Below, piece after piece: positions 1 through 56,449 of a DNA stretch of 56,449 nt; positions within the stretch are counted from its first letter, which is position 1; each line of letters starts with the position of its first letter. Origin of the DNA: Planctomycetota bacterium. GTDB taxonomy: Bacteria; Planctomycetota; Planctomycetia; Pirellulales; Lacipirellulaceae. The stretch covers positions 1 through 56,449 of the forward strand of contig JBCCXZ010000020.1 in NCBI GenBank assembly GCA_039190745.1, read 5' to 3'. Under the pieces are notes generated by a model, which saw only the letters and a program-made list of their open reading frames with translations, was not told the origin of the DNA and did no database searches. The translations under genes were made by a program, and so were the position numbers.

Positions 1-2
1 AC

Positions 3-1472
3 ACGGCGCTCAAGAGCGAAGCGCGGGTGGAGAACAACGGCGACTCGACGACGATCACGCACGGGGCGGTGGTGATCGCGGCGATCACGAGTTGCACGAA
101 CACGTCGAACCCGTCGGTGATGGTGGCGGCCGGATTGGTGGCGAAGAAGGCGGTCGAGGCGGGGCTCAAAGTGCCGCCGCACGTAAAGACGAGCCTCGCG
201 CCCGGATCGACGGTGGTGACCGAGTACCTGGAGAAGTCGGGGCTGGACAAAGACCTCGACGCGATCGGCTTCCAGACGGTCGGCTACGGCTGTACGACGT
301 GCATTGGCAACAGCGGCCCGCTGCCGGAGCCGGTGGCAAACGCGATTCAGTCGGGCGACCTGGTCGCATCGGGCGTGCTCTCGGGCAACCGGAACTTCGA
401 GGGGCGGATCAACCCGCACGTGCGGGCGAACTACCTGGCAAGCCCGCCGTTGGTGGTCGCCTACGCCCTGGCGGGCACCACCGACCTCGACCTCACGACC
501 GAGCCGCTCGGCGAGGGCAAGGACGGGCCGGTGTACCTGAAGGACATCTGGCCGACGCACGAGGAGGTAGCCTCGGTCGTCGAGGCGTGCGTGCTGCCTG
601 AGATGTTCCGCGAGCAGTACGACAACGTTTGGCAGAAGAACGAGAAGTGGAACGCGATCGAGCTGACCGGCGGCGACCTGTACGAGTGGTCGGAGGACAG
701 CACGTACATCCAGGAGCCGCCGTTCCTGGTGGGGCTGGGCCCGGAGCCGGACCCGATCACGCCGATCACCGGCGCCCGCTGCATGGCGCTCTTGGGCGAC
801 TCGACGACGACCGACCATATCTCCCCCGCGGGGGCGATTGCGTCGGACAGCCCGGCGGGCAAGTACCTCCGGGAGAGGGGCGTCGAGCCGCGAGACTTCA
901 ACAGCTACGGCAGCCGCCGGGGCAACGACCGCGTGATGACGCGGGGGACGTTCGCCAACATCCGCATCCGCAACCAGCTGGCCCCCGGCACCGAGGGCGG
1001 CGTGACGCGTCACCTGCCCGATGGCGAGGTGATGCCGATCTACGACGCGGCGATGAAGTACAAGGCGGACGGCGTGCCGCTGGTGGTGCTGGCCGGCGCC
1101 GAGTACGGCACGGGCAGCAGCCGCGACTGGGCGGCCAAGGGGACGTTCCTCTTGGGCGTGCGGGCGGTGATCGCTGCGAGTTACGAGCGGATCCACCGCA
1201 GCAACCTGGTGATGATGGGCGTGCTGCCCTTGCAGTTCGCCGACGGGGTGACGTGGCAGTCGCTGGGGCTCACCGGCGAAGAGGTGTTCGACGTGCCCGA
1301 CCTGGGCGACGATCTGCAGCCCCGGCAGACGCTCAAAGTAGTGGCGAAGGGCACCGCGGGCGAAGTGGAGTTCGACGCTACTGTGAGGATTGATACTCCG
1401 GTGGAGCTGGACTATTACCGCAACGGGGGGATCCTGCACACGGTGTTGCGAAAGTTGTTGCAGGAGGGTTGA
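3..1472 (+). CDS. acnA: Aconitate hydratase AcnA, C-terminal part (starts upstream of the window)
   Basis: Motifs [40 protein letters not shown] and [10 protein letters not shown]. Frame is open from the window start. Confidence 0.97.
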
Positions 1473-1494
1473 GTCGCTGTTACGGCCCGGGCGG

Positions 1495-1500
1495 TATAAT
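1495..1500 (+). promoter_or_regulatory. Putative sigma70 -10 box for the first TA module
   Basis: Perfect TATAAT 27 nt before ATG 1528; AGGAG Shine-Dalgarno at 1517-1521. Confidence 0.55.
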
Positions 1501-1527
1501 GGGAGAGTGGCCTTCCAGGAGTATCGA

Positions 1528-1746
1528 ATGAGTTTGGACAGTACGACCTTTCTTAGCCGAGACCCCAATGTGCTGGGCGGCGCGGCGGTGTTCGCCGGCA
1601 CACGCGTGCCCGTCGAATCTTTGTTGGCCCACTTGCGAGCGGGCGACGACCTGGAAGCGTTCCTGTCGGACTTTCCCACGGTGACCCGCGATCAGGCAGT
1701 AGCGGCGCTCAACCTCGCCGCGGAGCTGCTTTCCCAGCCCGACTGA
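1528..1746 (+). CDS. DUF433-family antitoxin
   Basis: RDPNVLGGAAVFAGTRVPVESLL...DFPTVTRDQAVAAL signature; directly upstream of a PIN-like toxin gene. Confidence 0.9.
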   Translation: MSLDSTTFLSRDPNVLGGAAVFAGTRVPVESLLAHLRAGDDLEAFLSDFPTVTRDQAVAALNLAAELLSQPD

Positions 1747-1747
1747 G

Positions 1748-2086
1748 ATGAAGATCCTCCTCGACGAAAACCTGCCGCGTCGTCTGAAGGATCATCTCAC
1801 CGGCTGCGGCGAGGTCTCTACGGTTCCCGAATGTGGTTGGAGCGGGAAGCAGAACGGTGAGTTGCTCCGGTTGGCGAGCCAAGCTTTCGAAGTGTTCGTC
1901 ACCATGGACCAAGGGCTTTCGTTCCAACAGAATCTCTCAGGCTACGACATCGCTGTCGTCGTACTAGCGGCCGAGAGCAACCGTCTGGAATCGCTTCTGC
2001 CGTTGGTTCCGCAGATTGAGAAAGCATCGGCTTTTGCCTCAACAGGAGAGGTCGTGCGGGTGACGGCGTCGCGTGGCGATTCTTGA
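1748..2086 (+). CDS. DUF5615-family PIN-like toxin
   Basis: MKILLDENLP start and FVTMDQGL motif; 1 nt gap after the DUF433 gene. Confidence 0.9.
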   Translation: MKILLDENLPRRLKDHLTGCGEVSTVPECGWSGKQNGELLRLASQAFEVFVTMDQGLSFQQNLSGYDIAVVVLAAESNRLESLLPLVPQIEKASAFASTGEVVRVTASRGDS

Positions 2087-2152
2087 TTTCTGTGAACCGC
2101 TCCGCCACTAGTGCCTGTGCTTTGATTGGCATACCTTCCGGATCAGACAGAG

Positions 2153-2197
2153 CCCATGCCTTTCAACTTCTTCCGCAACCGCCGGCGGCGTTGGTTG
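2153..2197 (+). repeat. Direct-repeat copy of the 5' end of the MtfA-like gene (second copy 2847-2894)
   Basis: cccATGcctttcaacttcttccgcaaccgccggcggcgttggttg versus cccATGcccttcaacttcttccgcaaccgccgtcggcggcgttggttg: one substitution and one codon indel. Confidence 0.9.
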
Positions 2198-2251
2198 TAC
2201 CCGGCTGTCCAGAGCACGTTCGATAGGTTTTCGGCGGCTGCGGCTTCGGGC

Positions 2252-2257
2252 TATAAT
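2252..2257 (+). promoter_or_regulatory. Putative sigma70 -10 box for the second TA module
   Basis: Perfect TATAAT about 30 nt before ATG 2287. Confidence 0.5.
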
Positions 2258-2286
2258 TAGGGATGACACCCAACCGAGGCAGCTTC

Positions 2287-2493
2287 ATGTCAGATACAGC
2301 GTCCCAACTGCTGGCGACTTTTGATTCTTTGCCGCCACAGGAGCAGCACGAGCTGGTAGCGGCGATGCTGCGCCGCACCGGCGGCCTCCCGGGCACCCTT
2401 TTGCCGGATGACGCTCTCGTCGATCTGGCCGACAGCCTATTCCAGACGCTAGACACGGAAGAAGCGGATGGCAGCAACTCCGAAGCGGGGTGA
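2287..2493 (+). CDS. Putative antitoxin of the MazF/PemK module
   Basis: Small acidic protein (MSDTASQLLATFDSLPPQEQHEL...) overlapping the start of the toxin gene. Confidence 0.75.
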   Translation: MSDTASQLLATFDSLPPQEQHELVAAMLRRTGGLPGTLLPDDALVDLADSLFQTLDTEEADGSNSEAG

Positions 2494-2815
2494 GGTGTGG
2501 CTGGTAGACCTGGGGATGGTCGCTAAGGTCCGGCCGTGTCTTGTGCTGAGCGTGCCGGCCGACGACGAGAACGATCGCGTTCTGGTTACGTTGGCGCCAC
2601 ACACGACTTCTGTTCGTGACTCCCGGTTCGAAGTGAGGTCCGATGTTCGGTTCCTCAAGCCTGGCGCGTTTGACGCCCAAAACTTGGTTACCATCCCTGC
2701 TGTGAAACTAATCCGAGTTCTTGGGGCTTTGCCGGCGGATCAATTGGCAAGCGTCGAGGCGGCGGTCAAGCGTTGGTTGGGGTTTGATAGCGATCCGAAA
2801 GGACCCCAGAACTAA
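2468..2815 (+). CDS. PemK/MazF-family endoribonuclease toxin
   Basis: PKRGEVWLVDLG...KVRPCLVLS...VTLAPHTT pattern. Confidence 0.92.
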   Translation: MAATPKRGEVWLVDLGMVAKVRPCLVLSVPADDENDRVLVTLAPHTTSVRDSRFEVRSDVRFLKPGAFDAQNLVTIPAVKLIRVLGALPADQLASVEAAVKRWLGFDSDPKGPQN

Positions 2816-2849
2816 TCCATGCGTGCGGCAGCTCGACTGCCTTCACCCC

Positions 2850-3644
2850 ATGCCCTTCAACTTCTTCCGCAACCGCCGTCGGCGGCGTTGGTTGGCTGAG
2901 CCGTTCCCGACGGAGTGGGCCGGCTGGCTCGAAGACGGGGTGTGGCACTACCGGTATCTCACCGACGCGTTGCGCGACCGGCTGCACGACGTTGTGACGG
3001 TGCTGGTGCACGAGAAAGAGTGGACCGGCGGGCGCGACTACGAAGTGACGCCCCGGATGCGGGTGGTGATCGCCGGGCAGGCGGCGCTGCTGACCGCGGG
3101 GTTCAGCGAGCCTTACTACTTCGACCGGCTGAACACGGTGATCGTCAACCCGGGGCCGTACCAGCCGCGCTCCAGCAAGCTGGCCGAGCGGCTGGGCGGC
3201 GACGACGACCCGTTTGACGGCGACGACCGCGAGGGGGAGTCGTGGCAGGGCGGGCCGGTGAAGCTCTCGTGGAGCGTGGTGGAAGCGGAGGGTCACGACC
3301 CGGACTTCACGAGCAACCTGGTGATGCACGAGTTCGCCCACCACCTGGACGGCGTGGACGGCGACACCACGGGGCTGCCGCCGATCAACGACCCGCGTTT
3401 CGAGGAGCACTTCCGACGCGTGACCGAACAGGAGTTCCGCCGCTTGCAGCGGCGGGCGCACCGGGGCCAGCCGACGCTGCTGGACGACTACGGCGCGTCG
3501 CACCAGGCGGAGTTCTTTGCGGTCTCCACCGAGTGCTTCTTCAACAGCCCGCACGATCTGGCGATCGAGCACCCGGAGCTGCACGGGGTTTTGTGCCGGC
3601 TGTACGGGCAGGACCCGCGGGAATGGCTGCCGGTCGACCCCTAG
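2850..3644 (+). CDS. Zinc-dependent peptidase, MtfA/M90 family
   Basis: NLVMHEFAHHLD, YGASHQAEFFAVSTECFF and GESWQGGPVKLSW motifs. Confidence 0.9.
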   Translation: MPFNFFRNRRRRRWLAEPFPTEWAGWLEDGVWHYRYLTDALRDRLHDVVTVLVHEKEWTGGRDYEVTPRMRVVIAGQAALLTAGFSEPYYFDRLNTVIVNPGPYQPRSSKLAERLGGDDDPFDGDDREGESWQGGPVKLSWSVVEAEGHDPDFTSNLVMHEFAHHLDGVDGDTTGLPPINDPRFEEHFRRVTEQEFRRLQRRAHRGQPTLLDDYGASHQAEFFAVSTECFFNSPHDLAIEHPELHGVLCRLYGQDPREWLPVDP

Positions 3645-3792
3645 CGCGATTCGGCTGACCCTAACATCCGGCTGCGGCTTGCGCAGGCCTTCCTCGCTCT
3701 TGCGTGAGACCCTTTGGCGCAGCGCAAATCCGAGAGCAGAATGCAGGCTTTGCGTTCCCCCCTTGCCGCACGCTTACGATCGGGCCACCGCC

Positions 3793-5130
3793 ATGCTCCA
3801 GGTCAACACCGAAGCGATCACCGCCGCCAACGTCCACGACTCGCTGAAGCGCCACCTGCTGGTGGACGGCATGCCGATGGTGCTCGACACGCGCGAGAGC
3901 CGGGGCGCGTACCTGGTTGACGAGACGACCGGCAAAAAACACATCGACTTCTTCACGTTCTACGCCTCGAACCCGCTGGGGATGAACCACCCGCGGCTGG
4001 CGGACGACGGCGAGTTCCACGGCCGGCTCTTGGACGCGGCGATCAATAAGGTGGCGAACCCCGACGTCTACACGGTGCACAAGGCGCGGTTTGTCGACAC
4101 GTTCAGCCGGGTCGGCATCCCGGCGCACCTGCCGTACACGTTTTTCATCTCCGGCGGCGCCCTGGCGGTGGAGAATGCGTTGAAGGTGGCCTTCGACTGG
4201 AAGGCCCGCAAGAACATGCTCAAGGGGCTCGACGGCGAGCGGAACCTGCAGGCGATGCACCTGCGGCAGGCCTTCCACGGCCGGTCGGGTTACACGCTCT
4301 CGATCACGAACACCGAACCGATGAAGGTGGCGTACTTCCCGAAGTTCGATTGGCCGCGGATCCTCAATCCGAAGTGCAACAAGCCGTCGACCCCTGAGAA
4401 CCTGGCTGAGGTCGAGAAGGCCGAAGAAGAGTCGCTGGCCCAGGCGAAGCAGTACTTCGCCGAGCGGCCGGACGACATCGCTTGCGTGATCGCCGAGCCG
4501 ATTCAAGGCGAGGGGGGCGACAACCACTTCCGGCCGGAGTACCTGCAGCGGCTCAAAGACCTAGCGCACGAGAACGACGCCTTGCTGGTGTTCGACGAGG
4601 TGCAGACGGGCGTGGGCCTCACGGGCTCGTTCTGGGCCCACCAGCAGCTTGGCGTGACCCCCGACGTGATGGCTTTCGGCAAGAAGACACAGGTGTGCGG
4701 CGTTCTCGCCGGCGGGCGGCTGGACGAGATCGACGACCACGTGTTCAAGGTCTCTAGCAGGATCAGCTCGACCTGGGGCGGGCACCTAGCCGATATGGTG
4801 CGATTTGAGCGGATTTTGGAAGTGATTGAAGAGGAGAACCTGGTGCAGCACGCCGCGGACACCGGGGTGTATCTGCTCGAGCAGATCAGAGGGCTCGCGG
4901 AGAACCTGCCGATCGTTGCCAACCCGCGGGGCCGGGGTCTCTTCTGCGCGTTCGACCTCCCCAGCCGGGAGGTGCGTGACCGCGTGACCGGCAAGTGCTA
5001 CGACCGCGGCTTGGCGATCCTGGGCTGCGGTCCGGAGTCGATCCGCTTCCGCCCGCCTCTGACGATCACCCGTGAGGTGCTCGACGAGGGGCTGGCGATT
5101 CTCACCCAGGCGCTGGAAGAAGAAGCCTAG
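3793..5130 (+). CDS. lat: L-lysine 6-transaminase (class III PLP aminotransferase)
   Basis: GGALAVENALKVAFDWK, FHGRSGYTLS, EPIQGEGGD, FDEVQTG, AFGKKTQVCG and SSTWGG motifs. Confidence 0.88.
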   Translation: MLQVNTEAITAANVHDSLKRHLLVDGMPMVLDTRESRGAYLVDETTGKKHIDFFTFYASNPLGMNHPRLADDGEFHGRLLDAAINKVANPDVYTVHKARFVDTFSRVGIPAHLPYTFFISGGALAVENALKVAFDWKARKNMLKGLDGERNLQAMHLRQAFHGRSGYTLSITNTEPMKVAYFPKFDWPRILNPKCNKPSTPENLAEVEKAEEESLAQAKQYFAERPDDIACVIAEPIQGEGGDNHFRPEYLQRLKDLAHENDALLVFDEVQTGVGLTGSFWAHQQLGVTPDVMAFGKKTQVCGVLAGGRLDEIDDHVFKVSSRISSTWGGHLADMVRFERILEVIEEENLVQHAADTGVYLLEQIRGLAENLPIVANPRGRGLFCAFDLPSREVRDRVTGKCYDRGLAILGCGPESIRFRPPLTITREVLDEGLAILTQALEEEA

Positions 5131-5218
5131 TGCGAGTCGCACATACGTGTAGCGTCTCCGGCGGCGTGTTTGCCGGTCGTTCTGACGAAAAAGCCGCTAC
5201 GCTTCGGTGACGTGCGCT

Positions 5219-6163
5219 CTAGTCTTTCCTCAACCGATCGGCGATGAACGTGTCGATTACCAACTGCAGGATGTGGTGCGTGAGCACCGGCAGGATGGTG
5301 AGGCCGCCGTACTCGAGCGACAGGGCCAGCGCCACGGTGAGCGTCTTCTGGGCGCCGGCGAAGCCGACTGCGATCTGCTCTTCACGCGGCATTCCGAACC
5401 AAGCGGCGGCGCGGTAGCTGCCCCGCCACGCGGCGAGGTGGACCGCGGAGATGCAAGCGATCATCCACGGGATCTGCCAGGTGAGCGCCGCCAAGCCGTC
5501 GCCGAGCGACCGGAGCGTGGCGCCGCAGTAGACCGAGCCAACGAAGGCGATCACCAAGACACCCGTCTGACCGATGGCGCTGACCAGGGCGCCGCTGCGG
5601 CTGGCCCAGTGGCGTACCGGGGGCAGGAGCCGCAGCAGCTGACCTGCGACGAGCGGGCAGACAATGAGCACCAGCAGCTTTTGGGCCGTCTCGACAAACG
5701 AGAGCCCCTCGGCGGTGCGGCCCGAGAGCAGCCACATGAGCGCTGGGGTGCCGAGGAAGCAACCGAGGTTGGTGATGATGGTGACCATGATGGCCGTGGC
5801 GGGGTTGCCTCCGGCGAGCCGGGTCCAGACGGCGGCCGAAGCCAGCGTGCAGGGCGCGGCAACGGCGACGAACAACCCGAGGCGGAACTCCGACGGAAGC
5901 AGGAAGGCCCCCGCCCAGGCGACGGCGGGCAGCAGCGCGTAGTTGGCGGCGGTGGCAAGAAGCGTCGGCCCGGGGCTGCGGAGTGTTCCGACAAAGGCTC
6001 CGATGTGCAGGGGGAGCGAGGTCGCCAGGAGCACCGCGGCGATCATCGATTTCTGCGGAACGCGGTTGGCCAGCGGGGCGAGCGTCTCCGGCGCAGTAAT
6101 GCCGCCGCACAAGATGGCCAGCAGCGCGATCATGAACCAACGCCGGCGGAGGAAGTCGCGCAT
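5219..6163 (-). CDS. Bile acid:sodium symporter family transporter
   Basis: Multi-TM protein with PCTLASAAVWTRLAGGN and FAGAQKTL motifs. Confidence 0.85.
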   Translation of the reverse strand: MRDFLRRRWFMIALLAILCGGITAPETLAPLANRVPQKSMIAAVLLATSLPLHIGAFVGTLRSPGPTLLATAANYALLPAVAWAGAFLLPSEFRLGLFVAVAAPCTLASAAVWTRLAGGNPATAIMVTIITNLGCFLGTPALMWLLSGRTAEGLSFVETAQKLLVLIVCPLVAGQLLRLLPPVRHWASRSGALVSAIGQTGVLVIAFVGSVYCGATLRSLGDGLAALTWQIPWMIACISAVHLAAWRGSYRAAAWFGMPREEQIAVGFAGAQKTLTVALALSLEYGGLTILPVLTHHILQLVIDTFIADRLRKD

Positions 6164-6166
6164 TGG

Positions 6167-8311
6167 CTACTCGGCCGCCGCGGGCTCGGTGTTCGCTGCC
6201 TGGTCGGGTTCTTTCCCGAGCGGTTCGTCCTCGGGCGGCTCTTCCGCGGAACCGGTTTCGCTCTCCAGCGCCTCGGAAGACTCGGCGTTTGGCTCGTTCG
6301 CTGCCGGTGGTTCCAACGGTCCCGCGATCTGACGGGCTCGGACGAGGTTGCCCTGGCGCTGCGGCGACTGGTCGGTGCGTAGCAGGGCGGCGGCTTCTTC
6401 GGGCTTCCCGAGGGCTTCGAGGCAGCGGGAGCGGTTGTAGAGTTGGCCGCCGGCCCAGGGTTCGCTGCCCTTGATAGGGCCCGCGACGCGGTCGAGCCAG
6501 TTGAGCGCCACCTCCGGCATGCCGAGGTCGAAACGCAACAAGGCCTGCCAGTACGCCGCGTCGGACTTTGCGGTGCGGTAGATGATCTGTTTCGTAGGGT
6601 CTAGCTGACGCAGCAGCCGCTCCTGCGGTCGGATACGCGGGTCGGTGTAGAGCTTGGAAGCCTGTTGGTGGCCGCGGCGGGGTTCGGCGAGCGGGTCGTT
6701 CCGCTGGGAGGGCGGAACGTCTTTGGTGCCCTGGAAGTGCAGCACGCGGGCCTTCCAGAGCCGCGGCCGTTGGCCGAAGACAAGGAACCGCGCCCCCGCG
6801 AGTTGCCGTTGGCGATCCGACATCGTGAGGTCGGCGGCGATGTTCACGAGCGTTCCCGGCCAGAGCTTGGGCTCCAGCTCGACGCCGGCTTCTTGGAGCC
6901 GCAGGTTGATGCCGTCGACGTCGGCCGACAGCACCACGGCTTGCTGACCCTTAAGGAAGGCCTCGATGCGGGCGGCCCTTTTCGAGAGTTGCAGCGGCGT
7001 GGCGGGCAGCCAGGCCTGAAGTCTGTTGAGCGTTTCGGCGTTGAGCGGGTACGGTTGTTCCTCGGTGTCGAGCTGGCGCAGGAGCTCGGGGTTGTCGCGG
7101 ACCTCGGCGAGGGTCGCGACGCTGCCTAGCTGATCCCCGGGCACGGGAAGCCCGTAGCGAGGGTCGAAGAGCAGCAGCCCGCGTTCGGCCAGCACGCCGA
7201 CCAGCAGGAGGTTGTCGGCTCCGGTGAGGATCACGGCGTCGAGCTGCTGTTGGCGGCACAGTTCGACGAAGACCAGCCCTCGCATCGCGGCGGTTGCCTG
7301 GCCGTAGATCAGGGTTTGCCAGAGGCGGTAGGCGAAGCCGGGGGCGTCGTCGGAGTAGAGCTGGACGTTGCGGATGGTCCAGTCGAAGAGCTCGGCGGCG
7401 TTGCCGGCGCCGTCGAGGCCGTCGCCGCGTGCCCAGTCGGAGATGTCGCGGGCCCAGACGTAGGACTGTATCTCGCGGGCTTCGCCGATAGTGAAGCGGC
7501 CGTTGGCGAGCGCTTCTTCCGAGACGGCCGCGGCGATGGGGCCCGCGGCCAGGATGGGGCCGGGGAGCCCGGCCAGCAGCGGCGTCCGCGACCACTCGGG
7601 CGCGTTGTCCGCGGCGTTCCGGAGCCACTGGTTCATCCGCTCAACGAGCTGCTGCAGCTCGCGTTCGTCGGGGGTGGGCTCCCAGTTGGTCATCGGATCG
7701 CCCTGCGTGATGTAGCGGCTCAGCCGGCTGAAGATCTCGTTGAGCCGCCGATCGCTGTAGCGCCACACCTCGATGCGTTGCGGCACGGTCATCGGGAAAT
7801 TGAGGCCGCCCTCGATGACCGCGGCGCGATCGGGGTTCCGCGTCGAGAGCCTGCGGACCCGCAGCTCGAGGTGCGTCCGCTGCTCGATCCCACGCTCGAG
7901 GCTCTCTTGGTCGAGGCTGGCGTAGTAGCGGAGCACGTCTCCGGGGCGGACGCCCACGCGGCGGAGGTCGACGTTGTTGGAAGTGAAGGTGATGAGGTTG
8001 ACCGGCCCGTCCGGCACTTCCGGGTTGACCGTGGCAACGGCCAGCGCCTCTTGCTTGTCGCTGGTGCTGCCGGAGTCGAGCAGCTTCGTCGGCGGCGTGA
8101 GGTCGATGTCGACCGCGTCGGGGAGGTTGTTCAGCGAGTCGGCGATGTTCCGCTGCAGGACCATCGAGGGGTCGCGCTGCCTTCTAGAAGCGGAGCTGCT
8201 CGCGGGTTGTGACTTCTGCGTCCCTGGGCAACCCGTGACCAACAGCACGAGTGCGAGCGGCAGGAGGAGCGTGCCGGCGGGCGGGCCGGGGCGTAGCGGT
8301 GAGCGGGGCAC
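6167..8311 (-). CDS. Hypothetical lipoprotein with a transglutaminase-like central region and C-terminal TPR-like helices
   Basis: Lipobox-like LLVTGC; ELFDWTIRNVQL...VFVELCRQ segment; YNRSRCLEALGK; acidic tail. Confidence 0.7.
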   Translation of the reverse strand: MPRSPLRPGPPAGTLLLPLALVLLVTGCPGTQKSQPASSSASRRQRDPSMVLQRNIADSLNNLPDAVDIDLTPPTKLLDSGSTSDKQEALAVATVNPEVPDGPVNLITFTSNNVDLRRVGVRPGDVLRYYASLDQESLERGIEQRTHLELRVRRLSTRNPDRAAVIEGGLNFPMTVPQRIEVWRYSDRRLNEIFSRLSRYITQGDPMTNWEPTPDERELQQLVERMNQWLRNAADNAPEWSRTPLLAGLPGPILAAGPIAAAVSEEALANGRFTIGEAREIQSYVWARDISDWARGDGLDGAGNAAELFDWTIRNVQLYSDDAPGFAYRLWQTLIYGQATAAMRGLVFVELCRQQQLDAVILTGADNLLLVGVLAERGLLLFDPRYGLPVPGDQLGSVATLAEVRDNPELLRQLDTEEQPYPLNAETLNRLQAWLPATPLQLSKRAARIEAFLKGQQAVVLSADVDGINLRLQEAGVELEPKLWPGTLVNIAADLTMSDRQRQLAGARFLVFGQRPRLWKARVLHFQGTKDVPPSQRNDPLAEPRRGHQQASKLYTDPRIRPQERLLRQLDPTKQIIYRTAKSDAAYWQALLRFDLGMPEVALNWLDRVAGPIKGSEPWAGGQLYNRSRCLEALGKPEEAAALLRTDQSPQRQGNLVRARQIAGPLEPPAANEPNAESSEALESETGSAEEPPEDEPLGKEPDQAANTEPAAAE

Positions 8312-8339
8312 AGGCGTCTGCGAAAAGTGGTTTAGGCGA

Positions 8340-9173
8340 TCAGGTGGAAACAGGTTCGGAAACGGCCCGTCGGATCGCCGTCAGGCGGGTCATCAGCGGC
8401 TCGATGTCTGCGAGTGCGATCATGTTGGCGCCGTCGCTGGGCGAGCGGTCTGGCTCGGGGTGGGTTTCGCAGAACAGCCCCTCGGCTCCGATGGCGACCG
8501 CGGCGCGGGCGAGCGGCTCGACCATCTCGCGGTTGCCGCCGGTGGCGCCGCCCAGGCCGCCGGGCTCCTGCACGCTGTGGGTGGCGTCGAACACCACGGG
8601 GGCGCCGAGGGATTGCATCTGCGGGATCGAACGCATGTCGTTCACGAGCCGGCCGTAGCCGAAGAAGGTGCCGCGTTCGCAGAGCAGCGCGTCGCTGCAG
8701 CCGGAGGCCTCGAGCTTCGCGAGGGCGTGCGCCATGTCGCCGGGGGCCATGAACTGGCCCTTCTTGACGTTCACGGCGCGGCCCGTCTGGGCGGCCGCGA
8801 CCAGCAGGTCGGTCTGTCGGGCGAGGAACGCGGGGATTTGCAGCAGTGCGCAGACTTCCCCGGCGGCGGCGGCCTGGGAGGGCTCGTGGATGTCGGTCGT
8901 GACCGGCAGGCCGGTCGCGTCGGAGACCACCTTGAGGATGCGGAGTCCCTCCGACAGCCCGGGGCCGCGGTAGGAGCCGATGCTGGTGCGGTTCGCTTTG
9001 TCGAACGAGGCCTTGAACACTAGCTGGACAGAGACCGCTTCGGCCACGCGGGCCAGTTCCTCGGCGATCTCGAGGGCCCCGGCTTCGTCTTCCAGCACGC
9101 AGGGGCCGGCGATCCAGAGCAGCGGCTCGTCGCGGCCGCAGAGGTAGTCGCCGATCCTGGCTGGGTAGTTCAT
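8340..9173 (-). CDS. kdsA: 3-deoxy-8-phosphooctulonate synthase
   Basis: [38 protein letters not shown] and FDATHSVQ motifs. Confidence 0.97.
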
Positions 9174-9356
9174 AAGTCAAAGGCTCATTCTGAGCCGGCG
9201 GAGAGGGCTTGGCCCACGGTGATTCCTGAGGCGGGCGAAGCAAGCACAGCAATATATACGCACGGATCAGTACGAACTACGCGGCTCGTGGGTTTCCGTT
9301 GGCTCCGCTTTGCGGATCGAGGCAACAGAATGAGCCTCCGATGGCTACGGGACGCT

Positions 9357-9369
9357 TCTCATTTTGAGA
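9357..9369. promoter_or_regulatory. Palindrome, possible enhancer (bEBP binding site)
   Basis: TCTCA-TTT-TGAGA about 235 bp upstream of the sigma54-like site; a similar half site TGTCTCA lies near 9524. Confidence 0.35.
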
Positions 9370-9601
9370 TGTTCGGAAGCGTCTTTCACCGTCGAGGCCC
9401 GGCTGCGGGGCGGAGTGGAGCACATCAAGGCACAGGCGGATTGAGATAATGCGTCGCAATGATGCGTTTCGGCTGCGGCTGGGCTTGCTCAAAGCCCTGG
9501 GAAGGCACGGTAATCGGCCGGTCTGTCTCACTCTAAATGTTTATCTGGAAAGGTTTTACGAGAAACGATCGGCATGCAAACCGGAGAGCTGGGTCCAGAA
9601 C

Positions 9602-9617
9602 TGGCACGGCAGATGCA
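9602..9617 (+). promoter_or_regulatory. sigma54 (-24/-12) promoter
   Basis: TGGCACG-GCAG-ATGCA versus consensus TGGCACG-N4-TTGCW: one mismatch, exact spacing, intergenic position. Confidence 0.7.
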
Positions 9618-9627
9618 GCTATTGGGA

Positions 9628-9804
9628 GCCGTGGCAGAGGGTTTGGGCGTCGGCGTCTTCGGACAGCGGGCCCAGGCAATTACTCCGCCACCCAACCTTA
9701 CTGGCCCGCGGGGCCTCGGATGATCTGTGGCCGATCGGTTCAATTGCCCCTGACCGAGCGACCAAGTCAAAGTGTATTTGGCTCATCCGAGGCCCGCTTT
9801 TTTT
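9628..9804 (+). ncRNA. Candidate structured small RNA of unknown family
   Basis: Follows the sigma54 site. 5' hairpin capped by a cUUCGg tetraloop (9655-9664); perfect 13-bp stem 9711-9723/9783-9795 enclosing two hairpins; T7 tail at 9798-9804. Confidence 0.55.
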
Positions 9805-9836
9805 GCGCGGGCGGTTTTCTTAAGATTGCCACCCGG

Positions 9837-11285
9837 CTAGTTGCCGCGTCTGGGCACTCGTAGTCCCCAAACCGCACCCGGGCCCGACGTGTAATCGTGG
9901 TAAGGCCGGCTGCGGGCCAGCGCCAACTCCCTCATGCCCGGTGCGACGGCCACTTCCCTGAATGTGCCGCCGTGGGCCTGGGCGATCGCCGCGAGCTGTT
10001 GCCGGTGGACTTGTTCCTGGCACCCCATGCCGATGGTGTGGACCACGAAATCGCGTCCCTCGGCCGCGAGAAGGGCGGCGAGCTTCCGTCCTGACGGGGT
10101 CGTCCGGACATCGCCGTCGGAGAGCAGGAACACCACCTCGGGTTTGAGCCGGGCCGCGGCCTCCATCGCGCGGTGGGCCGTGTTGCCGGTGCAGAACTCG
10201 ACGGTCTCGAACCAGACCGAGAGACGCCGTTTGGTCTCTTCATTGGGGCGGGCGAACTTGTCGGTCGAAGCCGGGTAGTACATCGGATAGATATCGTCGC
10301 TGAAGAACAGGACGTAGACCTCGTGCGAGGGGCCGAGTTGGTCGAGCGTATGCATAAGTTCTGCAAGGACGGTTTCCAGCCGGCCACGCTGCATGCTTCC
10401 GGAGTTGTCCAGGAGGAAGACTGCGCGGAGGCCGCCGACCGGTGCGCCGAAGAATCGGGAGCCCCCGTCGCCCCTCCGCCCAGGCCCGCCACGGCTGCTC
10501 CCGCGGCCTCGGTCGGATTCGAGTGCCAAACCGCCATCACCGAACAGGCCGGCCGTTTCCGCGGCAAAGTCGCCAACAGCGGGCGGAACGTCCGCGAGGT
10601 TGTCGGCCCCGAGCGTGCCCGCGAGTGCCAACTGATCGACCTCGACGGCCTCGCTGAAGTCCGCCAAGTCTTCCAAGGCATCTGGGGCGTCGTCTGATTC
10701 AACCTCGTCGAAGTCGATCGCGGGCTGCTCGGTGAAGTCGACTTCAAAGAGTTCTAGCTCTTCGGTGAAGTCTGCAGAAGGTTCGCTGAAAGAGAGGCTG
10801 ATCTCTGGCGGCAGCACGGTCTGGAGGCTGAGCAGGCTGAGCGTCGCGAATAGCGCAGCGTGGATGGTAAAGCTGACCGCCCAAGACCGATCGGGGCGTT
10901 TGTGTCTTTTACGTGGGGCGGATTTGCCGGCGTTCATACGGACCAGCTCGGCCCGTCGCTTCGCGGGTATCTTTCGACGCCGCCGGCCGCTTGGCCTGGT
11001 TGCGACTGCCAGACCTGAGTGAGATTGACCGTTCTCAGGTTGCCCTTCTTCTTCGGTCGAGGCTGGCGCCGGTTGGTTGCTGACTCCCGCTGACCGGTCT
11101 ACGGAGTTCACCGCAGGTTCTGCAGAGGGCTCAATCTTGGGCGGCTGCTCGACGGGGACGCCGTCGACGCGGAGGGCGCCGGCATCGACTTGAAGGCGGA
11201 ACGTCTCGACCTCGCTCGGCGCGGCCGGCGACGGCGTGTCGGACGAGTGGGTTTCGTCGGTCGGAGGCTTCACGCTGTCGGGCAT
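9837..11285 (-). CDS. Membrane-anchored VWA-domain protein
   Basis: TM segment SWAVSFTIHAALFATL, acidic linker, MIDAS motif LLDNSGSM, FLLSDG and VHTIGM. Confidence 0.85.
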   Translation of the reverse strand: MPDSVKPPTDETHSSDTPSPAAPSEVETFRLQVDAGALRVDGVPVEQPPKIEPSAEPAVNSVDRSAGVSNQPAPASTEEEGQPENGQSHSGLAVATRPSGRRRRKIPAKRRAELVRMNAGKSAPRKRHKRPDRSWAVSFTIHAALFATLSLLSLQTVLPPEISLSFSEPSADFTEELELFEVDFTEQPAIDFDEVESDDAPDALEDLADFSEAVEVDQLALAGTLGADNLADVPPAVGDFAAETAGLFGDGGLALESDRGRGSSRGGPGRRGDGGSRFFGAPVGGLRAVFLLDNSGSMQRGRLETVLAELMHTLDQLGPSHEVYVLFFSDDIYPMYYPASTDKFARPNEETKRRLSVWFETVEFCTGNTAHRAMEAAARLKPEVVFLLSDGDVRTTPSGRKLAALLAAEGRDFVVHTIGMGCQEQVHRQQLAAIAQAHGGTFREVAVAPGMRELALARSRPYHDYTSGPGAVWGLRVPRRGN

Positions 11286-11563
11286 GGCGACCACTGAGTA
11301 CCGGTGCTAGCAGCCGGGCCCGATCGTTTCGGTCGGGCGTGCCTTGAGTGTACCGCGCCCGGAAGGCGGGGGGAGCGGGTTCTGGGGGGACGGCGCCAAG
11401 CTGGCTGCGGTTCGGTTACCCCCCGATTGAGACGGATTCTCTGAACCGGGCGCCTGCCCCGTCCGATAGATATTGAGTTGGCGGCGGACGATCCGGGGGG
11501 GTGTCCGCTTCCATTGCGACGGCTTCCGCCGGCGCAGTCCATCTTCCGGCATCGACCCCCCGT

Positions 11564-12673
11564 ATGAATCTTCACCCCAAAGTCCGGCCTCTCTGGCAGC
11601 GGGCCATTATTGTGCCCGCCTTGCTGGCACTGATGGCGTACAAAGCGCTCCGGTTGCCGCGGCGGGTGCTGCCCCGTGCGTTCCGCTCGATCGTGACGCA
11701 TTGGACGTATCCCATGTTCTGGGAGCTCGTCCGGTCGGGCGTTATGCGGGCGTACATCGATCAGCCGTGTACGTTCACGCCGCCCGAGCGGGTCGAGAAC
11801 AAGGCGACGGTCTCGCCCGAGTTCGCTATGAGCCGGGACGACCTAGCCGGGCTCTACGAGAATGGCTACGCGGGGCCGTTCGACGCATTCAGCGCTGAAG
11901 AGATGAAGGGCTTCCGCGACGAGCTGCTCGCGATGGAGAACAAGGAGTCGGCCGTCTACGGGTTCGAGACGCCGCGCGACCGGCACCTGGAGAACCCCCG
12001 GCTCTGGAACTACATGCGGAGCCCGGCGATCACCGACAAGCTGGCCCAGGTGATGGGCCCCGACCTGCTCTGCTGGCGTTCGCAGGTGTTCTACAAGGGG
12101 CCGCACGCGCCGGCGATCCAGTGGCACCAGGCGAGCACGTTTATGGTGGAGGACTACCTCGACCCGGCGATCTTCCCGCCGCGGCTCGACGAGGTCTTCC
12201 AGCTCACGGTCTGGATCGCGGTGGACGACGCTACGACCGAGAACGGCTGCCTGCGTTTCGCCCGCGGCACGCACAGCGAGATCCGCAAAGTGCGTTTTGG
12301 CGGCGAAGAGGGGTTCTACAATGCCAACTACACGCTCGATTTCGACGAGCGGGACGAAGAGGTGGTCGAGGTGCCAGTGCGGTCGGGCCAGTTCCTGATC
12401 TTCACCGAGCGGTGCATCCACGGCTCGGCGGCGAACACGACCGACCGGCACCGACTGGCGTTCAACTTCCGGGCGATCCCGACCAGTGTCCCCGCCTATA
12501 CGAACAAGCGCAAGTACCGTTCGGTGTACAACGGCGGCAAGTACCACCTGGATCACTGGGGCGTGGCGCTCTTGCGAGGGGCCGATGGTTACGGGCTGAG
12601 CCGCACGGTGACGAACGACGCGCTGATGCGGGGCGAAGTCGGCTCTTCGGAGCGGCCGCGGCTGGCGGCCTAG
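11564..12673 (+). CDS. SyrB2/CmaB-like non-heme Fe(II)/2-oxoglutarate halogenase (PhyH superfamily)
   Basis: GPFDAFSAEEM, DRHLE, WRSQVFYKGP, WHQAST (HxA in place of HxD/E) and IHGS...RLAFNFR. Confidence 0.8.
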   Translation: MNLHPKVRPLWQRAIIVPALLALMAYKALRLPRRVLPRAFRSIVTHWTYPMFWELVRSGVMRAYIDQPCTFTPPERVENKATVSPEFAMSRDDLAGLYENGYAGPFDAFSAEEMKGFRDELLAMENKESAVYGFETPRDRHLENPRLWNYMRSPAITDKLAQVMGPDLLCWRSQVFYKGPHAPAIQWHQASTFMVEDYLDPAIFPPRLDEVFQLTVWIAVDDATTENGCLRFARGTHSEIRKVRFGGEEGFYNANYTLDFDERDEEVVEVPVRSGQFLIFTERCIHGSAANTTDRHRLAFNFRAIPTSVPAYTNKRKYRSVYNGGKYHLDHWGVALLRGADGYGLSRTVTNDALMRGEVGSSERPRLAA

Positions 12674-12718
12674 AGTGGCGCGTGCGTGGGGGCGAAAGCT
12701 GAGCGGCGGGGCTTGAGC

Positions 12719-13561
12719 ATGAAACAACTGGCCGGCAGGACGGCACTGGTGACCGGCGCCGCGGGCGGCATCGGCCGGGCGCTCTCCGTGCGCCTTGCCC
12801 GGGAGGGGTGCCGGCTTGTCCTGCTGGACGTCGACCAGGCTAGGCTCGAAGAAACAGCGCACCTCACCCAAAGCGTCGACACCCGCTTGCGTCGCTGCGA
12901 TCTGAGCGACGCCGCCGAGTTGCAAGCGGCGGCACTCTTCGCCCAGGCGCAGTTCGCGGGCGTCGACCTCTTGGTGAACAACGCCGGGGTCGGCTATTTC
13001 GGCAAGACCGAGCAAATGGCGCCGGAGCACTGCGACCGGCTGATCGACGTCAATCTCCGCGCCCCGATGCAGCTCACACGGGCGCTGCTGGCGGGCTTGC
13101 TCGCGCGGGGGGACGCCCACGTGCTGAACGTCGCTAGTTTCTTGGGGCTCGTCGCGCCGCGTCGACTGGCGGCTTACTCTGCGACGAAGTTCGGCCTCGT
13201 GGGCTTCGGCGAGTCGCTCCGGGCCGAGTACGGGCGGGCCGGCCTGGGGGTGACGACGCTCTGCCCGGGCTTCGTCGATACGGGCATGTTCGGGGTTGCT
13301 CCGCACGGGCCGGATCGGGAGGAGGCCCAGCGGCCGCCTGGTTGGATGCTCACCTCGCCCGAGAAAGTGGCCGAGCGGGCCCTGCGTGCGGTGCAGCGGA
13401 ACCAGCGGCTGGTGGTGATGCAGCCCTATGCGAAGGCGCTGTTCTGGGTGAAGCGGCTGGCGCCGTGGGCGTTCGATTTGGCTAACCAGTCGAATCGGCG
13501 GCGGCGGGCGAAGAGCGTCTCGGAGCCCGCGTTCGAGGCCCCTGTGCGGCGGGCGGCTTGA
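12719..13561 (+). CDS. Short-chain dehydrogenase/reductase
   Basis: TGAAGGIG, NNAG, YSATK and CPGFVDT motifs. Confidence 0.93.
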   Translation: MKQLAGRTALVTGAAGGIGRALSVRLAREGCRLVLLDVDQARLEETAHLTQSVDTRLRRCDLSDAAELQAAALFAQAQFAGVDLLVNNAGVGYFGKTEQMAPEHCDRLIDVNLRAPMQLTRALLAGLLARGDAHVLNVASFLGLVAPRRLAAYSATKFGLVGFGESLRAEYGRAGLGVTTLCPGFVDTGMFGVAPHGPDREEAQRPPGWMLTSPEKVAERALRAVQRNQRLVVMQPYAKALFWVKRLAPWAFDLANQSNRRRRAKSVSEPAFEAPVRRAA

Positions 13562-13661
13562 ATCGCTCGGCTTTGTTTGCCTGGGGCGTGTGCGTTTGCC
13601 TGCGCCGCGTGCCGCGCTAGAATAGCGGGCCTGCTCGACACCTATGCGTGAGGCCTCAGGG

Positions 13662-14759
13662 ATGCACCGTTTCTGTTTGCTGGCACTGCCGCTTTCCTTG
13701 CTCGCCGCCCTCGCGTCGACGCGGGCCGAGGCGGTTTCTTTCGACCGCGTGGTCGCCCTGGGCGACAGCCTGTTTGACGACTCGGCGGGGGTCCGCAGCC
13801 CGGTAGCGGCGGAGCACGTTGCCGATGCTTTGAGGGCGCCGCTGACGAACTTGGCGGTGTCGGGCGACAACAGCTCGCAGCTCATCGCGAGCGGCTGGCA
13901 CACCACCGCGGCGGCCAGTTTTGGGGAGGGCGACCTCGCGGCCCTGTGGATCGGCGGAAACGATCTGTTCGACAGCGCCTTAGCGATCACCTTTGGGTTA
14001 TTCGGGGCTGTCGACACGCTGGAGTCGAACGTCGACACGATCCTCGACACGCTGACGGAGGCCGGGATGGAGGTGGTGGTATTCAACCTGCCGGACCTCT
14101 CTGACGTGCCCGTCACGCTCGGTATCCAGAATTTTGGCGTGGCCACGGTTGACTGGAACAACCGCCTCGACGCACTAGCTCAGCAGTACGGGGCGACGGT
14201 GGTCGACGTGTTCTCGCTGTTCGAGGCGATCAACGCCGACCCCACGCAGTTCGACCTCTACGGCAACACCCCGGAGGTGCGGGACTCGCTGCTGCTGGAC
14301 TGCCCGCTGTGCGTGTTCGAGGACCCGATCCACCCGTCGTCGTTCGCCCAGGGGTTCATCGCGAACGAGGCGATCGGCGCGATCAACGCGGCCTACGACC
14401 CGCAGGGGCAGATGCCGCTAGAGGAACTGTCGATCGTCGACATCGCGTTGTTGGCGGATGTCTACGCGGGGGACTTCGATAGCAGCGGCGCCGTGACGGC
14501 GACCGATGTGGTCTTCTGGGAGAACGGCTTCGGCCAAACCGGCGGCACGCACGCAGCGGGCGACGCCGATCTTGATCTCGACACCGACGTCAGCGACCTG
14601 CTGATTTTGCAGCGGCAATTTGGGTTTGGGACGGCCGCGGTTGCGGCGGTGCCGGAGCCCTCTGTGCTGGCCTTAGCCGCGATAACGTCCGTGGTACTTT
14701 GCTTGCACGGCGGCGGACGCGGGCGTCTGGCCTACTTCGGTATTACGCGTCTTTCGTAA
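13662..14759 (+). CDS. Secreted SGNH/GDSL hydrolase with dockerin-like motif and PEP-CTERM tail
   Basis: Signal peptide; LGDSLFD, IGGND and DPIHPS; GDFDSSG/GDADLD repeats; VPEPS. Confidence 0.88.
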   Translation: MHRFCLLALPLSLLAALASTRAEAVSFDRVVALGDSLFDDSAGVRSPVAAEHVADALRAPLTNLAVSGDNSSQLIASGWHTTAAASFGEGDLAALWIGGNDLFDSALAITFGLFGAVDTLESNVDTILDTLTEAGMEVVVFNLPDLSDVPVTLGIQNFGVATVDWNNRLDALAQQYGATVVDVFSLFEAINADPTQFDLYGNTPEVRDSLLLDCPLCVFEDPIHPSSFAQGFIANEAIGAINAAYDPQGQMPLEELSIVDIALLADVYAGDFDSSGAVTATDVVFWENGFGQTGGTHAAGDADLDLDTDVSDLLILQRQFGFGTAAVAAVPEPSVLALAAITSVVLCLHGGGRGRLAYFGITRLS

Positions 14760-15120
14760 CGAAGTGCAAACCTATTCCGAGTGCGAGCACGCCGATACCG
14801 GCGTACTTAAAGAGGGTGCTGGCGGCCTTCGGCGCCTGGTCAGCCGATTCGAACTCTTCCCGTAGCGTATCGGCCTCGGACATCAGGTTGTCGAACTTCT
14901 CCTGGAGTACCACAACACTCTCGCCACCGAGCATGTTCGAGCCTCGCTTCGCGGCCGCGAGCTTTGCTCCGGCCACGTGGGCTTCCTTGCCGAGTTGTCC
15001 AAGACGCTGGGCTTTCTCATCGGTCCAACTTGATGTCGCCGGGAACAACAATGGCCAGAGAACGCTAAGCAGCAGCAGGACTATACCGATGCCGATACCG
15101 GCGGGAGTAACAAACTTCAT
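14743..15120 (-). CDS. Hypothetical membrane protein (two TM helices around a coiled region)
   Basis: Hydrophobic ends; coherent ORF downstream of the DUF1559 gene. Confidence 0.65.
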   Translation of the reverse strand: MKFVTPAGIGIGIVLLLLSVLWPLLFPATSSWTDEKAQRLGQLGKEAHVAGAKLAAAKRGSNMLGGESVVVLQEKFDNLMSEADTLREEFESADQAPKAASTLFKYAGIGVLALGIGLHFVTKDA

Positions 15121-15195
15121 TCGAGTCCTCGGAGGCCCTTAGACGACTAAGGGTGGAGAGTAAAAGAGGCCTGAGTCTTGTTCAGCCCGGAAGAC

Positions 15196-16359
15196 TTAAG
15201 GCTGCTCGTCGACGACCTGCCCGTCGTTGATGCAAATCAGCAAACCCATCACCTGCCAATCGATTTCGTCGCGCAGGAAACGGACGCTGCCGTCTAAGTT
15301 AGAAGCGTTCACGCCGCCAACGTGCAGACTACGAGGCGCGGCTCCCCAGCCGCTGTCTTGCAAACAACGCATGCCCTCGATGTCAGCTTCGGCCGGAGCT
15401 GCAGAATCGCATTCCCACATATCGTCACCATTGCGGATGAGGTTAGACGGGTAGTTGGGAAACAGGGGCGGCGGTTGGCTTGAATTGGCCGAATCGTTGT
15501 AGTCCATCGGGAAGTAACCAGCGGCGGCCACTTCGCCTGCTTCTGGGTCGCCGAACGTGAAGTCGACGCTGTCGTGGTTGTCCATCGACAAGATGCTGGA
15601 GCCTTGCCAAGCAATGGCCCACGCACCACGCTGATCGAGTTCGTTTTCGCGGGTGCGGACTTCGGCGTGCAGAATTGAGTTAGAGGTGCCGTCGGTCACT
15701 TGGCTCAACGATTGTTCTTCGTTAATCAACGCACCCCGAAACACTCGCATGTTCTCGATGTGTTCGGGCCCGACATAAGCTGCGTAGTTCCCTTTGCCGA
15801 AAGACCGACCATTAGACTGTGCATCAGACCGGTAGAACAATCCTTGAGCGGCATCAGAGGGGCACAGGAGCACGGCGGGTTGTGCCTCATGAGGGAAAGC
15901 CAGGGTATTGACGCCACCCCCACTGTTGTCGACTTGGTCCATGATGCTGCGGTCCAAATCGAATTGATCGAAAAGAGCTTGTTGTTCGATTTGCGGGAGG
16001 ATTCGGACGATCCAACTAATCTGTGTGCCCGAGCCGGCATCGATTTCACTTCCCGCGACCACCAATACGCGCTCGACCTTGAGCTGCGCCCTTCCCAGAA
16101 CATCTCTTTGTGCGGTCGTGGCAGGCGGCAACCCGCCAGCTTGGTTTTCGAAGTTAAGTACAGCAAGGGCCAAGTTCTTCACGTTGTTTTGACACTGCAA
16201 CCGCCGGGCCGCTTCCCGAGCGGCTTGGATCGCCGGCAGTAGCAGGGCGACCAGGATGCCGATGATGGCGATGACCACCAGCAACTCGACCAGCGTGAAG
16301 CCTCGGCGCAGGCTACGAGACGGTTGGCTAATAGGAGAGGGTGCAGGGTTGCGTGTCAC
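15196..16359 (-). CDS. DUF1559 prepilin-type N-terminal cleavage/methylation domain protein
   Basis: GFTLVELLVVIAIIGILVALLLPAIQAAREAARR.QC.NN, CPSD, TDGTSN and H-X9-DG (HVGGVNASNLDG). Confidence 0.95.
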   Translation of the reverse strand: MTRNPAPSPISQPSRSLRRGFTLVELLVVIAIIGILVALLLPAIQAAREAARRLQCQNNVKNLALAVLNFENQAGGLPPATTAQRDVLGRAQLKVERVLVVAGSEIDAGSGTQISWIVRILPQIEQQALFDQFDLDRSIMDQVDNSGGGVNTLAFPHEAQPAVLLCPSDAAQGLFYRSDAQSNGRSFGKGNYAAYVGPEHIENMRVFRGALINEEQSLSQVTDGTSNSILHAEVRTRENELDQRGAWAIAWQGSSILSMDNHDSVDFTFGDPEAGEVAAAGYFPMDYNDSANSSQPPPLFPNYPSNLIRNGDDMWECDSAAPAEADIEGMRCLQDSGWGAAPRSLHVGGVNASNLDGSVRFLRDEIDWQVMGLLICINDGQVVDEQP

Positions 16360-16922
16360 GACGAAACTCCCGTGTGTTCGCTGGGCCTGCCGCCTACTGC
16401 AAGGACCAATGAGCGCTGGTGGGGAAGAAGTAAGACCGATACGTGCTTCTCTGTTGCCTGGGCGGTCTGGAGGTAACCCGCAACTGCTGATCGGCTTTCA
16501 CAACCGAACTGCGTTTTCGAGTAGTGGCCGAGCATGACACAGCCCACGGATTCCGTCCAGCGATTCTGAGCACAAAATCGCGCACTGTTTTTTCATTTGC
16601 GCACGCGAAGGTGGGACTACACACAGCGACCCCTCGGCAGGGCTTGGCATCGTCGCTTTAGCGCAGTGGAACCTCTTTCTTGCGGTGCTTGTCGCCAACT
16701 CATGCGCCTGCTCAACCCGGTCTCGCCTTGTCGTCCTGGAGTTGCTGGCGCTGCTGGCCATCGAGAGGCTCCCCCGCTTTGTGCGTCGGTGTGTTCGTTA
16801 TCGTAACCGCGGATTCTGATACCAATTCGGCGGCCGGCGCGCCTAACTTACTTGAGGCATTAATGCTCCGATCTTCTCGCTGCTCTTCCAAGGGACACCA
16901 AGTGCTTTTTAGCTTCCGCTTC

Positions 16923-19900
16923 ATGGATTCTCCCCGTCTGTTCTTCGCCACACGGCTCTTCACTATCCTCCTGTCGATGGCCGCCTACTGCTCGCCCGCG
17001 GTGTTCGCGGTGGAGCCGATCCACGTTGGCTTCCTCTGGCACATGCACCAGCCGGTCTACCGCCCCGGGGAGAACATCCTGCAGACCGACGCCTCTGGGG
17101 CGTACTCGTTCAGCGTGGTCGACGTGCACAACCAGCGTTTTGGGCCCTACAACAGCTGGCCGCGGAACGCGGTGCAGTCTGGGCTGAGCCTGCCTCACCT
17201 GGGGGCGCAGGTTTCTTTCTCGGGGTCGCTGATCCAGAACCTCAACACGCTGGAATCGGCCGGCGTGAACGGCGGCATGTGGAACAACTGGGACGGGCCC
17301 TACCGGGAGGCGGGCGCCTGGGACACCGCGCTGGGCAACCCGCGGCTCGACCTGGTGAATTTTGGGTTCAACCACCCGCTGATGCCGCTCTTGGACACAC
17401 GCGACATCCGTATGCAGGTCCGTTTGCAGAAGCACATTCATGAGCAGACGTGGGGCGCGAACGTGCCGTTCTCCAAGGGCATCTTCCCGCCTGAGACGGC
17501 TTTTAGCACGCGGATTATCCCGGCGCTGGTGGCGGAGGGGATTGAGTGGACGCTGTTCGACAGCATCCACCTCGAGCGGGCTACGCAGGGCTACCCGCAC
17601 ACGCCGGCGTCGAACCTCTACCCGCCGAACCCGGCGGACCAGATCAACCCAGCGATCCCCGCCGAGCAGTGGGTGCAGCTGAACAATCTTTGGGCGCCCA
17701 GCCGGGTGGCGGCGCCGTTCGCCTACCAGCCGCACCACGTGCAGCACGTCGACCCGGAGACGGGGCAGGTGAGCAAGATCGTCGCGGTGCCCGCGGCGCG
17801 GTACGAGGGGAACGAAGACGGCCGGGGCGGCTTCGGCGCGTTGCAGTACGAGCAGGTGATGAGCCAGTACCGGCAGTTCAACACCGACCCCGACCACCCG
17901 ATGTTCGTGGTTTTGCACCACGACGGAGACAACTTCGGCGGCGGCAGCGAGGCGTACTACCACGGCAACTTCCAGAACATGGTCAGCTGGGCTCAAGGCA
18001 CGCCGGACTACGACGTGACGACGGTGCAGGACTACCTGGACCGGTTCCCGCCCGACCTCAACCGGGTGGTGCACATCGAGAACGGTTCGTGGGCCGGCGC
18101 CGACAACGGCGACCCCGAGTTCAAGAAATGGCTGGGCGACCCCGACCCCAACACCGGTTGGAGCCCCGACCGCAACTCGTGGGCGGTGCTCACCGCGGCG
18201 AAGAACCGCGTGTTCACGGCCGATGACATCGCACCCGCGAACAACCTGACCAATATCCTCAACGGCACGGGCACGTCGACCGAGAAGGCGTGGCGGCACC
18301 TGCTCGCGGCGCAGTCGTCGGACTACTGGTACTGGGACGGTACCGAGGTGTGGGACAGCAATGTCACCCGCGGCAGCAACCTGGCGGTGGCGGAGGCCGA
18401 CCTGGTGCTCAACGCTTTCGTCGGCACTGAGACGACCGGGCCCTCGGTGTTCGTGCCGCAGCGCGAGTCGTACAACCCCGGCGGTTTCGAGTGGGACCCC
18501 ACGCCGGAGCCGAGCGACTTCGAGGTGTGGACCTACGCCTATGACGTGAGCGGTCTGGCCGACGTGACGCTGAAGTACCGGGTGGACGCGGACGGGACGA
18601 ACCCGCTCTCTTCGACGCAGAACGAAACCTACGCCGGCGGCGCCGAGGTGGGCTCCTGGGTGAGCGTTCCGATGGCGTCGAGCGACGTGGCCCCGCCGCC
18701 GGGCATCCTGGCCCCGACGTACCGGGCGCCGCGGTTCGGCGGCATGATCACGGGGCTCGAGGACGTGCTGGTCGATTACTACGTCGAGGCGACCGATGCG
18801 CTGGGCAACGTCACCAAGACCGACATCCAGCACGTGTACGTGGGCAACGCGACGGGGGGCGGCGGCCCTGGCGGCGGCGCCACGGTGATGCTCGACCCCG
18901 ACCCGGCGCTGGCCGGTGGGATGACCACGCTGAGCTACGACGCCGCGGGCGGGCCGCTAACGGCGGCGAGTCAGGTGTACGTCCACTACGGGTTCGACGA
19001 TTGGGCTCAGGTGGAGCCCGACCTAGCCTTGAACTGGAACGCCGACGACGAGCTCTGGGACATCACGCTCGACATCCCGACCGACGTCGGGCAGCTCGAC
19101 GTGGTGTTCAACGACGGGGCCGGGGCGTGGGACAACAACGGCGGGGCCGACTGGCACTTCACGGTGGACGGCGGCGAGCCGGGCGTGGAGTTCGTCATGG
19201 ACGGGGTGCTCGACCCCTCGGCGATTGAGGTGGCGACCATCGGCGGCGTGAGCCTGTACGCGGTGCTCGAGGGCGACCGGCTTTACCTCGCCACCGACGA
19301 CGCCGGCGCGGGGGCCGATGTGTTTCTCTACCTGGCCGAGCAACCGGGCGCGCTGGTCGCCGCCAACTGGGGTAAGTCGGGACAGGTGGCCGGCTGGGAC
19401 GCCTTCCTCGCCGACGAGAACAACAACGACTACGAGGACTGGTTCGACGCGGAGGGCTTCGCAGAAGCCGCCACCGGAGCGGACGGCGGCGTGCTTGAGG
19501 GCGTGATCGACCTAGCCGACGAATTCGGCGTCGTGCCCGAAGAGCTGTACTTGGCGATCGCCCACTTCGAGACTGAGGACGGCGGTTCTCTCTTGCCGCT
19601 ACTGCAGCTCCCGACCGGCAACGGCGACGGCAACGTCGACGCGGCGGAGTTTTTCCTGCTGTCGCTCGGTGCAAGCTACGAAGCCGACTTCGACAACGAC
19701 GGCGACGTCGACGCCGACGACATGCAGGCGTGGCGGGACGCCCTCGGCCAGGACGCCGGCGGCGACGCAGACGGCGACCTCGATACCGACCTGGCCGACC
19801 TGCTGATCCTGCAGGCCCAGTACGGAAGCGGGCCCCAGTCGATCTCGGCCAGCCTGCTGGCCGTGCCGGAGCCGGCTTCGCTCGCTCTGCTGCTGACCGC

Positions 19901-19940
19901 TCTTGTGGCCGCGGCCCGACGATCTTCACGACCGGCTTAA
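16923..19940 (+). CDS. GH57/GH119-like glycoside hydrolase with starch-binding CBM25-like module, dockerin-like motif and PEP-CTERM tail
   Basis: WHMHQP, FPPETAF, HHDGDN, QSSDYWYW; VYVHYGFDDW...FNDGAGAWDNNGG; VPEPAS + TM + RR. Start codon uncertain (16863 or 16923). Confidence 0.8.
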   Translation: MDSPRLFFATRLFTILLSMAAYCSPAVFAVEPIHVGFLWHMHQPVYRPGENILQTDASGAYSFSVVDVHNQRFGPYNSWPRNAVQSGLSLPHLGAQVSFSGSLIQNLNTLESAGVNGGMWNNWDGPYREAGAWDTALGNPRLDLVNFGFNHPLMPLLDTRDIRMQVRLQKHIHEQTWGANVPFSKGIFPPETAFSTRIIPALVAEGIEWTLFDSIHLERATQGYPHTPASNLYPPNPADQINPAIPAEQWVQLNNLWAPSRVAAPFAYQPHHVQHVDPETGQVSKIVAVPAARYEGNEDGRGGFGALQYEQVMSQYRQFNTDPDHPMFVVLHHDGDNFGGGSEAYYHGNFQNMVSWAQGTPDYDVTTVQDYLDRFPPDLNRVVHIENGSWAGADNGDPEFKKWLGDPDPNTGWSPDRNSWAVLTAAKNRVFTADDIAPANNLTNILNGTGTSTEKAWRHLLAAQSSDYWYWDGTEVWDSNVTRGSNLAVAEADLVLNAFVGTETTGPSVFVPQRESYNPGGFEWDPTPEPSDFEVWTYAYDVSGLADVTLKYRVDADGTNPLSSTQNETYAGGAEVGSWVSVPMASSDVAPPPGILAPTYRAPRFGGMITGLEDVLVDYYVEATDALGNVTKTDIQHVYVGNATGGGGPGGGATVMLDPDPALAGGMTTLSYDAAGGPLTAASQVYVHYGFDDWAQVEPDLALNWNADDELWDITLDIPTDVGQLDVVFNDGAGAWDNNGGADWHFTVDGGEPGVEFVMDGVLDPSAIEVATIGGVSLYAVLEGDRLYLATDDAGAGADVFLYLAEQPGALVAANWGKSGQVAGWDAFLADENNNDYEDWFDAEGFAEAATGADGGVLEGVIDLADEFGVVPEELYLAIAHFETEDGGSLLPLLQLPTGNGDGNVDAAEFFLLSLGASYEADFDNDGDVDADDMQAWRDALGQDAGGDADGDLDTDLADLLILQAQYGSGPQSISASLLAVPEPASLALLLTALVAAARRSSRPA

Positions 19941-19997
19941 CCGACCCAGTCACCGTGGGGCTGCGAGCGGCGGAGCGGCCGGCCCGATAGAGCCGGT

Positions 19998-20927
19998 ATG
20001 GTCACCCGTCGACAACTGATCGCCGCGGGCGGAGCCGCCGCCCTGCACTCGCTAATGCCCCGGCCCGCTGAAGCGGCCGGTGCTTGCGGGCGGCGATTGG
20101 GCTACCGCATCTTCGGCAACCCCGACGGGCCGCCGGTGTTCTATTTCCACGGCACGCCGGGCTCGCGGCTGGAGGCGGCGCTCATCCAGTGCGAGGCCCG
20201 TGCTGCGGGGGTGCGGCTGATCGCGGTCGACCGCCCCGGCATGGGCCGGTCGGCGTACCAAAGCTGCCGGCGGATCTTAGATTGGCCCTGCGACGTCGAG
20301 CGGCTGGCGGAGTGCCTCGGCCTGGGCGGCCAGCGGTTTGGCATCGTTGGCCTCTCCGGCGGGGCGCCCTACGCCGCGTCGTGTGCGATCTGCATCCCCG
20401 AGCGGCTGACGCACGTGGCGATCGTCTCCGGCTACGCCCCGCTCGGCGCCCCCGGCGTGTGCCCGGGCAACCAGGACGAGCTGATCGAACTGGTCGCTAA
20501 GCGGCCGCGGCTGGCAAAGGGCTTCTTCGGGCTGATCGGCAAGCGGCTCGACAAGCGGCCGGATAAAGTGGTGCAGCGGGTGACCAAGGGCTGGACGGCC
20601 GCCGACAAACGGATGGTCCTGTGTAACCCGGTGCACTACCGGCAGCTGGTGGCGAACCTGAACGCCGCGACGGCGTGCGGGCCGCAGGGCATTGTGACCG
20701 ACATCCGGCTGCTCGCGGGCTGCTGGGGGTTTGACGTGTCGTCGATCTGCGGCGTGCCGGTTTCCATCTGGCAGGGCTGCTGCGACCGGATTGCGACGCC
20801 TTCGATGGGCCGATACTTCCACGAGCGGATCGCCGGCAGCGAGCTGCACCTCGACCCCGACGGCGGGCACGTCACCACGCTGAAGTGCAACGCGGTGCAG
20901 ATCCTGTCGCGGGCCGCGGCTGGCTAA
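19998..20927 (+). CDS. Tat-exported alpha/beta hydrolase, cysteine-rich
   Basis: TRRQLI Tat motif; FHGTPGS, DRPGMG, GLSGG and DGGH. Confidence 0.9.
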   Translation: MVTRRQLIAAGGAAALHSLMPRPAEAAGACGRRLGYRIFGNPDGPPVFYFHGTPGSRLEAALIQCEARAAGVRLIAVDRPGMGRSAYQSCRRILDWPCDVERLAECLGLGGQRFGIVGLSGGAPYAASCAICIPERLTHVAIVSGYAPLGAPGVCPGNQDELIELVAKRPRLAKGFFGLIGKRLDKRPDKVVQRVTKGWTAADKRMVLCNPVHYRQLVANLNAATACGPQGIVTDIRLLAGCWGFDVSSICGVPVSIWQGCCDRIATPSMGRYFHERIAGSELHLDPDGGHVTTLKCNAVQILSRAAAG

Positions 20928-20930
20928 AAT

Positions 20931-21040
20931 AGCAACAGATGAACACAGATAAACGCAGATGAGGTGTCTGCTGAAGCACCAATCGCGGCTTCCAAGCTTT
21001 CGTACTCCTTATCTGTGTTCATCTGCGTCCATCTGTGGCT
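20931..21040. repeat. Inverted-repeat element with arms of 3 x 10-nt CAGAT units (no ORF inside)
   Basis: agcaacagat gaacacagat aaacgcagat, 50-bp spacer, atctgtgttc atctgcgtcc atctgtggct. Confidence 0.85.
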
Positions 21041-21134
21041 CTTTCTGTTGGCGAGTTTCTTCCGTGCTTGCCATGCGGTTAGGAAGCGCTAGATTGCTGG
21101 GTAACCCCCCTGCCCTTCCTGCCGAGCTTCCTCG

Positions 21135-22835
21135 ATGGCCAACCGCAACACGCTGGGCGGTGTAATCCACACCTACCAGAAGTACGACCCGAAACGGTTC
21201 CCGAGCCCGACGCAGCCGCCGCCGGACCTGGTGTCGCCGGCGTTCGAGCACATGCTGATGTACGGCCAGCGGCGCGAGCTGACCGAGGAGGAACTGGCCC
21301 GGGCGATCCGGCTGGACCCCAGCCAGATCGCCGGCTTCGGGCCGAGCCTCGAGGCGCTGCTCGCGATCCTGCGTGAGCGGAAGCGGAAGATACTGGAGCG
21401 GTACGAGACGCGCAAGGTTCGGTCTCGGGCTTCGAAGGCTTTCGCCGAGCGGGCCGAACGGATCAAGCCGCCCAAGGAGTTTCGGGAGCAGTTCCGCAAT
21501 GCTGTGCGTACCGAGCAGCTCCGCGACATCGAGCGGCTGTGGTACGCGGTGGGCAACGACCAGTCGCACTTCGCGGGGCAGCTCGTCGGGCTGGTCGAGA
21601 CGCTGGGCAACAAGTACGAGGTGGAAGAGCTCGCGTCGAAGTACGACTTCACCGGCCGCGAGGCGATGACGGTCCCGCAGGCGATCGAGATCAAAGAGGA
21701 ACTGGAGAAGATCGACGAGCTCATCCGCCAACTCGAAGAGGCGATGGAGACGGCCGAGATCGCGATCATCGACATGGATGCCCTCGCCGAGTTCACCGAG
21801 CCGGGCGACATCGAGCAGCTCAGCGCGATGCAGCAGCAGATCCAAGACCTGCTGCGCGAGATGGCCGAGCAGCAGGGCCTGCAGGAGAGCGGCGGCAGCT
21901 TCAGCCTCACGCCGAAGGCGTACCGGATTTTTCAGGGGAAGCTGCTGGAGCGACTGTTCAGCGAACTGGCTCCGTCACGTTCAGGCCGGCACCAGGGGCC
22001 GATCCTCGGTGAGGGCGCCGTCGAGACGCAGTCGACCAAGGACTACGAGTTCGGCGACTCGGTCGCGAACATGGACATCCCCGGCTCGTTCGTGAACGCA
22101 CTGCTGCGCAACGGGCCGGGCACGCCGGTGCGGCTGTCGCAGGAAGACATCGTGGTGCACCGCACGCGGAACACGCCGAAGTGCGCCACGTGCGTGGTGA
22201 TGGACATGAGCGGGTCGATGCGCTACGACGGGCAGTACATGAACGTGAAGCGGATGGCGCTCGCGCTCGAAGGGCTCATCCGCAGCGAGTACCCGGGCGA
22301 CTTCTTGCAGTTCATCGAGTCGTTCACGTTCGCCAAGCCGGTCGAACGGGGGCGGATCATCGAGCTGATGCCCAAGCCGGTGACGGTGTTCGACCCGGTG
22401 GTGCGGATGCGGGCGGACATGAGCCGCGACGACGTGAGCGAGCACATGATCCCGCCGCACTTCACAAACATCCAGCACGGCCTGGCGACGGCCCGGCGGA
22501 TGCTCGCCGCGCAGGACACGCCCAACCGCCAGGTGGTGCTGATCACCGACGGGCTGCCGACGGCCCACTTTGAGCAAGAAATCCTCTACATGCTCTACCC
22601 GCCAGATCCGCGGACGGAGGAGGCCACGCTCCGCGAAGGGGGGCTGTGCAGCCGGGAGGGCATCACGATCAACATCTTTTTGCTGCCGAGTTGGTCACAA
22701 ACCGAGGAGGATGTGCGCTTTGCCTATAAGCTGGCGGAGTCGACCACCGGACGGGTGTTCTTCACCGCGGGCAACGACCTCGACCGCTACGTGGTGTGGG
22801 ACTACGTGAGCCGCCGCCGCGAGATTGTTGGCTGA
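21135..22835 (+). CDS. VWA-domain protein of the type usually partnered with a chelatase/MoxR-like AAA+ ATPase
   Basis: Helical N-terminal region; VMDMSGSMRY, TNIQHGL and LITDGLPTAH. Confidence 0.85.
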   Translation: MANRNTLGGVIHTYQKYDPKRFPSPTQPPPDLVSPAFEHMLMYGQRRELTEEELARAIRLDPSQIAGFGPSLEALLAILRERKRKILERYETRKVRSRASKAFAERAERIKPPKEFREQFRNAVRTEQLRDIERLWYAVGNDQSHFAGQLVGLVETLGNKYEVEELASKYDFTGREAMTVPQAIEIKEELEKIDELIRQLEEAMETAEIAIIDMDALAEFTEPGDIEQLSAMQQQIQDLLREMAEQQGLQESGGSFSLTPKAYRIFQGKLLERLFSELAPSRSGRHQGPILGEGAVETQSTKDYEFGDSVANMDIPGSFVNALLRNGPGTPVRLSQEDIVVHRTRNTPKCATCVVMDMSGSMRYDGQYMNVKRMALALEGLIRSEYPGDFLQFIESFTFAKPVERGRIIELMPKPVTVFDPVVRMRADMSRDDVSEHMIPPHFTNIQHGLATARRMLAAQDTPNRQVVLITDGLPTAHFEQEILYMLYPPDPRTEEATLREGGLCSREGITINIFLLPSWSQTEEDVRFAYKLAESTTGRVFFTAGNDLDRYVVWDYVSRRREIVG

Positions 22836-23020
22836 GGGCTGCGTGCTAGCATTGCGGGGTTCTAGGCAACTTGGGTTGCGTATGGGGATTGCAGCCATCG
22901 GGGGCGATTTGCGTTGCCCCCACGCCGATAAACCAGTAAAGTCGCCGCCCCTTCCCAAACCGGGCACGGCGGCAACCCTCGCTCGTCGCGGAAGGCTCAC
23001 ACTGACGCACCGATCTCATT

Positions 23021-23080
23021 TGCTTCGACACACACTAGTTCGCTTCGGCACACACTAGCACGCTACGGTCCACACACAGG
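23021..23080 (+). repeat. Three degenerate 20-bp tandem direct repeats
   Basis: tgcttcgacacacactagtt / cgcttcggcacacactagca / cgctacggtccacacacagg. Confidence 0.75.
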
Positions 23081-23093
23081 CAGGGCTCGAATC

Positions 23094-25046
23094 TTGGCAC
23101 ACCGCACCCCTCTTATCTGCACGTTGGCGGCGCTGCTGCTGATGGGCTCCGCGGCCGGTTCCCGAGCAGCGGCCCCGGCCGATACGCTCTTCCCCTCCAA
23201 GACGCGCGGCTTTGTTTCAGTTGGCGACATTGCCGAATTGGGCGAGAACTGGCAGCGGACGCAGCTGGGCCAGATGGTCCGCGACGACGCGATGCGGCCC
23301 TTCGTCAACGACATCAAGCGTCAGATGGAGCGCAAGGTCGGCAGCTTCCGCGACAAGCTGGGGATCGAGCTGGAAGACCTCAAAGACGTCGCCGCGGGCG
23401 AGCTGGGGGTCGGCCTTGTCGAGCGCGAATCGGAACGCGCCGCGGTAGTGCTGACGGTCGACGTCACGGGCCGCCAGGGCCGCGTCGACGCATTGCTTGC
23501 CAAGATCGACCGCCAACTCAAGGCACGCAAGGCGACAGTCAGCACCGAAGCGCTTGGCGAGACACAGTTGACCGTTTATTTGGTGCCGCCGAAGACCGCC
23601 GAACGGACGGCGACCCAGGCCGTGTACTTCGTGCACGATGACATCCTGTGCGCCAGCGACAACGTGTACGAGGCCCGGGAACTCTACCGTCGGCTTGCCG
23701 GCAACGCCGGCGGCGGTCTCAACGAAGTGGTCGCTTACCGAGAGACGATGAACCGTTGTGCTTCCGAGTCGCAAGGCGTCGAGCCTGAACTGCGTTGGTT
23801 TGCAGACCCGTTCGGCTACGCGCGGGCCAGCCGCTCGCTCACGCCCGGCAAGAAACGCCGCGGGAAGGACTATGTGTCGATCCTCGAGTCGCAGGGTTTT
23901 GACGCGATCACAGGAGCCGGCGGTTACGTGAACATGATGGTCGACGACCTGGAGATCGTGCACCGCACGGCGGTCTACGCCCCGCCCATCGGCAAGGGCG
24001 CGGACAAGTACAAGCTGGCGATGCGGATCATGGAGTTCCCGAACGGCCAGCAGATGAAGCCGCACAACTGGATCCCCGCGGAAGTCGCCTCTCACCGCAC
24101 GTTCAACTGCGATCTGCAGAACGCCTTTCGGTACTTCGACACGCTGTTCGATGCGATCGTCGGTTACGAGGGCGCGTTCGACAACGTGCTCGAAGGCTTC
24201 GAGGAAGACGCCTACGGTCCGCAGATCGACGTCGAGAAAGCATTTGTGAAGCACCTCGGTCGACGCATCACCCTGCTGAGCGACTATGAGCTGCCGATCA
24301 CCACCAAGAGCGAGCGTCTGCTATTGGCCGTCGAGGTGAACGACCCAGCGGCTGTCTCTGCTGCGGTGAAGAAGTTCATGGACCAGGACCCCAACGCGAA
24401 CCGGCGAGAATTCCAGGGCAACGTGGTCTGGGAGATCACCACCCCCGAGGACGACGTGCCGAACCTGGACATCGGATCGAGCGGGCTTGATCTCCTCGAG
24501 CCCGAGCAGCCGGCCGCGGGCGGTTTGGGCGGCAACGCCTCCGAATTGGGCTCTGCGGTGGCGGTGGCCAATGGGCACTTGTTTATCGCCTCGCACCTCG
24601 AGTTCCTGGAGCGGGTGCTCGACCAGAACCAGCCCGAGCAGCTCACCGGGAGCGGCGACTTCCGCAAGGTCGATGCGGCGCTCGACAGGTTGATGCCCGG
24701 CCAGGGCAGCGTCCGGACGTTTGTGCGGACCGACCAGGCCTACCGCTCAACCTACGAATTGCTCCGCCAGGGCAAGATGCCCGAGTCGGAGACGCTGTTG
24801 GGCCGGATGCTCAACCGGCTGCTGACTCCGCCGGAAGACGAGGACGAGGGCGTGCTCCGCGAGCAGAAGATCGACGCGGAATCGCTGCCGGCCTTCGAGC
24901 AGGTGCGTCGCTACTTCGGCCCGGCGGGCACCGCGGTCCGCAGCGACGGCGACGGCTGGTTCATCTCGGGCGCCACCCTCGGGAAGGCCCCCGCCCAGGC
25001 GCGGCAAGACTCAAGCAGCCGCGCCCGGACCGGCACGTTCCGCTAA
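23094..25046 (+). CDS. Secreted hypothetical protein (DUF3352-like)
   Basis: Signal peptide; 650-aa ORF with host-like codon usage. Family call is tentative. Confidence 0.7.
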   Translation: MAHRTPLICTLAALLLMGSAAGSRAAAPADTLFPSKTRGFVSVGDIAELGENWQRTQLGQMVRDDAMRPFVNDIKRQMERKVGSFRDKLGIELEDLKDVAAGELGVGLVERESERAAVVLTVDVTGRQGRVDALLAKIDRQLKARKATVSTEALGETQLTVYLVPPKTAERTATQAVYFVHDDILCASDNVYEARELYRRLAGNAGGGLNEVVAYRETMNRCASESQGVEPELRWFADPFGYARASRSLTPGKKRRGKDYVSILESQGFDAITGAGGYVNMMVDDLEIVHRTAVYAPPIGKGADKYKLAMRIMEFPNGQQMKPHNWIPAEVASHRTFNCDLQNAFRYFDTLFDAIVGYEGAFDNVLEGFEEDAYGPQIDVEKAFVKHLGRRITLLSDYELPITTKSERLLLAVEVNDPAAVSAAVKKFMDQDPNANRREFQGNVVWEITTPEDDVPNLDIGSSGLDLLEPEQPAAGGLGGNASELGSAVAVANGHLFIASHLEFLERVLDQNQPEQLTGSGDFRKVDAALDRLMPGQGSVRTFVRTDQAYRSTYELLRQGKMPESETLLGRMLNRLLTPPEDEDEGVLREQKIDAESLPAFEQVRRYFGPAGTAVRSDGDGWFISGATLGKAPAQARQDSSSRARTGTFR

Positions 25047-25091
25047 GAGGGCTGTGGGCGTGGCACGGGCGAGATGCCATTGCTAGCCGTT

Positions 25092-27494
25092 TCACGGAAC
25101 CGTGAGCTTCGCCCAGTAGGGCCTCTGGCGGTCGGCGCGTGTGCGTGCGTCTTCCAGCAGCACCGAAAGATCGGGCTTTAGGCCGCCGCGTCGGCTGGTG
25201 ACTTTCTTGCGGTTTACGTCCACGCGGATTTCCTTGTCGAAGTCCACGAGCCCGGGCCTCAGCCAGACGACGGTTTGCTCAGAGGGCGTCCGCACCCTCA
25301 GGCGGTTGGGGCTGAGGACCTTTGCTTCGATCTCGGCGGTCTTGATCGACCGCTTGTCCCAGTTGTCGGCCGGGTGCCGCATTAAGCGCGGCGGCAGCTC
25401 GCGGCACTCGACCCACCAGAAGAAGTTATCCCAAGGGCGGAGCGTGCTGCAGCGGAACTCCTGCGGGGCGTCGCCGCGCTGCTTGCGGCCCATCCAGTCG
25501 AATAGCCGGGGAAGCTCGTCGTGGAAGGGTTCCTGCCCGCGCCCGAGGAACTCGACCACGGTGCAATCGTAGGGGTTGCTGAGCCGCTTGAGGTAGCTGT
25601 CGAACACGGCGGCGTTTTGGCTCATCTTGCGGCCGTCGAGTTCGCCCGCGACGAAGTACAGCGGCAGGTGCCGGGCGTTGTCCCAGTAGTGGGGGATGTA
25701 CTTGCGGCCGAGCGCGACGAACGGGATGACGCCCGCCCAGAGATCGGGGTGGGCCTGACCCACGTCCCAGGCGAGTTCGCCGCCCGTGCCGTGGCCGGTG
25801 AGGTACACCCGGTCGGTGTCGATGCTGAAGCGCCGGAAGGCGTCCCGTAGGCAGGTGAGCGCCGCGGCGTGCTCGCGTGCGGAGTACTCGTAGGCGAGCT
25901 GCTGCGGCTTCTGCCACTCGACGGCGATCGTGATGTACCCGTGCCGCATGGCGGCGCCGTTTCTGGGGCCGGGCTCGCCGGGCCCTTCCCGATCGTTGGC
26001 GAGCTTGGCCGGCCGGCCGGCCCAGAAGTTCAGCTCCTGCAGCGGCGAGTTGAACCCGCCGTTCATCGCGTAGATCAGCGGGTACCGCCGGTGGGGGTCG
26101 TACTCGAGCGGGAGCTGCACGAGGTAGCGGAAGTTGCCGTCCTCGGTCAGCCCGGGGGCGGTGAGCTCGTAGCAGCCGGGGCCCCGCTCGGCATCGTCGG
26201 GCGCGTCGAGCGGCGGGAGCATGTTGGCCAGTAGCGCCGCGACGTTCGGGACGGTGGCGCCCTCCATGCTGATCATCGAGGCGAGGAGTTTGTCGCGCTC
26301 CAGCGGTTGCGGCTCACGCAGGTACTCCCGCACGGCGTTGCGGACTTCGGCCAACGAAACTGCGGCCGCCAGGTTCTCCTCTGCCAGATCGGGCCCGAGC
26401 AGCCAGCCGGTGATCGCCAGCGCCGCCCGCTGTTCGGGGGTGAGCGACTCGTCGCCCGCGAGTTGCGAGAACGCGATCAGCCGACCCACGGTGTTGTGGC
26501 TCAGCCCGGCGAGCACTTCTTGCAGCACTGGCTCGGCGATCTTGCGGTGGTCGGCGTCGGTGATCTTGCCCGCGATCGTCTCGATCTGCCCGCGGACGCC
26601 GTCGATGCGGGCGTCGTCGCGCTGGTAGCGTTGCAGGATCTCGCGGACCTTCTCGAGAGTCGGGCCGGAGACTTTGGCGGTGGGGAAGTTCTGCGCTACG
26701 GCGCGGACCCAGGCGTGCTGGCCGGCCTCTCGGCGGAGGTCGACTTCGCGGAGGATGCGGTCGGCGCCAAGCCTTTGGAGCTGGGCCACCTGCTGGGTGA
26801 GTTCTTCCTGCTCGGGGAACTCGGCGATAATCCGTTGCAGCTCGCGCCGGGCGTCGGAGTACCGCTCCGCCTGGAGGAAGAAGCGGACGATCTGCAGACG
26901 CGACTCAAGGTTGGTTTGGTCGACGGCCGTTCGGAGGATATCCAGCAGCGTGTCGATGGGGATCGAGCTCGTGGCGATCCGGCTGTCCCACACCACCTGC
27001 CGCTTCGGACCCTGCAGGCCCTCCACCCTGCAGTAGGTCGGCGTGAGCAGCGTGATGCCCTGCACCACCGCGAGCGGCCCGTCGCCGAGCTGCATGTGGT
27101 AGGTGCGTCGGCCGTAGTTGTCAAACGGCGTGATGCCTAGGCTGGGGCCAACCACGACCACTTCCTGCCCCGAACCGGCGACTTGGTGTTTGAGCCGGAT
27201 GCGCACGAGTTTCTTCGGGACCTGGTCGACCACCTCGACGTAAGTGAGCTTGGGGATGAACGTGCGGCGGAGCTCGTCGTCGACCACGACGATGGGGGTC
27301 GAGCGGGGCGGGCCGTCCTTGTCGCTGGTGGTGGGCACCGGCGGCTCGGCGACGCCCGAGAGGGCGAGCACCTTGCCTTCGAGCAGCCGGCCGTCGCGGA
27401 GGCGGATGGTTTGCCCGTGTGCGGACGAACCCAGCACAAGCAGCGAGAGTGCCGCTGCGAGGCTCATCAGTTGTCCGGTGGCGTGCTGCTTCAT
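25092..27494 (-). CDS. Secreted protein with a C-terminal esterase/peptidase-like alpha/beta fold
   Basis: Signal peptide; YLVQLPLEYDPHRRYPL, IDTDRVYLTGHGTGG, GELDG. Confidence 0.8.
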   Translation of the reverse strand: MKQHATGQLMSLAAALSLLVLGSSAHGQTIRLRDGRLLEGKVLALSGVAEPPVPTTSDKDGPPRSTPIVVVDDELRRTFIPKLTYVEVVDQVPKKLVRIRLKHQVAGSGQEVVVVGPSLGITPFDNYGRRTYHMQLGDGPLAVVQGITLLTPTYCRVEGLQGPKRQVVWDSRIATSSIPIDTLLDILRTAVDQTNLESRLQIVRFFLQAERYSDARRELQRIIAEFPEQEELTQQVAQLQRLGADRILREVDLRREAGQHAWVRAVAQNFPTAKVSGPTLEKVREILQRYQRDDARIDGVRGQIETIAGKITDADHRKIAEPVLQEVLAGLSHNTVGRLIAFSQLAGDESLTPEQRAALAITGWLLGPDLAEENLAAAVSLAEVRNAVREYLREPQPLERDKLLASMISMEGATVPNVAALLANMLPPLDAPDDAERGPGCYELTAPGLTEDGNFRYLVQLPLEYDPHRRYPLIYAMNGGFNSPLQELNFWAGRPAKLANDREGPGEPGPRNGAAMRHGYITIAVEWQKPQQLAYEYSAREHAAALTCLRDAFRRFSIDTDRVYLTGHGTGGELAWDVGQAHPDLWAGVIPFVALGRKYIPHYWDNARHLPLYFVAGELDGRKMSQNAAVFDSYLKRLSNPYDCTVVEFLGRGQEPFHDELPRLFDWMGRKQRGDAPQEFRCSTLRPWDNFFWWVECRELPPRLMRHPADNWDKRSIKTAEIEAKVLSPNRLRVRTPSEQTVVWLRPGLVDFDKEIRVDVNRKKVTSRRGGLKPDLSVLLEDARTRADRQRPYWAKLTVP

Positions 27495-27718
27495 CTGGGG
27501 CGTGGTCGGCGGTCGGGCGGTGCGGGAGCTTGCTGTTCATTCTTTGGCGGCCGCCGCGGGCGTCAAACCGCGGCGATGCCGAACCCTACCCCGCCAAGCG
27601 TCGAGCCCGGGTGCGCCGCTTGACACCATGTGCGCACAGCCCGGACAATACGACCCTGTACGACGGGCGTAGCGGTTACGCGGGTCGCAACATTACGCAG
27701 TTCGAGACGCACACCGGG

Positions 27719-27970
27719 ATGACCAGCCGCAACGCCGTCCGTGTTCTTTTGCTGGCGGTCGTGGGGATGCCGATCCTACAGGCCGTGCTGTTTTGGGTTT
27801 CCGGGCTGCTGACCGCCATGGGCGACGAGTCGGCCGCGGGCGTGCTGCGGCACATCGGCACGGCGGCTGCGGTGCTGTGGCTGGCCGGCATCGTCGGGCT
27901 GGTTGTGGCGGTGGCCGTCCGTGTGCTTCAGGACGATTCGTCGCAAGGGCCTCCGCACGAGCAACAATAG
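27719..27970 (+). CDS. Small two-TM membrane protein
   Basis: MTSRNAVRVLLLAVVGMPILQAVLFWV...; hydrophobic, co-oriented with the HD gene. Confidence 0.7.
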   Translation: MTSRNAVRVLLLAVVGMPILQAVLFWVSGLLTAMGDESAAGVLRHIGTAAAVLWLAGIVGLVVAVAVRVLQDDSSQGPPHEQQ

Positions 27971-28029
27971 CGCTCGACCAAGGCGAACGGAAACCAAGCC
28001 GAACGGAAACACGCATGCCAGGGATCGGT

Positions 28030-29439
28030 ATGAAGTCGCTGCAACGCGAGAGCCTGTGCCACGACCCGATCCACGGCTACATCCCGTTCGTGTCGGTTGT
28101 GCCCGAGGGCGAAACGGCCGAGCGGACGCTGCTCGACCACCCGTGGCTGCAGCGGATGCGGCAGATCCACCAGCTGCAGACCGCGTGGTGGGTGTACCCG
28201 TCGGCCGAGCACACCCGCTTCCAGCACGTGGTGGGCGCCATGCACATGGCCAGCCGTGCGGTCGATACGCTCTACGGCAGCCTGCACGAGTCAGTAGGCG
28301 GCGAAGTGCCTAGCCGCCATCATGTCGAGTGCCTGTGCCGCGTGGCGGCGCTGCTGCACGACGTTGGGCACGGGCCGTTCGGGCACTTCTTCGACAGCCA
28401 CTTCCTCAAGCCGCTTTATGGCCTGACGCACGAGACGCTCGGGGCCCACATTATCCAGCACGAGCTTGGCGAGCTGATCCGCGGCGTGCGCGAGTGCCCC
28501 GCCGGGCGGATGGACGACGGCGAGTCGCTCGACCCGGCGCACGTGGCGATGCTCATCCAACGCCCACGGCAGGACGACCGCGGCGAGTGGCCCCGCTGGC
28601 TGGTGCTGCTGCGGAGTTTGTTCTGCGGACTGTACACCGTCGACAACATGGACTTCGTGCTCCGCGACGCCTACATGAGCGGCTACTCGGTGCGGGCGTA
28701 CGACCTGGAACGCATACTGCGGTACAGCTTCTTCAGCGAGCACGGTCTGACGATCCACCAGAAGGGCGTCGGCGCCCTGGTGAAATTCATGCAGACCAAG
28801 AGTGAGCTGTTCCGCGCGGTCTATTTCCACCGGACGGTGCGGGCGATCGACCAGACGCTGGCCGAGCTGTTCCGCGACGGCCGCGACCTGCTACTGCCGG
28901 GCAACCCGCTGGAGCACCTCGACGCATATCGGCGGCTCACGGAGTGGTCGCTGCTGGTAGACGCCTCGCGCTGGGCGGCGAGCGACGACCCGCGAGTGGC
29001 GGCGCTGGGCGAGCGGTGGGACCGCATCCTGAGGCGGGAGGTCGACTGGATCGCCGTCGAAGACCGGAGCCGGCCGATCAAGGAGGGCGAGGCCGAGCAG
29101 GCGAGCATCTTCAGCGACGAGGAAATCCTGGACAAGAAGATCCGCGAGATGCTCCCGCTGGAGATGGCTGACCTCGACATGCAGATCGACCTCCCGCGAC
29201 ACATCTACCGGCCCGACGCCCTGGCCGCCTCGGCGGGGCAGAACTTCCAGTACAATCCAAGTACCGACAGGGTGTACCCGCTGACGGACGACAAGCTGTT
29301 CGCCCAGCTGCCCGTCGCCCAGCGGGCGTGCCGCGTGTACCTGCGGAAAGACCACACGCCGGAGCAAGCCCGGGCGATCGGCACGGCGCTGGACCAACTC
29401 ATCGGTACCCGCAGCGAGGATGACCTCACGAATATGTGA
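28030..29439 (+). CDS. HD-domain phosphohydrolase (dNTP triphosphohydrolase-like)
   Basis: DPIHGYI, LQRMRQIHQL, HTRFQH, LLHDVGHGPFGH, DNMDFVLRD and VYFHRTVR. Confidence 0.92.
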   Translation: MKSLQRESLCHDPIHGYIPFVSVVPEGETAERTLLDHPWLQRMRQIHQLQTAWWVYPSAEHTRFQHVVGAMHMASRAVDTLYGSLHESVGGEVPSRHHVECLCRVAALLHDVGHGPFGHFFDSHFLKPLYGLTHETLGAHIIQHELGELIRGVRECPAGRMDDGESLDPAHVAMLIQRPRQDDRGEWPRWLVLLRSLFCGLYTVDNMDFVLRDAYMSGYSVRAYDLERILRYSFFSEHGLTIHQKGVGALVKFMQTKSELFRAVYFHRTVRAIDQTLAELFRDGRDLLLPGNPLEHLDAYRRLTEWSLLVDASRWAASDDPRVAALGERWDRILRREVDWIAVEDRSRPIKEGEAEQASIFSDEEILDKKIREMLPLEMADLDMQIDLPRHIYRPDALAASAGQNFQYNPSTDRVYPLTDDKLFAQLPVAQRACRVYLRKDHTPEQARAIGTALDQLIGTRSEDDLTNM

Positions 29440-29465
29440 GCTTGCTTGGTTTGTCGAATGACGTG

Positions 29466-29663
29466 AAGGAGATGGGGGGATGTTGGGGATGACGGAGGAT
29501 GAAGAAAAGCAAGAGAGAACGAGATAGACGGCTGGAACCATGGCAGTTCTGGCCAGTTACTGGATGACTCCTTCCTTTCCCTTTCAGTTTCTATAGAGCC
29601 GTTTGACGAGGTCCCAACAAGAGTCCATCCCCACCATCCCCGGCTTCATCCCCCTATCTCCTT
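29466..29663. repeat. Inverted-repeat element with GGGGATG-unit arms
   Basis: aaggagatggggggatgttggggatgacggaggatg ... catccccaccatccccggcttcatccccctatctcctt; outer 17 bp pair with one G-T. Confidence 0.75.
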
Positions 29664-29687
29664 AACCAACAAAACGGATCACCAAAG

Positions 29688-31115
29688 TTGTCTAACGACC
29701 GCTACGAGAACCCGCTTATTTCCCGTTACGCCTCCGAGGCGATGGCGACGCTGTGGGGCGCCCAGAAGAAGCACAGCACCTGGCGGCGGCTGTGGGTGGC
29801 GCTCGCCGAGGCTGAGGCGGAGTTGGGGTTGCCGGTAACGGCCGCGCAAATCGACGAGCTGCGGGCGCACGTCGACGACATCGACTTCGCCGCCGCCGCG
29901 GCGCACGAAAAGCGGCTGCGTCACGACGTGATGGCCCACGTACACGCTTACGGCGACCAGTGCCCGGGGGCGAAGGGCATCATCCACCTCGGCGCCACGA
30001 GTTGCTTCGTCACCGACAATACGGACCTGATCTTGCTGCGCGAAGCGCTCGAGCTGGTCGCCTCGCGCACCGCGGCGGTGATCGACGCATTGGGCCGCTT
30101 CGCCGCAGAGCACCGCGACCTGCCCACGCTTGGCTTCACGCACTTGCAGCCCGCCCAGCCGACGACCGTTGGTCGTCGGGCCTGCTTGTGGGCCTACGAT
30201 CTGGCGTTGGACCTAGCTGAGATCGAGCACCGGCTCGACACGCTGCTCGCTCGCAGCACCAAGGGCACCACCGGTACGCAGGCGAGCTTCCTGCGGCTGT
30301 TCGACGACGACCACGCCAAGGTGCGTGAGCTCGAGAAGCGCGTCGCGGAGAAGATGGGCTTCGCCGGCACGTTCGCCGTCACGGGGCAGACTTACCCGCG
30401 GAAGCTCGATTGCCAGGTGGTCGACGTGCTGGCCGGGGTGGCGGGTTCCTGCCACAAGGCGGCCACCGACCTGCGGTTGCTGGCCAACAAGAAGGAACTC
30501 GAAGAGCCGTTCGAGAAGGACCAGATCGGCTCGTCGGCGATGGCTTACAAGCGGAACCCCATGCGGAGCGAGCGAATCTGCGGCTTGGCCCGCTTCGTCA
30601 TGAGCCTGCAGGCCAGCGCCCAGCAGACGCTCGCCACGCAGTGGATGGAGCGGACGCTGGACGATAGCTCCAACCGCCGGCTGGTGCTGCCGCAGGCGTT
30701 CCTGGCGGTCGACGCGGTGCTGCTTATCTACCGCAACGTGGCCGAAGGGCTGGTGGTCTACCCCGAGGTGATCGCCAAGAACCTGGGGGAAGAGCTGCCG
30801 TTTATGGCGACCGAGAACATCTTGATGGCGGCCGTCGCCGCGGGGGGCGACCGGCAGGACTTGCACGAACGCATCCGCCAGCACAGCCAAGACGCCGCGG
30901 CGGAAGTGAAGCAGCAAGGCCGGCCAAACGATCTACTGGCCCGGTTGGAGGCCGACGAAGCGTTCACCGGGATCGACGTTCGCGGGGCGGTTGAACCCAG
31001 CAAGCTCACCGGTCGCAGCCCCGAACAGGTCGACGAGTTCATCGCCGGTGTTGTGGAGCCGATCCGTCAGAAGTACGGAGAGTCATTGGCCGCAACCGAG
31101 GACTTGCGCGTCTGA
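29688..31115 (+). CDS. purB: Adenylosuccinate lyase
   Basis: [23 protein letters not shown] and [14 protein letters not shown] start. Confidence 0.96.
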
Positions 31116-31131
31116 GTCTCTCTCTGAACGG

Positions 31132-31635
31132 CTAAATCAGATCGAGCGGGCCCTGCCGGCGGTGCCGCTTGGCGGCGCATTCTTCGCAGATACCGGTGAC
31201 GATGAGCCGGTGCCCGGTGACGCGGAAGTTGTGTTCGCGGCCGACCGCTTCACGGATCCTACGCAGCTCGGAACTCTGGAACTCGATCAGCTGATCGCAG
31301 ATCGTGCAGTGCAGGTGGTCGTGCTGGGGGTACCCATAGTCGTGCTCGTACACACTGCGGCCGCCGAGCGACATCCGCCGCAAGAGCCCGGCTTCGACGA
31401 GTTCGTTGAGCGTTCGGTAGACAGTAGGACGGCTGATGCGGATGCCCGCTAGTTCTTGGCTGGCGCTGGCGATGAGTTCTTCGGCATCGAAGTGGTCGTG
31501 CCGCTTGAAGACGTGCTCGACGAGGGCCCTCCGCTGCTCGGTTACCCGCTTGCCGCGGCTCTGCAGGTACTCGCTGAACCGCTCCTGCGGGCTGCTGGAG
31601 ACCTTGACCTCTTCGAGGGCGAAACCACTGTCCAT
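31132..31635 (-). CDS. Fur-family transcriptional regulator
   Basis: RVTEQR, HFDAEEL, TVYRTL, HDHLHCTIC and GICEEC. Confidence 0.93.
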   Translation of the reverse strand: MDSGFALEEVKVSSSPQERFSEYLQSRGKRVTEQRRALVEHVFKRHDHFDAEELIASASQELAGIRISRPTVYRTLNELVEAGLLRRMSLGGRSVYEHDYGYPQHDHLHCTICDQLIEFQSSELRRIREAVGREHNFRVTGHRLIVTGICEECAAKRHRRQGPLDLI

Positions 31636-31872
31636 AGAAATACTCGCGATGGGCGGCCTGCGGGCAGTGGGGCAATCTCAACAACTGCCGGAAAGGGCCT
31701 AGTTGAGACTCGCTAAGGTGCTGCAGGCAGCGTGAATCGAAGGTGTGGGCTCGGCTTACACGAAACAGCCCGTTGCTATTGATTCTACGCGTGCCGTGTG
31801 AGTGTCTCAAGAGCGCCGGCAAAGAGGTGCGGGAAACGCGCAGTGGCGAGCGCGAGGCGACAGCGAAAAGCT

Positions 31873-32148
31873 CTAGCCCAATTGATCGAGGATGCGATCC
31901 AGTGCCGCGTCAAGCTTCTCTGGTGTCTCGTACGTCCCGGCCGCAATCTCGTTGCGGACCCGGGCGACCAGATCGGCGCGGACTTCGCCGGACTCGCCTG
32001 CGGCAGCGGCTTCGCCGGCCGCGGAGATGTCGAGTTGATCCTGCGGGGCCGTCGAGGGGCGCCCCGACTGCGGGCTCCCGGGACGGGGCGCTTGGGGTCC
32101 GCGGGGGCTGTGGGCTCCGTGGACGCTAGAAGGGCCGTAGATGTTCAT
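31873..32148 (-). CDS. flgM: Flagellar anti-sigma28 factor FlgM
   Basis: DQLDIS...VRADLVARVRNEIAAGTYET C-terminal signature. Confidence 0.85.
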   Translation of the reverse strand: MNIYGPSSVHGAHSPRGPQAPRPGSPQSGRPSTAPQDQLDISAAGEAAAAGESGEVRADLVARVRNEIAAGTYETPEKLDAALDRILDQLG

Positions 32149-32659
32149 ACCGTTCTCCGATCTGCTCCGCTTACGCTGACGATCACGCGGCCTGCAAGGG
32201 CTGCTCCGACGGTGCGTCGGGCCGCGGCGTAGGTGTCTGTTCATGCAAGGTACCATCGACGAGATGTCCCGTGCATGTGCAGCGAACGCTCCGGCAAGTG
32301 GGTCGTTGCAAACAGCCTCGTTTTGTCAGGTGTGTTGGTCCTGCGAGTCGACCGCGATAACCGGCGCCGCTGTTGAGTTTCTGCAACAGGCTGGCGGCAC
32401 AAAGCCCGCAACCACCGATAGATACGGCACGACCCGGCCGGCGGTTCGCCGAACCCCGCACCAACGGATGCGCTGGCGGGGAGAGTAGCTTCCTGGCAAA
32501 AAGCCCGTCAAGGCGGCCTCGACGGTTTTCTGCCGGCCCTGCTTGGGGCGGGGCCACGGAACTCGCCTCCCGCGTCGGGGTTCTCTATTCTTAGGGCGTT
32601 GGCCATTAGAGCTACGGGCACGGGCCTACGGGAGAAACCGCTGCCGCGGGGAACTAACG

Positions 32660-33793
32660 ATGGTGCGTTTGATTGCGGCCACATCGGTGCTGCTAGCAAG
32701 CCTGTGCGGGCCGGCCTTATGCACGGCCGGGTCGCCCGCCGAGGGCGGATCCTCGGACCCAGACGCCCGTTTGTTCCGGGAACTCGACATATTCCAGGAA
32801 CTCGACAAGGACGGCGACGGCTTGCTTCGCGGTGAGGAAGCCTCGACGGCCGATGGAGGTTCCCTCGAACAAACGCTGCTCGAACGGCTGCTGCGCACCG
32901 GCGACGCGGACGGGGACGGTGCATTGACCCCTCAGGAGTTCGAGGCGGCCCTCGGACCCAAACGGACGGTAAGGCCGCTGACGGAGAAACGGGGCGGCCG
33001 GCTCTCCGGCGCCGACGCGCTGGCCCTGATGGTTATTCGGATGGACGCCAACGGCGACGGGGAGATCGAAGAGCCGGAGGTTCCGAGCACTTACCGCCGC
33101 CCGTTCTTACGGATGCTCGAGGCGGCCGATCTGGATCGGAACGGCGTCCTCAGCCAACAGGAACGGACGCGCCGCGCGCCGGCCATGGCAAGACTTGCCG
33201 AGCGGGTCTCGTTCTTCCTGGGGGTGGATGTCGAAGCGGAACTCGCCAGCCTTTCCGACGACGAGCGGCTCCGGTTCGAGAGTGCCCAGCGTCCGCCCCG
33301 GCCGGGGCGGAACCTTGCCGACGTCGAGCAGGCCCGCGAGTATTTCGAACGCTTGGACGCCAATGCCGACGGCGTGGTCGAGGCCGACGAGGTGCCACAG
33401 CCGCTTGCCGCTCGGTTCGATCAGATCCTCACCCGGGCCGACCGCAACGGCGACGGGAAGCTCGCCCGGGGTGAGATGCTGAAGTTTGCCCAGGTGGTCG
33501 CCCAGATCGAGAAGGCCCGGCCCTCGGACGAAGCTATCCAGCGTGCGCTCGAGGGGCTCCTGAAGCGTGACGCCGACGGAGACGGCCGCCTCTCCCCGGA
33601 AGAGATGTCCAATCTCAGCGAGCGGCGCTTCGAGCGTGCCGATGCCGACGGGGACGGGTTTCTCAACAGGGCCGAGTTGGAGCGGGTCGCGACCTTTGTC
33701 GCGAGCCGGCTCCGGGGCGTCCGGGAACAGATGCGGCTGGGCCCGGGGCCGGAGGGCGCCCAGCGGAAAGACGCCGAGGCGTCGGGCCGGTAA
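32660..33793 (+). CDS. Secreted multi-EF-hand calcium-binding protein
   Basis: Signal peptide and about eight DxDGDG/DxNGDG loops. Confidence 0.85.
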   Translation: MVRLIAATSVLLASLCGPALCTAGSPAEGGSSDPDARLFRELDIFQELDKDGDGLLRGEEASTADGGSLEQTLLERLLRTGDADGDGALTPQEFEAALGPKRTVRPLTEKRGGRLSGADALALMVIRMDANGDGEIEEPEVPSTYRRPFLRMLEAADLDRNGVLSQQERTRRAPAMARLAERVSFFLGVDVEAELASLSDDERLRFESAQRPPRPGRNLADVEQAREYFERLDANADGVVEADEVPQPLAARFDQILTRADRNGDGKLARGEMLKFAQVVAQIEKARPSDEAIQRALEGLLKRDADGDGRLSPEEMSNLSERRFERADADGDGFLNRAELERVATFVASRLRGVREQMRLGPGPEGAQRKDAEASGR

Positions 33794-33856
33794 AAAGCTT
33801 GAGCAGAGTTTCCCTGCTGCCGCGGGGGTTTCCGAGCGGGTTCTGCTGTGAACCGA

Positions 33857-33882
33857 GAACCTTTTCTGCGTGTCTCCCGTAT
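33857..33882 (+). promoter_or_regulatory. Possible ECF sigma promoter
   Basis: GAACC-N16-CGTAT upstream of the small ORF at 33940. Confidence 0.35.
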
Positions 33883-33939
33883 GGAGGAACAAAGACGGGC
33901 GTGCCGTCTTGCGATCCACGGCAGAGGAGGAGCGTTCTG

Positions 33940-34143
33940 GTGGCAACTCAGCAAATCGCGCTTCACGACGACGGCCAACGCACCCTGCCCCCCGTCTTGA
34001 TCGACGCCCACTCACTGTTTGTGTTTAGCATGCGGCTGCACCACTCGCTGGGGGCGTTGGAGAAGCGTTTCGCTGCGGCAGAGAAACCCGGTGTGCCCAC
34101 ACTCCGGCAAAAGTGGACCCCTCTGCCGAACAAACCGCGTTAA
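33940..34143 (+). CDS. Small hypothetical protein (67 aa)
   Basis: GTG start after a strong GAGGAGGAG SD; fills the gap before ispH. Confidence 0.5.
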   Translation: MATQQIALHDDGQRTLPPVLIDAHSLFVFSMRLHHSLGALEKRFAAAEKPGVPTLRQKWTPLPNKPR

Positions 34144-34248
34144 CGACTTCGGCGGCGTGGCCTGCGGGCCTATTCAGCGGTTATCATTGCGGAGCCCACG
34201 GTCGTCTTGGGCCCGATCCACAAGCCGCTCACCCGTTTTCTGCCGCCG

Positions 34249-35187
34249 ATGAAAGTTCTCCTGGCCAGCCCCCGCGGGTTCTGCGCCGGCGTCAACATGG
34301 CCATCGATGCGCTCGACTTGGCCCTGAAAACGCTGCCGGCGCCGATCTACGTTTATCATGAGATCGTCCACAATAAGTACGTGGTGGAGAACTTCCGCGA
34401 GCGCGGCGTGGTGTTTGTCGACTCGCCCGAGGAGGCTCCGGCGGGCTCGACGCTGCTGTTCTCCGCCCACGGCGTGTCGCCGGAGGTGCGTGCCCTCGCC
34501 AAGAGCCGGGGGCTGCACGCGATCGACGCCACGTGCCCGCTGGTGACCAAGGTGCACCTCGAGGCGATCAAGTACGCCAAAGAGGGCTACACCATCCTGC
34601 TCATCGGCCACGAGGGTCACGACGAAGTGATCGGCACGATGGGCGAGGCGCCCGAGGCAATCCTGCTGGTCGAGTCGCCCGAGGACGTCGGCCGGCTCAC
34701 CATCGCCGACGAGACGAAGGTCGCTTACCTCACCCAGACCACGCTCAGCGTGGACGACGCCAACCGCATCATCGAGCGGCTGCGGGAGCGGTTCCCGCAC
34801 ATCGCGTCCCCGCCGAAGGACGATATCTGCTACGCCACGCAGAACCGGCAAGAGGCGGTTTCGCACCTGGCGCCCGAGGCCGACCTCACTTTGGTGCTCG
34901 GCAGCCAGAACAGCTCGAACAGCCAGAGGCTCGCGGAGCTCTCCGCCGAACGCGGCGTGCCGGCGCACTTGATCGATGGCCCGCAGGACATCGACCTGGG
35001 TTGGTTCGAGGGCGTGCAGACGGTGCTGGTCACTGCCGGCGCGAGCGCCCCAGAGGTGGTGGTCGACGCGGTGCTCGATTTCCTGCGAGAGCACTTCGAC
35101 GCGAGCGTCGAGCCGCGGACGCTGCGGACCGAGGACGTCTCGTTCCCTCTGCCGCGGGAGCTGCGAGAGATCGCGGCGGGGTCGTAG
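34249..35187 (+). CDS. ispH: 4-hydroxy-3-methylbut-2-enyl diphosphate reductase
   Basis: PRGFCAGV, EIVHN, SAHG, DATCPLV, ICYATQNRQ, SSNS and TAGASAP. Confidence 0.98.
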   Translation: MKVLLASPRGFCAGVNMAIDALDLALKTLPAPIYVYHEIVHNKYVVENFRERGVVFVDSPEEAPAGSTLLFSAHGVSPEVRALAKSRGLHAIDATCPLVTKVHLEAIKYAKEGYTILLIGHEGHDEVIGTMGEAPEAILLVESPEDVGRLTIADETKVAYLTQTTLSVDDANRIIERLRERFPHIASPPKDDICYATQNRQEAVSHLAPEADLTLVLGSQNSSNSQRLAELSAERGVPAHLIDGPQDIDLGWFEGVQTVLVTAGASAPEVVVDAVLDFLREHFDASVEPRTLRTEDVSFPLPRELREIAAGS

Positions 35188-35222
35188 TCGACCAAGAGCC
35201 GATCATAGAAGCCGTGGGCTGC

Positions 35223-37379
35223 TTAGTCCGCTATGTCCGGCTCGAAGCCCAACTCCTCCACCAAGAACGCCCAGCGGTCGGCGGTCACCTCGATCTGCTT
35301 GCTCACCGGCGTGCCGGCGCCGTGGCCGGACCGGATCTCCACCCGCAGCAGGATGGGGTCGTCGCCTGCTTGGGCGGCCTGCATCGCCGCGGCGAACTTG
35401 AAGCTGTGCATCGGCACCACGCGGTCGTCCGTGTCGGCGGTGGTGACCATGGTCGCCGGGTACTCGGCGCCAGGCTTCACGTTGTGGTACGGCGAGTAGC
35501 CGAGAAGGTTGCGGAACTGCGGTTCGTCGTCGGCCGTGCCGTACTCGTCCCGCCAGAAGACGCCGGCGGTGAACTGGTCGTAGCGGAGCATGTCCATCAC
35601 CCCGACCGCGGGGATGCACGCACCGAACAGGTCGGGCCGTTGCGTCATGCAGGCCCCCACCAGCAGGCCGCCGTTGCTGCCGCCCAGGATCGCGAGCCGC
35701 TCGGGCTTGGTGTAGCCCTCGGCGATGAGCCACTCGGCCGCGGCGATAAAGTCGTCGAACACGTTCTGCTTGTTGAGGTCTTTGCCGGCCTGGTGCCAGT
35801 CCTCGCCGTACTCGCCGCCGCCGCGGAGGTTCGGCACCGCCAGCACGCCGCCCATTTCCATCCAGGTGGCGTAGCCGACCGAGAAGCCCGGCGTCAGTGA
35901 GATGTTGAAGCCGCCGTAGCCGTAGAGCAGCGTCGGCAGCTCGCCGTTGGGCTCCAAGCCCTTCTTGTGCGTTACAAGGATCGGCACGCGCGTGCCGTCT
36001 TTGCTGGTGAAGAACGCCTGCCGCGATTCGAACCGGCTGGGGTCGAAGTCGATCTGCGGCGTGCGGACCGCTTCGACGCCGCCCGTTTCCAGGTCGTACC
36101 GGTAGATCGAGGTTGGGGTCGTGTAACTGGTGAACGAGAAGAAGGTCTCGGTCGCGTCCTCCTTGCCTCCGAAGCCGTTTGCCGAGCCGAGGCCGGGCAG
36201 TTCGACGTCGCCCAGCGGCTTGCCGTCGATCGAGAACAAACGCACGCGAGACAGCACGTCCTGGAGGTACGACGCCACGAAGCGGTCGCCGAACAGGGTT
36301 GCCGACCGGAGGGTGGCTTCTTGCTTGGGGACAACCTCCTCAAGGGCGTCCCGCCCGGGCTGGTTGACGTCCATGGCCACGATCCGTTTGGACGAAGCGT
36401 CGAGATCGGTGAGGAAGAAGAGCCGCTCGCCGCGGCTGCCGATCAGCCCGAACTCGTTGTCGAAGTCGCCGATGAGCGTGCGGAACTCGGCGTCCGGCTC
36501 GTCGACCCGCCGGACGAGCACTTGATTCTGCGGGTCGGTGCTGCGGCCGATTGACATCACCAAGTACTGGTTGTCGTCGGTCCGCTCGAGCCAGAAGTAC
36601 CACGTCGGGTTGTCCGGCCGCTTGTAGACGAGTTGGTCCTGTGACTGGTCGTCTCCCAGCTGGTGGAAGTAGACCATCTGGTTGGCGACCACCGTTTGGT
36701 GTTTCTCGTCGGGGTCGGCCTCGGGGTAGCGAGAGTAGTAGAACCCGTCGCCGGCGGCGTTCCAGACGATGTTGCCCCAGCGGGTCCAGCGGAGCACATC
36801 CTCGATTTCTTTGCCGGAAGCAACATCCAGCACACGGATGGTGGTCCAGTCGGATCCGGCCTCGCGGCGGGTGTAGGCCAGGTAGCGGGCGTCGTCGCTT
36901 ACCACGAACCCGCCCATCGAGACGGTGCCGTCCTCGGACCAGGTGTTCGGGTCGATCACCGCGGCCCCCTCACCGCCGGGGGCGTCTGAGACGTACAGCA
37001 CCGGTTGGTCCTGCAGGCCGTCGTTCTTCTGGAAGAAGTAACGCCCCGCGCGGACGACGGGCGCCGAGTACCGCTCGAAGTTCCAGAGTTTCTCGAGCCG
37101 CTGGCGGATCGGCCCTAGGTGCGGCAGGGCGTCGAGGTAAGCCCTGGCGGCGTTGTTCTGCGCTTCGGTCCAGGCGGCGACCTCTTCCGACTCGCGCACG
37201 TCGGCCTCCAGCCAGCGGTAGGGGTCGGCGACTTCCGTGCCGTGGTAGGTGTCGACCTGGTCGACGCGTCGGGTTTCCGGGGCCATGAATTCCTCGGCGT
37301 TGCCTTGGTCGGCGGTGTAGAGAACAAGCGAAGCCGCGAGCCAGGCCGCGGTTGTGCTTGTGAGTGTGCAACGGGGCAT
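35223..37379 (-). CDS. Prolyl oligopeptidase (S9A), secreted
   Basis: DPYRWLE, YGYGGF, RGGGEYG, GGSNGG, DDRV and GHG. Confidence 0.95.
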   Translation of the reverse strand: MPRCTLTSTTAAWLAASLVLYTADQGNAEEFMAPETRRVDQVDTYHGTEVADPYRWLEADVRESEEVAAWTEAQNNAARAYLDALPHLGPIRQRLEKLWNFERYSAPVVRAGRYFFQKNDGLQDQPVLYVSDAPGGEGAAVIDPNTWSEDGTVSMGGFVVSDDARYLAYTRREAGSDWTTIRVLDVASGKEIEDVLRWTRWGNIVWNAAGDGFYYSRYPEADPDEKHQTVVANQMVYFHQLGDDQSQDQLVYKRPDNPTWYFWLERTDDNQYLVMSIGRSTDPQNQVLVRRVDEPDAEFRTLIGDFDNEFGLIGSRGERLFFLTDLDASSKRIVAMDVNQPGRDALEEVVPKQEATLRSATLFGDRFVASYLQDVLSRVRLFSIDGKPLGDVELPGLGSANGFGGKEDATETFFSFTSYTTPTSIYRYDLETGGVEAVRTPQIDFDPSRFESRQAFFTSKDGTRVPILVTHKKGLEPNGELPTLLYGYGGFNISLTPGFSVGYATWMEMGGVLAVPNLRGGGEYGEDWHQAGKDLNKQNVFDDFIAAAEWLIAEGYTKPERLAILGGSNGGLLVGACMTQRPDLFGACIPAVGVMDMLRYDQFTAGVFWRDEYGTADDEPQFRNLLGYSPYHNVKPGAEYPATMVTTADTDDRVVPMHSFKFAAAMQAAQAGDDPILLRVEIRSGHGAGTPVSKQIEVTADRWAFLVEELGFEPDIAD

Positions 37380-37453
37380 CGTCACCCTCCGGGTGTTGGT
37401 CTGCTTTAAGACGGGGCCGATCGTAGCGGGCCGGGCCGCCGCTGGCCAGTCGA

Positions 37454-38272
37454 TCAGCTGCTCGCACTGCGGTAGGCCAAGAGGGCCTGCTTGAAGACCC
37501 ACCGGCTGAAGAGCAGCGACGCGGTTGTTGCGGCCAGGGCGAACAACGCGAGGCCCGCTTGGTCGCCGGAGAGCGGCCACGCCAAGATGCGAGCCGGCAC
37601 GTTGATTACCACCAAGATCGGCACGACGAACGTGAACACCCACCGCAAGGCGTTGCCGCCGAACGAGCCGCTGTAGATTTCCATCGGGTAGCGCGAGAAG
37701 TTCGTGATGTAGAACCAGAAGTCGTAGAGCGACTGGTTCCGCCCCAGCCAGATGCTGGTGGCCGCGAGGGTAATCATCACGCTGTACAAGATCAGCACGC
37801 CCATCACCAGGTAGAGCGGGTAGAGCAAGAATTGCACCGGGCTCAGCTCGAGGCCCTCGATCCGTGGCAGCGAGTACCCCAACAGCAGGAGCGCAACGAA
37901 GAAATTGCCCAGCGATGAAAAATTCACCCGGTGGAGCGACACAAGGAACTGCGTGTCGATCGGTTTGAGCAACGCAAAGTCGAGCCCTCCGGTACGGACC
38001 AGCTCACTCAATTCCTGGGCATTTGGCATGAAGAACGTCTGCACCAGGCTGTTCACGAACATCGTCGTGGCGATGAATACGAAGAATTCGTACTTGGTCC
38101 ACTCGACGATCGAGGGCGTCTGCTCGTACACGAGCGTGTAGAACCCCAGGTTCATAATCATCCACGACATCGACGACACCACCTCGATGATGAAGTTGGT
38201 GCGGAACGTCATGTCGCGGATCAGGCTGTTCCGCGCGAACGTGAGGAAGACGCCGAGGTAGGAGGGGGACAT
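37454..38272 (-). CDS. ABC-2 family permease (DUF990-type)
   Basis: VRTGGLDFALLKPID and FSRYPMEIY; multi-TM. Confidence 0.9.
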   Translation of the reverse strand: MSPSYLGVFLTFARNSLIRDMTFRTNFIIEVVSSMSWMIMNLGFYTLVYEQTPSIVEWTKYEFFVFIATTMFVNSLVQTFFMPNAQELSELVRTGGLDFALLKPIDTQFLVSLHRVNFSSLGNFFVALLLLGYSLPRIEGLELSPVQFLLYPLYLVMGVLILYSVMITLAATSIWLGRNQSLYDFWFYITNFSRYPMEIYSGSFGGNALRWVFTFVVPILVVINVPARILAWPLSGDQAGLALFALAATTASLLFSRWVFKQALLAYRSASS

Positions 38273-38274
38273 AG

Positions 38275-38429
38275 GAACGCTGAGTGCTGAGCGATGAAGG
38301 ATGAATGCCGTGGAATGTTGCTTTTCTAGAGAGTGTCTATCTTCCGTTGCAGATGTAAGTGCGGGGCTGGAACAACCAGCTGCGGGTCGAAGCTCAGTTC
38401 ATCGCTCATCGTTTATCCCTAATCACTTC
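38275..38429. repeat. Inverted-repeat element with heptamer-unit arms
   Basis: gaacgct gagtgct gagcgat gaaggat gaa ... ttcatcg ctcatcg tttatcc ctaatca cttc. Confidence 0.65.
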
Positions 38430-38432
38430 TTT

Positions 38433-39248
38433 CTACCCTCCATAGCCGCTGTAGCGGTTGTATCCGGCGGACATCGCGCCCCGGCAGGCGACGGCGAAGA
38501 ACAGGACCCAGCCTGCCTGGATCGCCAGCCCCTGCGTCAGCTCCGGGCCCTCGACCTTGCCGAGGAACACCGCCGCGGGGAAGTACGCCAGGTACTTCAG
38601 CGGTAAGAGGTCGACGATGGTCGAGTACGGCTCGGGCAAGAGCTCCAATGGGAACATGTGGCCCGAGCAGAAGAAGTTGAACAGCATGTAGACGAACAGC
38701 AGGGAGCTGACCTCGAGGAACCAGAACGAGATCATGCCCATGGCCGCTTCCAGGAAGAAACCCAGCAGGAACGACATCACCAGCGAAAGCAGGAACGCAC
38801 AGAACACGTCGGTCGGCGGCCAGCCGGGGAAGTAGCTGCGGCAGAGGTAGAACACCAGTGCGAACGGGCCAGCGGCGACAAGGTAGTACACCAGCTTGTG
38901 GGCGATCCGCGACAGCAGCAGGAACGAGATCAGATCGATGGGCTGGATCAGGAATTTCTTGATCTCGCCCTCGCGCACTTGGCGGGCGATGCCGGTTGCC
39001 AGGCCGGGCATGCTGGAGAATGCGCGGGCGACCATCGTCAGTAGGTAATAGGCGACGATGTCGTCGCGGCTGTATCCGACGATGGACTGCTGCCCCGCCG
39101 CGGCGAACACGGCGGTCCACAGAAAAATCTGCGTGATGATCGGCAGGAACCGCATCAGCGTGCCGAGCGCAAAATCGCCTCGGTAGACAAGCCGCTCTTC
39201 CACGCAGATGCGGAAGATGTACCACCAGGTTTGGGCGTGGGCGAGCAT
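38433..39248 (-). CDS. ABC-2 family permease (DUF990-type)
   Basis: VREGEIKKFLIQPID and SGHMFPLELLP; multi-TM. Confidence 0.9.
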   Translation of the reverse strand: MLAHAQTWWYIFRICVEERLVYRGDFALGTLMRFLPIITQIFLWTAVFAAAGQQSIVGYSRDDIVAYYLLTMVARAFSSMPGLATGIARQVREGEIKKFLIQPIDLISFLLLSRIAHKLVYYLVAAGPFALVFYLCRSYFPGWPPTDVFCAFLLSLVMSFLLGFFLEAAMGMISFWFLEVSSLLFVYMLFNFFCSGHMFPLELLPEPYSTIVDLLPLKYLAYFPAAVFLGKVEGPELTQGLAIQAGWVLFFAVACRGAMSAGYNRYSGYGG

Positions 39249-39279
39249 GCTTGCGTAGTGGGTAGGCTTACTGGAGGGA

Positions 39280-39467
39280 ACCACGAAGACACCAAGGGCA
39301 CGAAGACGCACGAAGAACGGGATTGAGGGTAACGAAGAGTCTTGGAAGCACTAATCACCACTGATTGCCACTCATCAGATTAGCGTCGATTAGCGGAGAT
39401 TAGTGTTCCTAGCTCCTTCAACTCCTGCTTACTTGGAGCGTCTTTGTGTCCTTGGTGCCTTCGTGGT
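39280..39467. repeat. Nested inverted-repeat elements: outer CACGAAG-type arms, inner CTAAT/GATTAG 10-mer arms (39344-39409)
   Basis: Outer arms 39280-39309 and 39438-39467 match at 27/30; inner right arm is gattagcgtc gattagcgga gattagtgtt. Confidence 0.88.
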
Positions 39468-39482
39468 AATTCTGCTTTGGGC

Positions 39483-40487
39483 TCAAGCAACAGGCTCGGC
39501 GTCCATCTCCTCGGACGTTTGGGCGAACATTGTTGCGATGACTTCTTCCAGCGGCGGATCCTCGACGCTGATGTCTTCGATGTTGTGGTTGTCGAGCACC
39601 GCGGTCAGCACGTGCGCGATCTCGGAACGCTCTACCCGCAGCCGCACGCGGGGTTCGTCGATCTCGATCACGTCTCCGTAGCGCGCCAGGTCGCTGGGGG
39701 CGTCGCCGTCGGCGAACAGGATCGTCAGGACCTTGTGGCCGCTGAACTCGTCCACGATCCCCTCCAGCGAGCCGTCGTACATGATCCGCCCCTGCGCGAT
39801 CATCACCACCCGCTTGCAGAGGGCAGCCACGTCTTTCATGTAGTGGCTGGTCAGCAGCACTGTGATGCCGCGCTTCTCCTGGTAGTGCTTCAGGAACTTC
39901 TGGATGTTGTGCTGCGCGACCACGTCGAGGCCGATCGTTGGCTCGTCCAGGAAGAGCACGTCTGGGGCGTGCAGCAAGGCCGCGGTCAGTTCCATCTTCA
40001 TCCGCTCGCCGAGCGACAGTTCTCGCACTGGCTGGCCGAGCAGGCCGCGGATGTCCAGCAAGTCGACCAACTCGTCCCGGGTGCGGTCGAACTCTTCCGG
40101 GGGGATGCGGTAGATCTTCTGGTGGAGCTTAAACGACTCCTGGGCGGGCAGGTCCCACCAGAGCTGGTTCTTCTGGCCCATGACCAGGGCAAACCGGCGG
40201 CGGTACTCGTTTTCCCGCTTCCAGGGCACGTGGCCCATTACCGTTGCTTCGCCGCCGGAGGGGCTGATCACGCCCGAGAGCAGCTTCAGGGTCGTGGTCT
40301 TCCCTGCCCCGTTGGGGCCCAAGAACGCGACAAACTCGCCCTGGCCGACGTCCAGATCGATCCCCTTCACCGCGTGGACCTCGCGGTACTCGCGGTGGAA
40401 TAGCCCAGAGATCGAGGCCCGCAGGCCCTCTTTCTTCTGGTAGACGCGGTACGACTTCCGAAGCCCGCGGATCTGGATGGTGCTCAT
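39483..40487 (-). CDS. ABC transporter ATP-binding protein
   Basis: [23 protein letters not shown] and LTSHYM. Confidence 0.96.
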
Positions 40488-40494
40488 TGGCCAG

Positions 40495-40500
40495 ATTATA
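40495..40500 (-). promoter_or_regulatory. -10 box 7 nt from the ATG (probable leaderless transcript)
   Basis: Minus strand reads TATAAT-ctggcca-ATG. Confidence 0.55.
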
Positions 40501-40770
40501 GGCGGGCCGGCCGGCTCGGCCCAGCCGCCCGGAGGCGGGGCCTCCGTCGGGACGCTTGCTGTCGCCGGCGAACCGCTTTTTCGCGGGCTAGCCTAGCCCG
40601 CATTTGCGTAGCCTTTCAGAGCTTTTGCGCGTCAGGCCTCGCCAGTTAACGATCGGTGTTGAATAATACCTGCAGACGGCGGTAAGGTTGTCGGCCCTCC
40701 GGGAGACTCAGTCCCCGGGTCGGCTTTCCCGAGCCGCGTCGCGGTCCATCCCAGCACGGCACTGGCACCT

Positions 40771-41037
40771 ATGAAACTCCCGAGCCTCAAGGTCGCGATC
40801 CCGGCCATTTTTCTTTTCTGGTGTGTTGCAGGCGTAGTCGCCAAAGGCTGGGTGATGCTTGTCTACCCCGGCATGTGGGCGGCCGTGGCCGGGGCGTTCT
40901 ATGGGCTGCACTTGATGCTCCGTGCCCAGCCGGCGCCCTCGGGTTTCGCCGAAGAGCAAGACGAAGCCGCCGAGGAACACGCCGTCGCCGCGGAGACGCC
41001 CGCAGCGGTCGATCGGGAACCGTCCGCGGCCCTCTAG
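40771..41037 (+). CDS. Small hypothetical membrane protein
   Basis: Two hydrophobic segments and an acidic tail. Confidence 0.6.
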   Translation: MKLPSLKVAIPAIFLFWCVAGVVAKGWVMLVYPGMWAAVAGAFYGLHLMLRAQPAPSGFAEEQDEAAEEHAVAAETPAAVDREPSAAL

Positions 41038-41088
41038 CAGCCGCCGGCGCCGCGTCGCGGCGCCCCGACAATTACGGACGCCCGCCGC

Positions 41089-41958
41089 ATGAAGCTGCTC
41101 GACCGCCTGGAGTCGCTCGTCCGCCGCTTTGCCGTCCCCGGCCTGACAGGCAAGCTCGTTACCGCTCAAGTGTTCTTTGCGGCGGTGTTCCTGCTCCGGC
41201 TCCAGCAGGGCGCGGCCGACCCGCTCGAGGTCTTCTGGCTCGACTTCAACGCGGTCGCGGCCGGGCAGGTTTGGCGGCTGGTCACTTTCTTGTTGTTGCC
41301 GCCGTTTGAGCCGGCGCTCAACCTGAGCGCCATTTTTCTGCTTTTCTATTGGCGGCTACTCTACACGTTCGGCACTGCACTGGAATACGAGTGGGGCTTC
41401 GCGAAGTACAACCTGTACCTGATCATCGGCTCGGCGGCCACGGTTTTCGCTTCGGCCGTCGCGTGGCTTGTCTGGGGCGCCGCCGGGTTGGGCGGCAACG
41501 GCTTCCTCTACGCCTCGATCTTCCTCGCCTTTGCCCGCTACTACCCCGACTACGTGCTCCACATCATGCTGGTGCTCCCGATGAAGGTGAAGTGGCTCGC
41601 CTGGTTCCAGGCCGCCGGCTACGTGTTCCTGTTGGTGTTCGGCACCAATCTGGGGCGTCTGATGGTGCTTGCCTCGGTGACAAACTACCTCGTATTCTTC
41701 GGCCGCGACCACTACCGAGACGCGAAGCAGCGGAAGCGCAGCCAGGAGTACCGCGCCAAGGCGAAGGAGGCTTCGAAGCCGCTAGTGCACGAGTGCCGGG
41801 TGTGCGGATTGACGAGCCAGATGGCGCCGAAGACGCTCTTCCGCTACTGCTCGCAGTGCGACGGCCAGGCGTGCTACTGCCCGGAACACATCGGCAACCA
41901 CGAGCACGTCCGCACCGCAGCGCCAGCCGACGCCGAGCCCGCAGATGCCGAAGCGTAA
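41089..41958 (+). CDS. Rhomboid/derlin-like membrane protein with a C-terminal zinc finger
   Basis: GQVWRLVTF, FGTALEYEWG; C-terminal CRVC...CSQC...YCPEH. Confidence 0.75.
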   Translation: MKLLDRLESLVRRFAVPGLTGKLVTAQVFFAAVFLLRLQQGAADPLEVFWLDFNAVAAGQVWRLVTFLLLPPFEPALNLSAIFLLFYWRLLYTFGTALEYEWGFAKYNLYLIIGSAATVFASAVAWLVWGAAGLGGNGFLYASIFLAFARYYPDYVLHIMLVLPMKVKWLAWFQAAGYVFLLVFGTNLGRLMVLASVTNYLVFFGRDHYRDAKQRKRSQEYRAKAKEASKPLVHECRVCGLTSQMAPKTLFRYCSQCDGQACYCPEHIGNHEHVRTAAPADAEPADAEA

Positions 41959-41963
41959 CACGC

Positions 41964-41999
41964 AAAAAAGAACGGCGGGGCGCCGAGCGCCCCGCCGTT
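41964..41999 (-). terminator. Rho-independent terminator between convergent genes
   Basis: aacggcggggcg-ccgag-cgccccgccgtt 12-bp stem with an A6 run on its left (U6 on the minus strand). Confidence 0.85.
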
Positions 42000-42029
42000 G
42001 TCAAATCAGTCCTCTAGCAACTCGCGAAT

Positions 42030-42701
42030 CTACCGACGACGGCGGGTCACGAAGCCCAGGCCAAGGCCGCAGACCATCATGATCGAAGTCGGCTCGGGAA
42101 CGACCGTGCCGTTGATGACCACGTCGTCGATGTACGAGGTGCCGAACGAACCCTGGAAGGCGCCGGCGGCGACATTGATCTCCAGGAAGGTCGCGTACAC
42201 ATCGTTAGGGGCGGCGCCCGTCGCTGGTACGACGAGCGACGGAGTGGTAAATGGGGCGTAGCCCAAAGTGGCCGGCAGAGCTTGCGGGCCGGTCTCCAGG
42301 ACGATGGCGCCGATGCCGTTCAGGATCTTCAGGTTCGCGAACGCCACGCCGCCGGGGCCGAGAGTCGTGTCGTGGGAGAAGCTAGCCGAGACGCTTGTGC
42401 CCGAGACGAGCGAACCGAATCCGACGTCGGCAATGCTGTTCTGGTTGATGCCGGCATTGGCGCCCGCGGTCGGATCACCAACAGATTCGATCAAGTGCGC
42501 CCAACTTCCGCTGTTGGGGTTTGAGCCGTCGCGCACAGACTGGGTGCCGGCGGGCCCTCCAGCGAATTCGGTCCAGAGATCGGAATCGCCGCCGGTGCCG
42601 GACTCGAAGCCGCCGTTGCCGGCGATGTCGACGCCGAGAGCGGGAGCAACAAGCAGAGCCAAGGAGAAGCAGGAAGCCAGAGACAAAGACTTGATAGACA
42701 T
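42030..42701 (-). CDS. PEP-CTERM sorting domain protein
   Basis: Signal peptide; NGGFESG...YIDDV beta-sandwich-like core; VPEPTS + TM + RRRR. Confidence 0.9.
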   Translation of the reverse strand: MSIKSLSLASCFSLALLVAPALGVDIAGNGGFESGTGGDSDLWTEFAGGPAGTQSVRDGSNPNSGSWAHLIESVGDPTAGANAGINQNSIADVGFGSLVSGTSVSASFSHDTTLGPGGVAFANLKILNGIGAIVLETGPQALPATLGYAPFTTPSLVVPATGAAPNDVYATFLEINVAAGAFQGSFGTSYIDDVVINGTVVPEPTSIMMVCGLGLGFVTRRRR

Positions 42702-42978
42702 TAGCTAAGCTCCAATACAAAAAGCAGTAACAGAAGTGTGAGATGAGTCGCTGTTGCGGCTTTAAGGGCAGTCAGTCAACTTCTGAAGTTGCGCCTACGC
42801 AGACAGCGGTAGCGTCTGAAAATCCCCCTTTCTTAGATTTTCAAGAAACTCAATCTCCGTGCGCTAGCCACGAATCGATGAGCGCGGAGTGTTTGAAAAG
42901 AGTCAGGATCGAGTCGAACGACGTTTCTCGTGCTTCGGGCCGCCTGTTGGCTGCCCTCGGCGTTACTTAGGAAAAGAT

Positions 42979-42994
42979 TGCAAAACTGCCGCCG
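42979..42994 (-). promoter_or_regulatory. Weak sigma54-like site upstream of the PEP-CTERM gene
   Basis: Minus strand CGGCGG-CAGTT-TTGCA; GG/GC spacing is correct but the -24 box is poor. Confidence 0.25.
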
Positions 42995-43108
42995 AACGGC
43001 GGTCTGCTGGGAAAAGGTTCACCCCTTTGGCCCCACGATAACGCGGGCAAAAAGTTGCTTGTTCGCTATCCGTACATCTGGGTCGGATCCAGAAAAAAAG
43101 GTCTCGAC

Positions 43109-43357
43109 TCACTCAAAAACCACACGGAATCGACTACTGCACTTGGGGCACGAGCGGTAGTGCTCGCTCAGGCCCTGGCTGGTGGTTCGCTTCCCCGTTT
43201 CGGCTTTGGTTTGGGTCGACCCGCAAACCGGGCAGCGGATAGCCGGGATGATGACCTTCCACAGCGAGCCTTCTCGGGCGGGTTCGACGTTCAACTGACC
43301 TAGGTCTTCGGGGTCGGCGCCGGCGTGATCTGCGAGGGCGTAAGTGGGGAGTGCCAT
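43109..43357 (-). CDS. Ogr/Delta-like zinc-ribbon protein
   Basis: IRCPVCGS...HYRSCPKCSSRF; GAGG SD upstream. Confidence 0.65.
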   Translation of the reverse strand: MALPTYALADHAGADPEDLGQLNVEPAREGSLWKVIIPAIRCPVCGSTQTKAETGKRTTSQGLSEHYRSCPKCSSRFRVVFE

Positions 43358-43609
43358 AGATGGTTCGCCTCGATAAGAGCGTTCCGCAGGAAACTGTTGC
43401 GAAACTGTTACGTCCGTTAGCTTCGCGAATCCTATCGGGCGTGTCAAGTTTTCACTAGGAAACAGCTAGGAATATTCGGCAAATATGCGTTCTTGCTAAG
43501 CAGCCATGGCTTGCCCTACGGCCTCATCTGAATGCGTAACAAGTTTCACGATAATCAAGAAACGGCCCACTTCCGCTTTCCCGCGACCATGAGCTTGTCG
43601 CCAGCAGAC

Positions 43610-44533
43610 CTAGTGCCGGAACCGTTCGCGGAGACTCCTTCTCCGCGGTCCACGGCGGGGCGGCCTCACGCCGCTCTTGATGATGAGGGTCAAGGCGTAG
43701 TAGCGGTGCGGACGGTAGGGCTCCAGCAGGCTCGCCATTGTTTCGTCATCCGAACGCTCTTCCCCCGTAAAGAAGTACGCCACTTGGTGGGGGTGGCCAT
43801 AGTCGCCGAGAACCAATGCGTCTGCGTCGCCCAGGCCTGAGCCGGAGAGGTAACCGACCGTCCACGGCCCGACGCCGGGTAGGCTCATCAGGTACTCACA
43901 GGTTTTCGGCAGTGAGTCGGCTTCCAAACCGTGCCCCCAAACCGCTTCGATGCGTTCAGCTGTGCGTGCCAATCCAACGAGTCGCCGTCCGTGCTGAGGA
44001 AGGATGCCGCACTCGATAAACTCAAACGAAGCCATCCGCGCGATCGCCTTCGGCTCCGGCGGGTACCAGAGGTCGTCGTGCCCGGGCACGCGGGCCCCGA
44101 GCCGTTCGACGAGTTTCCGCCACCCGTGCGTCGCGTCGCGGAAAGTGATCATCTGCTGCAGCACCACTTGGAGCAGCCGCGGGAAGATGGTTGGCAGCTT
44201 GGGAAGCCGCAGCCCAGCGAAGCGCTCGCCGACAACCCGCATCCGCCTTGGGTTTTCGAACACCGGCGGCTTAAACCGCAGCCCGAACAGGTCGGTCAGG
44301 AAGGGCTGCAACCACTCCGCCCCGGGGCCGGTTGGTTCGACCCGCAGTTCATCGTCGTCGTGCCACGCGGCGAGCGCCGCCGGGCCTTCCGGCGTCGCGA
44401 GAGTAAGCCTCGCCGCAGAATCGCTGTCCACGCGGAGGCACGGGTTGCCCATGCCCATCGTCATGGTGTTTAGCGTTTCGACCAGGTCGAAAGGGCCGTT
44501 TGTCGGGAAAGAAAAAACGGCGGTAGCGGGCAA
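43610..44533 (-). CDS. DNA-3-methyladenine glycosylase II-like (HhH-GPD family)
   Basis: VVLQQMIT, LMSLPGVGPWT, LGDYG and LEPYRPHR. Start uncertain (TTG 44533 chosen). Confidence 0.85.
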   Translation of the reverse strand: MPATAVFSFPTNGPFDLVETLNTMTMGMGNPCLRVDSDSAARLTLATPEGPAALAAWHDDDELRVEPTGPGAEWLQPFLTDLFGLRFKPPVFENPRRMRVVGERFAGLRLPKLPTIFPRLLQVVLQQMITFRDATHGWRKLVERLGARVPGHDDLWYPPEPKAIARMASFEFIECGILPQHGRRLVGLARTAERIEAVWGHGLEADSLPKTCEYLMSLPGVGPWTVGYLSGSGLGDADALVLGDYGHPHQVAYFFTGEERSDDETMASLLEPYRPHRYYALTLIIKSGVRPPRRGPRRRSLRERFRH

Positions 44534-44612
44534 GTTGCGGCTCTCAACGCTTTCAAAAGACGGCCGTGCGGGTAGGTGGAGGCCGTACTGTAGCGAGAGC
44601 GCCGGAGCGGGG

Positions 44613-46019
44613 CTAGGCCCGCCGGCGTCGCCGAGCAGCTGCCCAGCACACGAATGCGCAGCAGGTCGTGCCGAGCGACCCGGGTTCCGGCACTGGGGCA
44701 ATGAATGGGCGGCTGAAGACGTAGCCGGCGACATCGAGCCCCAGTTCCTGGCCGACCGTGTCGTCAAAGTTCCAGTGGATGCCCAAGTAGACACGGCTGC
44801 GACCGTTTTCGGCCATCGCCTCGCTGAACGAACTGAAGGTCCGCGTTGCTTCCGGTCCGGTCAGCTCTTCCGATTCGAGAGTGAATGAGATGTTGTCTTC
44901 CCCGTAAAACTCCGCCAACGCCCCGAACAAGGCCCCGCCGAAGGTTGCGTGTCCAGACACGTAGGTTGGGAACGGGGGCGTGAAGTCGGGAACCGAAGAG
45001 CCGCCAGGTGCGCCGAGCGGAGTCCAATCGACGTCGGCGGCTGTCATGTCGTTCCCGTCGGAGTCGCCTTGGCGGATACCGGTTACCGGCCGCCAGAAGT
45101 CGTATTCGAATTTAGAATTCCAGGCGATGATGCCCGCGTCTGCTACAGCAACCGAAGCCTTTGCGAACAGGCTGGCGTTCTCCTCGACGGTGTTTCCTTC
45201 TTGGACGGCAATGGTCCGCAAGGCTTGGTTGAACAATCGGTGCGGCGTGCCCATCCCCACGCGGTCGTAGGCCCAGAAATGGCCGATGTCCGTCTGTTCG
45301 TCTGTCCGTGCTGTGCTGTTGAGCGCTCCAAGCTCTTTGACTTCGTTGTAGGCATCCGCGTACTCTTGGCTACCGAGGTCCGGCATCGGAGGCGCCACGA
45401 ACTGGCGGTTTGATTGCAACGCGAAGGGCAAGACCTCCCCCCAAGCAGGCCCCCACGCTTGTTGACCGGGGTTGAGCGGGTCGGGCTGCCAATGGCCTGG
45501 CGCGCTCGTCGGCATGTATTGGCTTAGAGAGTCGTAGCCGTCGCCGGCGCGGCGGGTGAGTATTGATTGCCCGATCATCGTCCCGAGCGCCACCCCGTCT
45601 GTCTTGGCCATACCGTCGGGCACTAGCGAGAGTTGAGCTGTCAACTCGGCGTCGAGTGTTGATTGCTGATCCCCATAGATGCCGCTTAGCACGGTGTAGG
45701 CTGCTTGCGATACGGCCGCGGCGCCCGAAGAACTGAGTCCCGGTGAGGAATGCCCCGAACCGTAGTCGTAAAACATGTCAGCACCCTGCGTTGTACTCGC
45801 GATTGCGTCGTAAATCGCCAGGTTCATCATTGCCATTGAACGCGATGCCATGCCCGGGTTCTGCAGCGAGGTGTTGTCGCGGAAGACGTCAGAGGCGACG
45901 CGGTTCCAGTCGATCACGACGTCCGCACGCAAGTCGCTTGGCGATACCAAGCTCCAGCTACAGCACGCAACAACACCAAGAAGAACGCGGTGTGGCTCAC
46001 AGAATCGAAAGAGGTGCAT
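44613..46019 (-). CDS. Vanadium-dependent haloperoxidase / PAP2-superfamily protein with PEP-CTERM tail
   Basis: KFEYDFWRP, PPFPTYVSGH and SRVYLGIHW motifs; signal peptide; VPEPGS...RRRR. Confidence 0.88.
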   Translation of the reverse strand: MHLFRFCEPHRVLLGVVACCSWSLVSPSDLRADVVIDWNRVASDVFRDNTSLQNPGMASRSMAMMNLAIYDAIASTTQGADMFYDYGSGHSSPGLSSSGAAAVSQAAYTVLSGIYGDQQSTLDAELTAQLSLVPDGMAKTDGVALGTMIGQSILTRRAGDGYDSLSQYMPTSAPGHWQPDPLNPGQQAWGPAWGEVLPFALQSNRQFVAPPMPDLGSQEYADAYNEVKELGALNSTARTDEQTDIGHFWAYDRVGMGTPHRLFNQALRTIAVQEGNTVEENASLFAKASVAVADAGIIAWNSKFEYDFWRPVTGIRQGDSDGNDMTAADVDWTPLGAPGGSSVPDFTPPFPTYVSGHATFGGALFGALAEFYGEDNISFTLESEELTGPEATRTFSSFSEAMAENGRSRVYLGIHWNFDDTVGQELGLDVAGYVFSRPFIAPVPEPGSLGTTCCAFVCWAAARRRRRA

Positions 46020-46633
46020 CGAATTGTCCTGCGGATCTGCGCGGGCTTGGCTGTACAGTCAGCCTCTGGGTCGGCTGAATCAAAACGGAATCGGAGCGTA
46101 GTACGCACTGATCTTCAGCTCACCGCCGAGAGGTCTGCCTAAGCAGGCCAGATCTCAAGAGCCGCCCGTCCACTCATCGCTGGGAGAAACCTCAGCGTAG
46201 AGAACTCGGCAGGCACATGCCGTCGTCGCGAAAAGACACCCATTGCGGCGATTTCAGGGCCGTGGGGCGTTGCTTGCCGACGTTCGAGCAGACTAGAGAC
46301 TACGGATTCCGATGCCGCAGTGGATCACACCGGTATGGTTTGAAAGAAACGTTTTCCTGTGCTTGTCGTATTGTAAGCAACCTCACAGAACATTGGCAAG
46401 AATTTTTCACAGAGGGCATAGGACAAATGGGAGTACAAATACTCTGAACCCGAGTATTTTCTCTTGATGCCTCCTCCCGGGGCTTGCGGCGGCCGGCTTG
46501 AATCCGCCCTTCAAGAAAGCTCCCCTTTTTGTTGGGGGACACTCAGACTGGGTGAGTCTGCCGAATCGGTGTGTCGTCGTCAGCATTTGCCGGTGTTTTT
46601 ACGAATTCCTACGCCCGACCCCTACAGATTCCG

Positions 46634-47392
46634 ATGCGCTACTGGGTAGGAAAACGTCTCCGTCGCTATGGGGCCGGCGGCTTCGCGATCTACGGCGCCT
46701 TTGCCACGTTTATGTTTATCTTCCAGCGTTCGTTGCTCTATCACCCGACTCATTATGAGTTTCCCACAGTACTAGAGGCTTGGAACCGGGAGGGAGAGAT
46801 CCTCGGCTACTGCCGCGAGGCTCCTGATCCCGAGAACGTGTGGCTAATGACCCACGGCAACGCGGGCCAAGCCGCCGGCCGCGGCTACGTGTTGAACCGG
46901 GTGTCGCGGCGCGACTCGCTGTACGTTTTGGAGTACCCGGGGTACGGCCGCCGAGGCGGCGAACCGTCGCAGGAGTCGTTTGACCGAGCGGCGTCGGAAG
47001 CATACCGGTTGCTGAGGCAGGATTTTCCCAATACGCCGGTATGCGTGCTGGGCGAGTCGATCGGCAGCGGCCCCGCGTGCCGGCTGGCCGAGGAAGAGCC
47101 CCCGCCGGACAAGATTGTGTTGGCAACGCCCTTTGCGAAGCTGAGCGGCGTTGCGGCGGAACACTTCCCGTTCTTGCCCGTTTGGTTGTTGCTGCTCGAT
47201 GACTGGGACAACGTCGAATCGCTGGGAACCTACGACGGCCCCGTCGAAGTGTTTGGCGCCGTCGACGATCAGATCATCCCGATCCGCCACGCCCGGCGGT
47301 TGGCCGAAGAGCTTGCCAACGTGACGCTCACGGAGATCCACGGCGGTCACAACGAGTGGTCGATGAGCGGTGCAGTGGAGATTCGGAACTAG
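46634..47392 (+). CDS. Alpha/beta hydrolase with N-terminal TM anchor
   Basis: FQRSLLYHP, HGNAG, EYPGYG, GESIG, DQIIP and GGHN. Confidence 0.9.
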   Translation: MRYWVGKRLRRYGAGGFAIYGAFATFMFIFQRSLLYHPTHYEFPTVLEAWNREGEILGYCREAPDPENVWLMTHGNAGQAAGRGYVLNRVSRRDSLYVLEYPGYGRRGGEPSQESFDRAASEAYRLLRQDFPNTPVCVLGESIGSGPACRLAEEEPPPDKIVLATPFAKLSGVAAEHFPFLPVWLLLLDDWDNVESLGTYDGPVEVFGAVDDQIIPIRHARRLAEELANVTLTEIHGGHNEWSMSGAVEIRN

Positions 47393-47407
47393 CCCAGCTG
47401 TGGCGGG

Positions 47408-48727
47408 TTAAGCAGCCTCGGACGCTTGATCACCCTTCGCGGGGACTAGGCTCTCCAGCAGATCCACCGTCCGCCCTACTGCGCCCTGTTGGCCGTTTAC
47501 CAGGGCTCGACTCCGGTTGGTTAAGCCGGACGCCCATGCCGGTTCGTCTAGGCACCGGCGTATGAACGCCTGCAGTTTCGCCGGCTCTGTGAGCTGCACA
47601 GCGCCGTCGCCGGCTAGCAGCCGGGCCACGATGTCGCGGAAGTTGCGCGTGTTCGGGCCGAAAGACGTTGCCACACCAAAGGCCGCCGGTTCGAGCATAT
47701 TCTGCCCGCCGCGGTCGCCGAAGCTGCCGCCCACGAAGCCAATGTGGGCCGTGCCCCACCAGGCGCCGAGTTCGCCGACGGTGTCTACTAGGAGAATGGT
47801 CGATTGCGGATTGCGGATTGCGGATTGCGGATTGGATAGGGTGGAACGCCTAGTCCAAGGTAGGCCCGATTCGTCTAAGAGTGCCGCCACTGTGTTGAAC
47901 CGCTCTGGGTGGCGGGGGACCAATACCAGGCGGAGCTTGGGGAACTCCTCGGCAAGACTACGGTAGGCGTCCAGCGCGTAACGCTCTTCCGGTTCTTGCG
48001 TGCTGCCGGCCAGGAAGACAATGTTGCCGTCGGTGAACCCTGCTAGCCTGCGGAGTTCTGCCGTCCGTGGGTTAGTCCGGTCGGTCTCGACGCCGTCGAA
48101 TTTGAGTGAACCCGTTGCGTGGGTGGCTACAGTTCGAGCCCCGAGCGCGACGAAACGCTCCGCGGTGGCCTCGTCCTGCGCGGCAATCAGATCGAGTTGG
48201 TTCAGCACTCGTTTCACGAGCGGACGCAGGCGGCGGTAGCCGACGAAGCTGTTGTCGCTCAGCCGGCCGTTCACGACCGCGACTGTGGCGCCGGCGTCGC
48301 CCGCGGCGCGGATGAGGTTGGGCCACAGTTCCAGCTCTGCGAGCACCAACGCTGTCGGCCGCACCCGCCGCACCGCCCGCCGCACCGCCCAGGTGAAGTC
48401 CAGCGGGCAGTAGAACACGGCGTGCCCGGCGTACTTCTTCCGCGCTAGGTCGTAGCCTGTTCTTGTAGTGGTCGAGACGACCACCTCGCACGGCCAGCCA
48501 CGCCGCTCGATCTCGTCGATCAGCACCCGCAGCAGGTTGACCTCGCCGACGCTCACGGCGTGCAGCCACAGGCAGGGGGCGTCGCCCTCACGCCGCGGCA
48601 CGCTCCCGAGCAGTTTCTGGCCGAAGCCTTCTCGGTGCTTCCCGTGCCGCCAGGCCGCCCAGGCGATCCACGGAGAAGCCGCCAGCAGCACGGCGGCGTA
48701 GCAGAGGTTGAGGAGCCAGCCCAACAA
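47408..48727 (-). CDS. waaA: 3-deoxy-D-manno-octulosonic acid (Kdo) transferase
   Basis: WLHAVSVGE, ELWPN, NGRLS, GSLKFD, VPRHPERF and GGQNMLEPA. Confidence 0.95.
   Translation of the reverse strand: MLGWLLNLCYAAVLLAASPWIAWAAWRHGKHREGFGQKLLGSVPRREGDAPCLWLHAVSVGEVNLLRVLIDEIERRGWPCEVVVSTTTRTGYDLARKKYAGHAVFYCPLDFTWAVRRAVRRVRPTALVLAELELWPNLIRAAGDAGATVAVVNGRLSDNSFVGYRRLRPLVKRVLNQLDLIAAQDEATAERFVALGARTVATHATGSLKFDGVETDRTNPRTAELRRLAGFTDGNIVFLAGSTQEPEERYALDAYRSLAEEFPKLRLVLVPRHPERFNTVAALLDESGLPWTRRSTLSNPQSAIRNPQSTILLVDTVGELGAWWGTAHIGFVGGSFGDRGGQNMLEPAAFGVATSFGPNTRNFRDIVARLLAGDGAVQLTEPAKLQAFIRRCLDEPAWASGLTNRSRALVNGQQGAVGRTVDLLESLVPAKGDQASEAA
47802..47834. repeat. Perfect heptamer tandem repeat (GATTGCG) x 4.7 inside waaA
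   Basis: Read directly from the sequence; encodes NPQSAIRNPQS in frame. Confidence 0.95.
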
Positions 48728-48758
48728 GCGGGATTCCTTTCCCGTGGGGAGTATTTTG

Positions 48759-49027
48759 AACCGCCGATGAACGCGGATAAACGCTGATAAATGGAGCTAA
48801 TAAACCGGTGTCTGTAGAAGCTCGATCTGCATCGCGCGTTCGATATCGGGGTTATCCAGTCTTGGCTGATCGAGTTGCTTGGCGGTGTAAGTCAATTGCA
48901 AACAGATGAGGCCCAGCACGGAAGTGATCGCCAGGAATACAAAGCCCGAGTACTTCTTCGGCATCGACGCCCTCCTTGGACTCAACCACCACGCCTTATC
49001 TGCGTTCATCTGTGTCCATCTGTGGCT
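48759..49027. repeat. Inverted-repeat element with 3 x 10-nt CAGAT-type arms enclosing a small ORF
   Basis: aaccgccgat gaacgcggat aaacgctgat ... atctgcgttc atctgtgtcc atctgtggct; right arm matches 21007-21040 at 32/34. Confidence 0.85.
48797..48964 (-). CDS. Small single-TM hypothetical protein (55 aa) inside the repeat element
   Basis: AAGGAGG SD; MPKKYSGFVFLAITSVLGLICLQL... Confidence 0.6.
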   Translation of the reverse strand: MPKKYSGFVFLAITSVLGLICLQLTYTAKQLDQPRLDNPDIERAMQIELLQTPVY

Positions 49028-49039
49028 AGTGCACTTCTC

Positions 49040-52738
<3,699 letters not shown>

Positions 52739-53137
52739 CGTGTTCTCAGTGACTCGTTAGCTTGCTGGGTTGGGAACGCTCTAAGCGCCACGGTGACTCG
52801 ACAGCTCCGTCCACGGATTCGATCGAGCAGCCAATGCCTTCTGGGGGCCGAGCGCTGCGGCGGTTGATCGCTGGAGCAGGGTGGGGAACTTGCGCACCGG
52901 CACGGGCGACGGCTCTCCAGCCCCGGTTTGGGCGACGGGCCGCGCGTCGGCGTTGTTCGTAACGCCATAGGAGCTAAAAGTTTAGTGCCCCTTCGGGACT
53001 GGGTCAAGACGACCACGCCGACCCCCAGCCATCGCAAAGCATGGCAAAGAAAAGAGTTAGCACCGCCTGCCCGCCTCATCGTGGTGAGCAATGCTCGTCA
53101 GATCATCACTCTCCCTAATCATCTCCAAGCTCTCGTA

Positions 53138-54289
53138 CTACCACGCTTCGGTATCAAGCTCCACATGCCCTTCTCGCACCATCTGCTGCGCCGCCGCGGC
53201 GACTTTCTTGGTCAGCGGCACCAGCTTCGTCGGCAGTTTCTGCACGTCGAGGCCGCGGAGCACCTCCAGAGCCTTGTTCGGCCGCTGCAGTTCAATCAGG
53301 CAGATCTGCGCTAACTTTACCCGCACGCCCTCGGTCCCCTCGGGGAAGCGTTTCAGGCAGTCCGCCATGAGCGGGCACGACTCGCGCCAACGCTCCTGCC
53401 GGTGGAGCCCGGCGATCATCTTCAGCAGCGTTGCCCTCGGCAGTTGGACCGGACCGCCGAGGTGCCGGAGCCGTTTGTACAGTTCGAAGGCCGGCTCGTC
53501 GCTGCCCTGTTCGAGCAGCCAGGCAATCTTCTCCGGTCCGGTGTCGAAGGCCTGTTGTTGTTTATCTTTTTGCTGCTCGACCCGCCGCTCCTCGGCCGCC
53601 GCTTTTTCTTTCTTGGCGCCTTCGTCGCCGCGGATCACGTGGAAGATGTCCCACCCCTCACAGTCGACCAGCCCGAGTTTGTACATCGCTACACCCAGGG
53701 GAGCCCCCACCAGCACGCCGCCCACGTGGAGCCAAGCACTGCTGTTGACGCCCTCAATGGCGGAGTAGAAGAGGTCCATCCCAATAAAGAACGCCGCAAA
53801 CCACACGGTGCGGATCTCGCCGGTGCCCATCATGAAGAAGAAGAACCAGTACCACACACGGATATCGGCCATTGGCATCCACACCGCGGCAATGGCCATG
53901 ATGCCGTAGATGGCAGACGACGCCCCCAGAGAAAACCCTTCGCCACCCAGCGCGATCTGGATTCCCTGCTCTAGAACCGACTGCAACACGCCGACGGTAA
54001 GGTAGCACAGCAGGAACTTCCACCAGCCGACTTTCCCTTCGACGAGCAGACCGAACACCCCCAAGAAGATCATGTTGCCGATCAGATGGAACACGTCGGC
54101 GTGCATAAACATCGAGGTGAACCACTGGAGCGGGGTCCACCCCTGGCCGTACGGCAGCAGCCACTGCTCGGGGTCGGGCATCGAACCCGAAGCCATTGAG
54201 AAGAACGCCATGGTATTGACGACGATTAAACCCGCCGTGGCGACCGGCAGGTAGTAGATCGGGGCGTCGGTCCCGTAGGGCACAATCAT
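53138..54289 (-). CDS. Rhomboid intramembrane serine protease with a C-terminal helical/TPR-like domain
   Basis: FMHADVFHLIGNM, GASSA and AWLHVGG. Confidence 0.9.
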   Translation of the reverse strand: MIVPYGTDAPIYYLPVATAGLIVVNTMAFFSMASGSMPDPEQWLLPYGQGWTPLQWFTSMFMHADVFHLIGNMIFLGVFGLLVEGKVGWWKFLLCYLTVGVLQSVLEQGIQIALGGEGFSLGASSAIYGIMAIAAVWMPMADIRVWYWFFFFMMGTGEIRTVWFAAFFIGMDLFYSAIEGVNSSAWLHVGGVLVGAPLGVAMYKLGLVDCEGWDIFHVIRGDEGAKKEKAAAEERRVEQQKDKQQQAFDTGPEKIAWLLEQGSDEPAFELYKRLRHLGGPVQLPRATLLKMIAGLHRQERWRESCPLMADCLKRFPEGTEGVRVKLAQICLIELQRPNKALEVLRGLDVQKLPTKLVPLTKKVAAAAQQMVREGHVELDTEAW

Positions 54290-54360
54290 GACGCACTGAG
54301 TATCGCTTGCCGGAATCGGCGGTGCAATCGGTGCCGAGAAGCTGAAGAGAGAGATAGTGT

Positions 54361-54415
54361 GGAACTCTAATCGACGCTAATGAACACTAATCAGATTGGT
54401 GCTGATTAGTGTTCC
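54361..54415. repeat. Hairpin element with CTAAT/GATTAG 10-mer arms
   Basis: ggaact ctaatcgacg ctaatgaaca ctaatc a gattggtgct gattagtgtt cc; same family as 39344-39409. Confidence 0.85.
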
Positions 54416-54438
54416 TCATTATTTATCATCCTCGCGGA

Positions 54439-55458
54439 TCACATCAGAATCTTCCGCACCGGTTCCAGCGGCGGCGGGGTCTGTGGTTCGTCCAGCATCT
54501 GACGCAGGTCGATCTCGATCGTTCGCGCCAGCGCCGTGATCGGGATGTCGTTCGGGCTCCCCTCGAACGGGTTCTCGCTCACGTCCCCGATCCGTTCCAT
54601 CGTATGGAAGACCCAGGCCACGAGCGCGCTGAACGGGATTGTTAGCCACACGAAGCCCTCGCCAAGCTTCTCGAACTCGGGCATCATGCCGATCGGTACC
54701 AGCAGGACGAACAACCAAACGAAGTATCGGTTCAGGGTCGCGTACTGCCGCGGGTAGGGGAAGTTTTTGATCCGCTCGCACTTGCCCTGCTGCGTGACCA
54801 TCTCGACCAGCAGGTTCTCCATGGCGATATGCCGGAAGTCCTCGATCAGCCCCCGCAGCTTTAGGTCCTTTAGCGAACGCGACTGCAGGCTTAGCAGGTG
54901 CGTCGCCCGGTTCTGCTTGGCGATGACGTACTCGTAGTCCTCGGCCGAGAGCAGAGGGCGTAGTTCCTGCTCAAGGGTTACCTCACGCTCGGGCGTCGGG
55001 TAGTGCCGGCGGTACTCGGCGTCGCTCCGTACGCCGTGGTTCTCCCACTCCCGTGGGGTGCGCAACTGGTGCCGCAACGCCGTCAGCCACGCCAGGTGGC
55101 GGTAGATGAGCGTCCGCTTAACGTCGCTGAGAGTTCGGTCGTCGAGCGGGCCGGGGCTGTGCTCGTCGGTGATGTAGTCATTGACGTACATCCCCCACGA
55201 ACGGCTCGCGTTGACGATACCGCCCCAAATCTTCCGTGCTTCCCACTGCCGATCGTACGAGGCGTTGTTCTTGAAGCCCACCAGGAAGGCGACCGCTGTA
55301 CCCAGCAGCGCGATCGGCAGCCACGGGATCACCAGCCACCGCCAAGCGAACAATTCGTAGAGAACGACCGGCACGGCCGCGACCAGCAGGAAGACGCCCG
55401 TTTCATAGCGGGTCCAGAAGATGATCTCGCTGAGGGTGTAGCGGCGTCCGGTGTGCAT
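54439..55458 (-). CDS. Bestrophin-family (YneE-like) ion channel
   Basis: GFKNNASYDRQWEARKIWG, CERIKNFPYP and ENPFEG. Confidence 0.92.
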   Translation of the reverse strand: MHTGRRYTLSEIIFWTRYETGVFLLVAAVPVVLYELFAWRWLVIPWLPIALLGTAVAFLVGFKNNASYDRQWEARKIWGGIVNASRSWGMYVNDYITDEHSPGPLDDRTLSDVKRTLIYRHLAWLTALRHQLRTPREWENHGVRSDAEYRRHYPTPEREVTLEQELRPLLSAEDYEYVIAKQNRATHLLSLQSRSLKDLKLRGLIEDFRHIAMENLLVEMVTQQGKCERIKNFPYPRQYATLNRYFVWLFVLLVPIGMMPEFEKLGEGFVWLTIPFSALVAWVFHTMERIGDVSENPFEGSPNDIPITALARTIEIDLRQMLDEPQTPPPLEPVRKILM

Positions 55459-55553
55459 CGCGGGATGTCGGCGGGGTGGTGTTCGGGGCGTGTGGGGCGT
55501 CGTCGCGGCCGAATGTAACACCCATGAAGCGCCCGCGGCCAGACCGACGAGCC

Positions 55554-55733
55554 TTACTCGGTCCCGCCGCTGGAAATGCGCTGCAGCGTGTACCCGATGA
55601 GGAACAGTAGGATCGACGCCGCCAAGAACTGCAGCATCTTCCCGGCGCTGATGTTCTCGTTCAGCTGGGCGAAGATCGTGAGCGGAGGGATCACTAACGC
55701 CGCGAATTGGAAGAGCCTGCCGAGCGTGTACAT
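55554..55733 (-). CDS. Small two-TM hypothetical protein
   Basis: MYTLGRLFQFAALVIPP...FLIGYTL; TAAGCT 7 nt upstream of the ATG. Confidence 0.65.
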   Translation of the reverse strand: MYTLGRLFQFAALVIPPLTIFAQLNENISAGKMLQFLAASILLFLIGYTLQRISSGGTE

Positions 55734-55826
55734 AGGATCGAGCTTAGCCGATCGAACACCCGCCGGAAACCTGCCGCCCTGCCCTGCCGGCCTGCCCACC
55801 CGGACCCGCAGCGGTATGATAGGTCG

Positions 55827-56240
55827 ATGCCCCACAACGGATCGATCAAGCCGACTTTCGGAACCCTCATTGCCCGAGCGTTTCGGCTCCGCTGCCCGGC
55901 GTGCGGCGAGTCGAAGCTCTTCCGCAACGCGTTCGCGATGCAGGACCCCTGCCCCGCGTGCGGCCGCCGCTTCCACCGGGCGCCCGGTTACCTGCTCGGT
56001 TCGATCTATTTCAACTATGGCGTCACGTCGGTGTTGGTCGTGGTGATTTACTTCGGGTGCTTCTTCACCGAGACGCTCACCGGCAGGCCGCTTCTGTGGA
56101 GTATGGCGGCGTTCGCGCTGCTCTTCCCGCTGTGGTTTTTCCGCTACGCCCGCTCGCTGTGGGTGGCGTTCGACGAACTGTTCGATCCGTGGCCCAACGA
56201 GGAAGAAAGCCGCCAACTCGCGAACCCCCCCGGCAGTTAG
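55827..56240 (+). CDS. DUF983-family membrane protein
   Basis: RLRCPACGESKLF...CPACG, GYLLGSIYFNY and two TM helices. Confidence 0.85.
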   Translation: MPHNGSIKPTFGTLIARAFRLRCPACGESKLFRNAFAMQDPCPACGRRFHRAPGYLLGSIYFNYGVTSVLVVVIYFGCFFTETLTGRPLLWSMAAFALLFPLWFFRYARSLWVAFDELFDPWPNEEESRQLANPPGS

Positions 56241-56295
56241 CGTGTCTTTGCGTCGACGACCGCCAGCGCGATCAACCACGGAGCATTCGAATTCG

Positions 56296-56449
56296 GTGAT
56301 AGATCAGGCAGAACTCGACCGGCTCTTCCCAAAATCGACCCAGTACAACCCCGAGTGGGTTTTCAAGAACTCCTTCGGAGGGCCGCCGGTGTGGCTTTGC
56401 GAGTGGCTCTGCACGGGGCTCGATCTGAAACCGGGCATGCGGGTGCTCG
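56296..56449 (+). CDS. SAM-dependent methyltransferase, 5' part (runs off the window)
   Basis: My translation: VIDQAELDRLFPKSTQYNPEW...EWLCTGLDLKPGMRVL, ending at the start of motif I. Confidence 0.7.
   Translation, partial: MIDQAELDRLFPKSTQYNPEWVFKNSFGGPPVWLCEWLCTGLDLKPGMRVL

Follow-up and report, generated by a model that had tools for sequence, protein, structure and literature searches.

What is encoded in the gap between a kdsA-like gene and a VWA-domain gene of this planctomycete? The window (the whole stretch of 56,449 nucleotides analysed here) contains a spacer of 663 bp, measured from the start of the kdsA-like gene at 9173 to the end of the convergent VWA gene at 9837. A preliminary description had put this gene-poor gap at about 660 bp. 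The kdsA-like gene (8340-9173, minus strand; DAHP synthetase I family, Pfam PF00793, E 8.6e-68) is a divergent neighbour outside the element under study, and the VWA-domain gene (9837-11294, minus strand; Pfam PF00092) serves as context only. We are almost certain that the element between the two is a real RNA gene. Judged from sequence comparison, it probably represents a new order-wide RNA family, sigma54-dependent, whose function is of a known kind and whose architecture is unusual.

The predicted transcript, 9628-9804 on the plus strand, folds at -77.7 kcal/mol (z -2.72). The folding signal sits in its 3' core rather than in its 5' hairpin: the core at 9701-9804 has a z of -3.65 with 0 of 200 shuffles folding as well, and the hairpin at 9628-9700 a z of -1.50 with 18 of 200 shuffles as good. 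The core consists of a closing helix P1, a linker of 5-8 nt, the hairpins P2 (9729-9763) and P3 (9765-9783; 5-6 bp with a loop of 6-8 nt) and seven U, which makes it a three-way junction. Both inner hairpins and the T7 (9798-9804) of the preliminary description were recovered. Its perfect 13-bp stem, 9711-9723/9783-9795, can be formed as well, but comparison favours 9708-9722 paired with 9784-9797, with one bulged G in the 5' strand, as the closing helix.

Pairing was evaluated on two alignments. In the first, of 46 sequences, 93.2% of the cells are paired, with two-sided changes at 22 of 31 pairs, and sliding the partners as a control lowers pairing to 28-46%. The second holds 76 distinct rows, with 93.9% paired and two-sided changes at 24 of 31 pairs; this alignment was fitted to the model and therefore leans to structure, and its rows were selected on invariant motifs. 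Covariation, which had been suggested earlier as a check, is thus strong in all three helices. In P1, whose two strands pair in both alignments, 96.3% of the cells are paired and two-sided changes occur at 6 of 14 pairs (8 of 14 in the second set); in both alignments they occur at 11 of 11 pairs of P2 and 5 of 6 pairs of P3. G-U outnumbers A-C in the alignment (102 versus 18 cells), which places the RNA on the plus strand.

The core measures 95-100 nt (model-aligned length 101-113, mostly 105-109). The P3 loop carries a near-invariant G at 9774 (98-99%) and is 7 nt long in 56 of 85 homologues. The U tract, the putative 3' end, is conserved: 81 of 85 homologues have at least five T among the final 8 positions of the model. 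The tract is preceded by a multibranch helix instead of a short hairpin, and no terminator was called at 9798-9804 in a simple scan. A pseudoknot between the P2 loop and the G-run of P1 was rejected since the G-run changes in 9 of 46 rows while the loop stays unchanged. A small ORF in the core is not supported either: the length varies by single bases and the stems covary. Some stop-free frame is found in 70 of 85 homologues, as expected of short GC-rich DNA.

With BLAST, the region found counterparts in 47 of 61 related genomes, nearly always limited to 9701-9809. A covariance model built from 46 cores found a match in 139 of 151 genomes (about 92%) assigned by record title to the order Pirellulales, with exactly one match in 136 of these, and none in 150 genomes from elsewhere in the phylum. 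The genome of the window (G000) has one copy. A broader model matched 21 of 25 order genomes; its lone 28.6-bit match among 76 genomes of the class outside the order lacks both loop and U tract and was put down to chance. In an additional pattern scan the carriers were, per record titles, Pirellulales (Lacipirellulaceae, Pirellulaceae and others), cultured members such as Lacipirellula limnantheis being included, and 79 of 80 loci among the matches listed passed the covariance model. The one that failed was in a record titled Paracoccus. Two full matches in records with proteobacterial titles closely resemble the copies of Pirellulales, and these records are probably mislabelled or mis-binned. 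Viral contigs and plasmids gave no match.

For four of the 12 order genomes without a match the flanks were read. In G176 the kdsA gene abuts a tRNA-Thr(CGU) gene and both promoter and RNA are missing, which is a clean loss; the other three are rearranged at the locus. Three genomes of family f20 (G143, G055 and G074) have non-syntenic second copies with long leaders (94-126 nt), an altered loop, AUCCCCCUC, and a sigma54 box of their own.

The preliminary description had predicted a sigma54 box with a transcription start near 9628 and had called for a search for homologues with such a box. The -24/-12 promoter lies at 9601-9617 on the plus strand, where the window has its single match of YTGGCACRN5TGCW (a match arose in 1 of 100 shuffles), and the start is still predicted near 9628. 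A strict pattern, YGGCAY-N6-TGCW at most 157 nt upstream of the core, is present in 65 of 96 homologous loci, compared with 0 of 96 downstream and 0.1% of 5000 random windows of G000. When the pattern is relaxed, 87 of 96 loci have a box against a background of 4.5%. Gene, strand, fold and promoter type are thus established by conservation, and what we infer about mechanism goes beyond these. Retention across an entire order together with the promoter type is unusually deep for a regulatory small RNA, and its being kept in about 92% of the order genomes points to a core circuit.

Further upstream, an imperfect palindrome GTCTCA-n3-TGAGAC (9356-9370, two mismatches) is a candidate activator site. 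Among 21 intergenic sites in G000 with at most two mismatches it is the only one with a sigma54-like box within about 280 nt. CGTCTCA/TGAGACG occurs in 26 of 83 homologous upstream regions as against 1.5 in shuffles, counted over relatives that are not independent, and TGTTGCA words are likewise enriched upstream of the homologous boxes. At 9525-9560, about 50-75 bp upstream of the box, a GTCTCA half-site is followed by an AT-rich, putatively IHF-like element. Of 30 close homologues, 17 have GTCTCA..TAA at a distance of 75-78 bp upstream of the box, and IHF-like matches (at most two mismatches to the consensus) are most frequent at -70 to -51, with 21 and 20 of 83 loci. A second imperfect palindrome of the GTCTCA-n3-TGAGAC type lies at 9182-9196, immediately upstream of the start of kdsA.

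G000 encodes RpoN and six enhancer-binding proteins. Four of the six, those other than the two FHA-GAF proteins, were tested for loss together with the RNA and none was co-lost, and rpoN is kept in five of five RNA-negative genomes. No activator gene adjoins the RNA among the neighbours of the homologous loci. A prediction for Planctomycetia in PMC12316311, in whose accessible part small RNAs are not mentioned, has sigma54 sites enriched upstream of csrA, motility and chaperone genes.

The neighbourhood was compared across 96 homologous loci. A divergent kdsA or yegS gene lies upstream in 84; of the 12 others, four have less than 700 bp of flank and three are second copies. Downstream genes vary: a gene for a TPR protein with tandem RNA polymerase alpha C-terminal domains (TPR-alphaCTD) in 24 loci, a cyclophilin gene in 17 and the VWA gene in only 9. 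The TPR-alphaCTD gene is on the same strand as the RNA, and in all 24 of these loci the two are separated by a tRNA-Thr(CGU) gene. Because the downstream genes vary and this tRNA gene intervenes, we regard the RNA as a separate unit in an old locus and not as a leader, as had already been concluded from the convergent VWA gene. Its own promoter and 3' end, independent of the neighbours, are in this case supported by comparison. The TPR-alphaCTD protein itself (G000:C3:79321-80655) is encoded in single copy in 80 of 81 genomes of the class and in Pirellulales follows tRNA-Thr(CGU).

These data also bear on a cis-acting attenuator, in which a 5' GGCCC/GGGCC hairpin would compete with P1 and control read-through to the downstream genes, ancestrally tRNA-Thr and TPR-alphaCTD. 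Of 85 homologues, 61 allow the alternative hairpin to be drawn, and the TPR-alphaCTD gene is suitably oriented in the 24 loci above, but the hairpin costs 3.8-19.2 kcal/mol (mean 10.5), the 5' motif is unchanged where P1 changes, and the tRNA gene always separates RNA and TPR gene. No co-oriented gene follows consistently, as would be expected of a riboswitch or attenuator; which gene lies downstream varies from locus to locus, and it is often convergent, as in the window. Furthermore, family f14 keeps the downstream genes without the 5' motif and family f1 the motif without those genes. We consider an attenuator highly improbable.

The first domain of the preliminary description, a hairpin at 9631-9691 on the plus strand with a cUUCGg loop, lies where it had been placed, with one A-C mismatch in its outer stem, but neither hairpin nor UUCG loop is conserved and the leader is without sequence conservation. 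The distance from box to core is 0-137 nt (median 42.5) and at most 16 nt in 12 of 84 loci, which makes this domain a replaceable, dispensable leader. It is lineage-specific and differs even in a genome of the same genus, and 45 of 72 leaders of at least 25 nt fold with z below -2. The independent RNA of about 175 nt proposed earlier stands, by comparison, as an independent structured unit on the plus strand, but the conserved unit is only the core of about 100 nt at 9701-9804. The predicted transcript has a median of about 145 nt across homologous loci.

The RNA was compared with known families. The covariance models of Rfam 15 gave a best score of 16.2 bits (E 1.9) on positions 9100-10200 of the window, and on 15 homologous loci only a 32.6-bit microRNA match outside the core (gathering threshold 86), so that no family was matched in either case. 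That the element had not been recognised earlier as a tRNA, SRP RNA, 6S RNA, tmRNA or known riboswitch agrees with this, neither Rfam nor ARAGORN having a match here. SRP RNA was rejected as an identity: RF00169 does not match here, and G000 has its own copy at G000:C1 with 51.8 bits. In the 95%-complete G000 assembly no tmRNA was found by ARAGORN or RF00023; the gene may be unassembled.

Literature searches for RNA motifs of Planctomycetes returned only Rhodopirellula-1 (Weinberg 2010), described in the accessible text as of cis-regulatory type with an ACA/GAC/CGUU consensus around a variable region of 1-71 nt. None of the motifs of the RNA occurs in the consensus given there. Planctomycetes are not mentioned in the main text of two large motif surveys, one of them PMC11109978, nor in the supplement of the other. 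A search mostly without coverage of subscription journals gave no description of the RNA, and no trans-acting small RNA described for Pirellulales. The family is apparently undescribed.

It is very unlikely that the RNA functionally replaces 6S RNA, or mimics a sigma54 promoter to bind RNA polymerase. The distribution speaks for such a role: 6S RNA is present in 67 of 76 genomes of the class outside the order against 3 of 25 inside, none was found in G000, and its absence from the group has been reported in the available part of PMC5673643. Like 6S RNA (RF00013), the RNA is single-copy, lineage-wide, independently transcribed and structured, and CUGGCCCG and UUGC resemble -24 and -12 boxes. 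Fold and length differ, however: a 6S RNA is a long rod of about 180-200 nt with a central bubble and a match to RF00013, and this RNA has no central bubble, no such match and half the length. Moreover, 6S-like matches occur in 25 of 151 order genomes (6 above the cut-off), 22 of which also carry the RNA, the core profile does not match these 6S-like RNAs, and the -24-like 5' motif is lost in f14. The 6S-like RNAs of Pirellulales are divergent, 190-230 nt long and located beside larE/rny-like genes; at that locus G000 has only a gap of about 120 nt, and family f1 scored 0 of 12 for a 6S-like RNA.

A mimic of tRNA or Y RNA is just as hard to sustain, and we give it very little weight. The topology resembles a tRNA without D-arm and P3 has T-arm dimensions (5-6 bp, the 7-nt loop in 56 of 85), and the 5' motif can be likened to the Ro60-binding strand of Y RNAs. 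Against this, UUC/UUCRA in the P3 loop and a CCA end are found in 0 of 85 homologues, and ARAGORN finds nothing. A bacterial Y RNA goes with a Ro60/TROVE gene in the genome, usually adjacent; TROVE matches were obtained in 8 of 61 genomes, all partial, with none in G000 and none adjacent to the RNA.

The most invariant single-stranded element is the apical loop of P2, at 9744-9751, which the preliminary description had not singled out. This candidate recognition site (loop 9740-9752, unpaired probability about 0.9) contains UUGCCCCU; in 85 order-wide sequences CCC is present in 85, GCCC(C/U) in 81 and UUGCCCCU in 66. Natural variants among the homologues are CCUUGCCCUU, UAGCCCCUG, CACGCCCCUG and AUCCCCCUC. 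A seed had instead been proposed in the linker at about 9692-9707. Only its last part is retained, the 5' motif CUGGCCCG (9701-9708), single-stranded in the ensemble and found as TGGCCCG in 67 of 85 homologues; the remainder is not conserved, and f14 has lost the motif.

A conserved C-run exposed in an apical loop, as found here, is characteristic of trans-acting C-rich-loop small RNAs such as sX13, 6C and RsaE. By analogy with these we give about an even chance to Hfq-independent pairing of the loop with G-rich mRNA sites, the best mechanism we can offer. An enhancer-binding protein at the upstream palindrome, with DNA bending by IHF, would switch the RNA on in response to some signal. Where there is a 5' leader hairpin, it would only protect or space the 5' end. 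The rigid core would keep the RNA stable without Hfq and display the UUGCCCCU loop, which, probably assisted by a second contact through the CUGGCCCG tail, would pair with G-rich stretches near mRNA starts and alter translation or stability of one or several mRNAs.

In favour of pairing, the stems vary freely while the C-rich loop is almost fixed. The Hfq family is present in 2 of 151 order genomes and not in G000, and AGGGG is enriched just before predicted starts in G000 (67 versus 19). The changed loop AUCCCCCUC of the f20 second copies reads like an anti-ribosome-binding-site. The closest parallels, as far as the available text of the two sources goes, are sX13 of Xanthomonas (PMC3771888), whose C-rich loops act on G-rich motifs near start sites with Hfq dispensable, and 6C of Actinomycetota (PMC6486639), a C-rich-loop small RNA acting without chaperones: both are about 100-115 nt long, strongly structured, with a C-run in apical loops and no need of Hfq. 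They differ in having two or three separate C-loop hairpins, whereas this RNA has one C-loop in a closed three-way junction, together with a 5' motif, a sigma54 promoter and no sequence match in Rfam; its pairing role is a proposal.

Target searches took in the whole of G000 and, in other genomes, one in ten of the perfect-match sites. Ranking duplexes against 3067 predicted start regions of G000 (home-made gene calls) gave no outlier target, and a scan for perfect complements of the loop gave 54 sites in G000. In other genomes, 90 of about 900 perfect-complement sites before ATG were inspected and no start region recurred; the only matches were codon-driven ones inside atpA and a permease. 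One site resembling a tmRNA 5' end was rejected, as it falls within a protein gene in antisense orientation. Pairing that is short or imperfect, or that has many targets, may be compatible with these blank searches. In genome G054, AGGGGCAA-N2-9-ATG has 281 matches genome-wide against 2-31 in the other 45 genomes; presumably they belong to a REP-like repeat family.

Precedents exist for a different use of such an RNA. GlmY titrates RapZ, and CrcZ titrates Hfq/Crc. It is possible, though clearly less probable than pairing, that the RNA is a protein-binding decoy or scaffold, its junction holding the two C-rich strands and the P3-loop G in a shape read by a protein that is titrated in sigma54-driven bursts. 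This would suit the near-constant geometry given above by the model-aligned length, the invariant P3-loop G, the GCCC motif repeated in the RNA and the blank target searches. It would also suit the abundance of CsrA paralogues, of which all 35 genomes examined have 2-11 each; in G000 one csrA gene has a sigma54 box in front of it. The promoter layout is glmY-like: in the accessible part of PMC3045617, a sigma54 promoter, upstream activator sites and IHF sites drive the small RNAs GlmY/GlmZ of Enterobacteriaceae. Unlike those, this RNA shows no sequence or structure match to them and no adjoining activator gene, and Hfq is largely missing from the order.

The many CsrA paralogues are a setting shared with CsrB/RsmZ-type sponges. 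An unpaired GGA, however, is present in only 11 of 85 homologues and in none conserved, and the RNA is thus not a canonical CsrA sponge. Nor do CsrA counts fall in RNA-negative genomes; Ro60 offers no link, and one family (f14) has lost the 5' motif. A CsrA-receiver fusion is encoded in G000 at G000:C14:31766.

Fixed helix lengths, the invariant P3-loop G and order-wide retention exceed what a pairing seed needs and suggest recognition of shape by a protein. A bolder version, in our judgement unlikely, holds that the RNA does not pair with mRNAs at all and that the sigma54-inducible three-way junction would bind a core planctomycete gene-expression protein, coupling enhancer-dependent transcription to a global switch, for example the transition from swimmer to sessile cell. 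The partner could be, for example, sigma54-RNA polymerase, a CsrA paralogue of non-canonical type, or the TPR-tandem-alphaCTD protein found throughout the class, whose gene is the second one downstream in the ancestral locus.

Whether loop pairing, which we prefer, or protein binding is considered, the setting is an order mostly without Hfq yet rich in CsrA paralogues and sigma54 activators. Cultured carriers, predicted ends, natural loop variants and natural losses make the RNA directly testable, and the alignment is ready as a new Rfam family. Intergenic sigma54 boxes elsewhere in G000 (C7:66066, C5:40144, C78:10935 and others) precede what we take, from sequence motifs, to be a csrA paralogue, a sigma70-family gene and a flagellar rod-like gene. 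Several have no gene close behind, and these could be further small RNAs.
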